Part shown: one piece after another, positions 1-50,871 of the stretch | Layout: each line of letters starts with the position of its first letter | Position numbering within the stretch: position 1 is the first letter of the stretch | Assembly: GCA_029932055.1 (NCBI GenBank) | Contig: JAOZQU010000001.1 | Coordinates: 1-50,871 of the forward strand | Reading direction: 5' to 3' | Length of the DNA: 50,871 bases | Origin: Desulfocapsa sp. | Lineage (GTDB): Bacteria; Desulfobacterota; Desulfobulbia; Desulfobulbales; Desulfocapsaceae | Position numbers and translations under genes: made by a program | The notes under the pieces: model-generated | The model's database searches: none | What the model saw: the letters and a program-made list of their open reading frames with translations, nothing else | What the model was told of the DNA's origin: nothing

Positions 1-1817
1 AGATTGTCGAGATAAAGAGAGAACTGTTTGGTGTAAAGCTCTTTTTCGTATTCTTTATCAATCACCTCTTTGAACAGCTTTTTCAGATCCTGATATTTGG
101 GAATACGACCGATGGGGGTCCAGATTGTCTCCACCTTGCCTTGGTGCATCAAGGCCATAATTCGCATCCATACCTTGGTGTCGCGTTTTTCACCAATGAG
201 ACCATCAGACTCTCCGGGAGCGAGAATTCCACGACCACTTTTATGCAGCCAGTAGTTGACCTGGAAACCGGAAGGAAGGTTTTCCTGCTTAATATTAGGG
301 TTTTCACCAAAGGCTTTATAGTGGCTGATATACTGCGCTAGAGGTCCAGGGAAAAAAGCCTCATTGGCAAAGGGCGATCTTTTTTCACTCCCGTCGGCAC
401 CGATCTCAGTGGCTGTAGTGGCTGAGCGAATGATGGCGCCATGAACAACACTGTTCATCCAGTCATGGGCCATGACAATGGTGGGCATGGTTGTGTAATC
501 CCGGCCACCGTACAAAAGGCCACTGAGTTTTACTCCTTCCGGGGCCTCAGTAGCAGGGTCGTAAGTTTCCAGATTGTCGAGTGAGATGGTGAAACGGGCA
601 TTTTTATGTGAAGCCGGTCTGGCCGATTTAGCCGACCATTCTCCTTCAAAGTTACGCCCTTTTTCCGGCAGGGATTCTCCCATGCCGGTCCAGTATGGTT
701 TTTTGTCAGAGACAAGCAGGTTGGAAAAGATAACTTCATTGCCTTCGCCGGAGAGAACACTCATGGTCTCCGGATCATCTTCCGGGTTCACTCCTTCAAT
801 GATGCCGAACATTCCTTTTTCCGGGTTTACCGCACGTACTTCACCGCTCTCGGAATCAATGAAAATTTTGGCCAGATCATCTCCGATCAGATGCGTGCCG
901 GTCATGGCTGTACCGGTTTTTCCGCAACCGGAGGGGTAAGCGCCGCCAAAATAGACGATCTCGTCTTCCATTTCAAAGCCGGCAATAAACATGTGTTCAT
1001 CCAGCCGTTCACCAAAGTAATTGCGGATATTATTCATATTGGCGAAGCGGTGATTGATTTTTTTCGGAGCAATGGAGTTACCGGCATACTGGTTGTTGCT
1101 GCTGTAGGAACGAAAACGTTCCACATCCATGTAGATGCGTCTCTCCGCGAGATTAGCGGAGACATTTGTCTGGTCAAGTTTACCGGCACTATGAAAATTA
1201 ATGAACATATATCCTTTTTCAGCGGCATCTTTTGAAAACGCTTCAGGACTCATCATTCTGTAGAGGATAAACTCACTGTGAGTAACGTAGTAGGAATCCG
1301 TTACCTGCAGGGTTGGGTCGGAAACAGGACTGCCAATGGGGCCTCGGGAGATAAAAGAGACGATCATCTCTTTTGTTTTCATGATATCTGTTATGATATT
1401 ACGAGCTTCAACCACACCAGCCCGGTGTTCTTTCTTCTTTTGCAGGGAGCTGATTTCCGTATCTGCGTATGCAAGATATTTGGTGTTTGCTGTATCTCTG
1501 CCCTGATCACCCGGGCCGTCAAAGTGGCAGGTATGGTTTGTTTTTGTCAGTGCAAACTCTTCCTCACACTCCAGCGCTTTTTGGCGAATATATTCCATAT
1601 CTTTCGTTGAGCCGGTGTTGATAAAAATTGAAGCCGGACTCATACGGGTTGATCCATTATAGATTGGTTCTATCACCTCCGGGCTGCAGTCCATTAACTT
1701 CAGGCAATTTGCCTCATCCATCAAGCTGGTCAGATAGGTCTTCATCATGGCCAGACGCGATATGTTCATATTACCGCTATTACGATTGTGAACTGCTGCT
1801 GAGCTATTTTTTTTCAT
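1..1817 (-). CDS. pckG: Phosphoenolpyruvate carboxykinase (GTP), runs off the left edge
   Basis: Not in the ORF track (no stop in window). Manual minus-strand translation from ATG 1817 gives MKKNSSAAVH...YAGNSIAPKK...DEHMFI...GAYPSGCGKTGTAM...IGDDLA...VRAVNPEKGMFG, the GTP-PEPCK kinase and metal motifs. Start could be a later Met. Confidence 0.92.
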   Translation of the reverse strand, partial: MKKNSSAAVHNRNSGNMNISRLAMMKTYLTSLMDEANCLKLMDCSPEVIEPIYNGSTRMSPASIFINTGSTKDMEYIRQKALECEEEFALTKTNHTCHFDGPGDQGRDTANTKYLAYADTEISSLQKKKEHRAGVVEARNIITDIMKTKEMIVSFISRGPIGSPVSDPTLQVTDSYYVTHSEFILYRMMSPEAFSKDAAEKGYMFINFHSAGKLDQTNVSANLAERRIYMDVERFRSYSSNNQYAGNSIAPKKINHRFANMNNIRNYFGERLDEHMFIAGFEMEDEIVYFGGAYPSGCGKTGTAMTGTHLIGDDLAKIFIDSESGEVRAVNPEKGMFGIIEGVNPEDDPETMSVLSGEGNEVIFSNLLVSDKKPYWTGMGESLPEKGRNFEGEWSAKSARPASHKNARFTISLDNLETYDPATEAPEGVKLSGLLYGGRDYTTMPTIVMAHDWMNSVVHGAIIRSATTATEIGADGSEKRSPFANEAFFPGPLAQYISHYKAFGENPNIKQENLPSGFQVNYWLHKSGRGILAPGESDGLIGEKRDTKVWMRIMALMHQGKVETIWTPIGRIPKYQDLKKLFKEVIDKEYEKELYTKQFSLYLDN

Positions 1818-1917
1818 GGAAGATCCTGTGTTGTGTAGAGGGTCATTACGCTGGAGGTAAAATTGCTTTTAGCTTTGTTCTATGCTGACTTTACACAGAC
1901 TGTTGTTTATTTCAAAG

Positions 1918-3450
1918 TTATTTCCGACACCAGTAGATACGCACATGGGAAGGCTGACCAGCCACCTGAGGAAAATCCAAAGGCGGATTCAAGCGACTGA
2001 CATCAGAGAATATTTTTTTTAAGGTATCATAATAAAAAGATTCCGGTCCTGCCTGGTGATTATTGGAGAATAGAGCTATTCCGTTTTTGGCCAGGATTTT
2101 ACTCACATCATGGGCCAGACCCGACCACTCTTTCTCCACATGAAAACCTTTGCCCTTGCCGGCAGAGGCAAACACCGGGGGGTCACAGATAACCACATCA
2201 AAAGGGGTAAATCCTGCCGGATCTTTTTGCTTTTTACGGAGTTGTCTGGCCAGCCACTTGCGCACATCTTCTTTGATGAATTTTGCATTGCCAGCACTAG
2301 CCAATTGATTTATGGCAACATTCTTCTGGCCTTGCTTGAGACATCCTGCTGCCAGATCCACGGAAAAAACTACCTCTGCTCCAGCGGCCAGTGCATAGAT
2401 CGAAAATGAACAGGTAAAGGCAAACAGATTTACAACCCGTTTTTCCTTTACGATCCTTGCTATTCGGCTGCGGCAATCACGTTGATCAAGAAAAAGCCCC
2501 ACATGCTGACGATCATTAAGCCTTACACTAAAATGCAGCTCATGTTCGTAAGCGAGGAAAGACCGCGGAATTTTTTCTCCCCAGGTGGCAAGATCTGCAA
2601 AGAGTTTCCGTTTATGTGGATCACGCAAATTGGTTTTGACCACCCCGCCCCGGCAGCGACAGAGCGTAGAAAGAGCGTTAAGCACACTGGCAAGTCTATG
2701 CAGGAGCTGCTTTGCCGGCAGGGATTCATCAAAGCCTGTCACACAGAGCCATTCCCCATATTTGTCAACAGCTATGTCCTCTTTAGAATATTCTCCACGG
2801 TGAATCAATCGGCAGCAATCGCTGATGCTTGCCAGAAAAGGATATCGTTTTCCAGCGAGTGCAAGACTTGTCAACTCTCCTGTTAGTCCATCCAGACACA
2901 GTTCAAACCATGGTGGAGGATCAACTTGTAGTATCTGGTCGATTCCAGGCCAGTTAACCGCGCTGCAATGAAGACATAACCTGACAAATGGCGACCCTTT
3001 GTATTGCTCATCTCCAAGAAGCGGAATCCCGGAGGCTGCCGCATGACGTCTGATCTGGTGGGTTCTACCACGATGAATAACAGCCTTGTACAGATTGTAG
3101 ACAGCACCTTCCCGAACCTTACTGAAGTGGGTTTTGCAGGGCTTTCCGTCCAGGGGACGCGTACAGGTCCAGGATGTCTGAGAACTTTTCCGGGCAATGA
3201 AGAAGTAACTTTTTTTCGCATTTTCATCTTCATGAATAGTCTGTGCTTCAGCCACAGCTTCGGGATTGAGAGCAAATACCAGCACTCCACTTGTTCCTTT
3301 ATCAAGGCGTGAGCAGGTGTGAACCTGCAAGTCATGGTGCAGACTCAACCACTCCACCAGGCCAAGATCACCTTCATGGGCCCGGTGGGTGGAGATGCCG
3401 GAAGGCTTATTGACCACCAGCCAGTTTGTATCATGGTAGAGAAATGTCAT
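1918..3450 (-). CDS. RluA-family pseudouridine synthase fused to RlmI/RlmK-like class I SAM methyltransferase
   Basis: N-half: VVNKPSG, SRLDKGTSG (catalytic Asp), GRTHQIRRH, LLGD..Y. C-half: GLFLDQR, NLFAFTCSFS, DPPVF. Confidence 0.85.
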   Translation of the reverse strand: MTFLYHDTNWLVVNKPSGISTHRAHEGDLGLVEWLSLHHDLQVHTCSRLDKGTSGVLVFALNPEAVAEAQTIHEDENAKKSYFFIARKSSQTSWTCTRPLDGKPCKTHFSKVREGAVYNLYKAVIHRGRTHQIRRHAAASGIPLLGDEQYKGSPFVRLCLHCSAVNWPGIDQILQVDPPPWFELCLDGLTGELTSLALAGKRYPFLASISDCCRLIHRGEYSKEDIAVDKYGEWLCVTGFDESLPAKQLLHRLASVLNALSTLCRCRGGVVKTNLRDPHKRKLFADLATWGEKIPRSFLAYEHELHFSVRLNDRQHVGLFLDQRDCRSRIARIVKEKRVVNLFAFTCSFSIYALAAGAEVVFSVDLAAGCLKQGQKNVAINQLASAGNAKFIKEDVRKWLARQLRKKQKDPAGFTPFDVVICDPPVFASAGKGKGFHVEKEWSGLAHDVSKILAKNGIALFSNNHQAGPESFYYDTLKKIFSDVSRLNPPLDFPQVAGQPSHVRIYWCRK

Positions 3451-3865
3451 TATCAGGAGTGTTTCAAAGTTTTCGATTTGAGCAAAGTTTCAAAGATTAA
3501 TAATTCAAATATACTTTTTTGAGACGTATGTTTTTGCAAGAAGGGCTGTAAATATAGAAGATTGTATATGTTCCTGCGACAGATTTCACCAATTGTGCAA
3601 TTATACCCAGCCCTATGCAAAATTCAAGAGCAGGATTTTGCGAACCTGGAAGGAGGTCCCACGAGGAAGGCACTCAACTTATGGAAGAGGCCAGGGACAT
3701 AACAATGGTCTTTTTGGAATTCACTGCCGAAAAGTGGTTCCTGGTTGAAATGCACCACCATGTTTGATGGATATGCACCACTTTCTGTTTAGGTTCTTGA
3801 TTTATTTATAGCTGTACATTCCAGTAGTAAAGAATTGGCTGTGCTTAATGGCTTTTAAAAACCAA

Positions 3866-3881
3866 TGGCATAATATTTGCT
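3866..3881 (+). promoter_or_regulatory. Sigma54 -24/-12 promoter of the vWA operon
   Basis: TGGCATAATATTTGCT has exact GG-N10-GC spacing, about 90 bp upstream of ATG 3973. TGCACCAC repeats at 3751 and 3774 are possible activator sites. Confidence 0.7.
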
Positions 3882-3972
3882 TTTAACTAATAAAGCATCC
3901 AGTGTTGATGTCTTAAGGACTAGGGAAATCTACCGCTAATTCATTACTATGTGACTGTGAGGTAAAGAGACC

Positions 3973-6360
3973 ATGAACAACAAAGGAGCAAGACTTACCA
4001 TCAGCGGGATAGCATCTTTGCTCATCCTGCTTGCAGCTACGGCCGGTACCGCATGGGCTGAAAATCACGATTTAGTGATACAACCGGCTATTGATGTATC
4101 TTCGCTTAGTTCCGCAAATTGGAAATCTCCTGATATAAAAATCGGCGCGGATTTTGGTGATCCAGCGGTGCCGGATATCATCAGACGGGGCATCTCCAAT
4201 CCAATTTATTCACGCTTTTACATCAACGGTATTCAGGATTTTTCGGTTCCATCCGGTGGGGTGGAGCTGCGTTTGCACTATCGTGACGCTCTCCTTGGTG
4301 ATACGCCGCCCGCTCTAAGTGATCCGAGTTGGCAGGCAATTGGGACGTTGCCTGCCACATTTATTCCATCGGATGGACCCTTTGCTATTACAAGGACTTG
4401 GCCTGACGACTTTCCATCGGTGACGAACAAATCCGTGCCTTGGGTTGCACCATCTCTTGGAGAGTATTTTCATATTCGTTCGGAGGTAGCTTACCTCGGT
4501 GGCAGTGTGACTGACGAAAATCCTGATAATAATGTGGCGGTATCATTCTATGAGAGCCTCTCCGGCTTCATTGATGTGGTTCTGTTACACGATACCTCAG
4601 GGAGTATGGGGTACTACTTATTTGACGGCATGCCCTATATTGATCATGCAAAGGCGAGGGCGTCGGGATTCATCTCTGCGCTTAGTGACACCAGCAACCG
4701 GTTGGCGGTCGTTGAGTTCAGCAGCAATTTTACCAGCGGCAGCAATGATGTGTGGCCGACACCAGGTTCCTTGCAGCTGGCAACTATCGCGAACAAGAAT
4801 CTTGCTATCGCTGCAATAGGCGGTTTGACAGACGGGGGAGGGACGCCCTTGGGGGCAGGCCTGCAAAGGGCAATCGATCTTTTACTTGCACCGCCTTCGG
4901 TTCCAGATCCCATCGTGAGAAAAAAGGTCATCCTGCTTCTCAGTGACGGTTATGAAAATCAAGGTACATTGCGTGCATGCTCCGGTGCTGATCCTCTGGC
5001 GCCCTGCGTTGGTGAGAGCCTTCTTGCTCAATTACAGACCAACAATATCCGTGTATTTTCTCTTGCGCTGGGCACGGCTGCCTGGACCGAATGCCTGGAT
5101 TGCCTGGCCTCCGAGAGTGGTGGGCAGTGGTATACCACACCGGATCCCGGAATCAATATGGCCGAAGTCTATCTGCATATGCAACATGCATATTCCACCG
5201 ATGATCTATACAGCATTGATCGAGGTACGAGCGGAGGCGGAGATGATGCCTATGCGACGAACTTCGAAGGTGTGGATGATGTTTTGTATTTTATCCTCGC
5301 GTGGGATGATCTCGAAGCGCAATTGAACTTTCAGTTGCAAAGGCCGGGCGGTTCGTGGGCTGATCCGAGTGCGCTCTCCAATGCAACGGTATTCAGTGGT
5401 AATGGCTACCTTGTCGTCCGCATCGCAAAAACGTTGGTTGGTAATTGGGGATACCGGGTAACGGGCGACGATGGCGAGCGTTATCTTGCCGCGGTTCGCT
5501 CGGATCGTGTGGGAGTACGCCTGGCAGTGGATGCAATTTCCAGGGGATTTGTTGGCGACGCCATTGATATCAAGGCTCGACTCAGCAGGTATGGGAAGCC
5601 GATCGTAGATGCCAAACTGAACGCCACCGTGCAGGTGCCGGCACAGGTTTCGCTGGATTCCAGGTTGAGACAATTGTCGCGCGACTATATGTTGAAAAAT
5701 CATGCCATACCGCTCGATCCAAGTGATTTGAAGCAGAATCCCGACATTTGGCAACGAGCCTCGTTTATTAAGAAGATCACAGGCGGCAAACCGGAGAGCC
5801 TGGTGCAGACACGTCCTGTTTCTGTTGCATTGAATCACGTTGGCGATGGCGTGTACTCGGGTAGCCTGGCAAACGATACGAAAATCTCGGGCGCTTATAA
5901 AGTCACCGTAAACTACAGTGATCAGGGGACCAATCGTACACAATCACAACCGGTCTGGTTAAAACAGGGAGTGATTGATCAGGCCAGGTCACGCGCTGAA
6001 ATCGTGGAGATTAAAGCAAATGATGATACGACGCAGTGGTTGTTGCGCGTTTACCCCGTAGACCGTTTCGACAACGCAATTACCGATACTTCCTTACTGC
6101 AGCAGGTGGAGGTAAGTATTAACGGAGGCCATGTGGACAAGGCACCGGAGGTAGTGTTCGATAGCGCATTTCAACAACCGGTAATTGCTGCATCCGGTAG
6201 CGTACCGCGGCTGCAAAGTGTCTCCATAGGTGGGGAACAATTGCAGATCATTGCGGATAGCGTCCCGGATGAAGACGGTGGCTACGGGTTGATCATTATA
6301 GCTCTATTGATCCTGATTGCACTGGCTCTAGCCTGGTTCTTGTGGCGCCGTCGGACATAG
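3973..6360 (+). CDS. Secreted, C-terminally anchored vWA-domain protein
   Basis: Signal peptide (AWA-E), WKSPDI N-domain, MIDAS DTSGS...GGTP...LSDG, beta-rich C-domains, C-terminal GGYG + hydrophobic helix + RRRT. Confidence 0.85.
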   Translation: MNNKGARLTISGIASLLILLAATAGTAWAENHDLVIQPAIDVSSLSSANWKSPDIKIGADFGDPAVPDIIRRGISNPIYSRFYINGIQDFSVPSGGVELRLHYRDALLGDTPPALSDPSWQAIGTLPATFIPSDGPFAITRTWPDDFPSVTNKSVPWVAPSLGEYFHIRSEVAYLGGSVTDENPDNNVAVSFYESLSGFIDVVLLHDTSGSMGYYLFDGMPYIDHAKARASGFISALSDTSNRLAVVEFSSNFTSGSNDVWPTPGSLQLATIANKNLAIAAIGGLTDGGGTPLGAGLQRAIDLLLAPPSVPDPIVRKKVILLLSDGYENQGTLRACSGADPLAPCVGESLLAQLQTNNIRVFSLALGTAAWTECLDCLASESGGQWYTTPDPGINMAEVYLHMQHAYSTDDLYSIDRGTSGGGDDAYATNFEGVDDVLYFILAWDDLEAQLNFQLQRPGGSWADPSALSNATVFSGNGYLVVRIAKTLVGNWGYRVTGDDGERYLAAVRSDRVGVRLAVDAISRGFVGDAIDIKARLSRYGKPIVDAKLNATVQVPAQVSLDSRLRQLSRDYMLKNHAIPLDPSDLKQNPDIWQRASFIKKITGGKPESLVQTRPVSVALNHVGDGVYSGSLANDTKISGAYKVTVNYSDQGTNRTQSQPVWLKQGVIDQARSRAEIVEIKANDDTTQWLLRVYPVDRFDNAITDTSLLQQVEVSINGGHVDKAPEVVFDSAFQQPVIAASGSVPRLQSVSIGGEQLQIIADSVPDEDGGYGLIIIALLILIALALAWFLWRRRT

Positions 6361-6409
6361 GCGTGATAGAGGCTGTCCTTATTATGAATAATCTAGAGGA
6401 GCGACGAAA

Positions 6410-8086
6410 ATGACATATGCTCAAAGAATACGTTATGCAAAAAATTACCAGATTCTTCTCCTGTTGCCATTTTTCATATTTTTGCTGTGGTCGCCAACCA
6501 CAACCTTCGCTGCAGACTACTTTGTCTGGGGCCGTGTGTATAGCGCGACACCGTTGACAACTGGCGAAGAGCCACCAAATCACGAGCTTAGCGGGGTGCC
6601 GGCCGAACAGATCGTCGGTGAGGGGCTGATCCCACAAGTGACGCGCAATTTGCTAAAGATTAAAGTCCTCGCTGCAAGTGACGGCAGCGAGCTGGGGAGC
6701 TACGTCACCCGACATGACGGTGGATACCTGGTCTCGTTTACAGCAACGCCAAGCTCGGGCAGTGACATCGCCATACGCTTTGTCATCGAGGAACTGGCCA
6801 CCAGTAAGACTTTGCTCGAAAGCGATGAATTGGCACTTTCATCCTGGCCCACGCCCAACATACGCTTTTTGCTCATTGAAGAGGATCTCAGTGAAATCAG
6901 CGGCGGTGGTGCAGTTACAACAATGGCAGCTCCAGGTCAATACACCGGCATTTTTACGAGGGTGGGTAAGATTGAACTGGAGACCGATAGCGTGAGACTG
7001 ATCAACATCGCTACGGGAAGGGCCACCGTTCCTGATCCGATTTCTGGTCAGCTGCACATACCCGCCTACAAAGACTCGCCATTTGGCGGTAATCTTTATT
7101 TGTTCGGCGCATTCAGCCAATATTTCTATGGCCCAACAAGCCCGCCGGATAATCCAACGATTTATTATAAGATTCGCATCGATGATCTTGGCACCAGCAC
7201 CACGGGGTACATGGACGATACCCTGGTTAAGACAAAATATACAGTCAATTTCGGAGCCGGCACTGTGGATACGCAACGCGTCACGTTGGGACCAAATGAT
7301 GGCGGTGGCCTTCCAGGCTGTATCGAAGCAGGGGTGCCGGTCTGTTATGAGCTCACTCCGATGTCGGCAGGCGCCAACGTCTTCTGGAGTTTTCCCGACC
7401 TGGTTGCCCTCTGGCGCACCGGTGGACTCAATGGCGACTATAGGCTCCACTTGGAGCAGGTGGGTTTGAACAATTCGGGCATGTTCCAGCCATTTACCGA
7501 TTTCACCAATCTCAAGCTGAACCTGGACAACGTTGCACCAGTGGCTCTCATCAATCCTCTGCAAACAGGTGATCCTGATACGCCAAGGGTCTATACACCG
7601 AACCCTGCAAATCCCACCATTGGGGGCGACCTCATGACTATGACTTCTCCCCTGGGATCTTTCCCGGGTGACTATGGTGGCTCAGCCGATCCAACCTGCG
7701 CTATATTGAGTCTTGAGGAACCATCATTGGGGCATCACTATTTGGCTTTCAAACTGACCGCCTCTCATGATAATGGTTTTTTACGTTATTGGGATTTTTT
7801 ATACAAACGCAATGACACAGGCTACCAACGACACATTGGAAAGATATTTGATGGCAGCACCATGGTAGATTATGGAACCGTGCAGGTCGCGAGTGCTGAG
7901 ACCGGTCAAGGTGGTTTCCAAGACAGGTATCTCTATCTAAACAGCGAATATCTCCAGCCTGGTGGTGGTACGGATCTTGGAAGTTGTGGATATAGGTTCC
8001 TGATAAGGGCAACGACCCGTACGACCGACGGTTATCACTATTTGCGGTATCGTTCGGATGAGGACATACATTACATTGTGCGCTAA
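6410..8086 (+). CDS. Secreted hypothetical protein (beta-rich)
   Basis: 558 aa ORF with RBS GAGGAG and signal peptide (TFA-A). No catalytic motif recognised. Confidence 0.75.
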   Translation: MTYAQRIRYAKNYQILLLLPFFIFLLWSPTTTFAADYFVWGRVYSATPLTTGEEPPNHELSGVPAEQIVGEGLIPQVTRNLLKIKVLAASDGSELGSYVTRHDGGYLVSFTATPSSGSDIAIRFVIEELATSKTLLESDELALSSWPTPNIRFLLIEEDLSEISGGGAVTTMAAPGQYTGIFTRVGKIELETDSVRLINIATGRATVPDPISGQLHIPAYKDSPFGGNLYLFGAFSQYFYGPTSPPDNPTIYYKIRIDDLGTSTTGYMDDTLVKTKYTVNFGAGTVDTQRVTLGPNDGGGLPGCIEAGVPVCYELTPMSAGANVFWSFPDLVALWRTGGLNGDYRLHLEQVGLNNSGMFQPFTDFTNLKLNLDNVAPVALINPLQTGDPDTPRVYTPNPANPTIGGDLMTMTSPLGSFPGDYGGSADPTCAILSLEEPSLGHHYLAFKLTASHDNGFLRYWDFLYKRNDTGYQRHIGKIFDGSTMVDYGTVQVASAETGQGGFQDRYLYLNSEYLQPGGGTDLGSCGYRFLIRATTRTTDGYHYLRYRSDEDIHYIVR

Positions 8087-8184
8087 TCGTTTAGCGTGAA
8101 AAGGATTTCAGGGGAGAGCTATGATGATTTATCTTTGTAATTACTCAGAGCGCGTGAACAGGTTTTAGCAAAGATCCAGGAATT

Positions 8185-8442
8185 ATGTATCTCATTAAGC
8201 TACAGCTGTCTCAGCGCAACAACACTTTTGAGTATGTTCGTCGGATTCCCGGCCTGGATACGCTTACCATAGACGAAGACTATGGAATTGTGTCAATCAG
8301 TCCAAAGCGCGGACTTTATGTAATCCGTGTGCTGGATGATATAGATATTAACAGGATCCGCGCTCTTCCTGAGGTAAGAGGAGTGTACGGAGAGGTGCGC
8401 ATTGCCCCTATAAGTAAGGGGAATAACAATTTGGAGGATTGA
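8185..8442 (+). CDS. Small protein resembling the propeptide of the downstream subtilase (putative inhibitor/chaperone)
   Basis: RBS AGGA. GL..D.Y..V...P...YVIR...GVYGEVRIAPI parallels GL..D.F..V...P...YLLR...GVYSDPRISAI in the protease N-terminus. Confidence 0.7.
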   Translation: MYLIKLQLSQRNNTFEYVRRIPGLDTLTIDEDYGIVSISPKRGLYVIRVLDDIDINRIRALPEVRGVYGEVRIAPISKGNNNLED

Positions 8443-8444
8443 AC

Positions 8445-10082
8445 ATGTCGGAAAAGATTCGTGTACTAATACGAATGGTTCATACCCGGGAAATCAACAT
8501 GGCCATGGCCTCTCCCGGGGCATCGAGTGCGCCCTTTTTAGAGGGACTAGAAGGCTTTCAGATGGACGCGGGGTTCTCTCCCGTGCCGGTACCACAGAAA
8601 GTGCGGCGGCCCCAAGGTGACGCGCGCTCCACTGGGCGTTTGTTTTCGTTCGACATACGCCCGGAGCAATCTACGTATCTATTACGCGGCGAAGTCGAGG
8701 ACGAGCAAGCTCTCGATCGGTTGACCGTCGCAGTAGATCAGGATCCCAATGGTGTCGGGGTGTATTCTGACCCCCGCATCAGCGCCATTGCGGTCTGTCC
8801 GGCTAATCCCATCGGAACCCATAGCGATGTCGAAAGCCGGCTCCAGGTGACCGATCTGCATAACCGCGGTATGAACGGTACGGATGTCGTCGTCGCCATA
8901 GTGGATACTGGTGTCAACATGGCGCATCTGCACAATAAAGGGAAGAATCCCACCTTCGACAGTCAACGTAGCTGGTCACCAGTGCAGGGTTCCGTACTCG
9001 GCGACATGGAGGTAGACCATGGCACTATGTGTGCATTCGACGTCTGCATTGCCGCGCCCAATTGTACGATACTCGACTATGCATTGCTGCAGTCGCAGAC
9101 TCAAGGCGAAACGACTATGGATGGTTTCCTGAGCGATGCTGTAAAAGGCTTCAGCGAGTTGCTGAACCTGATGCTCGGAGACAATCCGCCACGTGCACTG
9201 GTCGTCAATAACAGTTGGGGGATGTTCCATCCATCCTGGGATTTTCCGGTAGGACATTCGGGCAATTACAGTGACAATCCAGAACACCCGTTCAATATTA
9301 TTGTCGAGAGTCTGGAGGACGCTGGTGCCGACATCTTGTTCGCCGCCGGTAACTGTGGTGCGGAATGTGCGGACGGGCGCTGCAGAGGAGAAACCGATCA
9401 GGGGATTTATGGTGCCAACAGTCATATTGCGGTGCTCAGCGTGGCCGGCGTTAGCGTGAACGACGTGCGCCTGGGGTACTCCACCCAGGGGCCCGGTCGA
9501 TTGGATACCAATAAACCGGATATCTGCGCATACACCCATTTCGACGGTTCCGAAGTGTATGACGCCGATGGCGGAACCTCAGCCGCCTGCCCGGTTGCGG
9601 CCGGAGTTGTCGCCGCCATACGCAGCAGATATTCGACGGCAGAGCTCTCTCCGACCCGGCTCAGAAACTTGCTACGGCGTACAGCCAACGATTTGGGGAT
9701 GCAAGGATTCGACTTCGATCACGGTTTTGGCGTCATTGATACTGCCGCTTTATTGAACGCCTTGGATCGACGCGACACGCAGCCATTGCAGGTTGGTCAA
9801 ACAACGTCAGGCACGTTGCCGGAAAGCGGGGCCACCCTGACGTACAAACTAACACTTGGAGATGCGTTGACCATCGCACTCGATGGACCGCAGGGCGTCG
9901 ATTTCGATATCTACATACGCAAAGACGAGCAACCGACCACGGAAGAATACGATTTCCGTGGTTATACCAGTGATGCAAATGAAAAGATCCGCATAGATGC
10001 GGCTTCACCTGGCGATTATTATGTCATGGTGCGCTCATACCGGGGAGGAGGGAGCTTCACCCTGAAAGCGACGCTTGATTGA
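8445..10082 (+). CDS. S8 subtilisin-family serine protease with C-terminal PPC domain, no signal peptide
   Basis: Triad motifs VAIVDTG, DHGT, GGTSAACP; oxyanion AAGN; PPC-like DFDIYIR...GDYYVMVRSY. ATG 8445 follows GGAGG. Confidence 0.92.
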   Translation: MSEKIRVLIRMVHTREINMAMASPGASSAPFLEGLEGFQMDAGFSPVPVPQKVRRPQGDARSTGRLFSFDIRPEQSTYLLRGEVEDEQALDRLTVAVDQDPNGVGVYSDPRISAIAVCPANPIGTHSDVESRLQVTDLHNRGMNGTDVVVAIVDTGVNMAHLHNKGKNPTFDSQRSWSPVQGSVLGDMEVDHGTMCAFDVCIAAPNCTILDYALLQSQTQGETTMDGFLSDAVKGFSELLNLMLGDNPPRALVVNNSWGMFHPSWDFPVGHSGNYSDNPEHPFNIIVESLEDAGADILFAAGNCGAECADGRCRGETDQGIYGANSHIAVLSVAGVSVNDVRLGYSTQGPGRLDTNKPDICAYTHFDGSEVYDADGGTSAACPVAAGVVAAIRSRYSTAELSPTRLRNLLRRTANDLGMQGFDFDHGFGVIDTAALLNALDRRDTQPLQVGQTTSGTLPESGATLTYKLTLGDALTIALDGPQGVDFDIYIRKDEQPTTEEYDFRGYTSDANEKIRIDAASPGDYYVMVRSYRGGGSFTLKATLD

Positions 10083-10239
10083 GCGTGCAAATTTAAATCA
10101 ATGGGATACGTACCGCGTGGCGGTGAAGGTACTGCTCCGCGGGCTTCCGCAGCAGGCGCGGGTCATTGCCACTAAATACCACGCCCCTCCCAATTAAATG
10201 ACACACCGAACAAAGTCGGTGACTTCATAAGGAAGAAAT

Positions 10240-10374
10240 ATGGCAGGTGTTTTCATTAGCTACCGGCGTCAGGATTCCGCGGGCTGGGCAGGGCGCTTGG
10301 CCACGGACCTTTTGGATAGGTTCGGTACAGGGGCAGTTTTTCAAGACATAGACGCCATAGGAGCGGGAGAGGAT
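10240..10374 (+). pseudogene. N-terminal 45 codons of a TIR-domain (TIR_2-like) gene, truncated
   Basis: VFISYRRQDSAGWAGRL...FG...VFQDIDAIGAGED is a typical bacterial TIR start. Similarity ends before the region that would carry the catalytic Glu. Confidence 0.85.
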
Positions 10375-10681
10375 TCAGTGATCAGGGGATACCAAAACTA
10401 TTATGCTGTCCCTGGTAATATGGATCTGATGAAAAGTTTCTATGACCTGACTACCAGAGCATGGCTACGTACACTGAGGCGTCGAAGTCACAAAGGGCAA
10501 AATTATACATGGAAGCGCTTTGAAAAACTAATCAGATGGCTGATACCAAGAGTTAGAATTGTACACCCTTTTCCAGATCAGAGATTTCAGCGTTATTACC
10601 CGAGGTAGGAGCCGTATGAGGTAATACCTCACGTACGGATCTGTACGGGGGATGCCGGGTAACCGGCATTCCTACCGTGAC
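10375..10681 (+). mobile_element. 5'-truncated group II intron remnant (maturase C-terminus + RNA domains V-VI)
   Basis: SVIRGYQNYYAVPGN...LRRRS...W..F...RIVHPFP maturase tail. DV GAGCCGTATGAGGTAATACCTCACGTACGGATC starts at 10609. DVI ATGCCGGGTAACCGGCAT-TCCTACCGTGAC ends at 10681. Confidence 0.9.
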
Positions 10682-10846
10682 ACTATTAATTGATTACATT
10701 TTCGACAAACAAACGTGAGTCCAATTGTTTTCTGGAACAGCCAAAATCAATATATTTTTTAAAAATCATGTTTTTGCTTTTGAGTTAAGGGCGTCAGGCT
10801 ATAGTTATCCAATATCTTTAAATCTGTCTTTGCGAAGGCAGTTGGA

Positions 10847-12148
10847 TTAAAAAAAGTAGCGAACACGGAGTTCCAGTTTATTGCTGTTCACCTTCTCTCC
10901 AAATTCTGTGAATTCACCGCCGTTGATCAGGGAAAAACGCAGACGGAATTCCCAATTGGTCAGGCCGGTGTAGACAGTCTCTGGGCTGATGGAGTAGCTC
11001 TGGTCGTCAAGGTTGACTATCGTTGTAATACCGGGAGTAAAATAGAGGATATCAAAAGGTTCCTTCTGAGTAAATTTGGCATACAGGTATTGCCGTCCGG
11101 GTTGCGGGCGGCCATATCCTTTAATGCTCAACTCCCTTGCCCTGTCCAGTAAATTGGAGCCAAGTGTTGGTTCCTGGGCAAAGCCTGCTTCCGCCATCTG
11201 ATAGAAACGTATCATCTCTTTTTCACTGTAGCCACCACCGTTATAATAATATTCAATGATGGAAGTGATGTCATTCTCTGCGAGATAGCGAATTCCAAGC
11301 AGGGTGGAAAACGCTTCTTGCTCTCTTACAGAAGTGGAATTGTCCTCCAGCAGAACAATCTTTTTGTGATCCTGGATATATGCAGCTTCTCCATGGAGTT
11401 CAAAGTGGGGGGCCAGGTTCGTGGAAAAGTCCAGGCCAATTTTGTTTGAGCGACTGTTTCCTGTTAAGACAATCAAATCGATATCCGTATCCATGTACAG
11501 CAGATACAGCTTGGCGGCCAGGTTGACATTGTCTCGCTCTCCAAAGTCATTGTTGATATCTTCCCAGACAGGCAACACTACCAGGGTGAGGTCAGCTGTT
11601 TGCAGAAGCCCCTGATAACTTTTGTTAAAATCACTTTCCTGAGTAACATACCCTTCGAGTGCCTCTTCAGGGTCATTGGGATCTTTGTGACGATTGATAA
11701 ATCCCACCGGGTTCCAGGCGTAGCCTTTTCCCCATTTATATGATTTTTTTCCAATGGAAAGTGCAAGAGACGGGTCTGGTTTGACAGAGAGGTAAGCGGA
11801 ATACACGTCGGATATGTCAGTCCAGCCTATGGTGTCCTGTTGAGCTGCAGCCCTGAGCCGCAAGTTCAGGCTGCTGATTCCATACTCATAGCTGCCATCG
11901 AGCTGTATACTTCCCCTGATGAGATCCATGGTGGACATCTCAGGGGCTGCAAGGTTTAAATTGGAGAAAACAGAGTCCTGATTGATATTCAGGTGATCCC
12001 CACGTAATTCCAGGTATCCACCCACTTGAAGGGCTTTTTTTTCGATTTCTTCAAGATCAAAGGAGAATTCATCTTGCGCCCAAAGGAGAGACGGTAGAAG
12101 CATCATGATACAGGAGAGAAAAAGAGAGGTACTCAGACCCTTCTTCAT
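10847..12148 (-). CDS. Putative outer-membrane beta-barrel protein of the Lol-like ABC operon
   Basis: Signal peptide, GKK...WG.G.AWNP motif, C-terminal RVRYFF beta-signal. Confidence 0.75.
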   Translation of the reverse strand: MKKGLSTSLFLSCIMMLLPSLLWAQDEFSFDLEEIEKKALQVGGYLELRGDHLNINQDSVFSNLNLAAPEMSTMDLIRGSIQLDGSYEYGISSLNLRLRAAAQQDTIGWTDISDVYSAYLSVKPDPSLALSIGKKSYKWGKGYAWNPVGFINRHKDPNDPEEALEGYVTQESDFNKSYQGLLQTADLTLVVLPVWEDINNDFGERDNVNLAAKLYLLYMDTDIDLIVLTGNSRSNKIGLDFSTNLAPHFELHGEAAYIQDHKKIVLLEDNSTSVREQEAFSTLLGIRYLAENDITSIIEYYYNGGGYSEKEMIRFYQMAEAGFAQEPTLGSNLLDRARELSIKGYGRPQPGRQYLYAKFTQKEPFDILYFTPGITTIVNLDDQSYSISPETVYTGLTNWEFRLRFSLINGGEFTEFGEKVNSNKLELRVRYFF

Positions 12149-12220
12149 TTTTTCAAAACAACGAAGAGTTGAGGTGAAAGGGCACTTGTACCCGTAGTTT
12201 GGGTGTTCTCGTACAGGCTC

Positions 12221-12964
12221 CTAGCGTAATTCATTGACTTTCGGCAGGAAGTTCAGGGTGAACACCTCATCAGCAAATTCTTTTTTTTGCAACTTGGCAA
12301 AGAGCATCAGCGAGCGATACCCCTTGTGAAGAGGGCTGTCGGTTTCAAGAACAGAAGGTCTGATCAAACCGTCACCAAAATCCTGAGTCTTTGAATAATG
12401 GAGACTCTTGATGAGCATACCACTGACTGCGTAACATTCAATGGTGGTTGGCAGCAGAGTTTTCTTGTCAACTTCCATTTTTAAATGATCATAAGCAACT
12501 GATGATGACTTAGCCTTGAGTTCAAGCTGGTATGTTGTTTCCTGCTCAGTGATTGATTCGGCATCATATTCAACATGGTAGTCGAGTCGCAGGATGTCGG
12601 AGTTGTTGAAAATTCCTCCGATGACAGATTGAAGACTGGTGATACGTATGGGTTTTCCTACATTTGGAATATAGAGCCACATGTTGTCTCCCAGTCGCAG
12701 GGTGGCTCTTCCTTCTTCACTGGCAGGGGAGATAAACAGAGCAACCATCTTATCCTGCCCGGTTTTTACGGTATAGAGGACAAATTCTTTCTTTTTACCA
12801 TCCGGCTCTATATTAATGAGCTTTCGATACATTTCATACGACTGTGGTTGCATTCTGGCATCTACCTGACGTAACAATTCGTTGCCGTCCAGGGCAAGGG
12901 CTGTTCCAGTCAGGAAGAGCAGGAATAGAAAAGAGCCGGTGATTTTGTGGATAATGTGCAGCAT
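12221..12964 (-). CDS. Outer membrane lipoprotein-sorting (LolA-like) protein
   Basis: ALA signal; F.SPASEEG.A.L...NMWLYIPNVGKPIRI...F...D motif. ATG 12964 has RBS AGGAG. Confidence 0.85.
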   Translation of the reverse strand: MLHIIHKITGSFLFLLFLTGTALALDGNELLRQVDARMQPQSYEMYRKLINIEPDGKKKEFVLYTVKTGQDKMVALFISPASEEGRATLRLGDNMWLYIPNVGKPIRITSLQSVIGGIFNNSDILRLDYHVEYDAESITEQETTYQLELKAKSSSVAYDHLKMEVDKKTLLPTTIECYAVSGMLIKSLHYSKTQDFGDGLIRPSVLETDSPLHKGYRSLMLFAKLQKKEFADEVFTLNFLPKVNELR

Positions 12965-13005
12965 AAGTTTTCTCCTGCAGTGAATGATTTGTAATATTCT
13001 TGTTG

Positions 13006-14250
13006 TCATACATGCCGCAGGGCTGTAATCGGATCCATCCGGGCCGCTTTCCATGCAGGTTGTAAACTGGCAAGGACTGCAATGGCAATAACAATGGCCG
13101 AAATAGTAACTACCTCTGTAACCCCGATTGTCGGAGAGAGCAGTAAGCCTTTCTGACGTCCAAAATCAAAGCTGATCTGGGAAGCATTCAACACGGCAAT
13201 GGTGACCAGGCTGATGACGACCCCTATCAGAGTACCAAGGCAGCCTAAAAGGAAACCTTCCATCACAAAGAGTGAGAGAATTTTTCCGGGAACCGTCCCA
13301 ATGGCTGCAATGGTTCCGATTTCATTTATTCGTTCATACACTGCCATGATCATCACATTCATGATACTCACCAGGACAATTGCCACAAGCATGATCTTGA
13401 TAAAAAGGGTCATGAGATCTATCATGCGGGCGATATTAAAAAATGGTGAAAGTTTTTTCCAGGTGTGTACTTCAAAGATAGGCTTATCCATTTTATTTTT
13501 CAGAGAACCAAGCTTTTGCTGCAGCCCTGCAAAAACTCCATCCATAGTCTTTATGTCTTTCAGGCGAATGGCAATTTCACTGACCTCCTTGCCCTCAGTA
13601 CGCAGGAGAGACCGGGCATCCTCAATGTGGATAACTCCATCGCGCCCTCCAGGGCCTGAAATACCTTCCAGAACACCTCGGATAACAAAAGGCTGTCCAT
13701 TGACGGATCCATCCTTGTTGGTGGCTACCAAAACAATGGTATCGTTAAGTTTTACCTTCAGTCCTTTGGCAATCAGCTCCGGAACCAGTATTTCTCCTTT
13801 TTCTAGGAGCCCTTCTTTGTTGCCTTTTATGATACGATCGGCAAGCATGGGAACAGTTTTCATTTCCTGTTCCGGGTTAACGGCATTTACTCGAATATTC
13901 GTGGTTTCCGTGTAATTACTGAACATGGCTCCAAGTTTAATGCGCATGGAGTATGCCTCAACATTTTCATCCTGATCAAGGGCTTCTTTGATAAGCTGAA
14001 GTTGTTTTCCCTTCAGGTTTCTATCAAGGGGCAGGCTGTCGACAGCTGCCAGGTAGCCTTTTCTGTGTATCTGAAGGTGACCAAGCATGGAGTCAGTGAT
14101 CTGTCCGATCATCATACTCTTAAAGGAACCGGCAACTGAAATAAAGAGTAATACTGCAACTACTCCCAGAGTGATAAGGCTGGAGGTGAGCAGGGTCCGC
14201 CTCATGTAACGTCTTAGATTACGCAGGGCAAGTTTGAAAATATTAAACAT
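13006..14250 (-). CDS. ABC permease, LolC/E (FtsX/MacB) family
   Basis: LALRNLRR..RR, YERINEIGTIAAIG, PAWKAARMDPITALRH. Confidence 0.9.
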   Translation of the reverse strand: MFNIFKLALRNLRRYMRRTLLTSSLITLGVVAVLLFISVAGSFKSMMIGQITDSMLGHLQIHRKGYLAAVDSLPLDRNLKGKQLQLIKEALDQDENVEAYSMRIKLGAMFSNYTETTNIRVNAVNPEQEMKTVPMLADRIIKGNKEGLLEKGEILVPELIAKGLKVKLNDTIVLVATNKDGSVNGQPFVIRGVLEGISGPGGRDGVIHIEDARSLLRTEGKEVSEIAIRLKDIKTMDGVFAGLQQKLGSLKNKMDKPIFEVHTWKKLSPFFNIARMIDLMTLFIKIMLVAIVLVSIMNVMIMAVYERINEIGTIAAIGTVPGKILSLFVMEGFLLGCLGTLIGVVISLVTIAVLNASQISFDFGRQKGLLLSPTIGVTEVVTISAIVIAIAVLASLQPAWKAARMDPITALRHV

Positions 14251-14941
14251 GATTCCCTCCTGAGTCTTCTTGCAGTAGCTGACCATCTTCAAGTGTAAAA
14301 ATTGTCTCTGCGTTATTGACGACTTTGGGATCATGGGTGGAAAAGATAAAGCTTGTCCCAAATTCGTCACGCATCTCTTTCATTAACGCGATGATATGAT
14401 TGGCTGTCTTATGATCAAGATTGGCTGTGGGCTCGTCAGCAAGAACCAGGCTGGCACTGGTTACCAAGGCTCTTGCCACAGCGACCCGCTGTTTTTGACC
14501 ACCGGAAATCTGGCTGGGAAATTTATGTCCCTGATCTGCCATGCCTACGGCCTTCAGCATTTCCTGAACACGTATCGTCCTTTTTTCTTTGGGCCAGTTC
14601 TGTACCATTTGCAGAGGATATTCTATATTTTCAAAGACCGTGAGCACCGGGATCAGGTTGAAATCCTGAAAAACAAATCCGATATGTTCCCCTCTGAACC
14701 GTGCGGCCTGAGCACGATTGAGACTGCTGATATCTTGCCCGATAACCTCAAGAGTGCCTGCTGTTGGAGGATCAAGACATCCAATCATATTGAGCAGGGT
14801 GGATTTTCCGCTTCCGGAAGGGCCGACAAAGGCGACAAAAGAAGATGGTTCAATTGTGAAAGATACTTTTTGTATAGCCTTTACAGCTATATCTCCGGCC
14901 ATATATGTTTTTTCCAGCTGTTTTGCTACAACTACCGGCAT
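14243..14941 (-). CDS. ABC ATP-binding protein, LolD family
   Basis: GPSGSGKS, ISGGQKQR, LADEPTANLD. ATG 14941 follows GGAG. Confidence 0.93.
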   Translation of the reverse strand: MPVVVAKQLEKTYMAGDIAVKAIQKVSFTIEPSSFVAFVGPSGSGKSTLLNMIGCLDPPTAGTLEVIGQDISSLNRAQAARFRGEHIGFVFQDFNLIPVLTVFENIEYPLQMVQNWPKEKRTIRVQEMLKAVGMADQGHKFPSQISGGQKQRVAVARALVTSASLVLADEPTANLDHKTANHIIALMKEMRDEFGTSFIFSTHDPKVVNNAETIFTLEDGQLLQEDSGGNHV

Positions 14942-15063
14942 CGCTTCTCCTTGTTGTGGGTATAGGCTGACGAACAAAGGCTGCTGGCAACACAGCCCTG
15001 ATTAACAATAAATAGCAATATAGAATGTGGATTGATATTTGATCTGTGTTTATTTTTGTTTTC

Positions 15064-15113
15064 TCTTGTTATACCGCTCAGCGGTGTAACATTTTTCATG
15101 GCGCTCTGCGCCA
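15064..15113. repeat. Partial REP-like palindrome (same family as 40047-40133)
   Basis: CTTGTTATACCGCTCAGCGGTGTAAC matches CTTGTTACACCGCTCTGCGGTGTAAC at 40048, followed by a TGGCGCTCTGCGCCA hairpin. Confidence 0.7.
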
Positions 15114-15185
15114 GCCAATCTTGAACACCATGTTAACACAGGCGATGAACAATAAGTCAGCACTCTTTTTAGTACCCCCTTGAGG

Positions 15186-15408
15186 CATAGCCGTCAGGCT
15201 AATTGATTTGCCTTGTCTGCCAACAACTTTTAACCAGTTGAGGTGATGACACAAAATGTGCTGTTTCAAAATATTAATAATTAACCGTTGTCAATTGATT
15301 ATTGATTATTAATAAAAGCATTTTTTGACAATCTATTGAAATAACAACACAAATAATCAATAATCAATTGTTAACGACTAATGACTAACGCTTAGCCTGA
15401 CGGCTATG
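15186..15408. mobile_element. 223-bp MITE with 17-bp TIRs and 9-bp target duplication
   Basis: CATAGCCGTCAGGCTAA ... TTAGCCTGACGGCTATG flanked by CCCTTGAGG at 15177-15185 and 15409-15417. Internal 19-bp perfect IR at 15292-15310/15352-15370. Confidence 0.88.
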
Positions 15409-15537
15409 CCCTTGAGGGATATAAGTACTTTTACCTGTATAGCTTATAAGCAGTCAAGAAAAAGCGGATATTTTTTTTAAGAATAAGATGAGTGAGGCGA
15501 GAATATTTTGGGCAGCATAAGTGGAATCTGGGAAGAT

Positions 15538-15577
15538 AAAAAAACTCCAGCCATCGAATGGAATCCGATGGCTGGAG
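15538..15577 (-). terminator. Intrinsic terminator of microprotein module A
   Basis: 12-bp stem CTCCAGCCATCG/CGATGGCTGGAG with a T-tract on the minus strand. Confidence 0.75.
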
Positions 15578-15618
15578 GGTAAAGAGGTGAGGTTTTTTTG
15601 GGTAGCGCTTGATCGTTA

Positions 15619-15915
15619 TTATTTTGCTTCAGCTGTCTTTGGAGCCTTGTTTACATATTTAAAGAAAACTGGAAAGGCGACGAAGAAGGCAACACAGATT
15701 AGATATTCAATGCCTTTGATGTGTGTGTAGTAGTCAACCAGAGTATGCAATGGTTTAACCATGCCGATGGCGGCCATGTATTGTCCGGCGAGTTCACTGA
15801 CAGACCAGCCTACTGAAGAAAGAGCACTTGTAAGAGCTGCTGCAACCCATAGACACATGATGGAGCCGGCTGCGAGGATGATTCTACTTGCGGTTTTTGA
15901 TGTATTATTAGTCAT
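15619..15915 (-). CDS. 98-aa membrane microprotein, copy A (HmcD-like C-terminal helix)
   Basis: RBS AAGGAG. 88 consecutive residues identical to the 19523-19822 paralog despite many synonymous changes. Confidence 0.85.
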   Translation of the reverse strand: MTNNTSKTASRIILAAGSIMCLWVAAALTSALSSVGWSVSELAGQYMAAIGMVKPLHTLVDYYTHIKGIEYLICVAFFVAFPVFFKYVNKAPKTAEAK

Positions 15916-15958
15916 GGTGTTCTCCTTGTTTATTTTTGTTTGCTTATATTTGTTTTGA

Positions 15959-16153
15959 TTAGCCTATCACTGCGGTGAGATAACCTTTTACAAGATTTAA
16001 TGGGCCATTGTTCATAAGTGCGCTTACGAGACATGCTGTTCCCCAGAGACCTACTATAGCTGCCATTGCCATTCCAACACCAAAAGCAAAGCGAGAAGTT
16101 TCGTATCCGGCGTCAACTTGATTTCTTGTTGTTGTGTGTGTAGTTGTAGTCAT
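15959..16153 (-). CDS. 64-aa membrane microprotein, copy A
   Basis: RBS GGAGG, Thr-rich N-terminus, hydrophobic core. 51/64 identical to 19883-20077. Confidence 0.85.
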   Translation of the reverse strand: MTTTTHTTTRNQVDAGYETSRFAFGVGMAMAAIVGLWGTACLVSALMNNGPLNLVKGYLTAVIG

Positions 16154-16209
16154 GGTGTCCTCCGTTTTTGGTTGTTTTGTAATCTTTTTTGTTTTCTTGT
16201 CTTTATACT

Positions 16210-16225
16210 TGCATCAACAGTGCCA
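16210..16225 (-). promoter_or_regulatory. Sigma54 promoter, module A
   Basis: Minus strand TGGCACTGTTGATGCA (GG-N10-GC), at the same relative position as in module B. Confidence 0.8.
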
Positions 16226-16629
16226 GTTTGCTGGTGGCGATTAGAAAAAACTATGTGTTATGTATCTTACTGATATAGTGCAATTTGTTTATAGACTGGC
16301 CTTTTCCTTTTGCTGTCGCATGCGGGTGGCGCAAAAATTGGCCATTGATCATAGGTGTGGTATTTTGCTTAAAAGTGTAGTTTTTGTTCCACGGAAGTGT
16401 TGTATTTTGTGCGGATAGGTGTGTCATAGAGGAAATGTAGAGAAAGAGTCGTTTTCGAATTTGATGATAGGTTATAGAATGGAACAATCTTTCATTCGAA
16501 AATACTTGGAATACAATTCAACATAAATTAAGCTGGTAAGGTCAGGCTTTCCATTTAGCAGGGTTAGCCGGCTGAAGTCAAGATAAGGTAAAGGAGCATT
16601 CCCACCAACTACCATCCCCTTATATTACA

Positions 16630-18720
16630 ATGAAACGTAATCCTTTTGGCGCACTTCTCGATAAAACAACCCCGCCTGAAGGGTTGTTGCTCCTTATTCT
16701 TGCCGTTATTATCGGTGGATCCACCGGTTTAGCTGCTGTTTTTTTTATCCATCTAATAGTATTTATCCAAAAGAGTTCATACAGCAGCATTCAATATCTG
16801 TTTCCTCACCTGGGTGTTTGGAGTTATGTCCTTGTGCCGGTTGGTGGCGCTTTGATTGCCGGTCCAATTATTGCCTGGTTCGCCAAGGAAGCAAAAGGGC
16901 ATGGTGTTCCTGAAGTTATGCAGGCGATTGTTTTGCGGGGTGGCAGGATTCGCCCACGGGTTGCAATTGCCAAAATATTATCTTCTGCCTTATGTATCGG
17001 AACCGGTGGTTCTGCAGGTCGTGAAGGGCCCATTGTTCAGGTTGGGTCTACCTTGGGTTCCGTTACAGGGCAGATTCTTCATCTCTCTGATGATCGCATA
17101 AAAAATCTTGTGGCCTGTGGTGCAGCGGCAGGGATTGCAGCAACGTTTAATGCCCCCATTGCCGGAGTGGCTTTTGCCATTGAGGTATTGATGAGTGAGT
17201 TACAGGTACGGGCATTTGGTAACGTGGTCATTGCAGCTGTATCAGCATCCGTTGTCAGCCAGATGTATCTTGGAGATCGACCTGCTTTCAGCGTCCCGTC
17301 GTACACCATGGAATCACCGATAACCATCTTATTTTATCTTCTTCTAGGACTAGTTGCTGCTCTTGTTGGCGTGTTTTTCATACGAATGCTAACGTGGTTT
17401 GAAGATGTGTTTGATAATTGGAAATTCCCTCTTTCCCTTAAACCTACCGTTGGTGCATTGCTTCTAGGGCTACTTGGTTTATGTTATCTGAAACTTACTG
17501 GGCTAAACTTCAATAGTGTAGTTGAGTATCAGTCAGGGGGGCAGTTTATTGATAATATACCCCATCTATATGGATCAGGTTTTATTTTTATTGAAGATGC
17601 GCTGCAGGGGAATACCAGCCTTTGGGTTCTTGCCCTGCTTGTTTTCTTAAAACCTCTTGCCACGTCGTTTACCCTTGGTTCAGGAAATTCAGGTGGAGTC
17701 TTCGCGCCATCACTTTTTATTGGGGCTATGCTCGGTGGTGCCATGGGGGAAATTTTTTCTGCCTGGCAACCTGAACTTGCCGGTCCATCCGGTGCCTACG
17801 CTCTTGTTGGAATGGCTGCCGTTTTTTCAGCCTGTGCCCGTGCACCACTGACGGCAATGCTTATTGTTTTTGAAATGAGTAATGAATATGCGCTTATTTT
17901 ACCTCTCATGCTCACAGCAGTCACAGCTTCCTATCTTGCCCAGTATCTTCATCCTGAGTCCATCTATACTATTAAGCTTGCTAAACGCGGCATACGATTT
18001 GAGCAAGGGAGGGATATGGATATTATGCAGGGGGTACAAGTACGGGAGGTGATGAACCGGGATGCCTTGACAGTCTATAAGGATCAACCTTTAGTAGAAC
18101 TGTACCAGCAGTTTCAGGAAACCAATTTTCTTGGATTTCCTGTACTTGATGACAATGAATCGCTCTGGGGAATTGCTACTCTCCAGGATCTTGAGAAAGC
18201 TCTTTCACAAGAGGCTGTAAAGATACGCAGTTTAAAAGTAGAGGATATCGCAACAATAGATCCTGTAACAGTGTTTGCGGATGAGCCAATCTGGACTGCC
18301 ATTCAGAAAATGGCACCCAGAGATCTTGCCAGGCTTCCTGTTGTCTCACGGTCTTCAGAGAAGCAATTACTCGGTTTAATCAGCCGTAGTGATATCTTGA
18401 GAGCCTATGATGTCGGTATCGTCCGTAAACAAAGAGGGCAGTTACTTGATGGCGATCTTACACTCCGGAAGGAGCAATTTAATGATTTCACAGAGTTTCG
18501 CCTAAAAACAGGATATCATGCGGTTGGCAAGGAACTCAGAGATTTAGATTTAGGAGAAATGATAAACGTTGTATCGATGGATAGAGAAGGTGTTTTGCAT
18601 ATTCTCCGTGGTAATACTCGCTTTGCTTCCGGGGATATCATAACTTTGTTCGGCAGAAAAAATGCCCTTGAGTTTGCTCGCATCGAATTTGTTTCAGGAA
18701 AAAATGAAAATATTATATAG
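16630..18720 (+). CDS. CLC-family anion transporter/channel with CBS pair and C-terminal TrkA-C-like domain
   Basis: GHGVPE, GREGP, FNAPIAG, GGVFAP, SIYT; two CBS domains; RCK_C-like tail. Confidence 0.93.
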   Translation: MKRNPFGALLDKTTPPEGLLLLILAVIIGGSTGLAAVFFIHLIVFIQKSSYSSIQYLFPHLGVWSYVLVPVGGALIAGPIIAWFAKEAKGHGVPEVMQAIVLRGGRIRPRVAIAKILSSALCIGTGGSAGREGPIVQVGSTLGSVTGQILHLSDDRIKNLVACGAAAGIAATFNAPIAGVAFAIEVLMSELQVRAFGNVVIAAVSASVVSQMYLGDRPAFSVPSYTMESPITILFYLLLGLVAALVGVFFIRMLTWFEDVFDNWKFPLSLKPTVGALLLGLLGLCYLKLTGLNFNSVVEYQSGGQFIDNIPHLYGSGFIFIEDALQGNTSLWVLALLVFLKPLATSFTLGSGNSGGVFAPSLFIGAMLGGAMGEIFSAWQPELAGPSGAYALVGMAAVFSACARAPLTAMLIVFEMSNEYALILPLMLTAVTASYLAQYLHPESIYTIKLAKRGIRFEQGRDMDIMQGVQVREVMNRDALTVYKDQPLVELYQQFQETNFLGFPVLDDNESLWGIATLQDLEKALSQEAVKIRSLKVEDIATIDPVTVFADEPIWTAIQKMAPRDLARLPVVSRSSEKQLLGLISRSDILRAYDVGIVRKQRGQLLDGDLTLRKEQFNDFTEFRLKTGYHAVGKELRDLDLGEMINVVSMDREGVLHILRGNTRFASGDIITLFGRKNALEFARIEFVSGKNENII

Positions 18721-18756
18721 CTGAACTATTACTCATTATTACCAGGAGTTACTGTT

Positions 18757-19371
18757 ATGAATGAAAAAAAGATTAGTATCACAGTGTTGTTGCCTGCCGG
18801 CCGTCTTCCTTTAGATATCATGGCCAAGGCCCATGAGCTTGCCGGTCGATATGATTTAGGTATTTACTGTTCTCTGACCCAGAACATGCGCTTGATTAAT
18901 GTTCCGGAAAGTGCTGTGGATAATGTAAAGAATGAACTCGCAGAGCTTGGGGCTGATTTTAAGGGACCAGGAAAATTCCCGCTGCCACGAATCTGTGTGG
19001 GGAAGGATCATTGTTCACTTGGGCTTGTGGATACCGAGGAGCTCAGCGGCCGCATTACGGCTCGTTTTGCAGGTCGGGAAAAGACTAAGGCCAAGTTCAA
19101 GATAGCCATCTGTGGCTGTCCTTTAAATTGTTCTTCTCCCAAGGAAACCGATATCGGTGTGGTTGCAACAAAAAAAGGCTACGAAATCTACGCAGGTGGT
19201 AAAGGCGGTGCTTTTCCCAAGATTGGTCGGCGTATAAAACGAGAGGCAACTGCTGATGAGGTTGTGGATATTATCGCTACACTGGTAGATTTTCATCATG
19301 AAAAAACAAAGACAAAGCAGAGAATGTATAAACTGCTGGCTGATCCTGAATTTCCTTTTGCTGAGGTGTAA
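18757..19371 (+). CDS. Small nitrite/sulfite reductase-like siroheme/4Fe-4S protein
   Basis: GRL...TQN half-domain, CVGKDHC (Cx5C), KFKIAICGCPLNC (Cx3C), DIG...GGKGG. Confidence 0.85.
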   Translation: MNEKKISITVLLPAGRLPLDIMAKAHELAGRYDLGIYCSLTQNMRLINVPESAVDNVKNELAELGADFKGPGKFPLPRICVGKDHCSLGLVDTEELSGRITARFAGREKTKAKFKIAICGCPLNCSSPKETDIGVVATKKGYEIYAGGKGGAFPKIGRRIKREATADEVVDIIATLVDFHHEKTKTKQRMYKLLADPEFPFAEV

Positions 19372-19444
19372 CAGGGGTGAGTGAATTGATCAGCTTTGGT
19401 CGAAGTTATCTAGAAAAATTAGTGAAATTTATGAGTATAAAATG

Positions 19445-19488
19445 AAAAACCTCCTGTTCTACGAATATACCATTCGTTGAACAGGAGG
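19445..19488 (-). terminator. Terminator between the convergent reductase gene and module B
   Basis: CCTCCTGTTC/GAACAGGAGG stem with adjacent A5 (T-tract on minus strand). Confidence 0.7.
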
Positions 19489-19522
19489 CTAGAGAGTAAG
19501 ACTTGCTTTTATAAGAATTTTA

Positions 19523-19822
19523 CTATTTGTTTGCTGAAACCGCCTTTGTATCTTTGTTTACATATTTAAAGAAAACTGGAAAGGCTACGAAGAAGGCGAC
19601 ACAGATCAGGTATTCAATACCTTTGATGTGTGTATAGTAGTCAACCAGAGTATGCAATGGTTTTACCATTCCGATAGCTGCCATGTATTGTCCAGCCAGT
19701 TCACTAACAGACCAGCCTACTGAAGAAAGGGCGCTGGTAAGAGCTGCTGCAACCCAAAGACACATGATGGAGCCAGCTGCGAGGATGATTCTACTTGCGG
19801 TTTTTGATGTATTGTTAGCCAT
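19523..19822 (-). CDS. 99-aa membrane microprotein, copy B
   Basis: Paralog of 15619-15915; RBS AAGGAG. Confidence 0.85.
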   Translation of the reverse strand: MANNTSKTASRIILAAGSIMCLWVAAALTSALSSVGWSVSELAGQYMAAIGMVKPLHTLVDYYTHIKGIEYLICVAFFVAFPVFFKYVNKDTKAVSANK

Positions 19823-19882
19823 GGTGTTCTCCTTGTTTGATTCTGTTCTATTTAATTAAGATTTATTTATTTTGTTGGTTGA

Positions 19883-20077
19883 TTAGCCAAGCACTGCGGT
19901 TATGTAGCTTTTTACAAGACTTAAGGGCCCATTACTCATAAGTGCACTTACGAGACAGGCGGTTCCCCAGAGGCCAACGATAGCGGCCATTGATATTCCA
20001 ACACCCAGGGCGAAGTTGGAGGTTTCGTATCCGGCCTTAATGTTATTTGTAGTTGTTGTGTGTGTAGTTGTAGTCAT
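19883..20077 (-). CDS. 64-aa membrane microprotein, copy B
   Basis: Paralog of 15959-16153; RBS GGAGG. Confidence 0.85.
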   Translation of the reverse strand: MTTTTHTTTTNNIKAGYETSNFALGVGISMAAIVGLWGTACLVSALMSNGPLSLVKSYITAVLG

Positions 20078-20133
20078 GGGATCCTCCGTGTTTGAGTGGG
20101 TTGTAGTCTTTTTTGTTTTCTTACCTTTCTGTT

Positions 20134-20149
20134 AGCATTAATGATGCCA
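20134..20149 (-). promoter_or_regulatory. Sigma54 promoter, module B
   Basis: Minus strand TGGCATCATTAATGCT (GG-N10-GC). Confidence 0.8.
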
Positions 20150-20188
20150 GTTTGTAGGCTGTGGGGTGGAGAATGGGCGGAGTATTTA

Positions 20189-20201
20189 TAATATATTGAT
20201 T
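20189..20201 (-). promoter_or_regulatory. Putative IHF site
   Basis: Minus strand AATCAATATATTA fits WATCAANNNNTTR and lies between the sigma54 site and the GTGT repeats. Confidence 0.55.
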
Positions 20202-20402
20202 TTGCAATATATTTTTGTAATTTGCGGGTTATTTTTCGTCGCAGCGCAAGTGTATCTCAAGATAGCATTTGTGATCATATGTGTAGCGATTTGGCCTGAA
20301 AGTGTGGCTTCGCCCTGCGGAAGTGTAGTTTTATTGCGAGCGGGTGTGGCGGGATACCTGTCTTGGGTGTGTGCGGGACTTTGCTGACAAAAGGATGAAT
20401 GT

Positions 20403-22169
20403 CTACTTTTTTCCAGGAAGTCGACAGACAAGACTGGAGGAAGGCAGACAATGATCTCTGAGAATGTGCTGGTCATATGCAGTAAGCAGGTCATCTTTTT
20501 TCAGGCAACCAACGGTTTGGCTGGGCTGGGATGCTGACATTACTGGAAGGAAAGAAAAATGATGATGGCTGAACAGGTGAAAGGCTTTTTCAAGGTTATC
20601 GTTTTCGCTTACCGTGGCTACGTCCCTGGTCATAAGATCTGCAGCGGTGATGGATGTATCCGCTGACCCGGGTTGGGCCAGAAGGGCACGAACATCACGA
20701 AGAGTTAGGACACCAGCAAGGTTACCTTGTTTGTTATTGATCATGAAATGTGGAAAAGGGTTACTCAGGAGTCGTTCCATTATTTCGTCAAGAGGCATAT
20801 TGCCAGGTAAGGTGGAAACGTCGGTACATATATAATCATGGATTTTCATGGCTCGTAGCCTGTTGGCATCGTGACCTCGGACAATACGAATGCCTTGCAT
20901 AAGCAATCGCGTCTCATAGATGGAAAAGCCATGCAGTACGCGGACAACAATGATACTTGGGATACAGGCAAGCATTAACGGAAGAATTATTTCGTAATTA
21001 TTAGTTAACTCAAAGATGGTGAGAATGGCGGTGATGGGAGCTAGAGTGGTGCCGGCCACCATAGCTCCCATCCCAACAAGAGCAAAATGGCTGGGTAACA
21101 TGAGTGAGGCTGGCCAGATAAGGAGAGCTAGATTGCCGCAGATAGCACCAAGCATAGCTCCTAAAAAGAGAGAGGGCGCAAATATACCGCCACTCATGCC
21201 GGATCCGATACAGGAGCTGGTAGCTAAAAGTTTAGCAAGGAGAAGGACAAGGGCAGTGGTGCATAAGAAGTCTCCTTGTAATACCTGAGTTACGGCCTCA
21301 TAGCCTACCCCTAAAGCCTGAGGATGAAAGAGGCCAAGAATGCCAATGATAATACCACCCAAGGCCGGAGAAAGCCATCCAGGTACCTTGAGTCGGTCTA
21401 TGCCCTTGCTGAATCCAAAGACAAGGGCCATAAGAATAAGGCTGAGAAGGCCTGCCATGAGTCCTAATCCAAGATAAAGCAGGAGTTCGGCTGGATGTCC
21501 CAAAGCGAATTGCGGAGCCTGAAATAAAATGCCCTCATTCCAGAAGGAGCGGGAGACCATAGTTCCGGTTACGGCTGCAATCACAATATTTGAGAGTGAG
21601 GTGACCTCCAGATCGAAAAGAAGGATCTCAACAACGAAAAGGGTGCCTGCCATAGGTGCCTGGAAGGTGGCGGCAATGCCAGCAGCAGCACCACAGGCCA
21701 CGGCAAGTTTACGATGATCCGGCCCAAGTCGAAAGAGTTGACATAATGAGGAACCTATGGAAGATCCTATCTGAACAATGGGACCTTCTCTGCCGAGAGA
21801 GCAGCCAGAGGCAATAAAAGTGGCGGTGGCAAAACTTTTGGCAAGTGTGACTCGATGCCTGATAATGCCATCACGCTGGGCTAGAGCCGCCATTACCTCT
21901 GGAACACCGGGACCTCGAATTTCCGGGGCAACAAAATGAAGAAGGGGACCAAGAATAAACCCGGCAAGTACAGGAATACCAACACGCCAGAAGATAGGGG
22001 CCTGTTCATAGCGGCTGACAAAGTCACCTTCTCCAGGCCAGAAGACGTTAATGCCGATTTCTATGAGCCAACGGAAGAAAACCGCACCAATACCTGCCAG
22101 AGCACCAATGACCACTGCAAGTAGCAAAGGGAAGAGGATGGAGTTGAGGGCTGGTTTCTGATTTGTCAT
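20403..22169 (-). CDS. CLC-family anion transporter/channel with CBS pair (GPGVP filter)
   Basis: GPGVPE, GREGP, FQAPMAG, GGIFAP, SIYE; two CBS domains. Confidence 0.93.
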   Translation of the reverse strand: MTNQKPALNSILFPLLLAVVIGALAGIGAVFFRWLIEIGINVFWPGEGDFVSRYEQAPIFWRVGIPVLAGFILGPLLHFVAPEIRGPGVPEVMAALAQRDGIIRHRVTLAKSFATATFIASGCSLGREGPIVQIGSSIGSSLCQLFRLGPDHRKLAVACGAAAGIAATFQAPMAGTLFVVEILLFDLEVTSLSNIVIAAVTGTMVSRSFWNEGILFQAPQFALGHPAELLLYLGLGLMAGLLSLILMALVFGFSKGIDRLKVPGWLSPALGGIIIGILGLFHPQALGVGYEAVTQVLQGDFLCTTALVLLLAKLLATSSCIGSGMSGGIFAPSLFLGAMLGAICGNLALLIWPASLMLPSHFALVGMGAMVAGTTLAPITAILTIFELTNNYEIILPLMLACIPSIIVVRVLHGFSIYETRLLMQGIRIVRGHDANRLRAMKIHDYICTDVSTLPGNMPLDEIMERLLSNPFPHFMINNKQGNLAGVLTLRDVRALLAQPGSADTSITAADLMTRDVATVSENDNLEKAFHLFSHHHFSFLPVMSASQPSQTVGCLKKDDLLTAYDQHILRDHCLPSSSLVCRLPGKK

Positions 22170-22215
22170 AGGCTCAACAATCTTTCGGTTGATCTAACTG
22201 TAGTGTTCCGGTGAT

Positions 22216-22614
22216 CTAATCTTCTATGACTGTCTTGACGGCATCATGGGCAGTTCCTGATTTGATTACAATATTTATATGATGATTCGTTAAGGTTTGC
22301 TGCATTTTATCACCAATGGATTTAGCAATAATAATGGTGACATTTTTATCAGCAAGCAGGGCAACAACGGTACGGCTAATACCTCCTGATTGATTTTCGG
22401 CTGGGTTTTTCATAGCTTCAAGAAATTGTCCCTTGCCATCGAAAAAAAGAAAGAATGGAGCTCTGCCAGTCTCCTCGCTAATGAGGGAGTTGTTTTCTGA
22501 ACCTGTTGCGGGTACGGCAATTTTTGTTGTTTGGGCAGAAAGGCCCAGTGGAAGAGCAACGAGCAATATGATAACAATGCTCTGAAAAACAGTTTGTATG
22601 GATTTAATTTTCAT
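22216..22614 (-). CDS. NifB/NifX-family protein with N-terminal signal peptide
   Basis: KIAVP...IS..TGRAPFFL.FD...NP...GG...V..II...IG core after an LSA-Q signal. Confidence 0.75.
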   Translation of the reverse strand: MKIKSIQTVFQSIVIILLVALPLGLSAQTTKIAVPATGSENNSLISEETGRAPFFLFFDGKGQFLEAMKNPAENQSGGISRTVVALLADKNVTIIIAKSIGDKMQQTLTNHHINIVIKSGTAHDAVKTVIED

Positions 22615-22650
22615 AGTGTTTTTCCTTTTAAAACCTTTTTAATTATTTTC

Positions 22651-22796
22651 GTAACTATTCAGCGTGTTGTTGTTAGGCATATTATTTCAAAAAGCACGTC
22701 ATTCCCGATAACTACCTCGGGAATGACGGATTTTATAAAGTTTTAGCCCAAAAGAATATAAAATTCAGGGTCTGCAAAATTACGCTGAATAGTTAC
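22651..22796. mobile_element. 146-bp MITE-like element
   Basis: 15-bp perfect TIR GTAACTATTCAGCGT/ACGCTGAATAGTTAC. Flanks TTATTTTC/TTATTTTT match at 7/8. Internal CGTCATTCCCGA-N8-TCGGGAATGACG hairpin. Confidence 0.8.
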
Positions 22797-22859
22797 TTAT
22801 TTTTACTCATTTCAGTACTACATAGGGATAAACAAACACGAAAAGAATTTATAAGGCAT

Positions 22860-22898
22860 AAAAAAAGGCGGATGCTCCAAAATGGAACAGCCGCCTTT
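22860..22898 (-). terminator. Terminator of the octaheme cytochrome gene
   Basis: AAAGGCGG...CCGCCTTT stem with a T-tract on the minus strand. Confidence 0.7.
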
Positions 22899-22934
22899 CT
22901 GCTTTTTGACTGACTAAGTCTGTCTTATGTCGAC

Positions 22935-24221
22935 TTAATGTCCGCCATGTGTTGCTCGCATAACCTTGGCAAGTTCTTTGATCTCACCCAGATCTTTGTA
23001 CATTTCAGCAAAACCATACCAATACGCATAATCTGGATTGACATGGAAAAATCCCTGGTATGCACGCATACGGTGCTTCATATACATTTGGAGAAGTACT
23101 TGGTCAATGTAGGAGATTTTATCATAATCTTTATCCCAGTCATTACCATTGGTGTGCATGAAGGACAGCAGGAAAGGATAGTTTGCTGGGTATCCAGCAG
23201 GCTTTTTGATGAGTCCGTCTTTGTACAGGGCGGCTACAGTATTAATACCTTCAGCCATCAACCGGTCAATTTTAACGAACATGGTATCGCCGGCATCCAT
23301 TTGCTCTTTGGCATATGCTTCTGAGTGACATTGAGAGCAGACTTTGAGCATTTTATCACGCTCTTTCTGCCAGGATTCCTGATCGAGGCGAACCATATCC
23401 ACAGCCTTGACAGCATCAAGGATTGGAGTGGGCTTGCCGGTTTCAGGATCCAGAACGCCAAGCGCCATGAGGATGGTCACACGATCGTCAGCTGCCTGTT
23501 TGTCATCTGGCAGAGGCAGGCGTACACCTAAGAAGCCCCAAGCGGTATGGTTCTCATGGGTGCCGTCGGGAAGGTGACAGGTCTGACAGGTAGGTGCCAC
23601 AGCATCGGCAGGAAGGTCACCGTTCTGTTTGGCAAACCAGCGTTCGCCATGCTTGGAGGAAGACCACATCTCCCACTGCGGATGATCATATCCCATATGG
23701 CATTGCTGACAGGCCCTGGGATTATTGGCCTCTTTTTTGGAAAAGGAATGACGGGTATGGCATTCGTCACAAGAGTTATTCTGGTAGCGGTAGCCTTTTT
23801 CCAGTTGCTCTTTTTTCTGTGCTTCAGTCTTGATGCCCATGTTGTGACAACCGCCGCAGCCGCGTCCACCTTCCATCAGTTCATCAGGAGCCCAGTGGGT
23901 TGCCGGAATAGCATTGAGAGAGGTCCAGCCGTAGTTATGTTTGCCCTTGGCAAAAGAGTCAAATTGCTCTTCATGACACTCGGCACAAACATTTTCGTCG
24001 GGAAGTTGTGCTTTTTTGTAGTCTTCTGCGGTGGAATGTGCGTCACCGTGACAGTTCACACAACTTACATCCTCAGTGGAATGTTTTGAGGCTTTCCAGT
24101 CCTGAACCTGGCCTGGAGAAATCTTGGTATGGCAGTCAATACAGCTATCTGCCATGGCACCACTTGACATCAACAGTGCGGTTATTGCTCCCCCGAGCAA
24201 CGCATACTTCATTTTTTGCAT
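22935..24221 (-). CDS. Periplasmic octaheme cytochrome c, hydroxylamine oxidoreductase (HAO) family
   Basis: AMA signal; eight CxxCH (CIDCH, CVNCH, CAECH, CGGCH, CDECH, CQQCH, CQTCH, CSQCH); HMGYDHPQWE..SSKHG and G.FHVNPDY motifs. Confidence 0.88.
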   Translation of the reverse strand: MQKMKYALLGGAITALLMSSGAMADSCIDCHTKISPGQVQDWKASKHSTEDVSCVNCHGDAHSTAEDYKKAQLPDENVCAECHEEQFDSFAKGKHNYGWTSLNAIPATHWAPDELMEGGRGCGGCHNMGIKTEAQKKEQLEKGYRYQNNSCDECHTRHSFSKKEANNPRACQQCHMGYDHPQWEMWSSSKHGERWFAKQNGDLPADAVAPTCQTCHLPDGTHENHTAWGFLGVRLPLPDDKQAADDRVTILMALGVLDPETGKPTPILDAVKAVDMVRLDQESWQKERDKMLKVCSQCHSEAYAKEQMDAGDTMFVKIDRLMAEGINTVAALYKDGLIKKPAGYPANYPFLLSFMHTNGNDWDKDYDKISYIDQVLLQMYMKHRMRAYQGFFHVNPDYAYWYGFAEMYKDLGEIKELAKVMRATHGGH

Positions 24222-24275
24222 TCGGATCCTCCTTAATTTGATCTGAAAGAAAATGGTTGGAAAAGGGTTTATTGG

Positions 24276-24331
24276 TATATACTCACCTTGTTCAGGTGAG
24301 AATATATATTAGTTGGTATTTCGAAAGTCAA
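24276..24331 (-). promoter_or_regulatory. Sigma70-like promoter overlapped by a palindromic operator
   Basis: Minus strand TTGACT-N17-TATATA. IR TATATACTCACCT-N5-AGGTGAGAATATA at 24276-24306. Confidence 0.5.
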
Positions 24332-24556
24332 GAGTTTTTCTGGGGTGCCTGAAAAGTAACGCTGCAACTTTACGAGAAAGAAGTTTCCTGACATATAAAA
24401 TATTGTTCAATGCCTTTTAGTGCCTTACTCCATAATTCCTGTCATAAAAAAACAAGAAAACTGGAGAGTGTTTTAAAATTAACAAGTTACAAGTACCACC
24501 AAGGCACTTATGCCGGCTTTCCATACCGTTTACCGGTGTTAGATGTGTGTAGGTTT

Positions 24557-25759
24557 TTATGATTCCGAGTCTTTGATACTGCAGGATTCTATATCCTGCA
24601 CCTGAAGAGAAAAAAGTCGTGTCATTCCCAGTTCGATAGGGGTTGAACGAGGAAACCAGATACGATGGCAGTTTGTCTCAACACCCCATTCATAATGGGT
24701 TTGAGTGACTTTTTGTCGAATGTCCTGAATGAAATCTTTAAAGCTTTCTTCACTGTTTCCTTCGGCATAAATCATATAGTCACAGTGTTTGCGAAACAGC
24801 ATAACTGAGCCATCATAGTTCAGCCGTTTTTTTCGATACATTGCAACTGTATCTTTAAGGCGCTGTCCTATTTCGTCATGGACTTGACTTGCCACGATCA
24901 CTCCATGGTCAACCTGGAAACGGCCCATTCCTCTAAAACTTACCAGGATCAGGAGGTAACCATCTGTTCCTTTTTCGCCAAGTACTTTGAGATTATCAAG
25001 AACCAGAAGATATCGATAATTATAGAGTTCACTTAAAGTATCTCGAAAAAAGGTATCTCTGCGAAAATGTTCTATCTCTTCCATGAAATTTCCTGTGGGA
25101 TACAGAGTAACATCTTTAAGAACCAGAGTGGAAGCGATACGGCTAAGTGCATTTACGATATCAGCATCAAGAGATCCTTTTTCTGCTTCATACTGAAGGA
25201 TGCTAAGAGCAACATTTACAGAAAAAGCGGTTTTGTATGGTCTGTTGCTGGTGAGGGCTTCAAATTCATCAGCCACTGCAGCAATACGGGAGAACGTGTC
25301 AATTTCAGAAGCGAAAAGCCCTTGAGGATAGCCGGTTCCGTCCAATCGTTCATGGTGACGCAGGATAATATTGGTGATGCGGTCATCATGGAGTCTGGGG
25401 GCAAAAAGTTTGGCGCCAATTAGAGGGTGGTATTCCATGATTCTACGATCCTGATCATTGAAAAGATCGGGTTTCAGGAGTACGGCATCCGGAATTGCTG
25501 TCTTGCCAATGTCGTGAACGAGACAGCCAAGTTCCAGGATGGTCAGCTCTTTGTCTGAAAGGTCTAGCTCTTTTCCTACAGCTTTGGCAATGTGAGCAAC
25601 ACGCAGGGTATGCTTGTAGGTGGCAAGATCTCGATTAGCGAGTACTTCATTCATGATTTCAAAGAGATCCCTGATGAGAAGATTGTTGTCGTACCCAAGG
25701 ATCTGCTCTACGTGGTCATCCTTTTTGAAATCTATTGTTTTATCGGCTTTAGTATTCAT
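24557..25759 (-). CDS. HD-GYP phosphodiesterase with degenerate GGDEF-like C-terminal region
   Basis: HTLRV, HDIGK, HHERLDGTGYP, RPYK; then DTLSELYNYRY with no GGDEF motif. Confidence 0.85.
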   Translation of the reverse strand: MNTKADKTIDFKKDDHVEQILGYDNNLLIRDLFEIMNEVLANRDLATYKHTLRVAHIAKAVGKELDLSDKELTILELGCLVHDIGKTAIPDAVLLKPDLFNDQDRRIMEYHPLIGAKLFAPRLHDDRITNIILRHHERLDGTGYPQGLFASEIDTFSRIAAVADEFEALTSNRPYKTAFSVNVALSILQYEAEKGSLDADIVNALSRIASTLVLKDVTLYPTGNFMEEIEHFRRDTFFRDTLSELYNYRYLLVLDNLKVLGEKGTDGYLLILVSFRGMGRFQVDHGVIVASQVHDEIGQRLKDTVAMYRKKRLNYDGSVMLFRKHCDYMIYAEGNSEESFKDFIQDIRQKVTQTHYEWGVETNCHRIWFPRSTPIELGMTRLFSLQVQDIESCSIKDSES

Positions 25760-25783
25760 TTTTACGGTTGTTCAGGTGGGGGT

Positions 25784-26761
25784 TCATGAGTTTTTCCGGC
25801 GTGCTGCCTTGTTTTTTTCTTTTTCCAGGTACATTGCCTGGTCAGCTTTTTGAAGAAGCGTATCAATACTCGTTCCGTCAGTTGGATAGACACTTACTCC
25901 GAGGCTGTAATGGATGGTCACGTTATAGGTTGGGCAGTGGATATCTTTCAGGATAGAAGCAAATAGTTTCTTTTTGATGATATCCACATCAGTCTCATGT
26001 TGGACATCAAAAAGTCCAACGAATTCATCACCTCCCAACCGGGCGACAATGTCGTTTTCCCTGGTCATGCCGGTCAGGGTCTGGGCCAGTTTTTTCAGGA
26101 CTGCATCGCCGGCCTCGTGACCATGGGTATCGTTGACATCTTTGAAATCATCAAGATCAATGAAGACCACAGCGAACATGCTTTTATTACGTTTTGCTTC
26201 TTTAATTGTCTGGTCGAGATGTTCCAGGAACAGGGAACGGTTAGGTAGCCCGGTAAGGAGGTCGTGGCCCGCCATGTGTTTCAGCTTTTTCTGGAGTTGT
26301 TTCAATTCAGTGATGTCCCTGTTGCTACCGCGAATTCCAAGGTTTTCACCATTTTTACCTGTAACTGTCTGACAGATATGGTGAATCCATCGTATGTTTC
26401 CTTCTTTTGTCTGGATTTTGAATTCAATGGGCGAGACCAACCCATTCTTTTCCATATTGTGGCTGTGGGCTTTCCATCTTTCCCAGTTATCCGGAGCAAT
26501 TATTTTTTGCAGAAGATCAGGGTCATTGTAAAAATCGTCAGGTTTATAGCCTGTTACTACTTTACAGGAAGGAGATACATACTTATAGTGGCCATCGGTA
26601 TCCTGCCAGTATTCCCAGTCATTGGCAAATTCTGAGATGATAAAAAGAGTTTCTTCCTGTTTACGATATTCATTTTCCAGTAACTGCAGGCGATTAATCA
26701 GTTCGCGGAGTCCATTAATGGTTTCTTCTATTTGTTGACGATGGTTGGCAAATTCAGGCAT
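25784..26761 (-). CDS. PAS-domain diguanylate cyclase
   Basis: PAS (YVSPS...TGY), DLLTGLPNR, RLGGDEF. Confidence 0.92.
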   Translation of the reverse strand: MPEFANHRQQIEETINGLRELINRLQLLENEYRKQEETLFIISEFANDWEYWQDTDGHYKYVSPSCKVVTGYKPDDFYNDPDLLQKIIAPDNWERWKAHSHNMEKNGLVSPIEFKIQTKEGNIRWIHHICQTVTGKNGENLGIRGSNRDITELKQLQKKLKHMAGHDLLTGLPNRSLFLEHLDQTIKEAKRNKSMFAVVFIDLDDFKDVNDTHGHEAGDAVLKKLAQTLTGMTRENDIVARLGGDEFVGLFDVQHETDVDIIKKKLFASILKDIHCPTYNVTIHYSLGVSVYPTDGTSIDTLLQKADQAMYLEKEKNKAARRKNS

Positions 26762-26890
26762 ATGTTGTTGTAACCCCCCTTATCAGTACCTTACTTCCTG
26801 ATTTCTGAAATAAAAAAAAGAAAATTTTGAGGCAGTGAAATTCATCAGGCTGGTAGATTTGTCTTTATCTTTTAACTGACATTCATGTCA

Positions 26891-27940
26891 TCAGTATGTT
26901 TTGGGAAGTCGAACGGTAAAAATAGAGCCTTTATCCAGGCTGCTTTTCACCGCCACCCGACCACCATGTTCCCGCACAATTGCCTTGACCGCAGCTAGTC
27001 CAAGACCATGCCCACTATTGTTTGATTTACATTGATGAAAGGCATCAAAAATATAAGGCAACTCATCAGCAGCAATACCAGGACCGTTATCCTTGACCTG
27101 AATGATTATTTCTTTGTCTGTTTTCCTTATATTGATAGTAATTTCTCCAGGTCGATGGGCGAATTTGATACTGTTATCAAGCAAATTTTCAAAAACCCGT
27201 TGCAGCTGTTTACTATCAACCTTAATGGCTTGTATGCTACCATGCTTTGAGGATATGGTTAGATTTTTTTCTGCTGCCTGGGCTTGATGCCTTATGATGA
27301 GTTGATCGATGAGTTCAGGAAGGTAGGTATATTCAAGCTGGAGTTTGATTTGATGTGTTGTTTGCCGGGAAAATTCCAAAAATGCCATGATCTGCGTCTC
27401 AAGTTGATCCCCTGCCTCACTTATAATTTTAAAATAGTGATCACGTTTTTCCGCTGACATTTCATCATAGTGTTCACGAATTCTTCTAATCAAGCCCTGC
27501 ATGGCCACCAGGGGAGATTTCATGTCATGGGCAATCATAAACTGGAAATTGTTTTTTTCTCGCTCCAGACTTTTTTCTCTGGAAATATCCTCAATAACTT
27601 CCAGATAACCGATAAAGTTTCCGGTTTCATTTTCAACGGCAGCCGTGCCGATTCTTACGGGAATATGCTCGTGAAAGCGATTGATAAATTCGGCTTCCAG
27701 GCCGGTTGCGGATTCGCCATATTTCTGCACTGTCTGCAAAGGACATTCAGAGTCACATTTACTGCTGTGTAATATTTCATTACATGGCTTACCAATAGCT
27801 TCAGTGGCTGTGAAACCTGTTAAGTGTTCTGCGTGATAATTGAATGAGGTTATTTTAAATTCTGCATCCATGGTCACCATGGCAACAGGGATGTTGTCTA
27901 AAATTAAATTGCGAACATGAGGTGTTCTGTTCACAGCCAT
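26891..27940 (-). CDS. PAS sensor histidine kinase
   Basis: AHDMKSPL H-box, NLLDNSIKF, DNGPGI, GHGLGL. Confidence 0.92.
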   Translation of the reverse strand: MAVNRTPHVRNLILDNIPVAMVTMDAEFKITSFNYHAEHLTGFTATEAIGKPCNEILHSSKCDSECPLQTVQKYGESATGLEAEFINRFHEHIPVRIGTAAVENETGNFIGYLEVIEDISREKSLEREKNNFQFMIAHDMKSPLVAMQGLIRRIREHYDEMSAEKRDHYFKIISEAGDQLETQIMAFLEFSRQTTHQIKLQLEYTYLPELIDQLIIRHQAQAAEKNLTISSKHGSIQAIKVDSKQLQRVFENLLDNSIKFAHRPGEITINIRKTDKEIIIQVKDNGPGIAADELPYIFDAFHQCKSNNSGHGLGLAAVKAIVREHGGRVAVKSSLDKGSIFTVRLPKTY

Positions 27941-27946
27941 ATCTTG

Positions 27947-28459
27947 TTATGTATCTTTGATTGTTGCTAGTTGCATACACAAGCCCTGGATAAGAGCACC
28001 AAAAAGCATATATAAGGATATAACAATGGTAAAGGTTAAGCCAAAATAGTCGATCATGATAGGCAAAAGTGGGATTTTAATGGCTCTGGAAGCGAAAAAG
28101 ACTACGATATATTCGTCCTTCATACCGTGGCTGCGCAGGTCGTCGAGCAGAGGGTACCAGGCATACATTGGCCCGTGGCTGATGACCCCTGCTGCCAAGG
28201 CCCAGAACCAACCTTTCATTCCACTTTTTTGACCCAGATGTTTGGCAATTTGTTTTGGCTTTATGAAGTAGTTAAGGGTGGCAGTAAACAGGATCACCAC
28301 GACAAAAATTGGCAGTATTTTTGTCAGGATAGTACTACTTTTTTGCAGGGCTGACAGAGCGCCGCCACTATTTACGAGAAAAAATATACCATAAAGCACA
28401 AGGACGGCCACAAGGAGATATTTACCACGAAAGGCAAAGGGTTTGTCCTGTTTTTTCAT
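27947..28459 (-). CDS. Small permease-like membrane protein (half of a split pair)
   Basis: Multiple TM segments, LG..SG.KG and SHGPMYAWYPL motifs. Confidence 0.7.
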   Translation of the reverse strand: MKKQDKPFAFRGKYLLVAVLVLYGIFFLVNSGGALSALQKSSTILTKILPIFVVVILFTATLNYFIKPKQIAKHLGQKSGMKGWFWALAAGVISHGPMYAWYPLLDDLRSHGMKDEYIVVFFASRAIKIPLLPIMIDYFGLTFTIVISLYMLFGALIQGLCMQLATIKDT

Positions 28460-28926
28460 GATAACACCTGCACGGTAATGGTGGTAAGCACTGCGGTAAT
28501 CATGGCAAAAATAAAGGCCAGGATATTCCGATAGAGGGTAAAACGTCCTCCGAATACCTCGACCTCAGCAGGTAATTGGGTAAAGCCCAGGGTTATCCAG
28601 GATAACAGAAAGGCACTTACAGCATAGAGAGAAATGCCCTGATTCAGCAGCTCACCTCCAATCAGATAGCTGACGATCGGGTTACCAACGGCTATCGCAC
28701 CAGTCAAGGTTCCCAACAATGTGTCAAACAGGGGATCTCCCTGAAACAGGGAGGCCAGCATTTTTGGCGTTACCAGAATCTGGAATATACCAACAAGGCC
28801 AATGGTCGCTAGTAACAGGGGGGCCATGGCCAGAAAAGAAAGACTGCTTTTTTGTAATACTTTTAGAAAAGAGGGTTGCTGGGGGGGGCTGTTCTGCTGC
28901 TTTTTCTGCGTATGTGGTTTTGTCAT
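28456..28926 (-). CDS. Small permease-like membrane protein (other half of the split pair)
   Basis: TM segments, GNPIVSY..GGELL..G, LPAE...G.RF...RN. Overlaps the partner gene by ATGA. Start uncertain. Confidence 0.7.
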   Translation of the reverse strand: MTKPHTQKKQQNSPPQQPSFLKVLQKSSLSFLAMAPLLLATIGLVGIFQILVTPKMLASLFQGDPLFDTLLGTLTGAIAVGNPIVSYLIGGELLNQGISLYAVSAFLLSWITLGFTQLPAEVEVFGGRFTLYRNILAFIFAMITAVLTTITVQVLS

Positions 28927-29226
28927 CTTATGTGTTCCCAAGAATGATTTGTCATAGCTTAGATTGTGAGGATATTGCAAAGATTATTTTATCATATACA
29001 CAAAATAGGACATATAGTGTTTCAAATCAAGAGTGAAATGATTATTTTCCAGTGTATCCTTTTTTGTACCGTTTTGTTTTTAAGGCATCCCTGGTTAGCA
29101 CGGGAGCAGATTTGAATTGTTTGCAGGAAAGGTAGAGAGGAGGCAAAAGAGTAATAGAAAGGAGTAGAGGTGTATGTTACAATCGTGTGATTCAATGAAT
29201 ATTTTAACATGCAAGGGAAAGGAATT

Positions 29227-29679
29227 ATGAATTCAAAAAAATATTATATGTATCTTGGTTTTTTGTTCAGTTTATATATGTTGCAGACAGGTTGTTCCAT
29301 TTCCTATTCTTTGGAACAATCATCAGATTCCGTTTCCGCAAGTCTTGAGTCCCTTACCTCCCCTTCAACCTCATCATCTGGTGGGGAAGAAGAAACGGTA
29401 AGTGCAGCAGCTACTCTATATGAAGAAGATGTGGCTGCGGTTACAGTTTTTTATCTTAGTGGCAAAAAAAATGATGATGCCTATAAACGAGAGGTTACCA
29501 GTATTGCAGAGAATCATGGAATCAGCGACTGGGAGCAGGAAGGCAGCACATTTGTCGGTATGGGCATGGGGTTGAGGCGTGCTGGAGTTGCTGAAACCTC
29601 CATTGCCGGTCTTCCTTACTTTCGTTCCATTGCTGATGGTTCAAATTATTCGCAGGTTATAAAGGGATATCAAATGTAG
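29227..29679 (+). CDS. Putative lipoprotein
   Basis: KK + hydrophobic stretch + QTGC lipobox-like site, Ser-rich linker. Confidence 0.7.
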   Translation: MNSKKYYMYLGFLFSLYMLQTGCSISYSLEQSSDSVSASLESLTSPSTSSSGGEEETVSAAATLYEEDVAAVTVFYLSGKKNDDAYKREVTSIAENHGISDWEQEGSTFVGMGMGLRRAGVAETSIAGLPYFRSIADGSNYSQVIKGYQM

Positions 29680-29764
29680 GCCTGATGATATGAAGGTCAG
29701 TTAAAAGTTAAAAATGACAAAATAAAGACAATATAACAGCATTTCAGGAGTATGGTACTTAAAG

Positions 29765-31552
29765 ATGAAATTTTGGTTTTATTTCCTGTTTTGTCTCTTT
29801 CCGGCACTGGCCTTGGCAGAAGAGAGTGCTGATCAACATGAGGAAGTCTCAATTGATTTCCTCTATATTAATAGCAATGCCGGTGAGGCTGCAGGTGGGC
29901 ATACCGCTCTACGCCTTGGTGACTCTGTTTTTCATTATCAGTTTTTTCCCGACGCCACTTTTCTACTTGTCCGTGAACCATGGGACTCCTTTCGTTTCCT
30001 CTATAACGATCTGCATAATCGAAGTATAGCCATTGCATCACTCCCGCTGGATCCTTGCGTTGCAACACAAATTAGAAATCATTTTACCGAATTACTTGTC
30101 TCTCAGCAGCAATTTTTTGATAAGTTTGAAACTCTGCGAAAGGAGGATCAGGTTATACAAAGACTATTGGGTGGGGATTTTGAGATATTTGTCAGCTGTC
30201 TTGGTTTTTTCAGCAAAACAAAACATATGGATCAGCAGAAAAATCTCTGCCATCATATAGAAACGGAATTAGGTTCAGGTTTTTTGCAAAGAGCACTGGC
30301 AAGGGCAAATAACGAATTTCAAAAGGCTGTTCATGACGTAAACAAAGGCAAGAGACCAGGACAAAGCTTTCATGAAATTCTTGACTGGCGTGAAGCTCTT
30401 CGGGTTATTATGCAGGGGCGGGATTTGAATGAGCAGGCTCTTATTCGCCCTATGAAAGAGGAAAAAGAGTTAAGCACCGGCGAAAAAGTATATCTTGAGA
30501 AGTTTGTTAAACATTTGTTCCATTCCATTGTTGAATTGCTTCAGTCATCGCGTCCGGATAGAGGAGAAACGCTGCTTTTGCAGACAGCCAGGTATCTGGC
30601 TGTGCAGCGTTCATTGGTGGTAGGGCAATTGTTGAGTTTAGATCCGTTTGTTGAAGACCTGAGAGTTGTGCAACTCACAGATGCGGAAATAGAAGGGCCC
30701 CGGCTAAAGGTTCTGCAGAATGAACTGCTGGCCAAGTCAGCAATACGCTGTGATCTGTTTTTTCAGGAAGAGGAGCATCCGGAAATGTCCTATTCACTCA
30801 TGGAGACAAGCCGGGCAAGGGCCTGGGAGTTATCACGGGTAAATGATACTCAGCGCAGTGTGAGACTCCTTACTAAGGTGATGCTTCCTTCACGTCCCGG
30901 AGTTGTTGCCATGGAATTTTTTCAGGAAAACAGAGGGAATCTGCAGACTACTGCGGAAGTACTAGACCAGGAGCTTCAGGAACTGCAGAAGAAAAGTGAA
31001 GATATGTATGGCTATAACCTTTTTTTACGCAATTGTGCCACTGAACTGATCCGGTCACTGAATACGACTTTTCCAGACAAGGAGTCAGGACAGACAGCAT
31101 TGGGTGGGTGGGTGGAAGCGGATAATGGATTGCTTTTTATTCCCTTCCTGTTCTATGAGCAGTCCCTGGCCGCATTTTCCCTTGAAGATCAGCAATTCCT
31201 GCCAGCCAGGCGTTTACGGCACCTTGAAACACTGTATGAACAGGAAAACGATATTCTGGTCTGGCTCAGAGAATCCAATACCCTGAGCTCCACCCTTTAC
31301 AAACCTCGCTCAAATGACACCCCTTTCCTGTTTTTTACCGATGATTCTTTTTTGCTGCGCCCAATTCAAGGTGTCCTGAATGTGGGCTATGCTTCGCTGC
31401 ATGGAATCGGCGGAATCGTCACACTTCCACTGGATGGTGGGAAACGTTTTAATGAGGCGGCACAGGGTATTTTTTATAGTTTACCGGAACTGGCATTTGG
31501 TAATATCAGGAAGGGGAGCTACGCCACTGGAGATTTCGTGAAAGCCCCTTAA
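29765..31552 (+). CDS. Secreted hypothetical protein with DUF4105/Lnb-like His and Cys motifs
   Basis: ALA signal; GGHTALR near the N-terminus and YNLFLRNC far downstream. Confidence 0.6.
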   Translation: MKFWFYFLFCLFPALALAEESADQHEEVSIDFLYINSNAGEAAGGHTALRLGDSVFHYQFFPDATFLLVREPWDSFRFLYNDLHNRSIAIASLPLDPCVATQIRNHFTELLVSQQQFFDKFETLRKEDQVIQRLLGGDFEIFVSCLGFFSKTKHMDQQKNLCHHIETELGSGFLQRALARANNEFQKAVHDVNKGKRPGQSFHEILDWREALRVIMQGRDLNEQALIRPMKEEKELSTGEKVYLEKFVKHLFHSIVELLQSSRPDRGETLLLQTARYLAVQRSLVVGQLLSLDPFVEDLRVVQLTDAEIEGPRLKVLQNELLAKSAIRCDLFFQEEEHPEMSYSLMETSRARAWELSRVNDTQRSVRLLTKVMLPSRPGVVAMEFFQENRGNLQTTAEVLDQELQELQKKSEDMYGYNLFLRNCATELIRSLNTTFPDKESGQTALGGWVEADNGLLFIPFLFYEQSLAAFSLEDQQFLPARRLRHLETLYEQENDILVWLRESNTLSSTLYKPRSNDTPFLFFTDDSFLLRPIQGVLNVGYASLHGIGGIVTLPLDGGKRFNEAAQGIFYSLPELAFGNIRKGSYATGDFVKAP

Positions 31553-32484
31553 CTTTGATAATGGCGTGTCATTTCCTGGATTTCCTCTGCTACGCGATTC
31601 CGAAGTGATTCAGGTGCCAGCACTTTTGCTCTTGAGCCATATTGAAGGATCTTCATGATGATTTCTCTGTCATCATTGACAGGCAGGGAAAGGGTGATTC
31701 CGTCATTATGCTCTTTGATGATCTGCTTTTCGTGCCAGTATTGTCTGCGTACCAGTTCTGCTGCTGTTCCTGTGAATGCTATTTCAGCATGGTAGCGGGT
31801 TTTTCCTGTAAAAATGCCAAAGGCTTCATCTAAATAAGATGCCTTTGCCTGGCGGGGTGGGCCACTTCTCTTGTTACCTGTTGCAGCATTTTCAATTCTT
31901 GCCATGTGAAAAAGGCGATGATCATTTCGCAGAAGACAGTATGCCAGAAGATACCAGCGTCCCTGGTAATTGATGAGTCGCTGAGGTTCTATGCTGCGAG
32001 TACTTTTTTTTGCCTCTGCAGAGCAATATTCGATTGTAAGTTCACGCTTTTTGAGTACCGCTTCAATAATGGTTTCAAAAATTGAGGGCGCAAGGGTTTC
32101 TACTTCTATCCACTGACAGAGGACATTGTCCATCAACTGGTCGTAGCCGGGGGCAATCAGTTCAGCCAGTCGTTTCTCCAGTTTCTTCATCTCCGGCAGA
32201 CTACCCAGTCCCGCCTCATCCGCCATTTTGTTCAGCAAGCCCATGAGAAAAAGTAGCCTGGGGCTGTCTTCAAAAGGCAGAGTGAAGCTATCCTCGGTAT
32301 AATAAAAACCTTTACGGCTGGAATCAAAGGCCAGGGGAGCAAGAAGCCTGTCCCGCATATAGCTGATATCGCGGTGGGCAGTGGCTCGGGAAAGTTCGAA
32401 TTCTTCGGTCAGACTGTTGGCGTTTGGGAAGCGGTTGGACTTCAGCTTTTGGTGGAAGAAATAGATACGCTCAAGACGACTCAT
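31549..32484 (-). CDS. WYL-domain transcriptional regulator (wHTH-WYL-WCX)
   Basis: S.ATAHRDISYMRD HTH; P..L....GRWYLLAYC...R.F...RI; V.AP..LR. Confidence 0.92.
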   Translation of the reverse strand: MSRLERIYFFHQKLKSNRFPNANSLTEEFELSRATAHRDISYMRDRLLAPLAFDSSRKGFYYTEDSFTLPFEDSPRLLFLMGLLNKMADEAGLGSLPEMKKLEKRLAELIAPGYDQLMDNVLCQWIEVETLAPSIFETIIEAVLKKRELTIEYCSAEAKKSTRSIEPQRLINYQGRWYLLAYCLLRNDHRLFHMARIENAATGNKRSGPPRQAKASYLDEAFGIFTGKTRYHAEIAFTGTAAELVRRQYWHEKQIIKEHNDGITLSLPVNDDREIIMKILQYGSRAKVLAPESLRNRVAEEIQEMTRHYQS

Positions 32485-33939
32485 TTATCTTGGCTTGCGA
32501 CGATGTTTCACAGGGAGGATTTTTAACTGTTCCCGATATTTGGCTACGGTACGACGGGCAATTTCGATGTTATTTTCTTTGAGTTTCAGCGATATAGAGT
32601 TGTCGCTCAATGGCTTGTAAGGATCTTCCTCCTGAATCATCTTACGGATACGTTCCCGGATGGATTCAGCAGCAAGTGCCTCTGCACCCTGCCTTGGAAT
32701 GGCAGTGGAGAAAAAGTATTTCAGCTCATAAATTCCTAACGGGGTATGCACATATTTATTTGAAGTTACCCGGCTGATGGTGGATTCGTGCATCTCAATA
32801 TCTTCTGCAACATCGCGCAAAATCAGGGGCTTTAATTTTGTTGCGCCATGTTCAAAAAAGTCACTTTGGAATTTGAGAATGGAGTCCATAACCTTGAATA
32901 TTGTTCGTTGACGCTGATGTAGAGATTTTATAAACCATCCGGCATCTTTGAGTTTTTCTTTTATATATTTTTTCGAACTTTTATCCATGTCTTCACCTGA
33001 TTGCAGTAATTCCTGCAACCCGGAGGAGAGCTTCAAATTTGGAATATCTTCTTCATTAAGATGGACGACAAACTCTCCATCAATTTTTCGTACATAGACA
33101 TCCGGTACAATATAATTGGTGGCGTCGGTGCTGTAGGGGAGACCGGGATAGGGAGTGAGTTCTGTTGTGATAAATTCAATTGCTTTGACAACTTCAGCTC
33201 TTTTGCGACCGGTAGCCTGACAGATTGCTTTGTAATTACGGGTCTGCATGAAATCAAGGTGCTTTTCCACGATTTCGCAAGCCAGCGAATTTTTCATTCC
33301 CATTCGTTCCAGCTGCAGGGAAAGAGATTCACTCACGTCTCGCGCTGCAATGCCTGGAGGATCAAGATCCTGAATAACTTCAAGAATATATTCTGCGGAA
33401 TCATGGTCGCATTTTGTGGCTTCCATGACTTCTTCCAGGCTGCACTCCAGAAACCCATAATGATTAAGATTGCCGGCAATGAAAAGAGCGGTATCCCATT
33501 CATCACTGTCAAGTTCAGAGTGGGCAAGCTGCCATTGTAAATAGGCGAGAAGACCAGGCTTTTCAGATATAAAATCAAATTGACTGGGGGCATCAGCGGG
33601 TGGTGTTTCCTGGGAAAAGGAGACATTGCTGTCAAAGGTGTTGGCGTAATCTTCCCAGTTGGTTTCAGGAATAGTATCTTCGGCTTTGACCTGCGCGGTG
33701 TGATCCTGTTCTATCTGCTCTCCCTTTTGTTCCACCGTCGAAGAAAGGCTTTGTTGATTCTCCCCGACGTCCTGATTCCTCTCAACTTCTTCAAGGCCTG
33801 GATTTTTTTCAATTTCAGCCTGCAGGGCATCGCCCAGCTCCAGCCGGTTCATCTGCAGCAGCTTGATGGCAAGACGCAACTGAGGCGTCATTACCAGTTT
33901 CTGTGTCAGCTTCAGCTGTTGTCTGAGTTCAAGGGCCAT
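32485..33939 (-). CDS. rpoN: RNA polymerase sigma-54 factor
   Basis: MALELRQQLKLTQKLVMTPQL region I, HESTISR, RpoN box ARRTVAKYRE. Confidence 0.98.
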   Translation of the reverse strand: MALELRQQLKLTQKLVMTPQLRLAIKLLQMNRLELGDALQAEIEKNPGLEEVERNQDVGENQQSLSSTVEQKGEQIEQDHTAQVKAEDTIPETNWEDYANTFDSNVSFSQETPPADAPSQFDFISEKPGLLAYLQWQLAHSELDSDEWDTALFIAGNLNHYGFLECSLEEVMEATKCDHDSAEYILEVIQDLDPPGIAARDVSESLSLQLERMGMKNSLACEIVEKHLDFMQTRNYKAICQATGRKRAEVVKAIEFITTELTPYPGLPYSTDATNYIVPDVYVRKIDGEFVVHLNEEDIPNLKLSSGLQELLQSGEDMDKSSKKYIKEKLKDAGWFIKSLHQRQRTIFKVMDSILKFQSDFFEHGATKLKPLILRDVAEDIEMHESTISRVTSNKYVHTPLGIYELKYFFSTAIPRQGAEALAAESIRERIRKMIQEEDPYKPLSDNSISLKLKENNIEIARRTVAKYREQLKILPVKHRRKPR

Positions 33940-33998
33940 AGGTATCAGAAGCTTTTCTTTTTGCGTGTAAAACGCCAATCTGTTTTTTCATCTGACAT

Positions 33999-34721
33999 TT
34001 ACATTGAAAAATTTTCGCCAAGATACATCTTTCGGGCGACTTCACTTTCAATTATATCATCTGCGACGCCGCTGGTCAAAATTTGTCCTGCATTCATGAT
34101 GTAGGCAAAGTCACAGACCTGCAGCGTTTCCCGGACATTGTGATCTGAGATCAGGACTCCCAGACCTTTGGCCTTCAGTCCGATGATGATTTTTTGCAGG
34201 TCGGCCACTGCAAGGGGGTCGATGCCGGCGAAGGGTTCATCAAGGAGGATGAAATTCGGTTTGGTGGCAAGGGCACGCATGATTTCAACCCTGCGTCGTT
34301 CACCGCCGGACAGGGCATGGCCTTTATTATTTCTCAGGTATTCAATTTTTAGATCAGACATCAGTTCGTCGATCCGGTTGTTGATTTCGTTTTTTGGAAG
34401 TCCTAATGGCTCGAGGATAATACGAACATTCTCTTCCACTGTCAGTTTTTTAAAGACAGAAGGTTCCTGGGCAAGATACGAGAGACCCTTTTGAGCGCGT
34501 TTGTGAATGGGAAGCTTGGTAATGTCTTCGCCATTGAGTAGAACACGGCCGCCATCAGGGCGGATAAACCCGGCAATGGAATAAAATGAAGTGGTCTTGC
34601 CTGCTCCATTTGGGCCCAACAGGCCGACAATAACACCAGTGTTAACCTGTAGGCTTACCCCATCGACAACAGTACGGCTACGGTAACGCTTGATGATTTT
34701 ATCGGTTTCCAGCTGAGCCAT
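33999..34721 (-). CDS. lptB: LPS export ABC ATP-binding protein
   Basis: GPNGAGKTT, LSGGERRRVEI, DEPFAGIDP, DHNVRETL, YLGENF; upstream of rpoN. Confidence 0.96.
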   Translation of the reverse strand: MAQLETDKIIKRYRSRTVVDGVSLQVNTGVIVGLLGPNGAGKTTSFYSIAGFIRPDGGRVLLNGEDITKLPIHKRAQKGLSYLAQEPSVFKKLTVEENVRIILEPLGLPKNEINNRIDELMSDLKIEYLRNNKGHALSGGERRRVEIMRALATKPNFILLDEPFAGIDPLAVADLQKIIIGLKAKGLGVLISDHNVRETLQVCDFAYIMNAGQILTSGVADDIIESEVARKMYLGENFSM

Positions 34722-34725
34722 AATA

Positions 34726-35253
34726 TTATTGGGGACTAAGGGTTGCTTTTACCCGGGATGGTTTCTTCTGTTTCCCGGATTCCCCTGCCATGGTTGCCGA
34801 TGGACGACTGCCGACAACCTCTGAGCGTCCTTCATCGAGATAATAGATGATAGTCTCTCCGGTAACCAGGTTTTTATCCTGCCATGCCCGGGCTCCGCCA
34901 CTCAGGATTACTTTGCGGTCTTTAGCAAGGTAGTTCATTGTCTCTCCGGTACCCAGCCATTCATCTTTGGTGATTTCGACATTGCCTGTGCATTTGAGGC
35001 GTTTAACTTCCTGTTTTTTTCCATCTGCTGCGGGTGTGTAATACACTGTCATTTTGTCTGCGCGGATACGAACATCGCCCTGGGCTGCATCAACATTGCC
35101 GCTGAAGAGGACATTGTTATCCTCTTCCAGAGATGTCATGTGATCTGCTTCAATGGTAATCGGCGCACTGGCCGCATAAAGCGGAATGCTGCAGAAAAGA
35201 AGAAAAAGAATGAGCATTGAAAGCAGGGTATATAATTGTTTGTTGTTCACCAT
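34726..35253 (-). CDS. lptA: LPS transport periplasmic protein
   Basis: PITIEAD, F.GNV...QG..I.AD OstA fold; upstream of lptB. Confidence 0.88.
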   Translation of the reverse strand: MVNNKQLYTLLSMLILFLLFCSIPLYAASAPITIEADHMTSLEEDNNVLFSGNVDAAQGDVRIRADKMTVYYTPAADGKKQEVKRLKCTGNVEITKDEWLGTGETMNYLAKDRKVILSGGARAWQDKNLVTGETIIYYLDEGRSEVVGSRPSATMAGESGKQKKPSRVKATLSPQ

Positions 35254-35479
35254 AACTCTCCACAATATAAAAGTAAGAACAGGTAACTATGCAAATAACA
35301 GGCCTATTATAATCGTGACTTTGAGAAAAGTAAAGAAATCCTGGTGATGAATGGAAAAGAAAGATTTCTTTACTTCAACTACCTGAGTCAGTAGAATGGG
35401 AAGTTGTTAATATGGGTTGAGTTGTATGTATTTGATTTAGAAAGATAATATTGCTATTAACAAAAAGGATTAAAAAGAT

Positions 35480-36367
35480 ATGCAGCAAAGTATCGATAGA
35501 GCCAGGGGGTTGATCGAGTCTTTACCCTATATGCAGGAATTTAGGCATAAAACCGTGGTTATTAAATACGGTGGTCATGCCATGGTGGATGAAAATCTGA
35601 AAAAACAGTTTGCCCTTGACATAATCCTGATGAAGCATATCGGAATCAATCCGGTGATTGTTCACGGTGGCGGACCACAGATTAACCAGCTGCTCGACAG
35701 GCTTGAGATTAAACCCAGTTATGTCCAGGGCATGCGAGTCACTGATGGCGAAACCATGAGTGTGGTGGAAATGGTTCTGGTTGGTAAGGTCAACAAAGAG
35801 ATTGTTGGCAATATAAACCATTGTGGCGGCAAGGCTGTTGGGCTTTCCGGTCGGGATGGTGATCTTATTTGTGCCGATAAACTACAGGTGAGTAAAAAGA
35901 GCGATGAGGCCTTAAAAGATGCTCCTCCGGAGCTGATTGATCTGGGTCGGGTGGGGCAGGTGACTAAAGTTAATCCTGAAGTTTTGCATGCTCTTGATAA
36001 GCAGGATTTTATTCCGGTTATTGCGCCTGTTGGTGTTGGAAAAGATGGTCAGGCTTTTAATATAAATGCTGACCTTGTGGCTGGCGCTGTTGCGGGTGAG
36101 TTGAAGGCGGCAAAGCTGATTTTACTCACTGATGTGGCTGGAGTTCAGGATAATGAAGGAACTCTTCTCAGGTCTTTGCAACATGATGATCTGGAAGAGT
36201 ATATTACAAATGAGACCATTGGTGGCGGCATGATTCCTAAGGTTCGATGTTGTGCCGATGCCTTGAGGCGAGGGGTGAGTAAGACCCATATCATTGATGG
36301 TAGGATAGAACACGCCATACTGCTTGAAATATTTACCCGGGAAGGGATAGGAACGGAGATCTTTTGA
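35480..36367 (+). CDS. argB: Acetylglutamate kinase
   Basis: [28 protein letters not shown]. Confidence 0.97.
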
Positions 36368-37572
36368 TGAGTGGAACAAATGCAAGTTGGGCTGAGAGGA
36401 GTGATAAGGTGCAAATAGGAAATTATGCTAGATATCCTGCGGCCATGGTCAAGGGGGAAGGATGCACACTGATTGATGCCGATGGTCGGAAATATCTGGA
36501 CTGTCTGGCAGGCATAGCGGTTTGCAGCCTTGGGCATTGTCATCCGGCGGTAACGGATGCCATCTGTGCGCAGGCTAAAGAGCTGGTTCATGTTTCCAAC
36601 CTCTATTACACCCTTCCGCAGACTGAACTTGGTGAATTGTTAACTGAAAATTCCTTTGCTGATAAAATTTTTCTGGCCAATAGCGGGGCAGAGGCCAATG
36701 AGGCGGCAATAAAGCTTGCCAGGATCTGTGCAGGCCCGGAACGTTACGGCATTATATCTCTAGCCGGTTCTTTCCACGGTAGAACTCTGGCCACAGTGGC
36801 AGCTACCGGCCAGCCCAAGTTACATGAAGGCTTTGAACCCATGCCAGACGGTTTTTCCCATGCACCTTTAGGTAATTTGAATGTGCTGGAGGCCATGATT
36901 ACAAATCAGACCTGCGCCATTATGTGCGAACCTTTACAGGGAGAGAGCGGGGTGCGTCCGCTGGATCGTGAATACCTGAAAGGCGTACAGGAGCTTTGTC
37001 GAAAACATGATCTGCTGCTCATACTCGATGAGATACAGACCGGAATCGGGCGAACCGGAACCTTCTTTGCTTATGAACAGTTAGGTATTGTTCCGGATAT
37101 TATGACTGTGGCCAAGGCCCTTGGTAATGGTTTGCCTATTGGTGCCATGCTCACCAGAAAAGAGCTCGCAGCTTTTTTTGTACCAGGTACTCATGGTTCC
37201 ACATTTGGCGGTAATCCCGTGGCGGCTGCCGGAGCTGTTGCTACTTTAAAAATCATTCTGGAAGAAGGGTTTCTTGCTGAAGTACAGGAAAAGGGTGACT
37301 ATTTGCAGGCAGGACTTGAAAAGCTTGCTGCACGTTTCCCTACTCTTGCTACCGGTGCACGGGGGATGGGGCTGATTCGCGGCTTGGTACTAAGTGAAAA
37401 AGGAGTGGAGCTGGGCGCTGATATGGTGAAGAAAATGTTTGAAAAAGGCGTGCTCATCAATTTTGCCGGGAACGTCGTTCTTCGTTTCCTGCCGCCACTC
37501 ATTATCAGCAGGGAAGAAATTGATCGATTATTGCTCATTTTAGATGAAGTACTGACAGAATGTGCTGACTGA
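36367..37572 (+). CDS. argD: Acetylornithine aminotransferase
   Basis: NSGAEANE, FHGRT, DEIQTGIGRTG, AKALGNG, HGSTFGGNP. Confidence 0.95.
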   Translation: MSGTNASWAERSDKVQIGNYARYPAAMVKGEGCTLIDADGRKYLDCLAGIAVCSLGHCHPAVTDAICAQAKELVHVSNLYYTLPQTELGELLTENSFADKIFLANSGAEANEAAIKLARICAGPERYGIISLAGSFHGRTLATVAATGQPKLHEGFEPMPDGFSHAPLGNLNVLEAMITNQTCAIMCEPLQGESGVRPLDREYLKGVQELCRKHDLLLILDEIQTGIGRTGTFFAYEQLGIVPDIMTVAKALGNGLPIGAMLTRKELAAFFVPGTHGSTFGGNPVAAAGAVATLKIILEEGFLAEVQEKGDYLQAGLEKLAARFPTLATGARGMGLIRGLVLSEKGVELGADMVKKMFEKGVLINFAGNVVLRFLPPLIISREEIDRLLLILDEVLTECAD

Positions 37573-37719
37573 CCTATCCTTTTCACGAAAGTCTTTGCAA
37601 ATCAATCCTGTTTTGGGTAAATATGATTTCTTTCCCCCAAAATAAAGCGATAGGGCTCGGGGATATCGTTAAAAAGGCGGAATTATATTCTAAACCGCCT
37701 GTGAAAAAAGATATGAATC

Positions 37720-38637
37720 ATGGTACGCCACTTACAGTCATTACAAGATTTTAGCAAAGAAGAACTGAATAGTTTTATTGATCGCGCTATTGTGCTTAAA
37801 AAAGAGCGTCTCGCTGGAGTCAGCCATCAGCAGTTAGCCGGCAAAACAGTTGGGATGATATTTGAAAAACCATCCACCAGAACCAGGGTATCCTTCGAGT
37901 CCGCGATGTATGGACTGGGTGGGCAGGTGATTTTCCTTTCCGGTCGTGATACTCAGCTTGCCCGTTCCGAACCCTTGAAAGATATGGCAAGGGTGATGAG
38001 TCGCTATGTGGACGGTATGGTCGTGCGAACATTTGGCCAGGAGGTGGTGACCGAACTTGCAGAGTACTCCTCTGTGCCGGTTATCAATGCCTTGACAGAT
38101 CTCCATCATCCCTGTCAGATTTTGAGCGATATCATGACTGTTGTGGAGCAAAAGGGAAATATTGAAGATTTGAAAATTGCCTGGGTCGGTGATGGAAATA
38201 ACATGGCTAACTCATGGATTCAGGCTGCCGGACGGATCGGTTTTGAACTGATTCTAGCATGCCCTGAAGGCTATGATCCTGATCCTGAGATTATGGCTGC
38301 AGCTCAGAAAGAGACAGCAAAGCCAATCTCGGTTACGCGTAGTCCGGAAGAGGCAGTCGCAACAGCCGATGTAATCAATACGGATGTCTGGGCGTCCATG
38401 GGGCAGGAAGATGAGCAGGACGAACGCCTTGCTATTTTTCAGTCTTTCCAGATTAATGCGCAACTTATGGCCAAGGCTCCGGCTGATGCCATTGTTTTAC
38501 ATTGTCTTCCTGCACATCGTGAAGAAGAGATTACAGAAGAAGTTCTGGAGTCTGATCGTTGTGTGGCTTTCGATCAGGCAGAGAACAAAATGCATATGCA
38601 TAAGGCAATCCTAGAACAACTCATTGTTGGTAAGTGA
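37720..38637 (+). CDS. argF: Ornithine carbamoyltransferase
   Basis: STRTR, HPCQ, DVWASMG, HCLP. Confidence 0.97.
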   Translation: MVRHLQSLQDFSKEELNSFIDRAIVLKKERLAGVSHQQLAGKTVGMIFEKPSTRTRVSFESAMYGLGGQVIFLSGRDTQLARSEPLKDMARVMSRYVDGMVVRTFGQEVVTELAEYSSVPVINALTDLHHPCQILSDIMTVVEQKGNIEDLKIAWVGDGNNMANSWIQAAGRIGFELILACPEGYDPDPEIMAAAQKETAKPISVTRSPEEAVATADVINTDVWASMGQEDEQDERLAIFQSFQINAQLMAKAPADAIVLHCLPAHREEEITEEVLESDRCVAFDQAENKMHMHKAILEQLIVGK

Positions 38638-38737
38638 CCAGGGCACTGCAGATTCGTACGGTCACAACTGACCGCATAGAAAAGACTATAGCGGTCAGTT
38701 GTGCCTGCACGAATCTGCAGCACCCTGATCACTTACC
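38629..38737. repeat. 109-bp imperfect palindrome overlapping the argF stop codon
   Basis: GGTAAGTGACCAGGG..CTGCAGATTCGT..CACAACTGACCGC / GCGGTCAGTTGTG..ACGAATCTGCAG..CCCTGATCACTTACC. Confidence 0.85.
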
Positions 38738-38818
38738 TGGTTTGGGCTGGTTGTGTAGTAAAAAATAAAGAAAAATAATTTTTGTGGTTTGATATCAGTG
38801 GAGAGGTAGAAAATAATA

Positions 38819-40015
38819 ATGGATGTGAATAAAATCGTTCTTGCTTATTCCGGTGGCCTGGATACTTCGGTAATCCTGAAATGGCTGGCTGAAGAGTATC
38901 AGTGCCCTGTTGTTGCCTATGCAGCTGATGTTGGACAGACTGAAGACTGGGACACTATTCGGGAAAAAGGTATGGCAACCGGTGCTGAAAAAGTAATCAT
39001 CTCTGATCTTCGAAAAGAATTTGTCGAAGATTATATCTTTCCTGCCTTTCGTTGCAATGCCATTTATGAAGGATCGTATCTTCTTGGAACGTCTCTTGCC
39101 AGACCTATTATTGGTAAAGAGCAGGTGCGTATCGCCCATCAGGAAGGTGCAGATGCTGTGAGTCATGGCGCCACAGGTAAAGGGAACGATCAAGTTCGTT
39201 TTGAGCTTTCTTATCTTGGTATTGATCCAAATCTTAAAATCATTGCTCCCTGGCGTATCTGGGATCTGAATTCCCGGGCAAAGCTTGAAGTGTTTGCTCA
39301 ACAACATAATATCCCGGTACCCACCACCAAGAAAAACCCCTACAGTTCTGATGAGAATATTCTTCATATCAGCTTTGAAGGCGGATTGCTTGAAGATCCG
39401 TGGAATGAGCCGGATGAAGATATGTATAGGCTTTCTGTATCTCCTGAAAATGCACCGGACAAAGCCACCTATCTCGAGATAGATTTTGAGAAGGGTGATC
39501 CCGTTGCCATTGACGGTGAACGAATGGATCCTCTGCCGCTGTTCGAAGCATTAAACAAAGTTGCTGGTGCTAATGGCATTGGTCGCCTTGATCTGCTTGA
39601 GAATCGTTTTGTGGGTATGAAATCCCGTGGCGTGTATGAAACTCCAGGTGGAACTCTTTTGCGCAACGCGCACCGGGATCTTGAAACCATGTGTATGGAT
39701 CGGGAAGTGATGCGAATCAGGGATTCTCTGGTTCCCCGTTATGCTGAGATTGTTTATAATGGCTTTTGGTTCTCGCCCGAGCGTGAACTGCTGCAGGTCA
39801 CCATGGATGAGAGCCAGAAGACAGTGAATGGAACAGTGCGCATGAAGCTGTATAAAGGAAACTGCGTGTCTGTTGGTAAGAAATCTGATCAATCACTGTA
39901 TCAGGAGAGTTTTGCCACCTTTGAAGAGGATGATGTTTATAACCAGGCCGATGCCGGTGGTTTTATTCGCCTCAATGGTCTTCGACTACAGATTGTCGCC
40001 ATGCAGAAAAAGTAA
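38819..40015 (+). CDS. argG: Argininosuccinate synthase
   Basis: [34 protein letters not shown]. Confidence 0.98.
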
Positions 40016-40046
40016 ATAATCCCAGGCACCACATCTTCGTGTGTGG

Positions 40047-40133
40047 TCTTGTTACACCGCTCTGCGGTGTAACTTCCCGGAAGTAGCGCAGAGCGCTGGA
40101 TACAACGTTACACCGCAGAGCGATGTAACGAGA
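40047..40133. repeat. REP doublet (REPIN/BIME-like)
   Basis: Inverted GTTACACCGCTCTGCGGTGTAAC and GTTACACCGCAGAGCGATGTAAC with a central AGCGCAGAGCGCT hairpin. Confidence 0.8.
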
Positions 40134-40150
40134 ATAGCTGAAGTGGATAG

Positions 40151-41563
40151 ATGAAAGTGGATAGTAAAAATAAAAAATCACAAAAATTATGGGGTGGGCG
40201 TTTTGAAGAGGCGACTGCTGCCTCCGTGGAAGCATTCACCGAATCCATCAGTTACGATCGTCGTCTGTATTCGTATGATATAATGGGAAGCAAGGCCCAT
40301 GCTACCATGCTGGCAGCCAATGGCCTGCTTTCAAACGAGGAACTGACTGCGATCATTGATGGACTCAGTTCCATCGAGACCAGGATTGATGAGGGGAATT
40401 TTGCTTTCAAAAGTGAGCTTGAAGATATTCATATGAATATCGAAAAGGCACTTATTGATGATATTGGGCCGGCTGGCGCGAAATTGCACAGTGGTCGCAG
40501 TAGAAATGATCAGGTTGCGCTGGATTTTCGTCTCTATCTTCGTGATCAGTGTGATTGTTTTATGCTGCTTCTTGATGAAGCGCGCCGTGCTGTTGTCAGT
40601 CTGGCCAGAAAGTATATGGGACAGGTGATGCCCGGTTATACCCATACTCAGCGGGCACAACCCGTACTTATTTCTCATCACATGATGGCCTATTATGAGA
40701 TGTTTGGTCGTGATGGTGAGCGGATTGCAGATTGCAGAAAACGAATCAATATTTCGCCCCTGGGTGCGGCAGCCATGGCCGGAACCGGTTTGCCCATAGA
40801 CAGGGAAATGGTTGCTGATCTTCTGGGTTTTGACGGTGTCACCGCTAATTCCATGGATACTGCCGGTGACCGTGATTTTGCCATCGAGTTTTTGTCCTGC
40901 TGCACCATGATTCAGCTCCATCTTTCTCGTCTTTCTGAAGAGCTGGTACTCTGGTCCAGCCAGGAATTTGCTTTTGTTACAATTGCGGACAAGTTCTGTA
41001 CCGGCTCTTCCATCATGCCACAGAAAAAAAATCCGGATATCCCGGAATTGATCCGTGGTAAATCAGGTCGGGTGGTGGGGAGTCTCATGTCGCTCATTAC
41101 TTTGACAAAGGGCTTGCCTTTGACCTACAATCGTGATCTGCAGGAAGATAAAGAACCGGTTTTTGATGCTGTGGATACGGTTTCCGCATCCCTTTCCATC
41201 ATGGCAGAGATGCTTGCTAATCTCAGTTTTAACTCGCAGCGACTGGAAGAAGCCACCAAAACAGGTTTCATGACCGCTACAGACCTGGCAGACTACCTTG
41301 TGCTTCACAATGTACCCTTTCGTGAGGCACATGGTATTGTGGGAAGAGCTGTTGCCGTCTGCATTGAAAAAGGATGTGAACTGACGGAGTTAAGTCTTGA
41401 GCAAATCCGGGAGTTTTCCCCGGTGATTGATAAGGATGTGTTTGAAGTCTTGAGCGTCGAAGGTTCTGTAAATTCAAGAATCTCGACTGGAGGAACCGCG
41501 ACACTGCGGGTTGAAGAGGCAGTACAGGCTGCTGAAAAACAAATGGGCATTGTTGGAGATTGA
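40151..41563 (+). CDS. argH: Argininosuccinate lyase
   Basis: LWGGRF, GRSRNDQV, GSSIMPQKKNPD. Confidence 0.98.
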   Translation: MKVDSKNKKSQKLWGGRFEEATAASVEAFTESISYDRRLYSYDIMGSKAHATMLAANGLLSNEELTAIIDGLSSIETRIDEGNFAFKSELEDIHMNIEKALIDDIGPAGAKLHSGRSRNDQVALDFRLYLRDQCDCFMLLLDEARRAVVSLARKYMGQVMPGYTHTQRAQPVLISHHMMAYYEMFGRDGERIADCRKRINISPLGAAAMAGTGLPIDREMVADLLGFDGVTANSMDTAGDRDFAIEFLSCCTMIQLHLSRLSEELVLWSSQEFAFVTIADKFCTGSSIMPQKKNPDIPELIRGKSGRVVGSLMSLITLTKGLPLTYNRDLQEDKEPVFDAVDTVSASLSIMAEMLANLSFNSQRLEEATKTGFMTATDLADYLVLHNVPFREAHGIVGRAVAVCIEKGCELTELSLEQIREFSPVIDKDVFEVLSVEGSVNSRISTGGTATLRVEEAVQAAEKQMGIVGD

Positions 41564-41565
41564 AG

Positions 41566-42618
41566 ATGTTTACAAAAACGCATGTCGCAGGGGCAATACT
41601 CCTTACTGGAACGCTACTTCTGGCCGGAGGCTGTGGGTTTAAGACAGATCCCGTTCCACCGGATTCCATTGTACCCAAGGCGATTGAAGATCTACGACAC
41701 TCGGTGAGTGAAAAAGGTGTGGTTCTGACCTGGTCTTTCCCCACAGAAACCATCAGAGGCACTGACCTGACTGATATCTCAACTTTTGATGTGTATCGGG
41801 CTGTGATACCAGTGGAAGATTATTGTCCCACCTGCCCCATTCCTTTCAGCGAGGCAATGCAGGTTCCAGGCGGAGTAGTGGATCCTGAAGGAACACGACA
41901 GGGAACTTACACGACAGCACTTCTTCGTTCCGGTCATAAATATTTTTTCAAGGTACATGCGAGAACAAGCTGGTGGGCAGCGAGTACGGCTTCGAATATT
42001 GTTTCTTTTGTCTGGCATATTCCGGCCAAAGGGCCAGAGGGTGTGAAGGCTGAAGGCGCTGACTCCAGTGCCATTGTCAGTTGGCGGCCTGTGACAAAGC
42101 TTATGGATGGTCAAGATGCAAGCTATCCTCTGTTTTACCAGGTACAGCGCAGTAAGGACAATGTGGGTTTTGCCAATATTGGGAATTCAACAGCTGAAAC
42201 ACGCTTTGTTGATTCCGCTTTGAAAAACGGAGTGACCTATTATTATAAGGTGCAGTCAATCCTTATGGTTGATGGCAATGCTGTAAGCGGTGGCCTGTCA
42301 GAGTCTGTAAGCGCTATTGCTGTTGATCAGACCCCGCCTGCTCCTCCCACAGGGATTACTGTGGTTCGAACCGGTGGTGGTATTAAGGTCTTCTGGGATA
42401 AATCCCATGAGGCGGATGTTAAGGGTTACAGAGTGTATCGACGTGGTGCAGCAGAGAAAACAGCGAAGTTTATAGGTGATGTGAGTAGCGTCTATACCAT
42501 TTTTGAAGACACGGGAGTGTCTGGAGATGGCAGCTATTATTATTCTGTGACGGCTTATGACCAGATGGAAACAGCAAATGAGAGTGAAAAATCTCGTGAG
42601 GCCGGTGTTCGACATTAA
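41566..42618 (+). CDS. Lipoprotein with fibronectin type III repeats
   Basis: Lipobox AGGC then GFKTDPVPP; three FN3-like repeats (L.W...Y.VYR...YYY.V). Confidence 0.85.
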   Translation: MFTKTHVAGAILLTGTLLLAGGCGFKTDPVPPDSIVPKAIEDLRHSVSEKGVVLTWSFPTETIRGTDLTDISTFDVYRAVIPVEDYCPTCPIPFSEAMQVPGGVVDPEGTRQGTYTTALLRSGHKYFFKVHARTSWWAASTASNIVSFVWHIPAKGPEGVKAEGADSSAIVSWRPVTKLMDGQDASYPLFYQVQRSKDNVGFANIGNSTAETRFVDSALKNGVTYYYKVQSILMVDGNAVSGGLSESVSAIAVDQTPPAPPTGITVVRTGGGIKVFWDKSHEADVKGYRVYRRGAAEKTAKFIGDVSSVYTIFEDTGVSGDGSYYYSVTAYDQMETANESEKSREAGVRH

Positions 42619-42620
42619 TT

Positions 42621-43892
42621 ATGAATCATTTTGAATATAAAGAAGGTGAACTCTTTTGTGAAGATGTGTCTGTAACACAGATTGCCCAAGAGGTTGGGAC
42701 TCCCTTTTATCTCTATTCCAAGGCAACCCTGATCCGTCATTTCCATGCCTTTGACTCAGGATTTGAGGGTGTCGATCACCTCACCTGTTTTGCAGTGAAG
42801 AGTTGCTCAAATATTGCGGTTCTCTCTCTGTTTGGAAATCTTGGTGGAGGCGCTGATATTGTTTCTGGCGGCGAACTGTTTCGTGCTCTCAAGGCCGGTA
42901 TAGATCCCAAACGGATTATTTATTCAGGTGTGGGTAAAACAGAAGAGGAGTTGCGTTATGGCATTAAATCCGGGATTCTCCTTTTTAATGTTGAATCGGA
43001 GCAGGAACTGCATCGCTTAAATAAAGTAGCAGGAGATATGGGCGTGAAAGCTCCTGTTGCCTTTCGGGTGAATCCTGATGTGGATGCCAAAACCCATGCC
43101 TATATTTCCACAGGTCTTGCCAAAAATAAATTTGGTATTCCTATTGATGAGGCCCTGGATTTGTACATACAGGCGGCAGAGTTGGAGGGAGTTGAGGTCA
43201 AGGGGGTGAGTTGCCATATCGGTTCCCAGTTGACCCTTATTTCTCCATTTGTTGAGACTCTGCGGAAGCTTAAGGCTTTTGTTGGGCGTCTGACAGACAA
43301 CGAAATCAGCATTGATTATCTTGATCTTGGCGGTGGTGTGGGAATAACCTATGATGATGAAGAACCGCCCCACCCCAAAGAGTACGCAAAGGCTATTAAA
43401 GAAGAATTGGCCGATTTGCCGGTTACTTTGATCCTTGAGCCCGGCCGGGTCATTGTTGGTAATGCCGGTATTATGGTCACCGAGGTGCAGTATACCAAGA
43501 CTAATCGTGGCGGAGAGAAAGAGAAAAACTTTGTGGTGGTTGATGCGGGCATGAATGATCTTACCCGACCCAGTCTTTATGGAGCGTTTCACGCCATTCA
43601 ACCGGTGAGTCAAAAAAATGTTGCTACGCAGGTGGTGGATATTGTGGGCCCGATTTGCGAGACCGGTGATTTTCTGGCAAAAGATCGTGAATTTCCGAAA
43701 GTGGAACAGGGCGATTTACTGGCGGTGATGAGTGCAGGAGCGTACGGTTTTACCATGGCTTCCACCTATAATTCCAGACCGCGTGGAGCTGAAGTGCTGG
43801 TTTCCGGTGATCGGTTTGCAGTAATTCGTACACGTGAAACCATGGAATCGCTGATTCAGGGTGAGAGCATCCCTGAGTTTTTGGAGAGTTGA
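42621..43892 (+). CDS. lysA: Diaminopimelate decarboxylase
   Basis: FAVKS, HIGSQ, EPGR, GPICETGD, GAYG. Confidence 0.97.
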   Translation: MNHFEYKEGELFCEDVSVTQIAQEVGTPFYLYSKATLIRHFHAFDSGFEGVDHLTCFAVKSCSNIAVLSLFGNLGGGADIVSGGELFRALKAGIDPKRIIYSGVGKTEEELRYGIKSGILLFNVESEQELHRLNKVAGDMGVKAPVAFRVNPDVDAKTHAYISTGLAKNKFGIPIDEALDLYIQAAELEGVEVKGVSCHIGSQLTLISPFVETLRKLKAFVGRLTDNEISIDYLDLGGGVGITYDDEEPPHPKEYAKAIKEELADLPVTLILEPGRVIVGNAGIMVTEVQYTKTNRGGEKEKNFVVVDAGMNDLTRPSLYGAFHAIQPVSQKNVATQVVDIVGPICETGDFLAKDREFPKVEQGDLLAVMSAGAYGFTMASTYNSRPRGAEVLVSGDRFAVIRTRETMESLIQGESIPEFLES

Positions 43893-43894
43893 AG

Positions 43895-44737
43895 ATGAGC
43901 ATTGAATTCCCTGTAACGTTTGCCAAAATGAGTGGTACAGGTAATGATTTTATTGTCATTGATCATCGAAGGGTGCTGGTGCCTGAAGATGAGCAGGCAG
44001 AGTTTGTCAGCAAGGTGTGCCGTCGGATGTTTTCTGTTGGTGCGGACGGAGTGATCTTTCTTGAAGACTCAGCCAAAGCTGATTTCAGCTGGCGGTTTTA
44101 TAATGGAGATGGATCTGTTGCCGAGATGTGTGGTAATGGTGCCAGATGTGCTGCTCGTTTTGCTCATGCCCGTGGGATTGCGGATAAAAAAATGTCTTTT
44201 GAGACTCTGGCGGGAATCATAGAGGCCGAGGTGTTGGACGAAGGTGATGAGGTGAGTCTGCTGATGACCCCGCCCTTTGATTTTCGTAGCGGCCTGGAAG
44301 TAGAACTTGGCGGCATAACACAGACATTATCGTTTATGAACTCCGGGGTTCCCCATGCCGTGCTTTTCATGGATGAGGGAGCAGATATTCCTGTAAAGGA
44401 CTGGGGCCATGAAGTTCGTTTCCATGAGTTGTTCCAGCCGGCAGGAACCAATGTGAATTTTGTCCAGCCCATGGCTGAAGGCGGAATTCGAGTGCGCACC
44501 TACGAGCGTGGTGTGGAAGATGAAACCATGGCTTGTGGTACCGGGGCTGTGGCGGCTGCTATATTTGCAGCAGGTAAAAAAATTGCTTTGTCACCTGTTA
44601 TTGTCACCACCAGTGGCGGTGATAAGTTGACCATTATTTTTGATTTGAATAAGGATGGGAGTGCAGAAAATGTGTATCTGCAGGGCCCGGCAAGAATTAT
44701 TTATATTGGCCAGTTAACGGCCGAGTCACTACTATAA
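43895..44737 (+). CDS. dapF: Diaminopimelate epimerase
   Basis: KMSGTGNDF, EMCGNG, ERGVEDETMACGTG. Confidence 0.97.
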   Translation: MSIEFPVTFAKMSGTGNDFIVIDHRRVLVPEDEQAEFVSKVCRRMFSVGADGVIFLEDSAKADFSWRFYNGDGSVAEMCGNGARCAARFAHARGIADKKMSFETLAGIIEAEVLDEGDEVSLLMTPPFDFRSGLEVELGGITQTLSFMNSGVPHAVLFMDEGADIPVKDWGHEVRFHELFQPAGTNVNFVQPMAEGGIRVRTYERGVEDETMACGTGAVAAAIFAAGKKIALSPVIVTTSGGDKLTIIFDLNKDGSAENVYLQGPARIIYIGQLTAESLL

Positions 44738-44775
44738 TCATACAAAGAGAAATAAATAGAGAGCCAGGAGGCATC

Positions 44776-45657
44776 ATGGAAAAGTATCACGGCGCCATAG
44801 TCGCAATTGTCACCCCGTTTATCAATGGTGAACTCGATGAACAGGGTTTGGTTGATCTTATCGAATTTCAGATCGCCGGCGGAACCCACGGGATTGTTCC
44901 CTGTGGCACAACCGGTGAGTCAGCGACCCTGGATTTTAATGAGCATAAACGGGTTATTGAACTTACAGTGAAGACTGTAAACGGTCGTGTTCCTGTTATT
45001 GCAGGAACAGGTGCCAATAATACCAAAGAGGCCATTGAGCTCACCCAAAGTGCCAAAGATAGTGGCGCCGATGCCGTGCTTTCTGTGACTCCGTATTACA
45101 ACAAACCAAGTCAGGAAGGCTTGTATCAGCATTTTAAAGCTATTTCCGAGGCCGTGGATATATCCACTTTTCTTTATAATGTGCCGAGTCGGACTGCAAT
45201 TAATATGTTGCCGGAAACTGTAGCGCGTCTGTCTGCGATTCCCAATATTATTGGTGTGAAAGAGGCTTCAGGCTCTCTGCAGCAGGTGAGTGAAGTGATC
45301 AGACAATGCCCGAATGATTTTATTGTTCTTTCCGGCGATGATTTCACTTCCATGCCCACAGTATTAGTTGGTGGCAAGGGTGTTATCTCCGTTACTTCAA
45401 ACGTCCACCCCCGTGGCATGGCAGATCTTATGGAAGCAGCACTTGCAGGAGATATCAAAAAAGCAAACGAGATCCATTACAGTCTCTTTCCTTTGATGAC
45501 CTCAATGTTTGCGGCACCCAATCCTGTACCGGCAAAGAAAGGTGTGGAACTCATGGGTAAAATTAAAGATGGTTTGCCTCGTCTGCCGCTGACAGGGATT
45601 GACGATAACGCTTTGCAGACTGTGACCGGTGCCATGAAAGACGCAGGTCTTTTGTAA
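44776..45657 (+). CDS. dapA: 4-hydroxy-tetrahydrodipicolinate synthase
   Basis: GTTGES, PYYNKP, YNVPSRT, GVKEASG. Confidence 0.97.
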   Translation: MEKYHGAIVAIVTPFINGELDEQGLVDLIEFQIAGGTHGIVPCGTTGESATLDFNEHKRVIELTVKTVNGRVPVIAGTGANNTKEAIELTQSAKDSGADAVLSVTPYYNKPSQEGLYQHFKAISEAVDISTFLYNVPSRTAINMLPETVARLSAIPNIIGVKEASGSLQQVSEVIRQCPNDFIVLSGDDFTSMPTVLVGGKGVISVTSNVHPRGMADLMEAALAGDIKKANEIHYSLFPLMTSMFAAPNPVPAKKGVELMGKIKDGLPRLPLTGIDDNALQTVTGAMKDAGLL

Positions 45658-45745
45658 GAAGACAGGCAATCGTTCGCCAGAGATTATGAATTTACAATAA
45701 CCACCGGATTGTAACAGTTTACGAAGATAGCTGAAGGAAAAAGAA

Positions 45746-46555
45746 ATGATTAATGTAATTGTTGCAGGCGCTGCCGGAAGAATGGGGCAGCGCATTGGAT
45801 ATATGGTTTCAGAGCATCCTGAACTCAACTATGCTGGAGCCTTTGAGGCTCCAGGAAGTCCGGCAATAGGCCGTGATCCCGGTGAAATGGGTGGTTGGGG
45901 TAGTGCGGGCGTTACCATCGAAGAAGGGCTTGAAGCTGTGATTGATAAAGGTGATGTGATTATCGATTTCACCTTTCACAAGGCAACCATGGCGTTTGCC
46001 AAGGTTGCAGCAGCACATAAAACAGCTATGGTTATTGGTACCACCGGTCTTTCCGCCGACAACCTGGAAGAGCTGAAAACCCTTGCTGCTGATTTTCCCT
46101 GTGTACAGGCACCGAACATGGCAGTGGGAGTGAATGTGCTTTTTAAACTTGCAGCCAAAACTGCTTCTATTCTTGGAGATGATTATAATATTGAAATTGT
46201 AGAGCTGCATCATAACAAGAAAAAGGATGCACCATCCGGTACTGCCCTCAAACTTGCTGAAATGGCAGCTTCAGGGGTAAACAGAGATCTGGCAAAAGTT
46301 GGCGTCTATGAGCGAAACGGCATAATTGGTGAGCGCACTGTTGAAGAGATTGGGGTGCAGACCGTCCGTGGTGGTGATATCGTGGGTGAGCATACCATCT
46401 ATTTTTGTGGTCCGGGAGAGCGTATTGAAATAACCCACCGTGCTCACAGTCGTGATAACTTTGCTCAGGGAGCAGCTAAGGCCGCAGCCTGGGTAGCTGG
46501 CAAAGAGGCTGGGCTTTATACCATGTTTGATGTTCTTGGACTTCAGGATTTATAG
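45746..46555 (+). CDS. dapB: 4-hydroxy-tetrahydrodipicolinate reductase
   Basis: GAAGRMG, GTTG, ELHHNKKKDAPSGTA. Confidence 0.97.
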   Translation: MINVIVAGAAGRMGQRIGYMVSEHPELNYAGAFEAPGSPAIGRDPGEMGGWGSAGVTIEEGLEAVIDKGDVIIDFTFHKATMAFAKVAAAHKTAMVIGTTGLSADNLEELKTLAADFPCVQAPNMAVGVNVLFKLAAKTASILGDDYNIEIVELHHNKKKDAPSGTALKLAEMAASGVNRDLAKVGVYERNGIIGERTVEEIGVQTVRGGDIVGEHTIYFCGPGERIEITHRAHSRDNFAQGAAKAAAWVAGKEAGLYTMFDVLGLQDL

Positions 46556-46586
46556 TGCCTTACTCCCCATTTATTCGGGCTAGGGA

Positions 46587-47120
46587 TTGAGCAAGAGAAC
46601 ACGGGCATGGATTGGGCTGGGATCAAATCTTGGTGACAGTCGAACCATCCTGCAACAGGCCTGGCAGGGTCTGGGACAGGAGAAAGCCATAATCCTTATT
46701 ACCCTTTCTTCTCCTTATGTTACAGAGCCTGTGGGAATGGAAAGTGAACACCTTTTCCTGAATGCTATAGGTATTCTTGAAACTAGCCTTACTCCTGAGT
46801 CACTCCTCCCTCTGCTGCAGCAGGTAGAATTGGGGTTTGGCCGCAACAAAAAGACAGGAGCAGATGGGTATCAGGATCGCCTGCTGGATTTGGATATTCT
46901 TTATTATGGTGATCAGGTGTTATCTTCCAGTGATCTGAACCTACCCCATCCCCATATCGCAGACAGGCTTTTTGTTTTGGCACCCCTTACAGAGATCGAT
47001 CCCGACCACAGCGATCCTCTCACAGGGAAGACTGCTGAGAGCATGCAGCATGAGCTGTTGCAACGAATGAAAAGTGGTGAAATAGCTTTTCAAGAGATTA
47101 ATCGTGATATCTGGTTTTAA
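46587..47120 (+). CDS. folK: 2-amino-4-hydroxy-6-hydroxymethyldihydropteridine diphosphokinase
   Basis: IGLGSNLG, FLNA, R.LDLDIL, LPHP...RLFVL.PL. Confidence 0.93.
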   Translation: MSKRTRAWIGLGSNLGDSRTILQQAWQGLGQEKAIILITLSSPYVTEPVGMESEHLFLNAIGILETSLTPESLLPLLQQVELGFGRNKKTGADGYQDRLLDLDILYYGDQVLSSSDLNLPHPHIADRLFVLAPLTEIDPDHSDPLTGKTAESMQHELLQRMKSGEIAFQEINRDIWF

Positions 47121-47163
47121 AAATCAATCGACTTTTTCAAAAATTTGATAGTATACTATTCTT

Positions 47164-47451
47164 GTGATCCCTATGAAATTACTTGTTATAGCTATTCTTC
47201 TGTACATCGGATACAGATTGATAATTGGTGACTGGAAAAAGAAGAAAACAAACAGAGAAGAAAATACTGATCAGGATAGGCAGGATGATAGCACGATAAC
47301 AGATGTGCTGGTTGAAGACCCTGTCTGTCATAAATTAGTTCCCAAGCAGCAGGCTATTCGTCTGAAACATAAAACTAAAGAAGAAATAATTTATTTCTGC
47401 AGCGAAGAATGCTGTAAACAATTTGTCAGTCAAGAAGGAGACAAAGAATGA
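47164..47451 (+). CDS. YHS/TRASH-domain membrane-anchored small protein
   Basis: N-terminal TM helix; DPVC...YFCSEEC. Confidence 0.8.
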
Positions 47452-48092
47452 AGTTTTTTATAGATACTGCCAATCTCGAACAGATCAAGAAAGGTGTGGA
47501 GATGGGTATGGTTGATGGCGTGACCACCAATCCTTCACTCATTGCAAAAGAAGACAAGCCTTTTGAACAGATTTTGAAAGAAATCGTGGCGGTTGTGGAT
47601 GGCCCTATCAGTGCTGAAGTTGTGAGTCTTGAAGCGGATGCTATGGTTGAAGAGGCCAAGGTGCTCTCAGCCATGAGTGACAACATCGTAATCAAGATTC
47701 CCATGATCATTGAAGGTATCAAGGCAGTTAAACAGTTGACTGCCCTTGGCATCAAAACCAACGTGACCTTAATTTTTTCTGCTGCTCAGGCGCTTCTTGC
47801 AGCAAAGGCAGGTGCTACCTATGTCAGCCCATTTGTTGGGCGTCTTGATGATATCGGCACCCCTGGAATGGATCTGGTGAATGAGATTATGTCGATATTT
47901 CGTAACTATGGAATGCAAACAGAGGTGATTGTGGCAAGTGTCAGAAGCCCGCAGCATGTTATGGACTCCGCTGCCATTGGAGCTGATATTGCAACCATTC
48001 CTCTGAAGGTTATTGAGCAACTTGCAAAACATCCACTTACCGATATCGGTATTGAACAGTTTCTGGCTGATTGGGAAAAACGAAAAAAATAA
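47448..48092 (+). CDS. tal: Transaldolase (short type)
   Basis: [25 protein letters not shown] (Phe, transaldolase type rather than FSA Tyr). Confidence 0.9.
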
Positions 48093-48112
48093 GATTGGCA
48101 GTGGGCTGATTT

Positions 48113-48778
48113 ATGGGAAAAACGATCAGATTTTTGAGTGTACTCTCCGCTGTGATGCTGATTTTTTCATTGCAGGCGGAATTAAACGCTGAGGTGTATA
48201 TCTGCGTCGATGCAAGCGGTAAAACGCAGTACACCAATATGAACAGCTCAGGAAACTGTCGTCCTTTAAGAAAACGTATCGGAATCACCAAAAGACCGGG
48301 CTCCCGAAGTAGTACCCGGCAGGCGACCTCTTTTCGTGAGCGCAGGCAGGCTACTTCTTCGTCCTATGATCACTATATCAGTCGATCCAGTCGTCGTTAT
48401 AATGTTGACCCTTTTCTGATAAAAGCAGTGATTAAGGCCGAATCAGACTTTGATTGCTATGCTCTTTCGAAAGTAGGTGCCCAGGGACTGATGCAGCTCA
48501 TGCCGGCGACCGCAAAGGAACTCAAGGTTCGAAATCCTTTTAATCCCCATGAGAATATTGATGGTGGAACCAGGTATCTGCGGAGTATGCTGGATCTGTT
48601 TGATGGGAATATCCCGCTCAGCCTTGCCGCATACAACGCAGGACCAACACTGGTCATGCGCTTGCAGAGGATTCCCCGAATTCCGGAAACCATCAATTAT
48701 GTGAAAAAGGTACTTGGGTATTACAAGGGCTACCTGCCGCAGTCATCGATTCGACTTGCCGCAAATAATAGGAAATGA
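48113..48778 (+). CDS. Lytic transglycosylase (SLT) with small N-terminal domain
   Basis: AESDF, GAQGLMQLMP, AAYNAG, ET..YV. Confidence 0.92.
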   Translation: MGKTIRFLSVLSAVMLIFSLQAELNAEVYICVDASGKTQYTNMNSSGNCRPLRKRIGITKRPGSRSSTRQATSFRERRQATSSSYDHYISRSSRRYNVDPFLIKAVIKAESDFDCYALSKVGAQGLMQLMPATAKELKVRNPFNPHENIDGGTRYLRSMLDLFDGNIPLSLAAYNAGPTLVMRLQRIPRIPETINYVKKVLGYYKGYLPQSSIRLAANNRK

Positions 48779-48800
48779 AAGAAATGAATAAAGGCAACGT

Positions 48801-49361
48801 ATGAAGCAACTAATGACCTGGCCAAACCTCCTGACTGGAATGCGGCTTGTCATGATTCCCGTGATGGTGGTTTTGCTCATGCGGGAACAGACGACTCTTA
48901 TTGCCTTTCTGGCCTGGTTTGTTTTTTCCCTGGCCGCCTTCACAGATTGGCTGGATGGGTATCTGGCCCGTAAGTTTGAGTGCGAATCGGTTTTGGGACA
49001 ACTCATGGATCCACTCGCTGATAAACTTTTGGTGACTGCTGCTTTGATTATGCTTATCCCCTTGGGCCGTATACCTGCCTGGGTTTGTCTGGTCATTATC
49101 AGTCGTGAGATTTTTATCACCGGACTTCGTGGTCTTGCCGCATCTACCGGAAAAGTTGTTGCTGCAGATAATATTGGAAAAATTAAAAGTAATTTTCAAT
49201 ATTTTGGTGCCGGGTTTCTTATTTTCCCGTTGGGTCTCCTTCCAATTCCCTACCAGTATGGGATTGGAATGACACTGGTTTATATCTCCCTTGCCTTGAG
49301 CCTCTGGTCTGCTGCGGCCTACACATACAAATTGCGTGATATTTTTATTGAGACTTCCTGA
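48801..49361 (+). CDS. pgsA: CDP-diacylglycerol--glycerol-3-phosphate 3-phosphatidyltransferase
   Basis: PNLLT..R, TDWLDGYLAR...G..MDPLADK. Confidence 0.95.
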   Translation: MKQLMTWPNLLTGMRLVMIPVMVVLLMREQTTLIAFLAWFVFSLAAFTDWLDGYLARKFECESVLGQLMDPLADKLLVTAALIMLIPLGRIPAWVCLVIISREIFITGLRGLAASTGKVVAADNIGKIKSNFQYFGAGFLIFPLGLLPIPYQYGIGMTLVYISLALSLWSAAAYTYKLRDIFIETS

Positions 49362-49424
49362 ATGCCATTTTTCTTGACAGTTTAGCTGCAGTTACGGTAT
49401 TACTCTTCTGTCCATTCCAAATGT

Positions 49425-49511
49425 GCCGGAGTGGTGAAACTGGTAGACGCACTGGACTCAAAATCCAGCGGGAGTAATCCCATGTCGGTTCGATTCCGAC
49501 CTCCGGCACCA
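49425..49511 (+). tRNA. tRNA-Leu (CAA)
   Basis: GCCGGAG acceptor stem, anticodon arm CTGGA-CTCAAAA-TCCAG, long variable arm, GTTCGATTC T-loop, encoded CCA. TTGACA upstream at 49374. Confidence 0.97.
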
Positions 49512-49519
49512 TAAAAAAT

Positions 49520-49560
49520 AAGGCTTTGTCCCAGTAATAGCGGGGTAAAGCCTTTTTTTG
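49520..49560 (+). terminator. Terminator after tRNA-Leu
   Basis: AAGGCTTT...AAAGCCTT stem followed by a T-tract. Confidence 0.7.
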
Positions 49561-49706
49561 TTGCCTTCTGGATTTCCCATGCCTATTTGCGATATGGCTT
49601 TTAACGATCACATGACGACTGCATCCGGCGTCTTTTACCGCAGGAAAGCAATTGAGTCCATCAGATAGAAGCGAAGTACCTGGAAAGAGATGGCTTTTAG
49701 CCAAGT

Positions 49707-49940
49707 TTACTGTACCCCAATATTGCTGACCAGGGTGACATACTCAACATCATCATTTAGAGGGATATGTGCCATATTCTTGGAAAAGGTGATCGTCAGT
49801 TGTTTGTTTAACGATTGCTCCTCTGCATCATTTAAAGGAACAGTTTCATTCCCTGTTGGCGAAACTGTATTAATTATGAGCCCTTTTGAAGCACGCTCAG
49901 ACCAGTTCCCGGCCTCGTCCCTCTCCTGTATAAGTGAACA
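49707..49940 (-). pseudogene. Possible C-terminal remnant of an Ig-like surface protein gene cut by the RAYT element
   Basis: QERDEAGNWS and LTITFS resemble bacterial Ig-like repeats. The fragment begins right at the element TIR. Confidence 0.4.
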
Positions 49941-49941
49941 G

Positions 49942-50862
49942 GGGTCAGGTCTTGAAATGTCAGATATCCTGTGATACACTCATTTTATGGCAAGACCACT
50001 AAGAATAGAATATCCAGGAGCAGTTTATCATCTTACTTCCCGAGGCAATGCCAGGAATAATATTTTCCAGGATGACACTGATAGGATCGCCTTTTTGAAG
50101 GTTCTGGAAAGCGTTATAGCAAAATACCATTGGCTGTGTCATGCTTATTGCTTGTTGGATAACCACTATCACCTGCTGGTAGAAACCCCGGATCCTAATC
50201 TTTCCCTTGGAATGCGTCAACTTAATGGTGTGTATACACAGAGGTTCAATCATCGACATAATCGTGTTGGTCATGTATTCCAAGGACGATTCAAATCGAT
50301 ACTTGTTGCGAAAGATGAACATCTTCTTGAGCTTTGCAGGTATGTTGTTTTGAATCCGGTGCGTGCAACTATGGTAGACAATCCAAAGGAATGGGACTGG
50401 AGCAGTTATCGGGCTACCGCATATTTTGTTAAAACCCCAGACTTTTTATCCGTGGACTGGATTCTTGGTCAATTTGCACAGACAAGGAATGAAGCTCGCA
50501 AGATGTACAGAAGATTTGTTGCTGATAGCCTGATGAGGCCAAAGGAGACTCCTTGGAAAAAACTTGTAGGTCAGATCGTCTTTGGCGGGAAGGAGTTTGT
50601 AGTTGATATCCAAAGCCGACTCAGTGAGGTGAAAGAAATTGGTGAAATTCCGAGAGCCCAGAGATTTCCCGGCAGACCTCAGCTGGATATCCTTTTTTCC
50701 AAACAGGAAAGAGAGGATAGGGTAGCTCGAAATAAACAGATCGAGATCGCCCATCTCCAGCATGGTTATACCTTAAAAGAAATAGCCGACGAACTGAGGC
50801 TTCACTACACTACCGTAAGCAAAGTCATAAAAGCAAAAAAGTAATTTTTCAAGACCTGACCC
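49942..50862 (+). mobile_element. IS-like unit: Y1/RAYT gene between 16-bp terminal inverted repeats
   Basis: GGGTCAGGTCTTGAAA (49942-49957) and TTTCAAGACCTGACCC (50847-50862). Confidence 0.85.
49987..50844 (+). CDS. REP-associated tyrosine transposase (RAYT, Y1 HUH) with C-terminal HTH
   Basis: MARPLR, YH.TSRGN, NHYHLL (HUH), GHVFQGRF, YVVLNPVRA, WSSY, C-terminal LKEIA..L..HYTTVS. Confidence 0.93.
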   Translation: MARPLRIEYPGAVYHLTSRGNARNNIFQDDTDRIAFLKVLESVIAKYHWLCHAYCLLDNHYHLLVETPDPNLSLGMRQLNGVYTQRFNHRHNRVGHVFQGRFKSILVAKDEHLLELCRYVVLNPVRATMVDNPKEWDWSSYRATAYFVKTPDFLSVDWILGQFAQTRNEARKMYRRFVADSLMRPKETPWKKLVGQIVFGGKEFVVDIQSRLSEVKEIGEIPRAQRFPGRPQLDILFSKQEREDRVARNKQIEIAHLQHGYTLKEIADELRLHYTTVSKVIKAKK

Positions 50863-50871
50863 TTATGTTTT

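Follow-up and report, generated by a model that had tools for sequence, protein, structure and literature searches.

A likely horizontally acquired patchwork island in Desulfocapsa sp. encodes a free prodomain copy, a putative trans inhibitor of a predicted cytoplasmic subtilase

We conclude that the gene island at positions 3,866 to 10,681 of the window (the whole stretch of Desulfocapsa sp. DNA that was analyzed, 50,871 nucleotides) is likely a horizontally acquired patchwork of two gene pairs and a TIR gene broken by a deletion, and that an 85-residue protein encoded in it, a free copy of a subtilase prodomain, is likely a trans inhibitor of the predicted cytoplasmic subtilase encoded next to it. 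We put the probability of this reading at roughly 0.6. As a sequence-only reading of the same DNA had noted, the island holds five open reading frames, all co-oriented on the forward strand with one promoter in front (Table 1); the gaps between them are short. That these five genes form one recurring system is not supported.

Table 1. Features of the island and its flanks, with positions in the window
Feature	Position	Strand	Remarks
Left host flank: pseudouridine synthase-methyltransferase fusion	1918..3450	-	Pfam; present in 24/29 congeners
Host-genus sigma54 promoter cassette	3735..3899	+	tandem 17-nt repeats 3742-3781; -24/-12 motif 3866-3881
vWA protein, 795 aa	3973..6360	+	predicted signal peptide; vWA domain 201-392; C-terminal membrane helix + RRR
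ORF2, 558 aa, predicted secreted all-beta tandem-sandwich, unnamed family	6410..8086	+	AF2 pLDDT 88
85-aa free-standing S8-prodomain paralogue, I9-like fold, no predicted signal	8185..8442	+	stop 2 nt before S8 start
S8 subtilase, 545 aa	8445..10082	+	own prodomain ~1-115; PPC domain C-terminal; no predicted signal peptide
GC-rich hairpin-forming spacer, 125 nt	10102..10226	.	related cold-seep contigs cease matching at 10226
TIR_2 stub, 44 codons, cut by deletion	10240..10372	+	Pfam TIR_2 positions 1-39 of 122, below cut-off
Group II intron remnant, last 309 nt	10373..10681	+	RT/maturase tail 10375-10608; domains V/VI 10607-10681
Right host flank: last gene of ABC/LolA-like operon	10847..12148	-	present in 19/29 congeners

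The 85-residue protein and its S8 partner

Profile comparison indicates that the small protein is homologous to the prodomain of the neighboring S8 subtilase (HHalign 96.7%, E 3.7e-10), and matches to its HMM lie on the N-terminal side of the catalytic Asp in 71 of 80 S8 proteins and on the C-terminal side in 1 of 80. The structural model (pLDDT 89) has the subtilisin prodomain 3bgo_P as its top fold match (Z 6.6, rmsd 1.9, 66 residues), tied with RRM domains, and five of the 50 listed fold matches are propeptide or I9 chains (3bgo_P, 3whi_B, POIA1 1v5i_B, 9ues_A and 6u26_A). Together, the HHalign result and the fold match bear out the earlier description of this gene as propeptide-like. The fold match is of middling strength. 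Foldseek pairs the protein with 3cnq_P at E 0.22, residues 1 to 83 match no Pfam family at E ≤ 0.1 (the I9 model included), and an 81-row profile has no meaningful match among PDB sequences; Atlas returned only unnamed clusters (0.90 to 0.92), and the names found by protein cluster look-up were uninformative.

The S8 subtilase (Pfam S8, E 1.3e-25, above cut-off; PPC, E 4e-13) retains its own prodomain and a full catalytic triad, D154/H192/S379, with oxyanion N303; the triad and oxyanion motifs are present in 79 to 80 of 80 loci. It also has a conserved C-x3-C-x4-C motif and nine cysteines in all. On an 11-residue hydropathy proxy with a threshold of 2.0, which was the sole criterion used for signal peptides, an N-terminal hydrophobic stretch is found in 0 of 71 S8 homologues and 0 of 81 small proteins, and S8 is predicted to be cytoplasmic.

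The two genes are tightly linked. Among the best 80 of 360 S8 loci found, the small gene adjoins S8 in 77; of the other three, two are contig edges, and in the third S8 is split by a rearrangement, with the small gene beside the 5' half. The small protein is encoded in 50 of 50 S8 genomes, as a single copy in 49, and among 301 cyanobacterial genomes S8 and the small protein occur in the same 2, the sole additional weak match falling on the prodomain in an S8 that is more distant. The pair spans many phyla, archaea included, and apart from the small gene no neighbor family at the 80 loci is common across phyla. In a 71-row quick tree, its position upstream or downstream of S8 has switched at least three times with the link kept. 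The island S8 groups with 4 Gammaproteobacteria in this tree, which is unrooted, and we therefore claim no donor. The identity matrices of the small protein and S8 are correlated (Spearman 0.59; 0 of 999 permutations), but kinship alone would give this result and we do not use it.

Such near-obligate one-to-one presence suggests a needed function, which might also be that of a trans foldase, activator or permanent subunit that aids S8 folding or associates with the cis prodomain. In the source text available, yeast and Pleurotus stand-alone I9 proteins are said to act both as chaperones and as inhibitors, and the cis prodomain has an insertion of ~22 residues that is missing from the free copy. 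We nevertheless consider this role unlikely: the cis prodomain has been kept, as judged by the HMM matches above, so that a folding helper is already there, the small gene lies downstream of S8 in 50 of 77 loci, and the free copy retains the C-terminal motif of the prodomain, which in known propeptides is the part that binds the active site. The idea of an uncleavable bait was dropped; the predicted P2 residue is frequently Pro both in the cis prodomain (38/71) and in the free copy (53/66) and thus does not separate the two.

Known systems and a possible mechanism

By analogy, the principle of such a protease pair is already known from stand-alone I9 inhibitors and from the logic of SpeB-Spi. 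Subtilisin-propeptide-like stand-alone inhibitors of the I9 type include yeast PBI2, Pleurotus POIA1, an Arabidopsis inhibitor, Plasmodium SUB1-ProM and Toxoplasma MIC5, and the fungal and plant I9 proteins are precedents according to the part of the source available (10.64898/2026.05.05.722857). Like them, the 85-residue protein is the product of a separate small gene and has a propeptide fold (it matches POIA1 at Z 5.5), and like SUB1-ProM it is encoded beside its subtilase (PMC6993865, accessible text). The inhibitors described in these sources are eukaryotic and are said to have no significant sequence similarity to propeptides. In contrast, the protein studied here is prokaryotic, signal-less, detectably homologous to the prodomain of its partner and adjacent to the protease, and its inhibitory activity is predicted.

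In Streptococcus pyogenes SpeB-Spi and in staphopain-staphostatin, a protease gene is likewise coupled to a small inhibitor gene, and Spi, in the text available, is called a propeptide analogue and is thought to block prematurely active protease in the cytoplasm (PMC2873492, PMC3462683). However, those enzymes are secreted papain-fold cysteine proteases, while the island enzyme is a serine protease of family S8 and lacks a predicted signal peptide. With typical bacterial S8 proteases and S8-PTS it shares the D/H/S triad, an I9-type prodomain and a C-terminal accessory domain (PMC9424270), but unlike them it has no predicted signal peptide and, unlike S8-PTS, no toxin-immunity pair, and the small gene is its only conserved neighbor. 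The S8 clades named in section 3.4 of that paper are T5SS, T7SS, T9SS and BetaH; a clade with a free prodomain copy is not named there. We found no description of a prokaryotic S8/free-prodomain pair in the main texts consulted, which include few subscription papers; the family could appear in the supplements of PMC9424270 and PMC7159879.

If subtilase biochemistry is a guide, the cis prodomain would fold S8 and then be cleaved near I115/A116, and the coexpressed free copy would dock on the same S8 surface and plug the active site; loss or degradation of the copy would end this protection of the cell. A prokaryotic I9-like family tied approximately one-to-one to a signal-less subtilase would extend a control principle described from eukaryotes, and the two proteins offer a simple system for asking what purpose a second prodomain serves for an enzyme that already has one, and which substrates a tightly guarded cytoplasmic subtilase cleaves. 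In a bolder and distinctly doubtful reading, S8 and the free copy are a widespread cytosolic guard or toxin-antitoxin-type switch, in which loss of a labile copy under stress or infection unleashes S8 on exchangeable neighbors; these may be TIR here, the ORF2-family protein in Nitrospira and Cys-rich tails in other clades, and the pair would then be an undescribed prokaryotic conflict module found from bacteria to archaea.

The vWA-ORF2 pair and the neighborhoods of both pairs

The vWA protein has a vWA domain (Pfam VWA, E 1.2e-12) with the MIDAS motif DTSGS, and its N-terminal hydrophobicity is 2.59. It had been described earlier as a surface protein; of the 9 full-length homologues that were aligned, only 3 have the membrane anchor. 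Its tail matches MYXO-CTERM and LPXTG models weakly and the protein matches no NCBIfam model, including TIGR03788 (dedicated sortase target); TIGR03784 and TIGR03788 were not found in genome G000 (95% complete), and we do not assign the protein to the proteobacterial dedicated sortase targets. ORF2 has no match in Pfam, NCBIfam or PADLOC and none in 400 genomes of the host's phylum. Its N-domain is transthyretin/CnaB-like (Z 8.8, rmsd 2.6, 81 residues), Foldseek gives only generic Ig/Fn3 matches (TM <0.2), the Atlas match (0.83) is unnamed, and the C-terminal module is fused in distant homologues to beta-helix, C25, dockerin or T9SS-tail proteins; we do not propose a new fold. By the same hydropathy proxy, 68 of 74 ORF2 proteins have an N-terminal hydrophobic stretch. 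A vWA gene lies upstream at 11 of 14 ORF2 loci. We conclude that vWA and ORF2 probably form an exported pair for adhesion or matrix functions, a MIDAS vWA protein with a tandem beta-sandwich partner, which adds an unnamed secreted beta-sandwich family. A link between this pair and the protease is not supported by this analysis.

The sequence-only reading had joined all five genes into a surface-sensing or proteolytic signaling module, in which vWA and ORF2 would sense a surface cue, S8 would be freed from its propeptide-like brake, and TIR would be the output in conflict or signaling. Apart from the gene order and single promoter, several observations are in keeping with this. At a Nitrospira locus the gene immediately after the S8 pair encodes a remote homologue of ORF2 (HHalign 97.6%), TIR genes lie 2.5 kb upstream of the S8 pair at another locus, and cold-seep contigs from two studies (~3 to 8% differences) also span ORF2, the small gene and S8, which shows that this block is not unique to the strain. 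Nevertheless, the five-gene set was not co-located elsewhere, largely the outcome which that reading had named as speaking against it. The 80 S8 loci include 0 with the vWA family of the island, 1 with an ORF2-like gene (the remote one) and 1 with TIR (on the opposite strand); the vWA gene directly after S8 at a further locus (L034) is unrelated. The 14 ORF2 loci include 0 with S8, 0 with the small protein and 0 with TIR, with ≥1 kb of downstream sequence in only 6. ORF2 is lacking from 79 of 80 S8 genomes (present in 0/50 and 1/30, with the host's own genome positive), and, as a weak proxy, the number of longest contigs of equal size between match tables is 0 for ORF2 versus S8 and 2 for the small protein versus S8. 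TIR was detected, among matches listed for a local HMM built from 4 sequences, somewhere in at least 38 of 50 S8 genomes, so that one nearby TIR is weak evidence. A contig with a near-identical S8 (34 differences in 1,459 nt) continues for 1.3 kb without a TIR match, the promoter is a host cassette, and the hydropathy proxy predicts that the membrane separates the two pairs, which have no transducer to connect them. We therefore judge a single module to be very improbable and advise against pursuing the five genes as a single defense operon.

MoxR-vWA ternary systems share a vWA domain with the island and have TIR among their effectors, but in the accessible text (PMC7159879) their core is an AAA+ MoxR-vWA unit; the island vWA has a predicted signal peptide, and no AAA gene is present among the island ORFs (related loci were judged from ORF lists). 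The TIR_2-type N-terminus resembles Thoeris and other TIR defense proteins through weak PADLOC and NCBIfam matches. However, it is far below the cut-offs (ThcB4, 20.3 bits versus 220), has no effector partner and is not conserved beside either pair.

It is equally improbable that S8 gets out of the cell without a signal peptide, through lysis or another secretion system, and cleaves exported substrates such as vWA or ORF2 after Spi-like guarding by the free copy in the cytoplasm. In favor of this, PPC domains are typical of secreted proteases, a PPC-like motif is present in 20 of 80 S8 proteins, the island enzyme is cysteine-rich as noted, and peptidase genes follow two ORF2 loci (astacin-like and M43), but no conserved secretion gene is found near the 80 loci and most S8 genomes lack ORF2.

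Acquisition and decay of the island

The island has a GC content of 0.515 and a CpG observed/expected ratio of 1.045, neither of which is reached by any of 584 genome tiles of 6.8 kb (mean GC, 0.442 ± 0.021; mean CpG ratio, 0.715 ± 0.064), in a comparison for which the island ends were chosen after inspection. The GC/CpG richness previously noted thus stands for the island as a whole and fails for the small gene (0.437), the intron (0.456) and the promoter DNA. S8 was not found in 150 genomes of the host's family, and in two congeners (G600 and G149) a single gene for a 717-residue histidine kinase lies between both flank genes at the island site. Composition, the lack of S8 and ORF2 matches in the relatives searched and the histidine kinase at the site all support the earlier proposal of horizontal acquisition, and the island DNA is likely of foreign origin. 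No convincing terminal or target repeats were found at the island ends, no S8 relatives were found in viral contigs, and the 4 plasmid records with an S8 relative are each <60% identical. The spacer has no Rfam match at E ≤ 5 and no plasmid match longer than 27 nt.

A sigma54-type motif, TGGCA-N6-TTGCT, begins at position 3866, as had been noted, but it belongs to a host-genus cassette in AT-rich host-type DNA outside the GC-rich block. Across both strands of the genome, 36 sites fit the strict pattern; sigma70 promoter and terminator scans of the island gave results at chance level only. Cassette relatives (G000:C153, 84%; G131:C83, 78%; G134:C68, 77%) each precede unrelated genes, and all three keep a similar motif and the tandem repeats, which are likely activator binding sites. 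No loose sigma54 motif was found in the 400 bp preceding each of 6 vWA homologues or in the 300 bp preceding each of 9 S8 pairs. The block probably replaced the histidine kinase gene and would have come to lie behind the host cassette, and a later deletion ending inside a host-genus intron would have removed the 3' part of TIR.

The destroyed TIR gene and the intron scar, both recognized earlier, are confirmed. The last open reading frame runs from the 44 TIR codons into the 3'-terminal 77 codons of an intron-encoded reverse transcriptase, ltrA-like by tblastn, and Rfam Intron_gpII (RF00029) matches at 10607-10681 with 43 bits (cut-off, 40). Contigs of 2 studies span the TIR/intron junction. 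Insertion of the intron into TIR was ruled out because none of the forward frames of the AT-rich DNA beyond 10681 codes for the missing part of TIR; a deletion fits better. Full-length TIR homologues, whose recovery had been suggested, are represented at best, among 300 phylum genomes, by a 58%-identical TIR-membrane protein. Compared with the intron copy of congener G137, which has a 501-codon reverse transcriptase frame and is 91% identical starting exactly at 10373, the copy here is a 3'-terminal remnant with neither a complete ribozyme nor a complete reverse transcriptase.

The small protein-S8 protease pair

The best 80 of 360 S8 relatives confirmed in a genome scan were kept as loci; they span many bacterial phyla and include several archaea. 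By iterated HMM search, the small gene adjoins the S8 gene in 77 of the 80 (27 upstream, 48 downstream on the same strand, and 2 downstream on the opposite strand). The three loci without an adjoining small gene are two contig edges and one split S8, whose halves lie ~240 kb apart in one genome (L043 and L115 in G574), with the small gene beside the 5' half. At least three gene-order changes are required on a quick tree of 70 loci and the window, which left out 10 loci missing one sequence. Whole-genome searches found the small protein in 50/50 S8 genomes tested (single in 49), and in 301 cyanobacterial genomes the two proteins co-occur in the same 2, one being the centre genome and both already among the loci. 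No other neighbor family common across phyla was found at the S8 loci. We conclude that the pair is widespread and apparently unannotated; within limited literature coverage, no description of such a prokaryotic pair was found, and in PMC8195603 "prodomain" occurs in a reference title only.

The small family aligns end to end with the S8 protein's own prodomain (96.7%), with a C-terminal motif in common. Its model is ferredoxin-like, and a subtilisin prodomain is its joint-best structural match, with the lowest rmsd among the matches listed, although RRM and ACT folds score alike. The S8 protein has its catalytic residues and keeps its cis prodomain. Both proteins are without a hydrophobic N-terminal stretch, and by this proxy both are predicted to be cytoplasmic. 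The reading that we favor as a whole, at a probability of roughly 0.6, includes the free prodomain copy as a putative trans-acting brake on a cytoplasmic subtilase, second to the cis prodomain. It might work much as SpeB-Spi does in the available portions of PMC2873492 and PMC3462683, and as do I9 proteins that stand alone, SUB1-ProM and POIA1 among them (available text of PMC6993865 and 10.64898/2026.05.05.722857). Because the small protein has no Pfam I9 match and inhibition is putative, we term it "I9-like." The near-constant pairing would also suit a trans foldase or a subunit; the cis prodomain is kept, and we consider this alternative unlikely. We judge improbable a signal-independent export of the S8 protease, which would then process surface proteins. 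The pair also lacks the defining features of S8-PTS, as far as the accessible text of PMC9424270 sets them out.

A C-x3-C-x4-C motif (residues 304 to 313 of the window S8) is present in 79/80 S8s, and a conserved Cys just past the predicted cleavage site (residue 118) is present in 68/71; these cysteines possibly form a metal site or disulfides. Distant homologues have Cys-rich C-terminal tails with repeated Cys-Arg-Arg-Tyr/Phe-Pro-x-Leu-Cys (pattern in 29/80) and often a terminal Cys cluster (L045, L054, L064, L069, L075-L078, L080, L082, L098, and others), and further homologues carry different C-terminal domains. Among the 25 closest loci, three (L021, L023, and L035) have alpha-amylase-family genes immediately upstream of the pair, but these are mutually distant relatives at most. 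In three related cyanobacteria (L028, L030, and L033), a gene for a large WD40-repeat protein directly precedes the small gene; the S8 of L030 is interrupted by a transposase.

Features of the island and copies of its promoter cassette (window positions unless a contig or locus is named)
Feature	Position	Length	Remark
vWA protein	3973-6360	795 aa	
ORF2	6410-8086	558 aa	no family assigned
Small protein	8185-8442	85 aa	
S8 protease	8445-10082	545 aa	with PPC domain
Fifth ORF	from 10240		begins as TIR domain
Cassette copies	3735-3899; G000:C153:2593-2805; L118; L119		

The vWA-ORF2 pair and its linkage to the protease pair

ORF2 gave 85 matches by word search and 250 by profile search (E 0.001). 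In 14 ORF2 loci drawn from 334 pattern matches in a metagenome scan, a vWA homologue lies immediately upstream in 11; two others have <100 nt of upstream sequence, and the last matches remotely, at 30%. ORF2 is confidently modeled (pLDDT 88) as tandem beta-sandwiches with a transthyretin/CnaB-like N-domain. Most of its long distant homologues carry beta-helix, C25 peptidase, dockerin, FlgD, or T9SS-tail domains (44 homologues scanned), suggesting an extracellular role. In the vWA protein the MIDAS motif is intact; of 9 full-length copies, 3 have a membrane anchor. We infer an adhesion or matrix role for this pair. The vWA protein does not have the features of a Pds sortase target. The two genes stand as an unnamed vWA/beta-sandwich pair, predicted to be secreted.

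The sequence-only reading had joined all five genes into one surface-sensing or proteolytic signaling system with TIR output. The genes are present as it described, but we see no conserved system of four or five genes: the window's vWA family was not found at the 80 S8 loci (flank was sufficient on both sides in 56), and the 14 ORF2 loci yielded no S8, small protein, or TIR (at least 1 kb of downstream sequence in only 6). Nor does the island have the makeup of Thoeris or, in the available text of PMC7159879, of MoxR-vWA systems. Whole S8 genomes gave ORF2-profile hits in 0/50 and 1/30 (own genome positive). The sole hit, a true remote homologue (HHalign 97.6%) that immediately follows the S8 pair in Nitrospira locus L076, counts against two separate pairs. 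ORF2, the small gene, and S8 are also bridged in close relatives, possibly near kin, from cold-seep runs X8 and X9. There may be a loose affinity between the pairs; a five-gene system is improbable. The vWA gene after S8 in L034 is unrelated to the window's. The L076 homologue (L076:2919-5075; 718 aa) has no evident signal sequence by eye, and X8 and X9 have 32 additional nt between ORF2 and the small gene (window 8124-8132).

Probable acquisition of the island, and its TIR remnant

The window (contig G000:C135) belongs to a genome of 3.77 Mb and 44% GC. Across 3866-10681, GC (0.515) and CpG o/e (1.045) exceed every one of 584 genome tiles, with the ends picked after inspection. S8 had no match in 150 family genomes (E 1e-40) and ORF2 none in 400 phylum genomes; in 29 congeners, matches to island DNA were confined to the promoter region and the intron. 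Between the same two flanking genes, congeners G600 and G149 carry a single histidine kinase of 717 aa (TIGR03785-like, 582 bits versus a cut-off of 612), and the source genome has no full-length match to it. This occupancy, together with the composition and the lack of S8 and ORF2 matches in the relatives searched, makes acquisition by replacement likely. The gene apparently replaced (L100:2951-5104; L101) encodes a PdsS-like histidine kinase; models for the Pds sortase and its targets were likewise not found in the source genome. Misassembly is unlikely, since contigs from a second study span both edges and the TIR-intron junction. Runs X1 and X5 have an 11-nt duplication at 10719. A tRNA gene (49425-49508) and a transposase-like ORF (49987-50844, judged by eye) lie near the contig end.

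The fifth ORF does start as a TIR domain, but TIR sequence is limited to 44 codons. Starting at 10373, the DNA shares 91% identity with a group II intron of congener G137 (its 3' end; the RT frame there has 501 codons), and in other runs contigs with related introns likewise begin aligning exactly at this position. Given these alignments, and since DNA past the intron is not the rest of the TIR, a deletion likely took most of the intron together with the 3' part of the TIR and whatever genes once followed it. Of the 80 loci, L021 alone has TIR near the S8 pair, on the opposite strand and 2.5 kb upstream; among the matches listed (71 more are unlisted), 38/50 S8 genomes have TIRs somewhere. The closest full-length relative of the stub in 300 phylum genomes is a TIR-membrane protein (58% identity) in another context. 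In X8, a contig of 2,771 nt aligns to 8649-10107 (34 differences) and continues for 1,312 more bases downstream, and its depth runs to about 10226, ending before the TIR start; an insertion ahead of an intact TIR is possible. The GC-rich, hairpin-forming spacer at 10102-10226 ends where related contigs stop matching, 14 nt short of the TIR start, and may represent a small repeat or the boundary of a cassette; X9 has it on a 441-nt contig with flanks that do not match the window.

The promoter cassette

The sigma54-type motif at 3866 is part of an AT-rich cassette of 165 nt, in which tandem 17-nt repeats lie ~100 nt upstream of the motif; from sigma54 biology, we take these repeats to be activator sites. 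Related copies (G000:C153, G131:C83, and G134:C68) each precede unrelated genes and keep the repeats and motif, although the -12 box of the G134:C68 copy is a variant. The motif was not found ahead of 6/6 vWA homologues or 9/9 S8 pairs tested. Given this recurrence in the host genus and absence from the homologues, the promoter is a host feature, outside any traveling system. The recurring cassette could reflect a regulon under a single activator, or it could be a small promoter element that is mobile.

Follow-up and report, generated by a model that had tools for sequence, protein, structure and literature searches.

A Stand-Alone Propeptide Homolog Linked to a Prokaryotic Subtilase Family: a Candidate Dedicated Inhibitor

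Introduction

Free propeptide-like proteins are described as potent inhibitors (PMC6993865). The stand-alone inhibitors of MEROPS family I9 include Pleurotus POIA1, the yeast peptidase B inhibitor (IB2) and Arabidopsis SPI-1, and Toxoplasma MIC5 is mentioned along with them; according to PMC6993865, all four are eukaryotic and have no significant sequence similarity to propeptides. The same source describes Plasmodium SUB1-ProM, a free propeptide-like protein whose gene adjoins subtilase genes with retained propeptides; it probably resides in the parasitophorous vacuole, and its inhibition has been measured. In bacteria, ORF2 of Aeromonas sobria is encoded directly downstream of asp and binds the catalytic site with its C-terminus, with IC50 of 84 nM (PMC5638518). 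As ASP lacks a propeptide (PMC5638518, PMC9549277), ORF2 replaces it. Finally, the Myxococcus xanthus subtilase PopC, which has no signal peptide, is held by a partner, PopD, that is lost on a trigger (PMC6434023).

The locus described here, a small gene next to a subtilase gene in Desulfocapsa sp., resembles each of these systems in part. Like the stand-alone I9 inhibitors, its small protein is encoded by a gene of its own and is predicted to fold like a propeptide, with POIA1 among the structural matches, but unlike them it is prokaryotic, detectably homologous to the propeptide of the neighboring enzyme and gene-linked to it. As with SUB1-ProM, a free propeptide-like gene adjoins a gene for a subtilase that keeps its own propeptide, and both the capping residue and the S4 tail residue are conserved (PMC6993865); inhibition by the small protein is, however, a prediction, and neither protein of the pair shows a signal peptide. 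The arrangement of a bacterial subtilase with a small adjacent gene is shared with ASP/ORF2, the C-terminal binding to the active site being measured for ORF2 and putative here. ASP, however, is secreted (PMC5638518) and has its missing propeptide replaced by ORF2; our protease keeps its propeptide, and the free copy comes in addition. With PopC/PopD the pair shares a subtilase without a signal peptide and, presumably, a partner that holds it in check until a trigger; PopD is described as blocking secretion, and the available part of PMC6434023 does not mention propeptide homology of PopD. A search of the openly available literature found no description of the small-protein family.

Results

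Gene Layout

The window, that is, the whole analyzed stretch of 50,871 nt (contig JAOZQU010000001.1), contains the following features of the pair.

8185..8442, + strand: small gene, an 85-aa ORF with a profile match to the prodomain and an AlphaFold2 model, without a Pfam family
8392..8412, + strand: tail of the small protein, E70-V-R-I73-A-P75-I76, predicted helix-capping position and P4–P1 strand (from column counts, putative register)
8433..8438, + strand: GGAGGA ribosome-binding site of the protease gene, read from the sequence, within the last codons of the small gene
8445..8789, + strand: the protease's own propeptide, residues 1–115 (structure model), without a signal peptide; predicted self-cleavage after I115, at a putative site
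8790..9773, + strand: S8 catalytic domain (Pfam PF00082, E = 1.3e-25), catalytic residues and four Cys invariant
9858..10037, + strand: C-terminal PPC domain (Pfam PF04151, E = 4e-13); the protease gene ends at 10082

The protease ORF (8445–10082, + strand) encodes 545 aa, an intact S8 subtilase with a PPC domain. The TGA stop codon of the small gene ends at 8442 and the protease ATG starts at 8445, leaving a gap of two base pairs (AC), as reported in the initial annotation; all six motifs quoted there are indeed found in the two ORF translations. Since the GGAGGA site of the protease gene sits in the last codons of the small gene, the two genes are likely translationally coupled, and the overlap of this site with the acidic end of the small protein may constrain that end at the RNA level. 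Scanning for promoters and terminators yielded no more signals than in shuffled sequences. The GC content of the protease gene is 54–56%, compared to about 45% downstream.

As for the surroundings, a 15-codon ORF (8121–8168), preceded by a purine-rich site and located directly before the small gene, is probably incidental. Farther upstream are two co-oriented genes (3973–6360 and 6410–8086), both for proteins whose N-terminus is hydrophobic. The first encodes a vWA protein of 795 aa, which has a hydrophobic C-terminus as well, and the second a protein of 558 aa without a match in Pfam or NCBIfam; they are absent from other loci of the pair. A 122-aa ORF near 10240–10681 begins with a TIR fragment (TIR_2 residues 4–45, E = 0.0035, Pfam), and its second half presumably represents the terminal part of a group II intron maturase; it is followed by a group II intron 3′ end at 10607–10681 (Rfam RF00029, 43 bits). 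Probably, a TIR gene has decayed here and become joined to what is left of an intron.

Homology of the Small Protein to the Propeptide

Pairwise BLASTP gave no alignment between the small protein and protease residues 1–122, and therefore the motif match between the small ORF and the prodomain, proposed in the initial annotation, needed family data. The protease scan of GTDB genomes yielded 102 relatives, of which the best 80 loci were analyzed; the small-protein profile was seeded on 13 close homologs and then run iteratively against every six-frame ORF in them. The hhalign comparison of 82 small proteins with 70 prodomains produced an alignment of 77 columns that begins at the first strand and reaches the tail (probability 97.2, E = 3.1e-11), and it pairs exactly the motifs named earlier. 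In a local rerun the score was 66.7. Among the controls, 100 column shuffles gave a mean of 10.1 and a maximum of 17.5, the reversed alignment scored 8.4, and protease windows lacking the prodomain did not exceed 18.4. The main difference is an insertion of about 23 columns in the prodomain. Thus, as judged by family profiles and controls, the small protein is a homolog of the subtilase propeptide over the whole propeptide, and the initially noted resemblance stands at this level. For the pair in the window, 14 of 50 positions in four blocks are identical; the block-shuffle null for this pair (score 64 vs. maximum 19) overstates the similarity, as the blocks were picked from the profile alignment, and we relied on the column-shuffle control instead.

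Neither the small protein nor the prodomain was given a name by sequence searches in Pfam, NCBIfam, PADLOC and PDB (for the small protein, PADLOC and NCBIfam returned no match at all), and Pfam Inhibitor_I9 at E ≤ 0.1 matched none of the 82 small proteins and none of the 70 prodomains. The nearest ESM Atlas clusters are comprised of unnamed hypothetical proteins. Five long matches from the search of representatives (P0032, P0036, P0038, P0050, and P0059) are repeat proteins of the LRR, NHL, HYR or Ig type; we rejected them as chance hits, not fusions.

In a quick tree of 50 columns, a single branch separates all 77 small proteins from the 70 prodomains (SH-aLRT 99), and in only 37 of 68 cases does the score of a small protein against its own prodomain exceed that against the average other one. 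As the small proteins group together and show no special closeness to their own prodomains, the small gene is, on this phylogenetic evidence, the product of one ancient duplication. Hence, of the earlier idea that the gene duplicates the adjacent propeptide, the homology holds, while a recent local copy is rejected. The small gene is under purifying selection, with dN/dS of 0.15 and 0.16 against two relatives. After the duplication the small gene and the protease gene, by sequence comparison, diverged together: identities of the small protein and the catalytic domain co-vary (Spearman 0.65, the relatives not being independent), and the nearest neighbor by one is in the top three by the other in 53 of 68 cases, with the same dependence among kin.

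Predicted Fold and Tail of the Small Protein

The AlphaFold2 model of the small protein (pLDDT 88) has two helices on a four-stranded sheet. Its top Foldseek match is the BPN′ propeptide (3cnq_P, E = 0.052), with none at E ≤ 0.001; by VIA, the propeptide 3bgo_P (Z 5.9, rmsd 2.6, 66 aligned) ties with RRM domains, with none at Z ≥ 8, and POIA1 has Z 5.2 (rmsd 3.1, 66 aligned). These matches are weak, and RRM and ACT domains tie with propeptides. ORF2 (3wqb) is not among the listed fold matches, which leaves room for a shared fold. Both folds, as proposed for prediction in the initial annotation, are predicted to be propeptide-like, with Z 34.5 for the protease precursor (see below) and with weak matches for the small protein.

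The family tail consensus is [ND]-P-[RK]-I-[EA]-P-F. The capping position is occupied in 77 small proteins by Asn (41), Asp (34), Ser (1) and Glu (1, the protein from the window), and Ile at P4 (71), Pro at P2 (64) and Phe at P1 (55) are among the most conserved columns; the P4–P1 register is derived from a single aspartate, prodomain D109, equated with BPN′ Asp71. We take the I-x-P-F tail to resemble the standard subtilisin substrate AAPF. Beyond P1, the 74 motif-anchored tails have a median of five residues, are net negative in 55 cases and carry Pro at P2′ in 35; three of them stop at P1, and a few are cut at 100 residues. Pro at P2′ would hinder cleavage. The protein from the window departs from the consensus at three tail positions, having Glu for Asp/Asn, Ile for Phe, and Lys for this Pro.

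The Protease and Its Own Propeptide

The PF00082 match covers protease residues 145–429, and D154, H192, N303, and S379, constituting the Asp-His-Ser triad and the oxyanion Asn, are invariant in all 71 aligned proteases; thus, by sequence, the neighbor is an S8 subtilase with an intact catalytic triad. All 71 catalytic domains also share four invariant cysteines, C118, C304, C308, and C313 (window 8796–9383); three belong to the loop that follows the oxyanion Asn, and the fourth lies shortly after the predicted site of cleavage.

In the precursor model (pLDDT 85), residues 3–438 can be superposed on unprocessed pro-subtilisin E (Z 34.5, rmsd 3.4, 335 aligned, compared to about 257 for mature subtilisins), and the prodomain superposes on solved propeptides. 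On this basis, residues 1–115 are predicted to be a normally docked propeptide. With what we take to be the BPN′ register, six residues beyond the capping Asp, D109 places P1 of the protease at I115; unlike P1 of the small proteins, this predicted P1 is variable in the family (Cys 17, Ile 12, Thr 12, and Gln 11 of 71). None of the 71 aligned proteases lacks the propeptide, with D109 invariant, D41 and R81 near-invariant, and dN/dS of 0.10–0.12. D109 is taken as the equivalent of the helix-capping Asp71 of the BPN′ propeptide (PMC6993865).

These observations bear on the role of the small protein as an external chaperone, mainly aiding the folding or maturation of the protease in trans and inhibiting it transiently, as ORF2 does for Aeromonas ASP. 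The bacterial precedent with an adjacent gene (PMC5638518) and the long insertion in the protease's propeptide relative to the small protein speak for it, and the features of the small protein behind the inhibitor reading would also serve a chaperone. However, ASP is propeptide-deficient (PMC5638518, PMC9549277), while here the propeptide is retained throughout the family, is constrained at the positions listed above and has the canonical location in the model. As it is predicted to dock as in pro-subtilisins, the protease would need no substitute chaperone, and we consider this role quite unlikely.

The C-terminal part of the protease is less constant: the PPC tail is present in 13 of 71 family members and CARDB in 5 of 71, other tails replacing PPC in most relatives. 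In 37 of 71 proteases PPC is replaced by an unnamed region with CxxxPxxC motifs, often repeated (like ICxxYPxLC; e.g., in loci L022, L034, and L063). A CxC motif ends 37 of 71 proteases, and others have poly-Cys runs and CARDB. A metal- or redox-sensing function of the Cys-rich C-terminus is possible.

Signal Peptides and Location

The first propeptide strand begins within ten residues of the start in 70 of 71 proteases (the start codons being chosen by us), and an in-frame stop is found within 15 codons upstream in 36 of 72. Values of N-terminal hydropathy above 2.0 occur in 4 of 71 proteases and in 2 of 82 small proteins, compared to 2.5–3.2 in three secreted-looking ORFs from the window. 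By start position and hydropathy, the protease and the small protein show no signal peptide, as initially noted for the protease. This does not prove cytoplasmic location, as PopC lacks a signal peptide, yet is periplasmic and secreted (PMC6434023). The four invariant cysteines, odd for a signal-less enzyme, fit disulfides, and hence an exported enzyme, equally well as a cytoplasmic metal site.

The small protein might then be a different kind of holding or guarding partner, retaining the protease before signal-independent export, as PopD, which complexes PopC and blocks its secretion (PMC6434023), or protecting the cell against other subtilases, four further S8 matches being present in the host genome. 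The invariant cysteines of the catalytic domain are compatible with the former, but no conserved export genes were found nearby by ORF clustering and Pfam analysis of the flanks, and strict linkage and co-divergence favor the neighboring protease as the partner, so that we regard this role as very unlikely.

Linkage and Distribution of the Pair

In the best 80 of 102 relatives, the small gene flanks the protease gene in 76 loci, being downstream in 61, upstream in 14, and convergent in one, with gaps of 1–325 bp in the 70 loci measured. As it is found in all three arrangements, the linkage survives changes of gene order. Three of the four exceptions are at contig edges: the contig starts at the protease 5′ end (L004 and L006) or ends inside the protease (L071). 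In the fourth, L014 (4375–5996), the small gene is absent, the protease is 5′-truncated and has lost the propeptide, Asp and His; it abuts a gene labeled PAS-like from its sequence. In the reverse search, a family protease is present in 10 of 11 metagenome loci found via the small gene. The remaining locus holds an orphan small gene (L093, 3995–4222) that is truncated at the C-terminal tail; within 4 kb on either side of it, no family protease is seen.

The pair spans 12 named bacterial phyla and two archaea among the same best 80 of 102 relatives, with Erythrobacter, Qipengyuania, Moorena, and Noviluteimonas as cultured hosts, and the phyla are intermixed on the protease tree. The small gene was not found in 250 further genomes from the order of the host, 11 of which belong to its genus. 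Clustering of 640 ORFs from the loci of the pair revealed no conserved third gene or substrate. Pfam analysis of flanking ORFs (132 of the 135 nearest, three near-duplicates being dropped) yielded mostly housekeeping functions, five integrases or transposases, and no recurrent defence family. No relatives of the protease were found in viral contigs, and a phage origin was rejected on this ground. The pair reads as a sporadic, self-contained two-gene cassette.

Such a distribution could suggest a toxin–antitoxin-like or triggered module, with a host-toxic protease and a labile small protein as the antidote, either addictive or firing on stress or infection; this would share the binding mechanism of a dedicated inhibitor and add a lethal role. 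It agrees with the very patchy occurrence of two genes, the mixing of phyla, the mobile-element genes in the flanks, the presence of the small gene at every whole, intact protease locus (best 80 of 102 relatives), and a weak PADLOC subtilase match (E = 2e-7). However, the latter is generic S8 similarity, no recurrent defence neighbors were seen in the Pfam analysis of the flanks, and no relatives in viral contigs. The dead protease without a small gene in L014 adds no independent support, as a single deletion explains both losses. Thus, this part of the initial annotation, a toxin–antitoxin or triggerable protease, finds no direct support, and we consider it rather unlikely. A bolder version, to which we also assign a low probability, is a horizontally spread, self-contained protease switch, where a signal-less Cys-rich subtilase would be armed intracellularly, a free copy of its propeptide that resists cleavage would hold it, and regulated loss of this copy would set the protease off in response to stress, in defence or in cell death, the antitoxin being a duplicated toxin prodomain.

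Discussion

The small protein is probably a dedicated trans inhibitor that binds the matured neighboring subtilase in the propeptide fashion; this reading, which we favor, rests on homology, tail conservation, linkage, and precedent. Given the strict linkage and co-divergence, the adjacent protease is the likely partner.

The proposed mechanism is as follows. The protease would fold on its own propeptide and then cut itself, presumably after I115. The co-expressed free copy would pack its sheet on two surface helices of the matured protease, with residue 70 (Asp/Asn; Glu here) capping a helix and I73-x-P75-I76 (I-x-P-F in most members) lying in the S4–S1 subsites. It would thus act as a standing competitive inhibitor, keeping the signal-less protease quiet once the protease's own propeptide has been destroyed. 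Loss or dilution of the small protein, or its staying behind, would set the activity free.

To specialists on proteases, such a mechanism would come as no surprise. The pair defines an unnamed small-protein family, real and widespread. In the literature accessible to us, the characterized free propeptide-type inhibitors are eukaryotic, and in the bacterial case with an adjacent gene, ORF2 replaces a missing propeptide. If the inhibitor reading is true, the pair would be a prokaryotic case in which the enzyme keeps its propeptide alongside a separate, gene-linked copy, with the duplication traceable in the sequence. The pair lends itself to a simple test of the way in which a built-in, transient cap may become a standing inhibitor.
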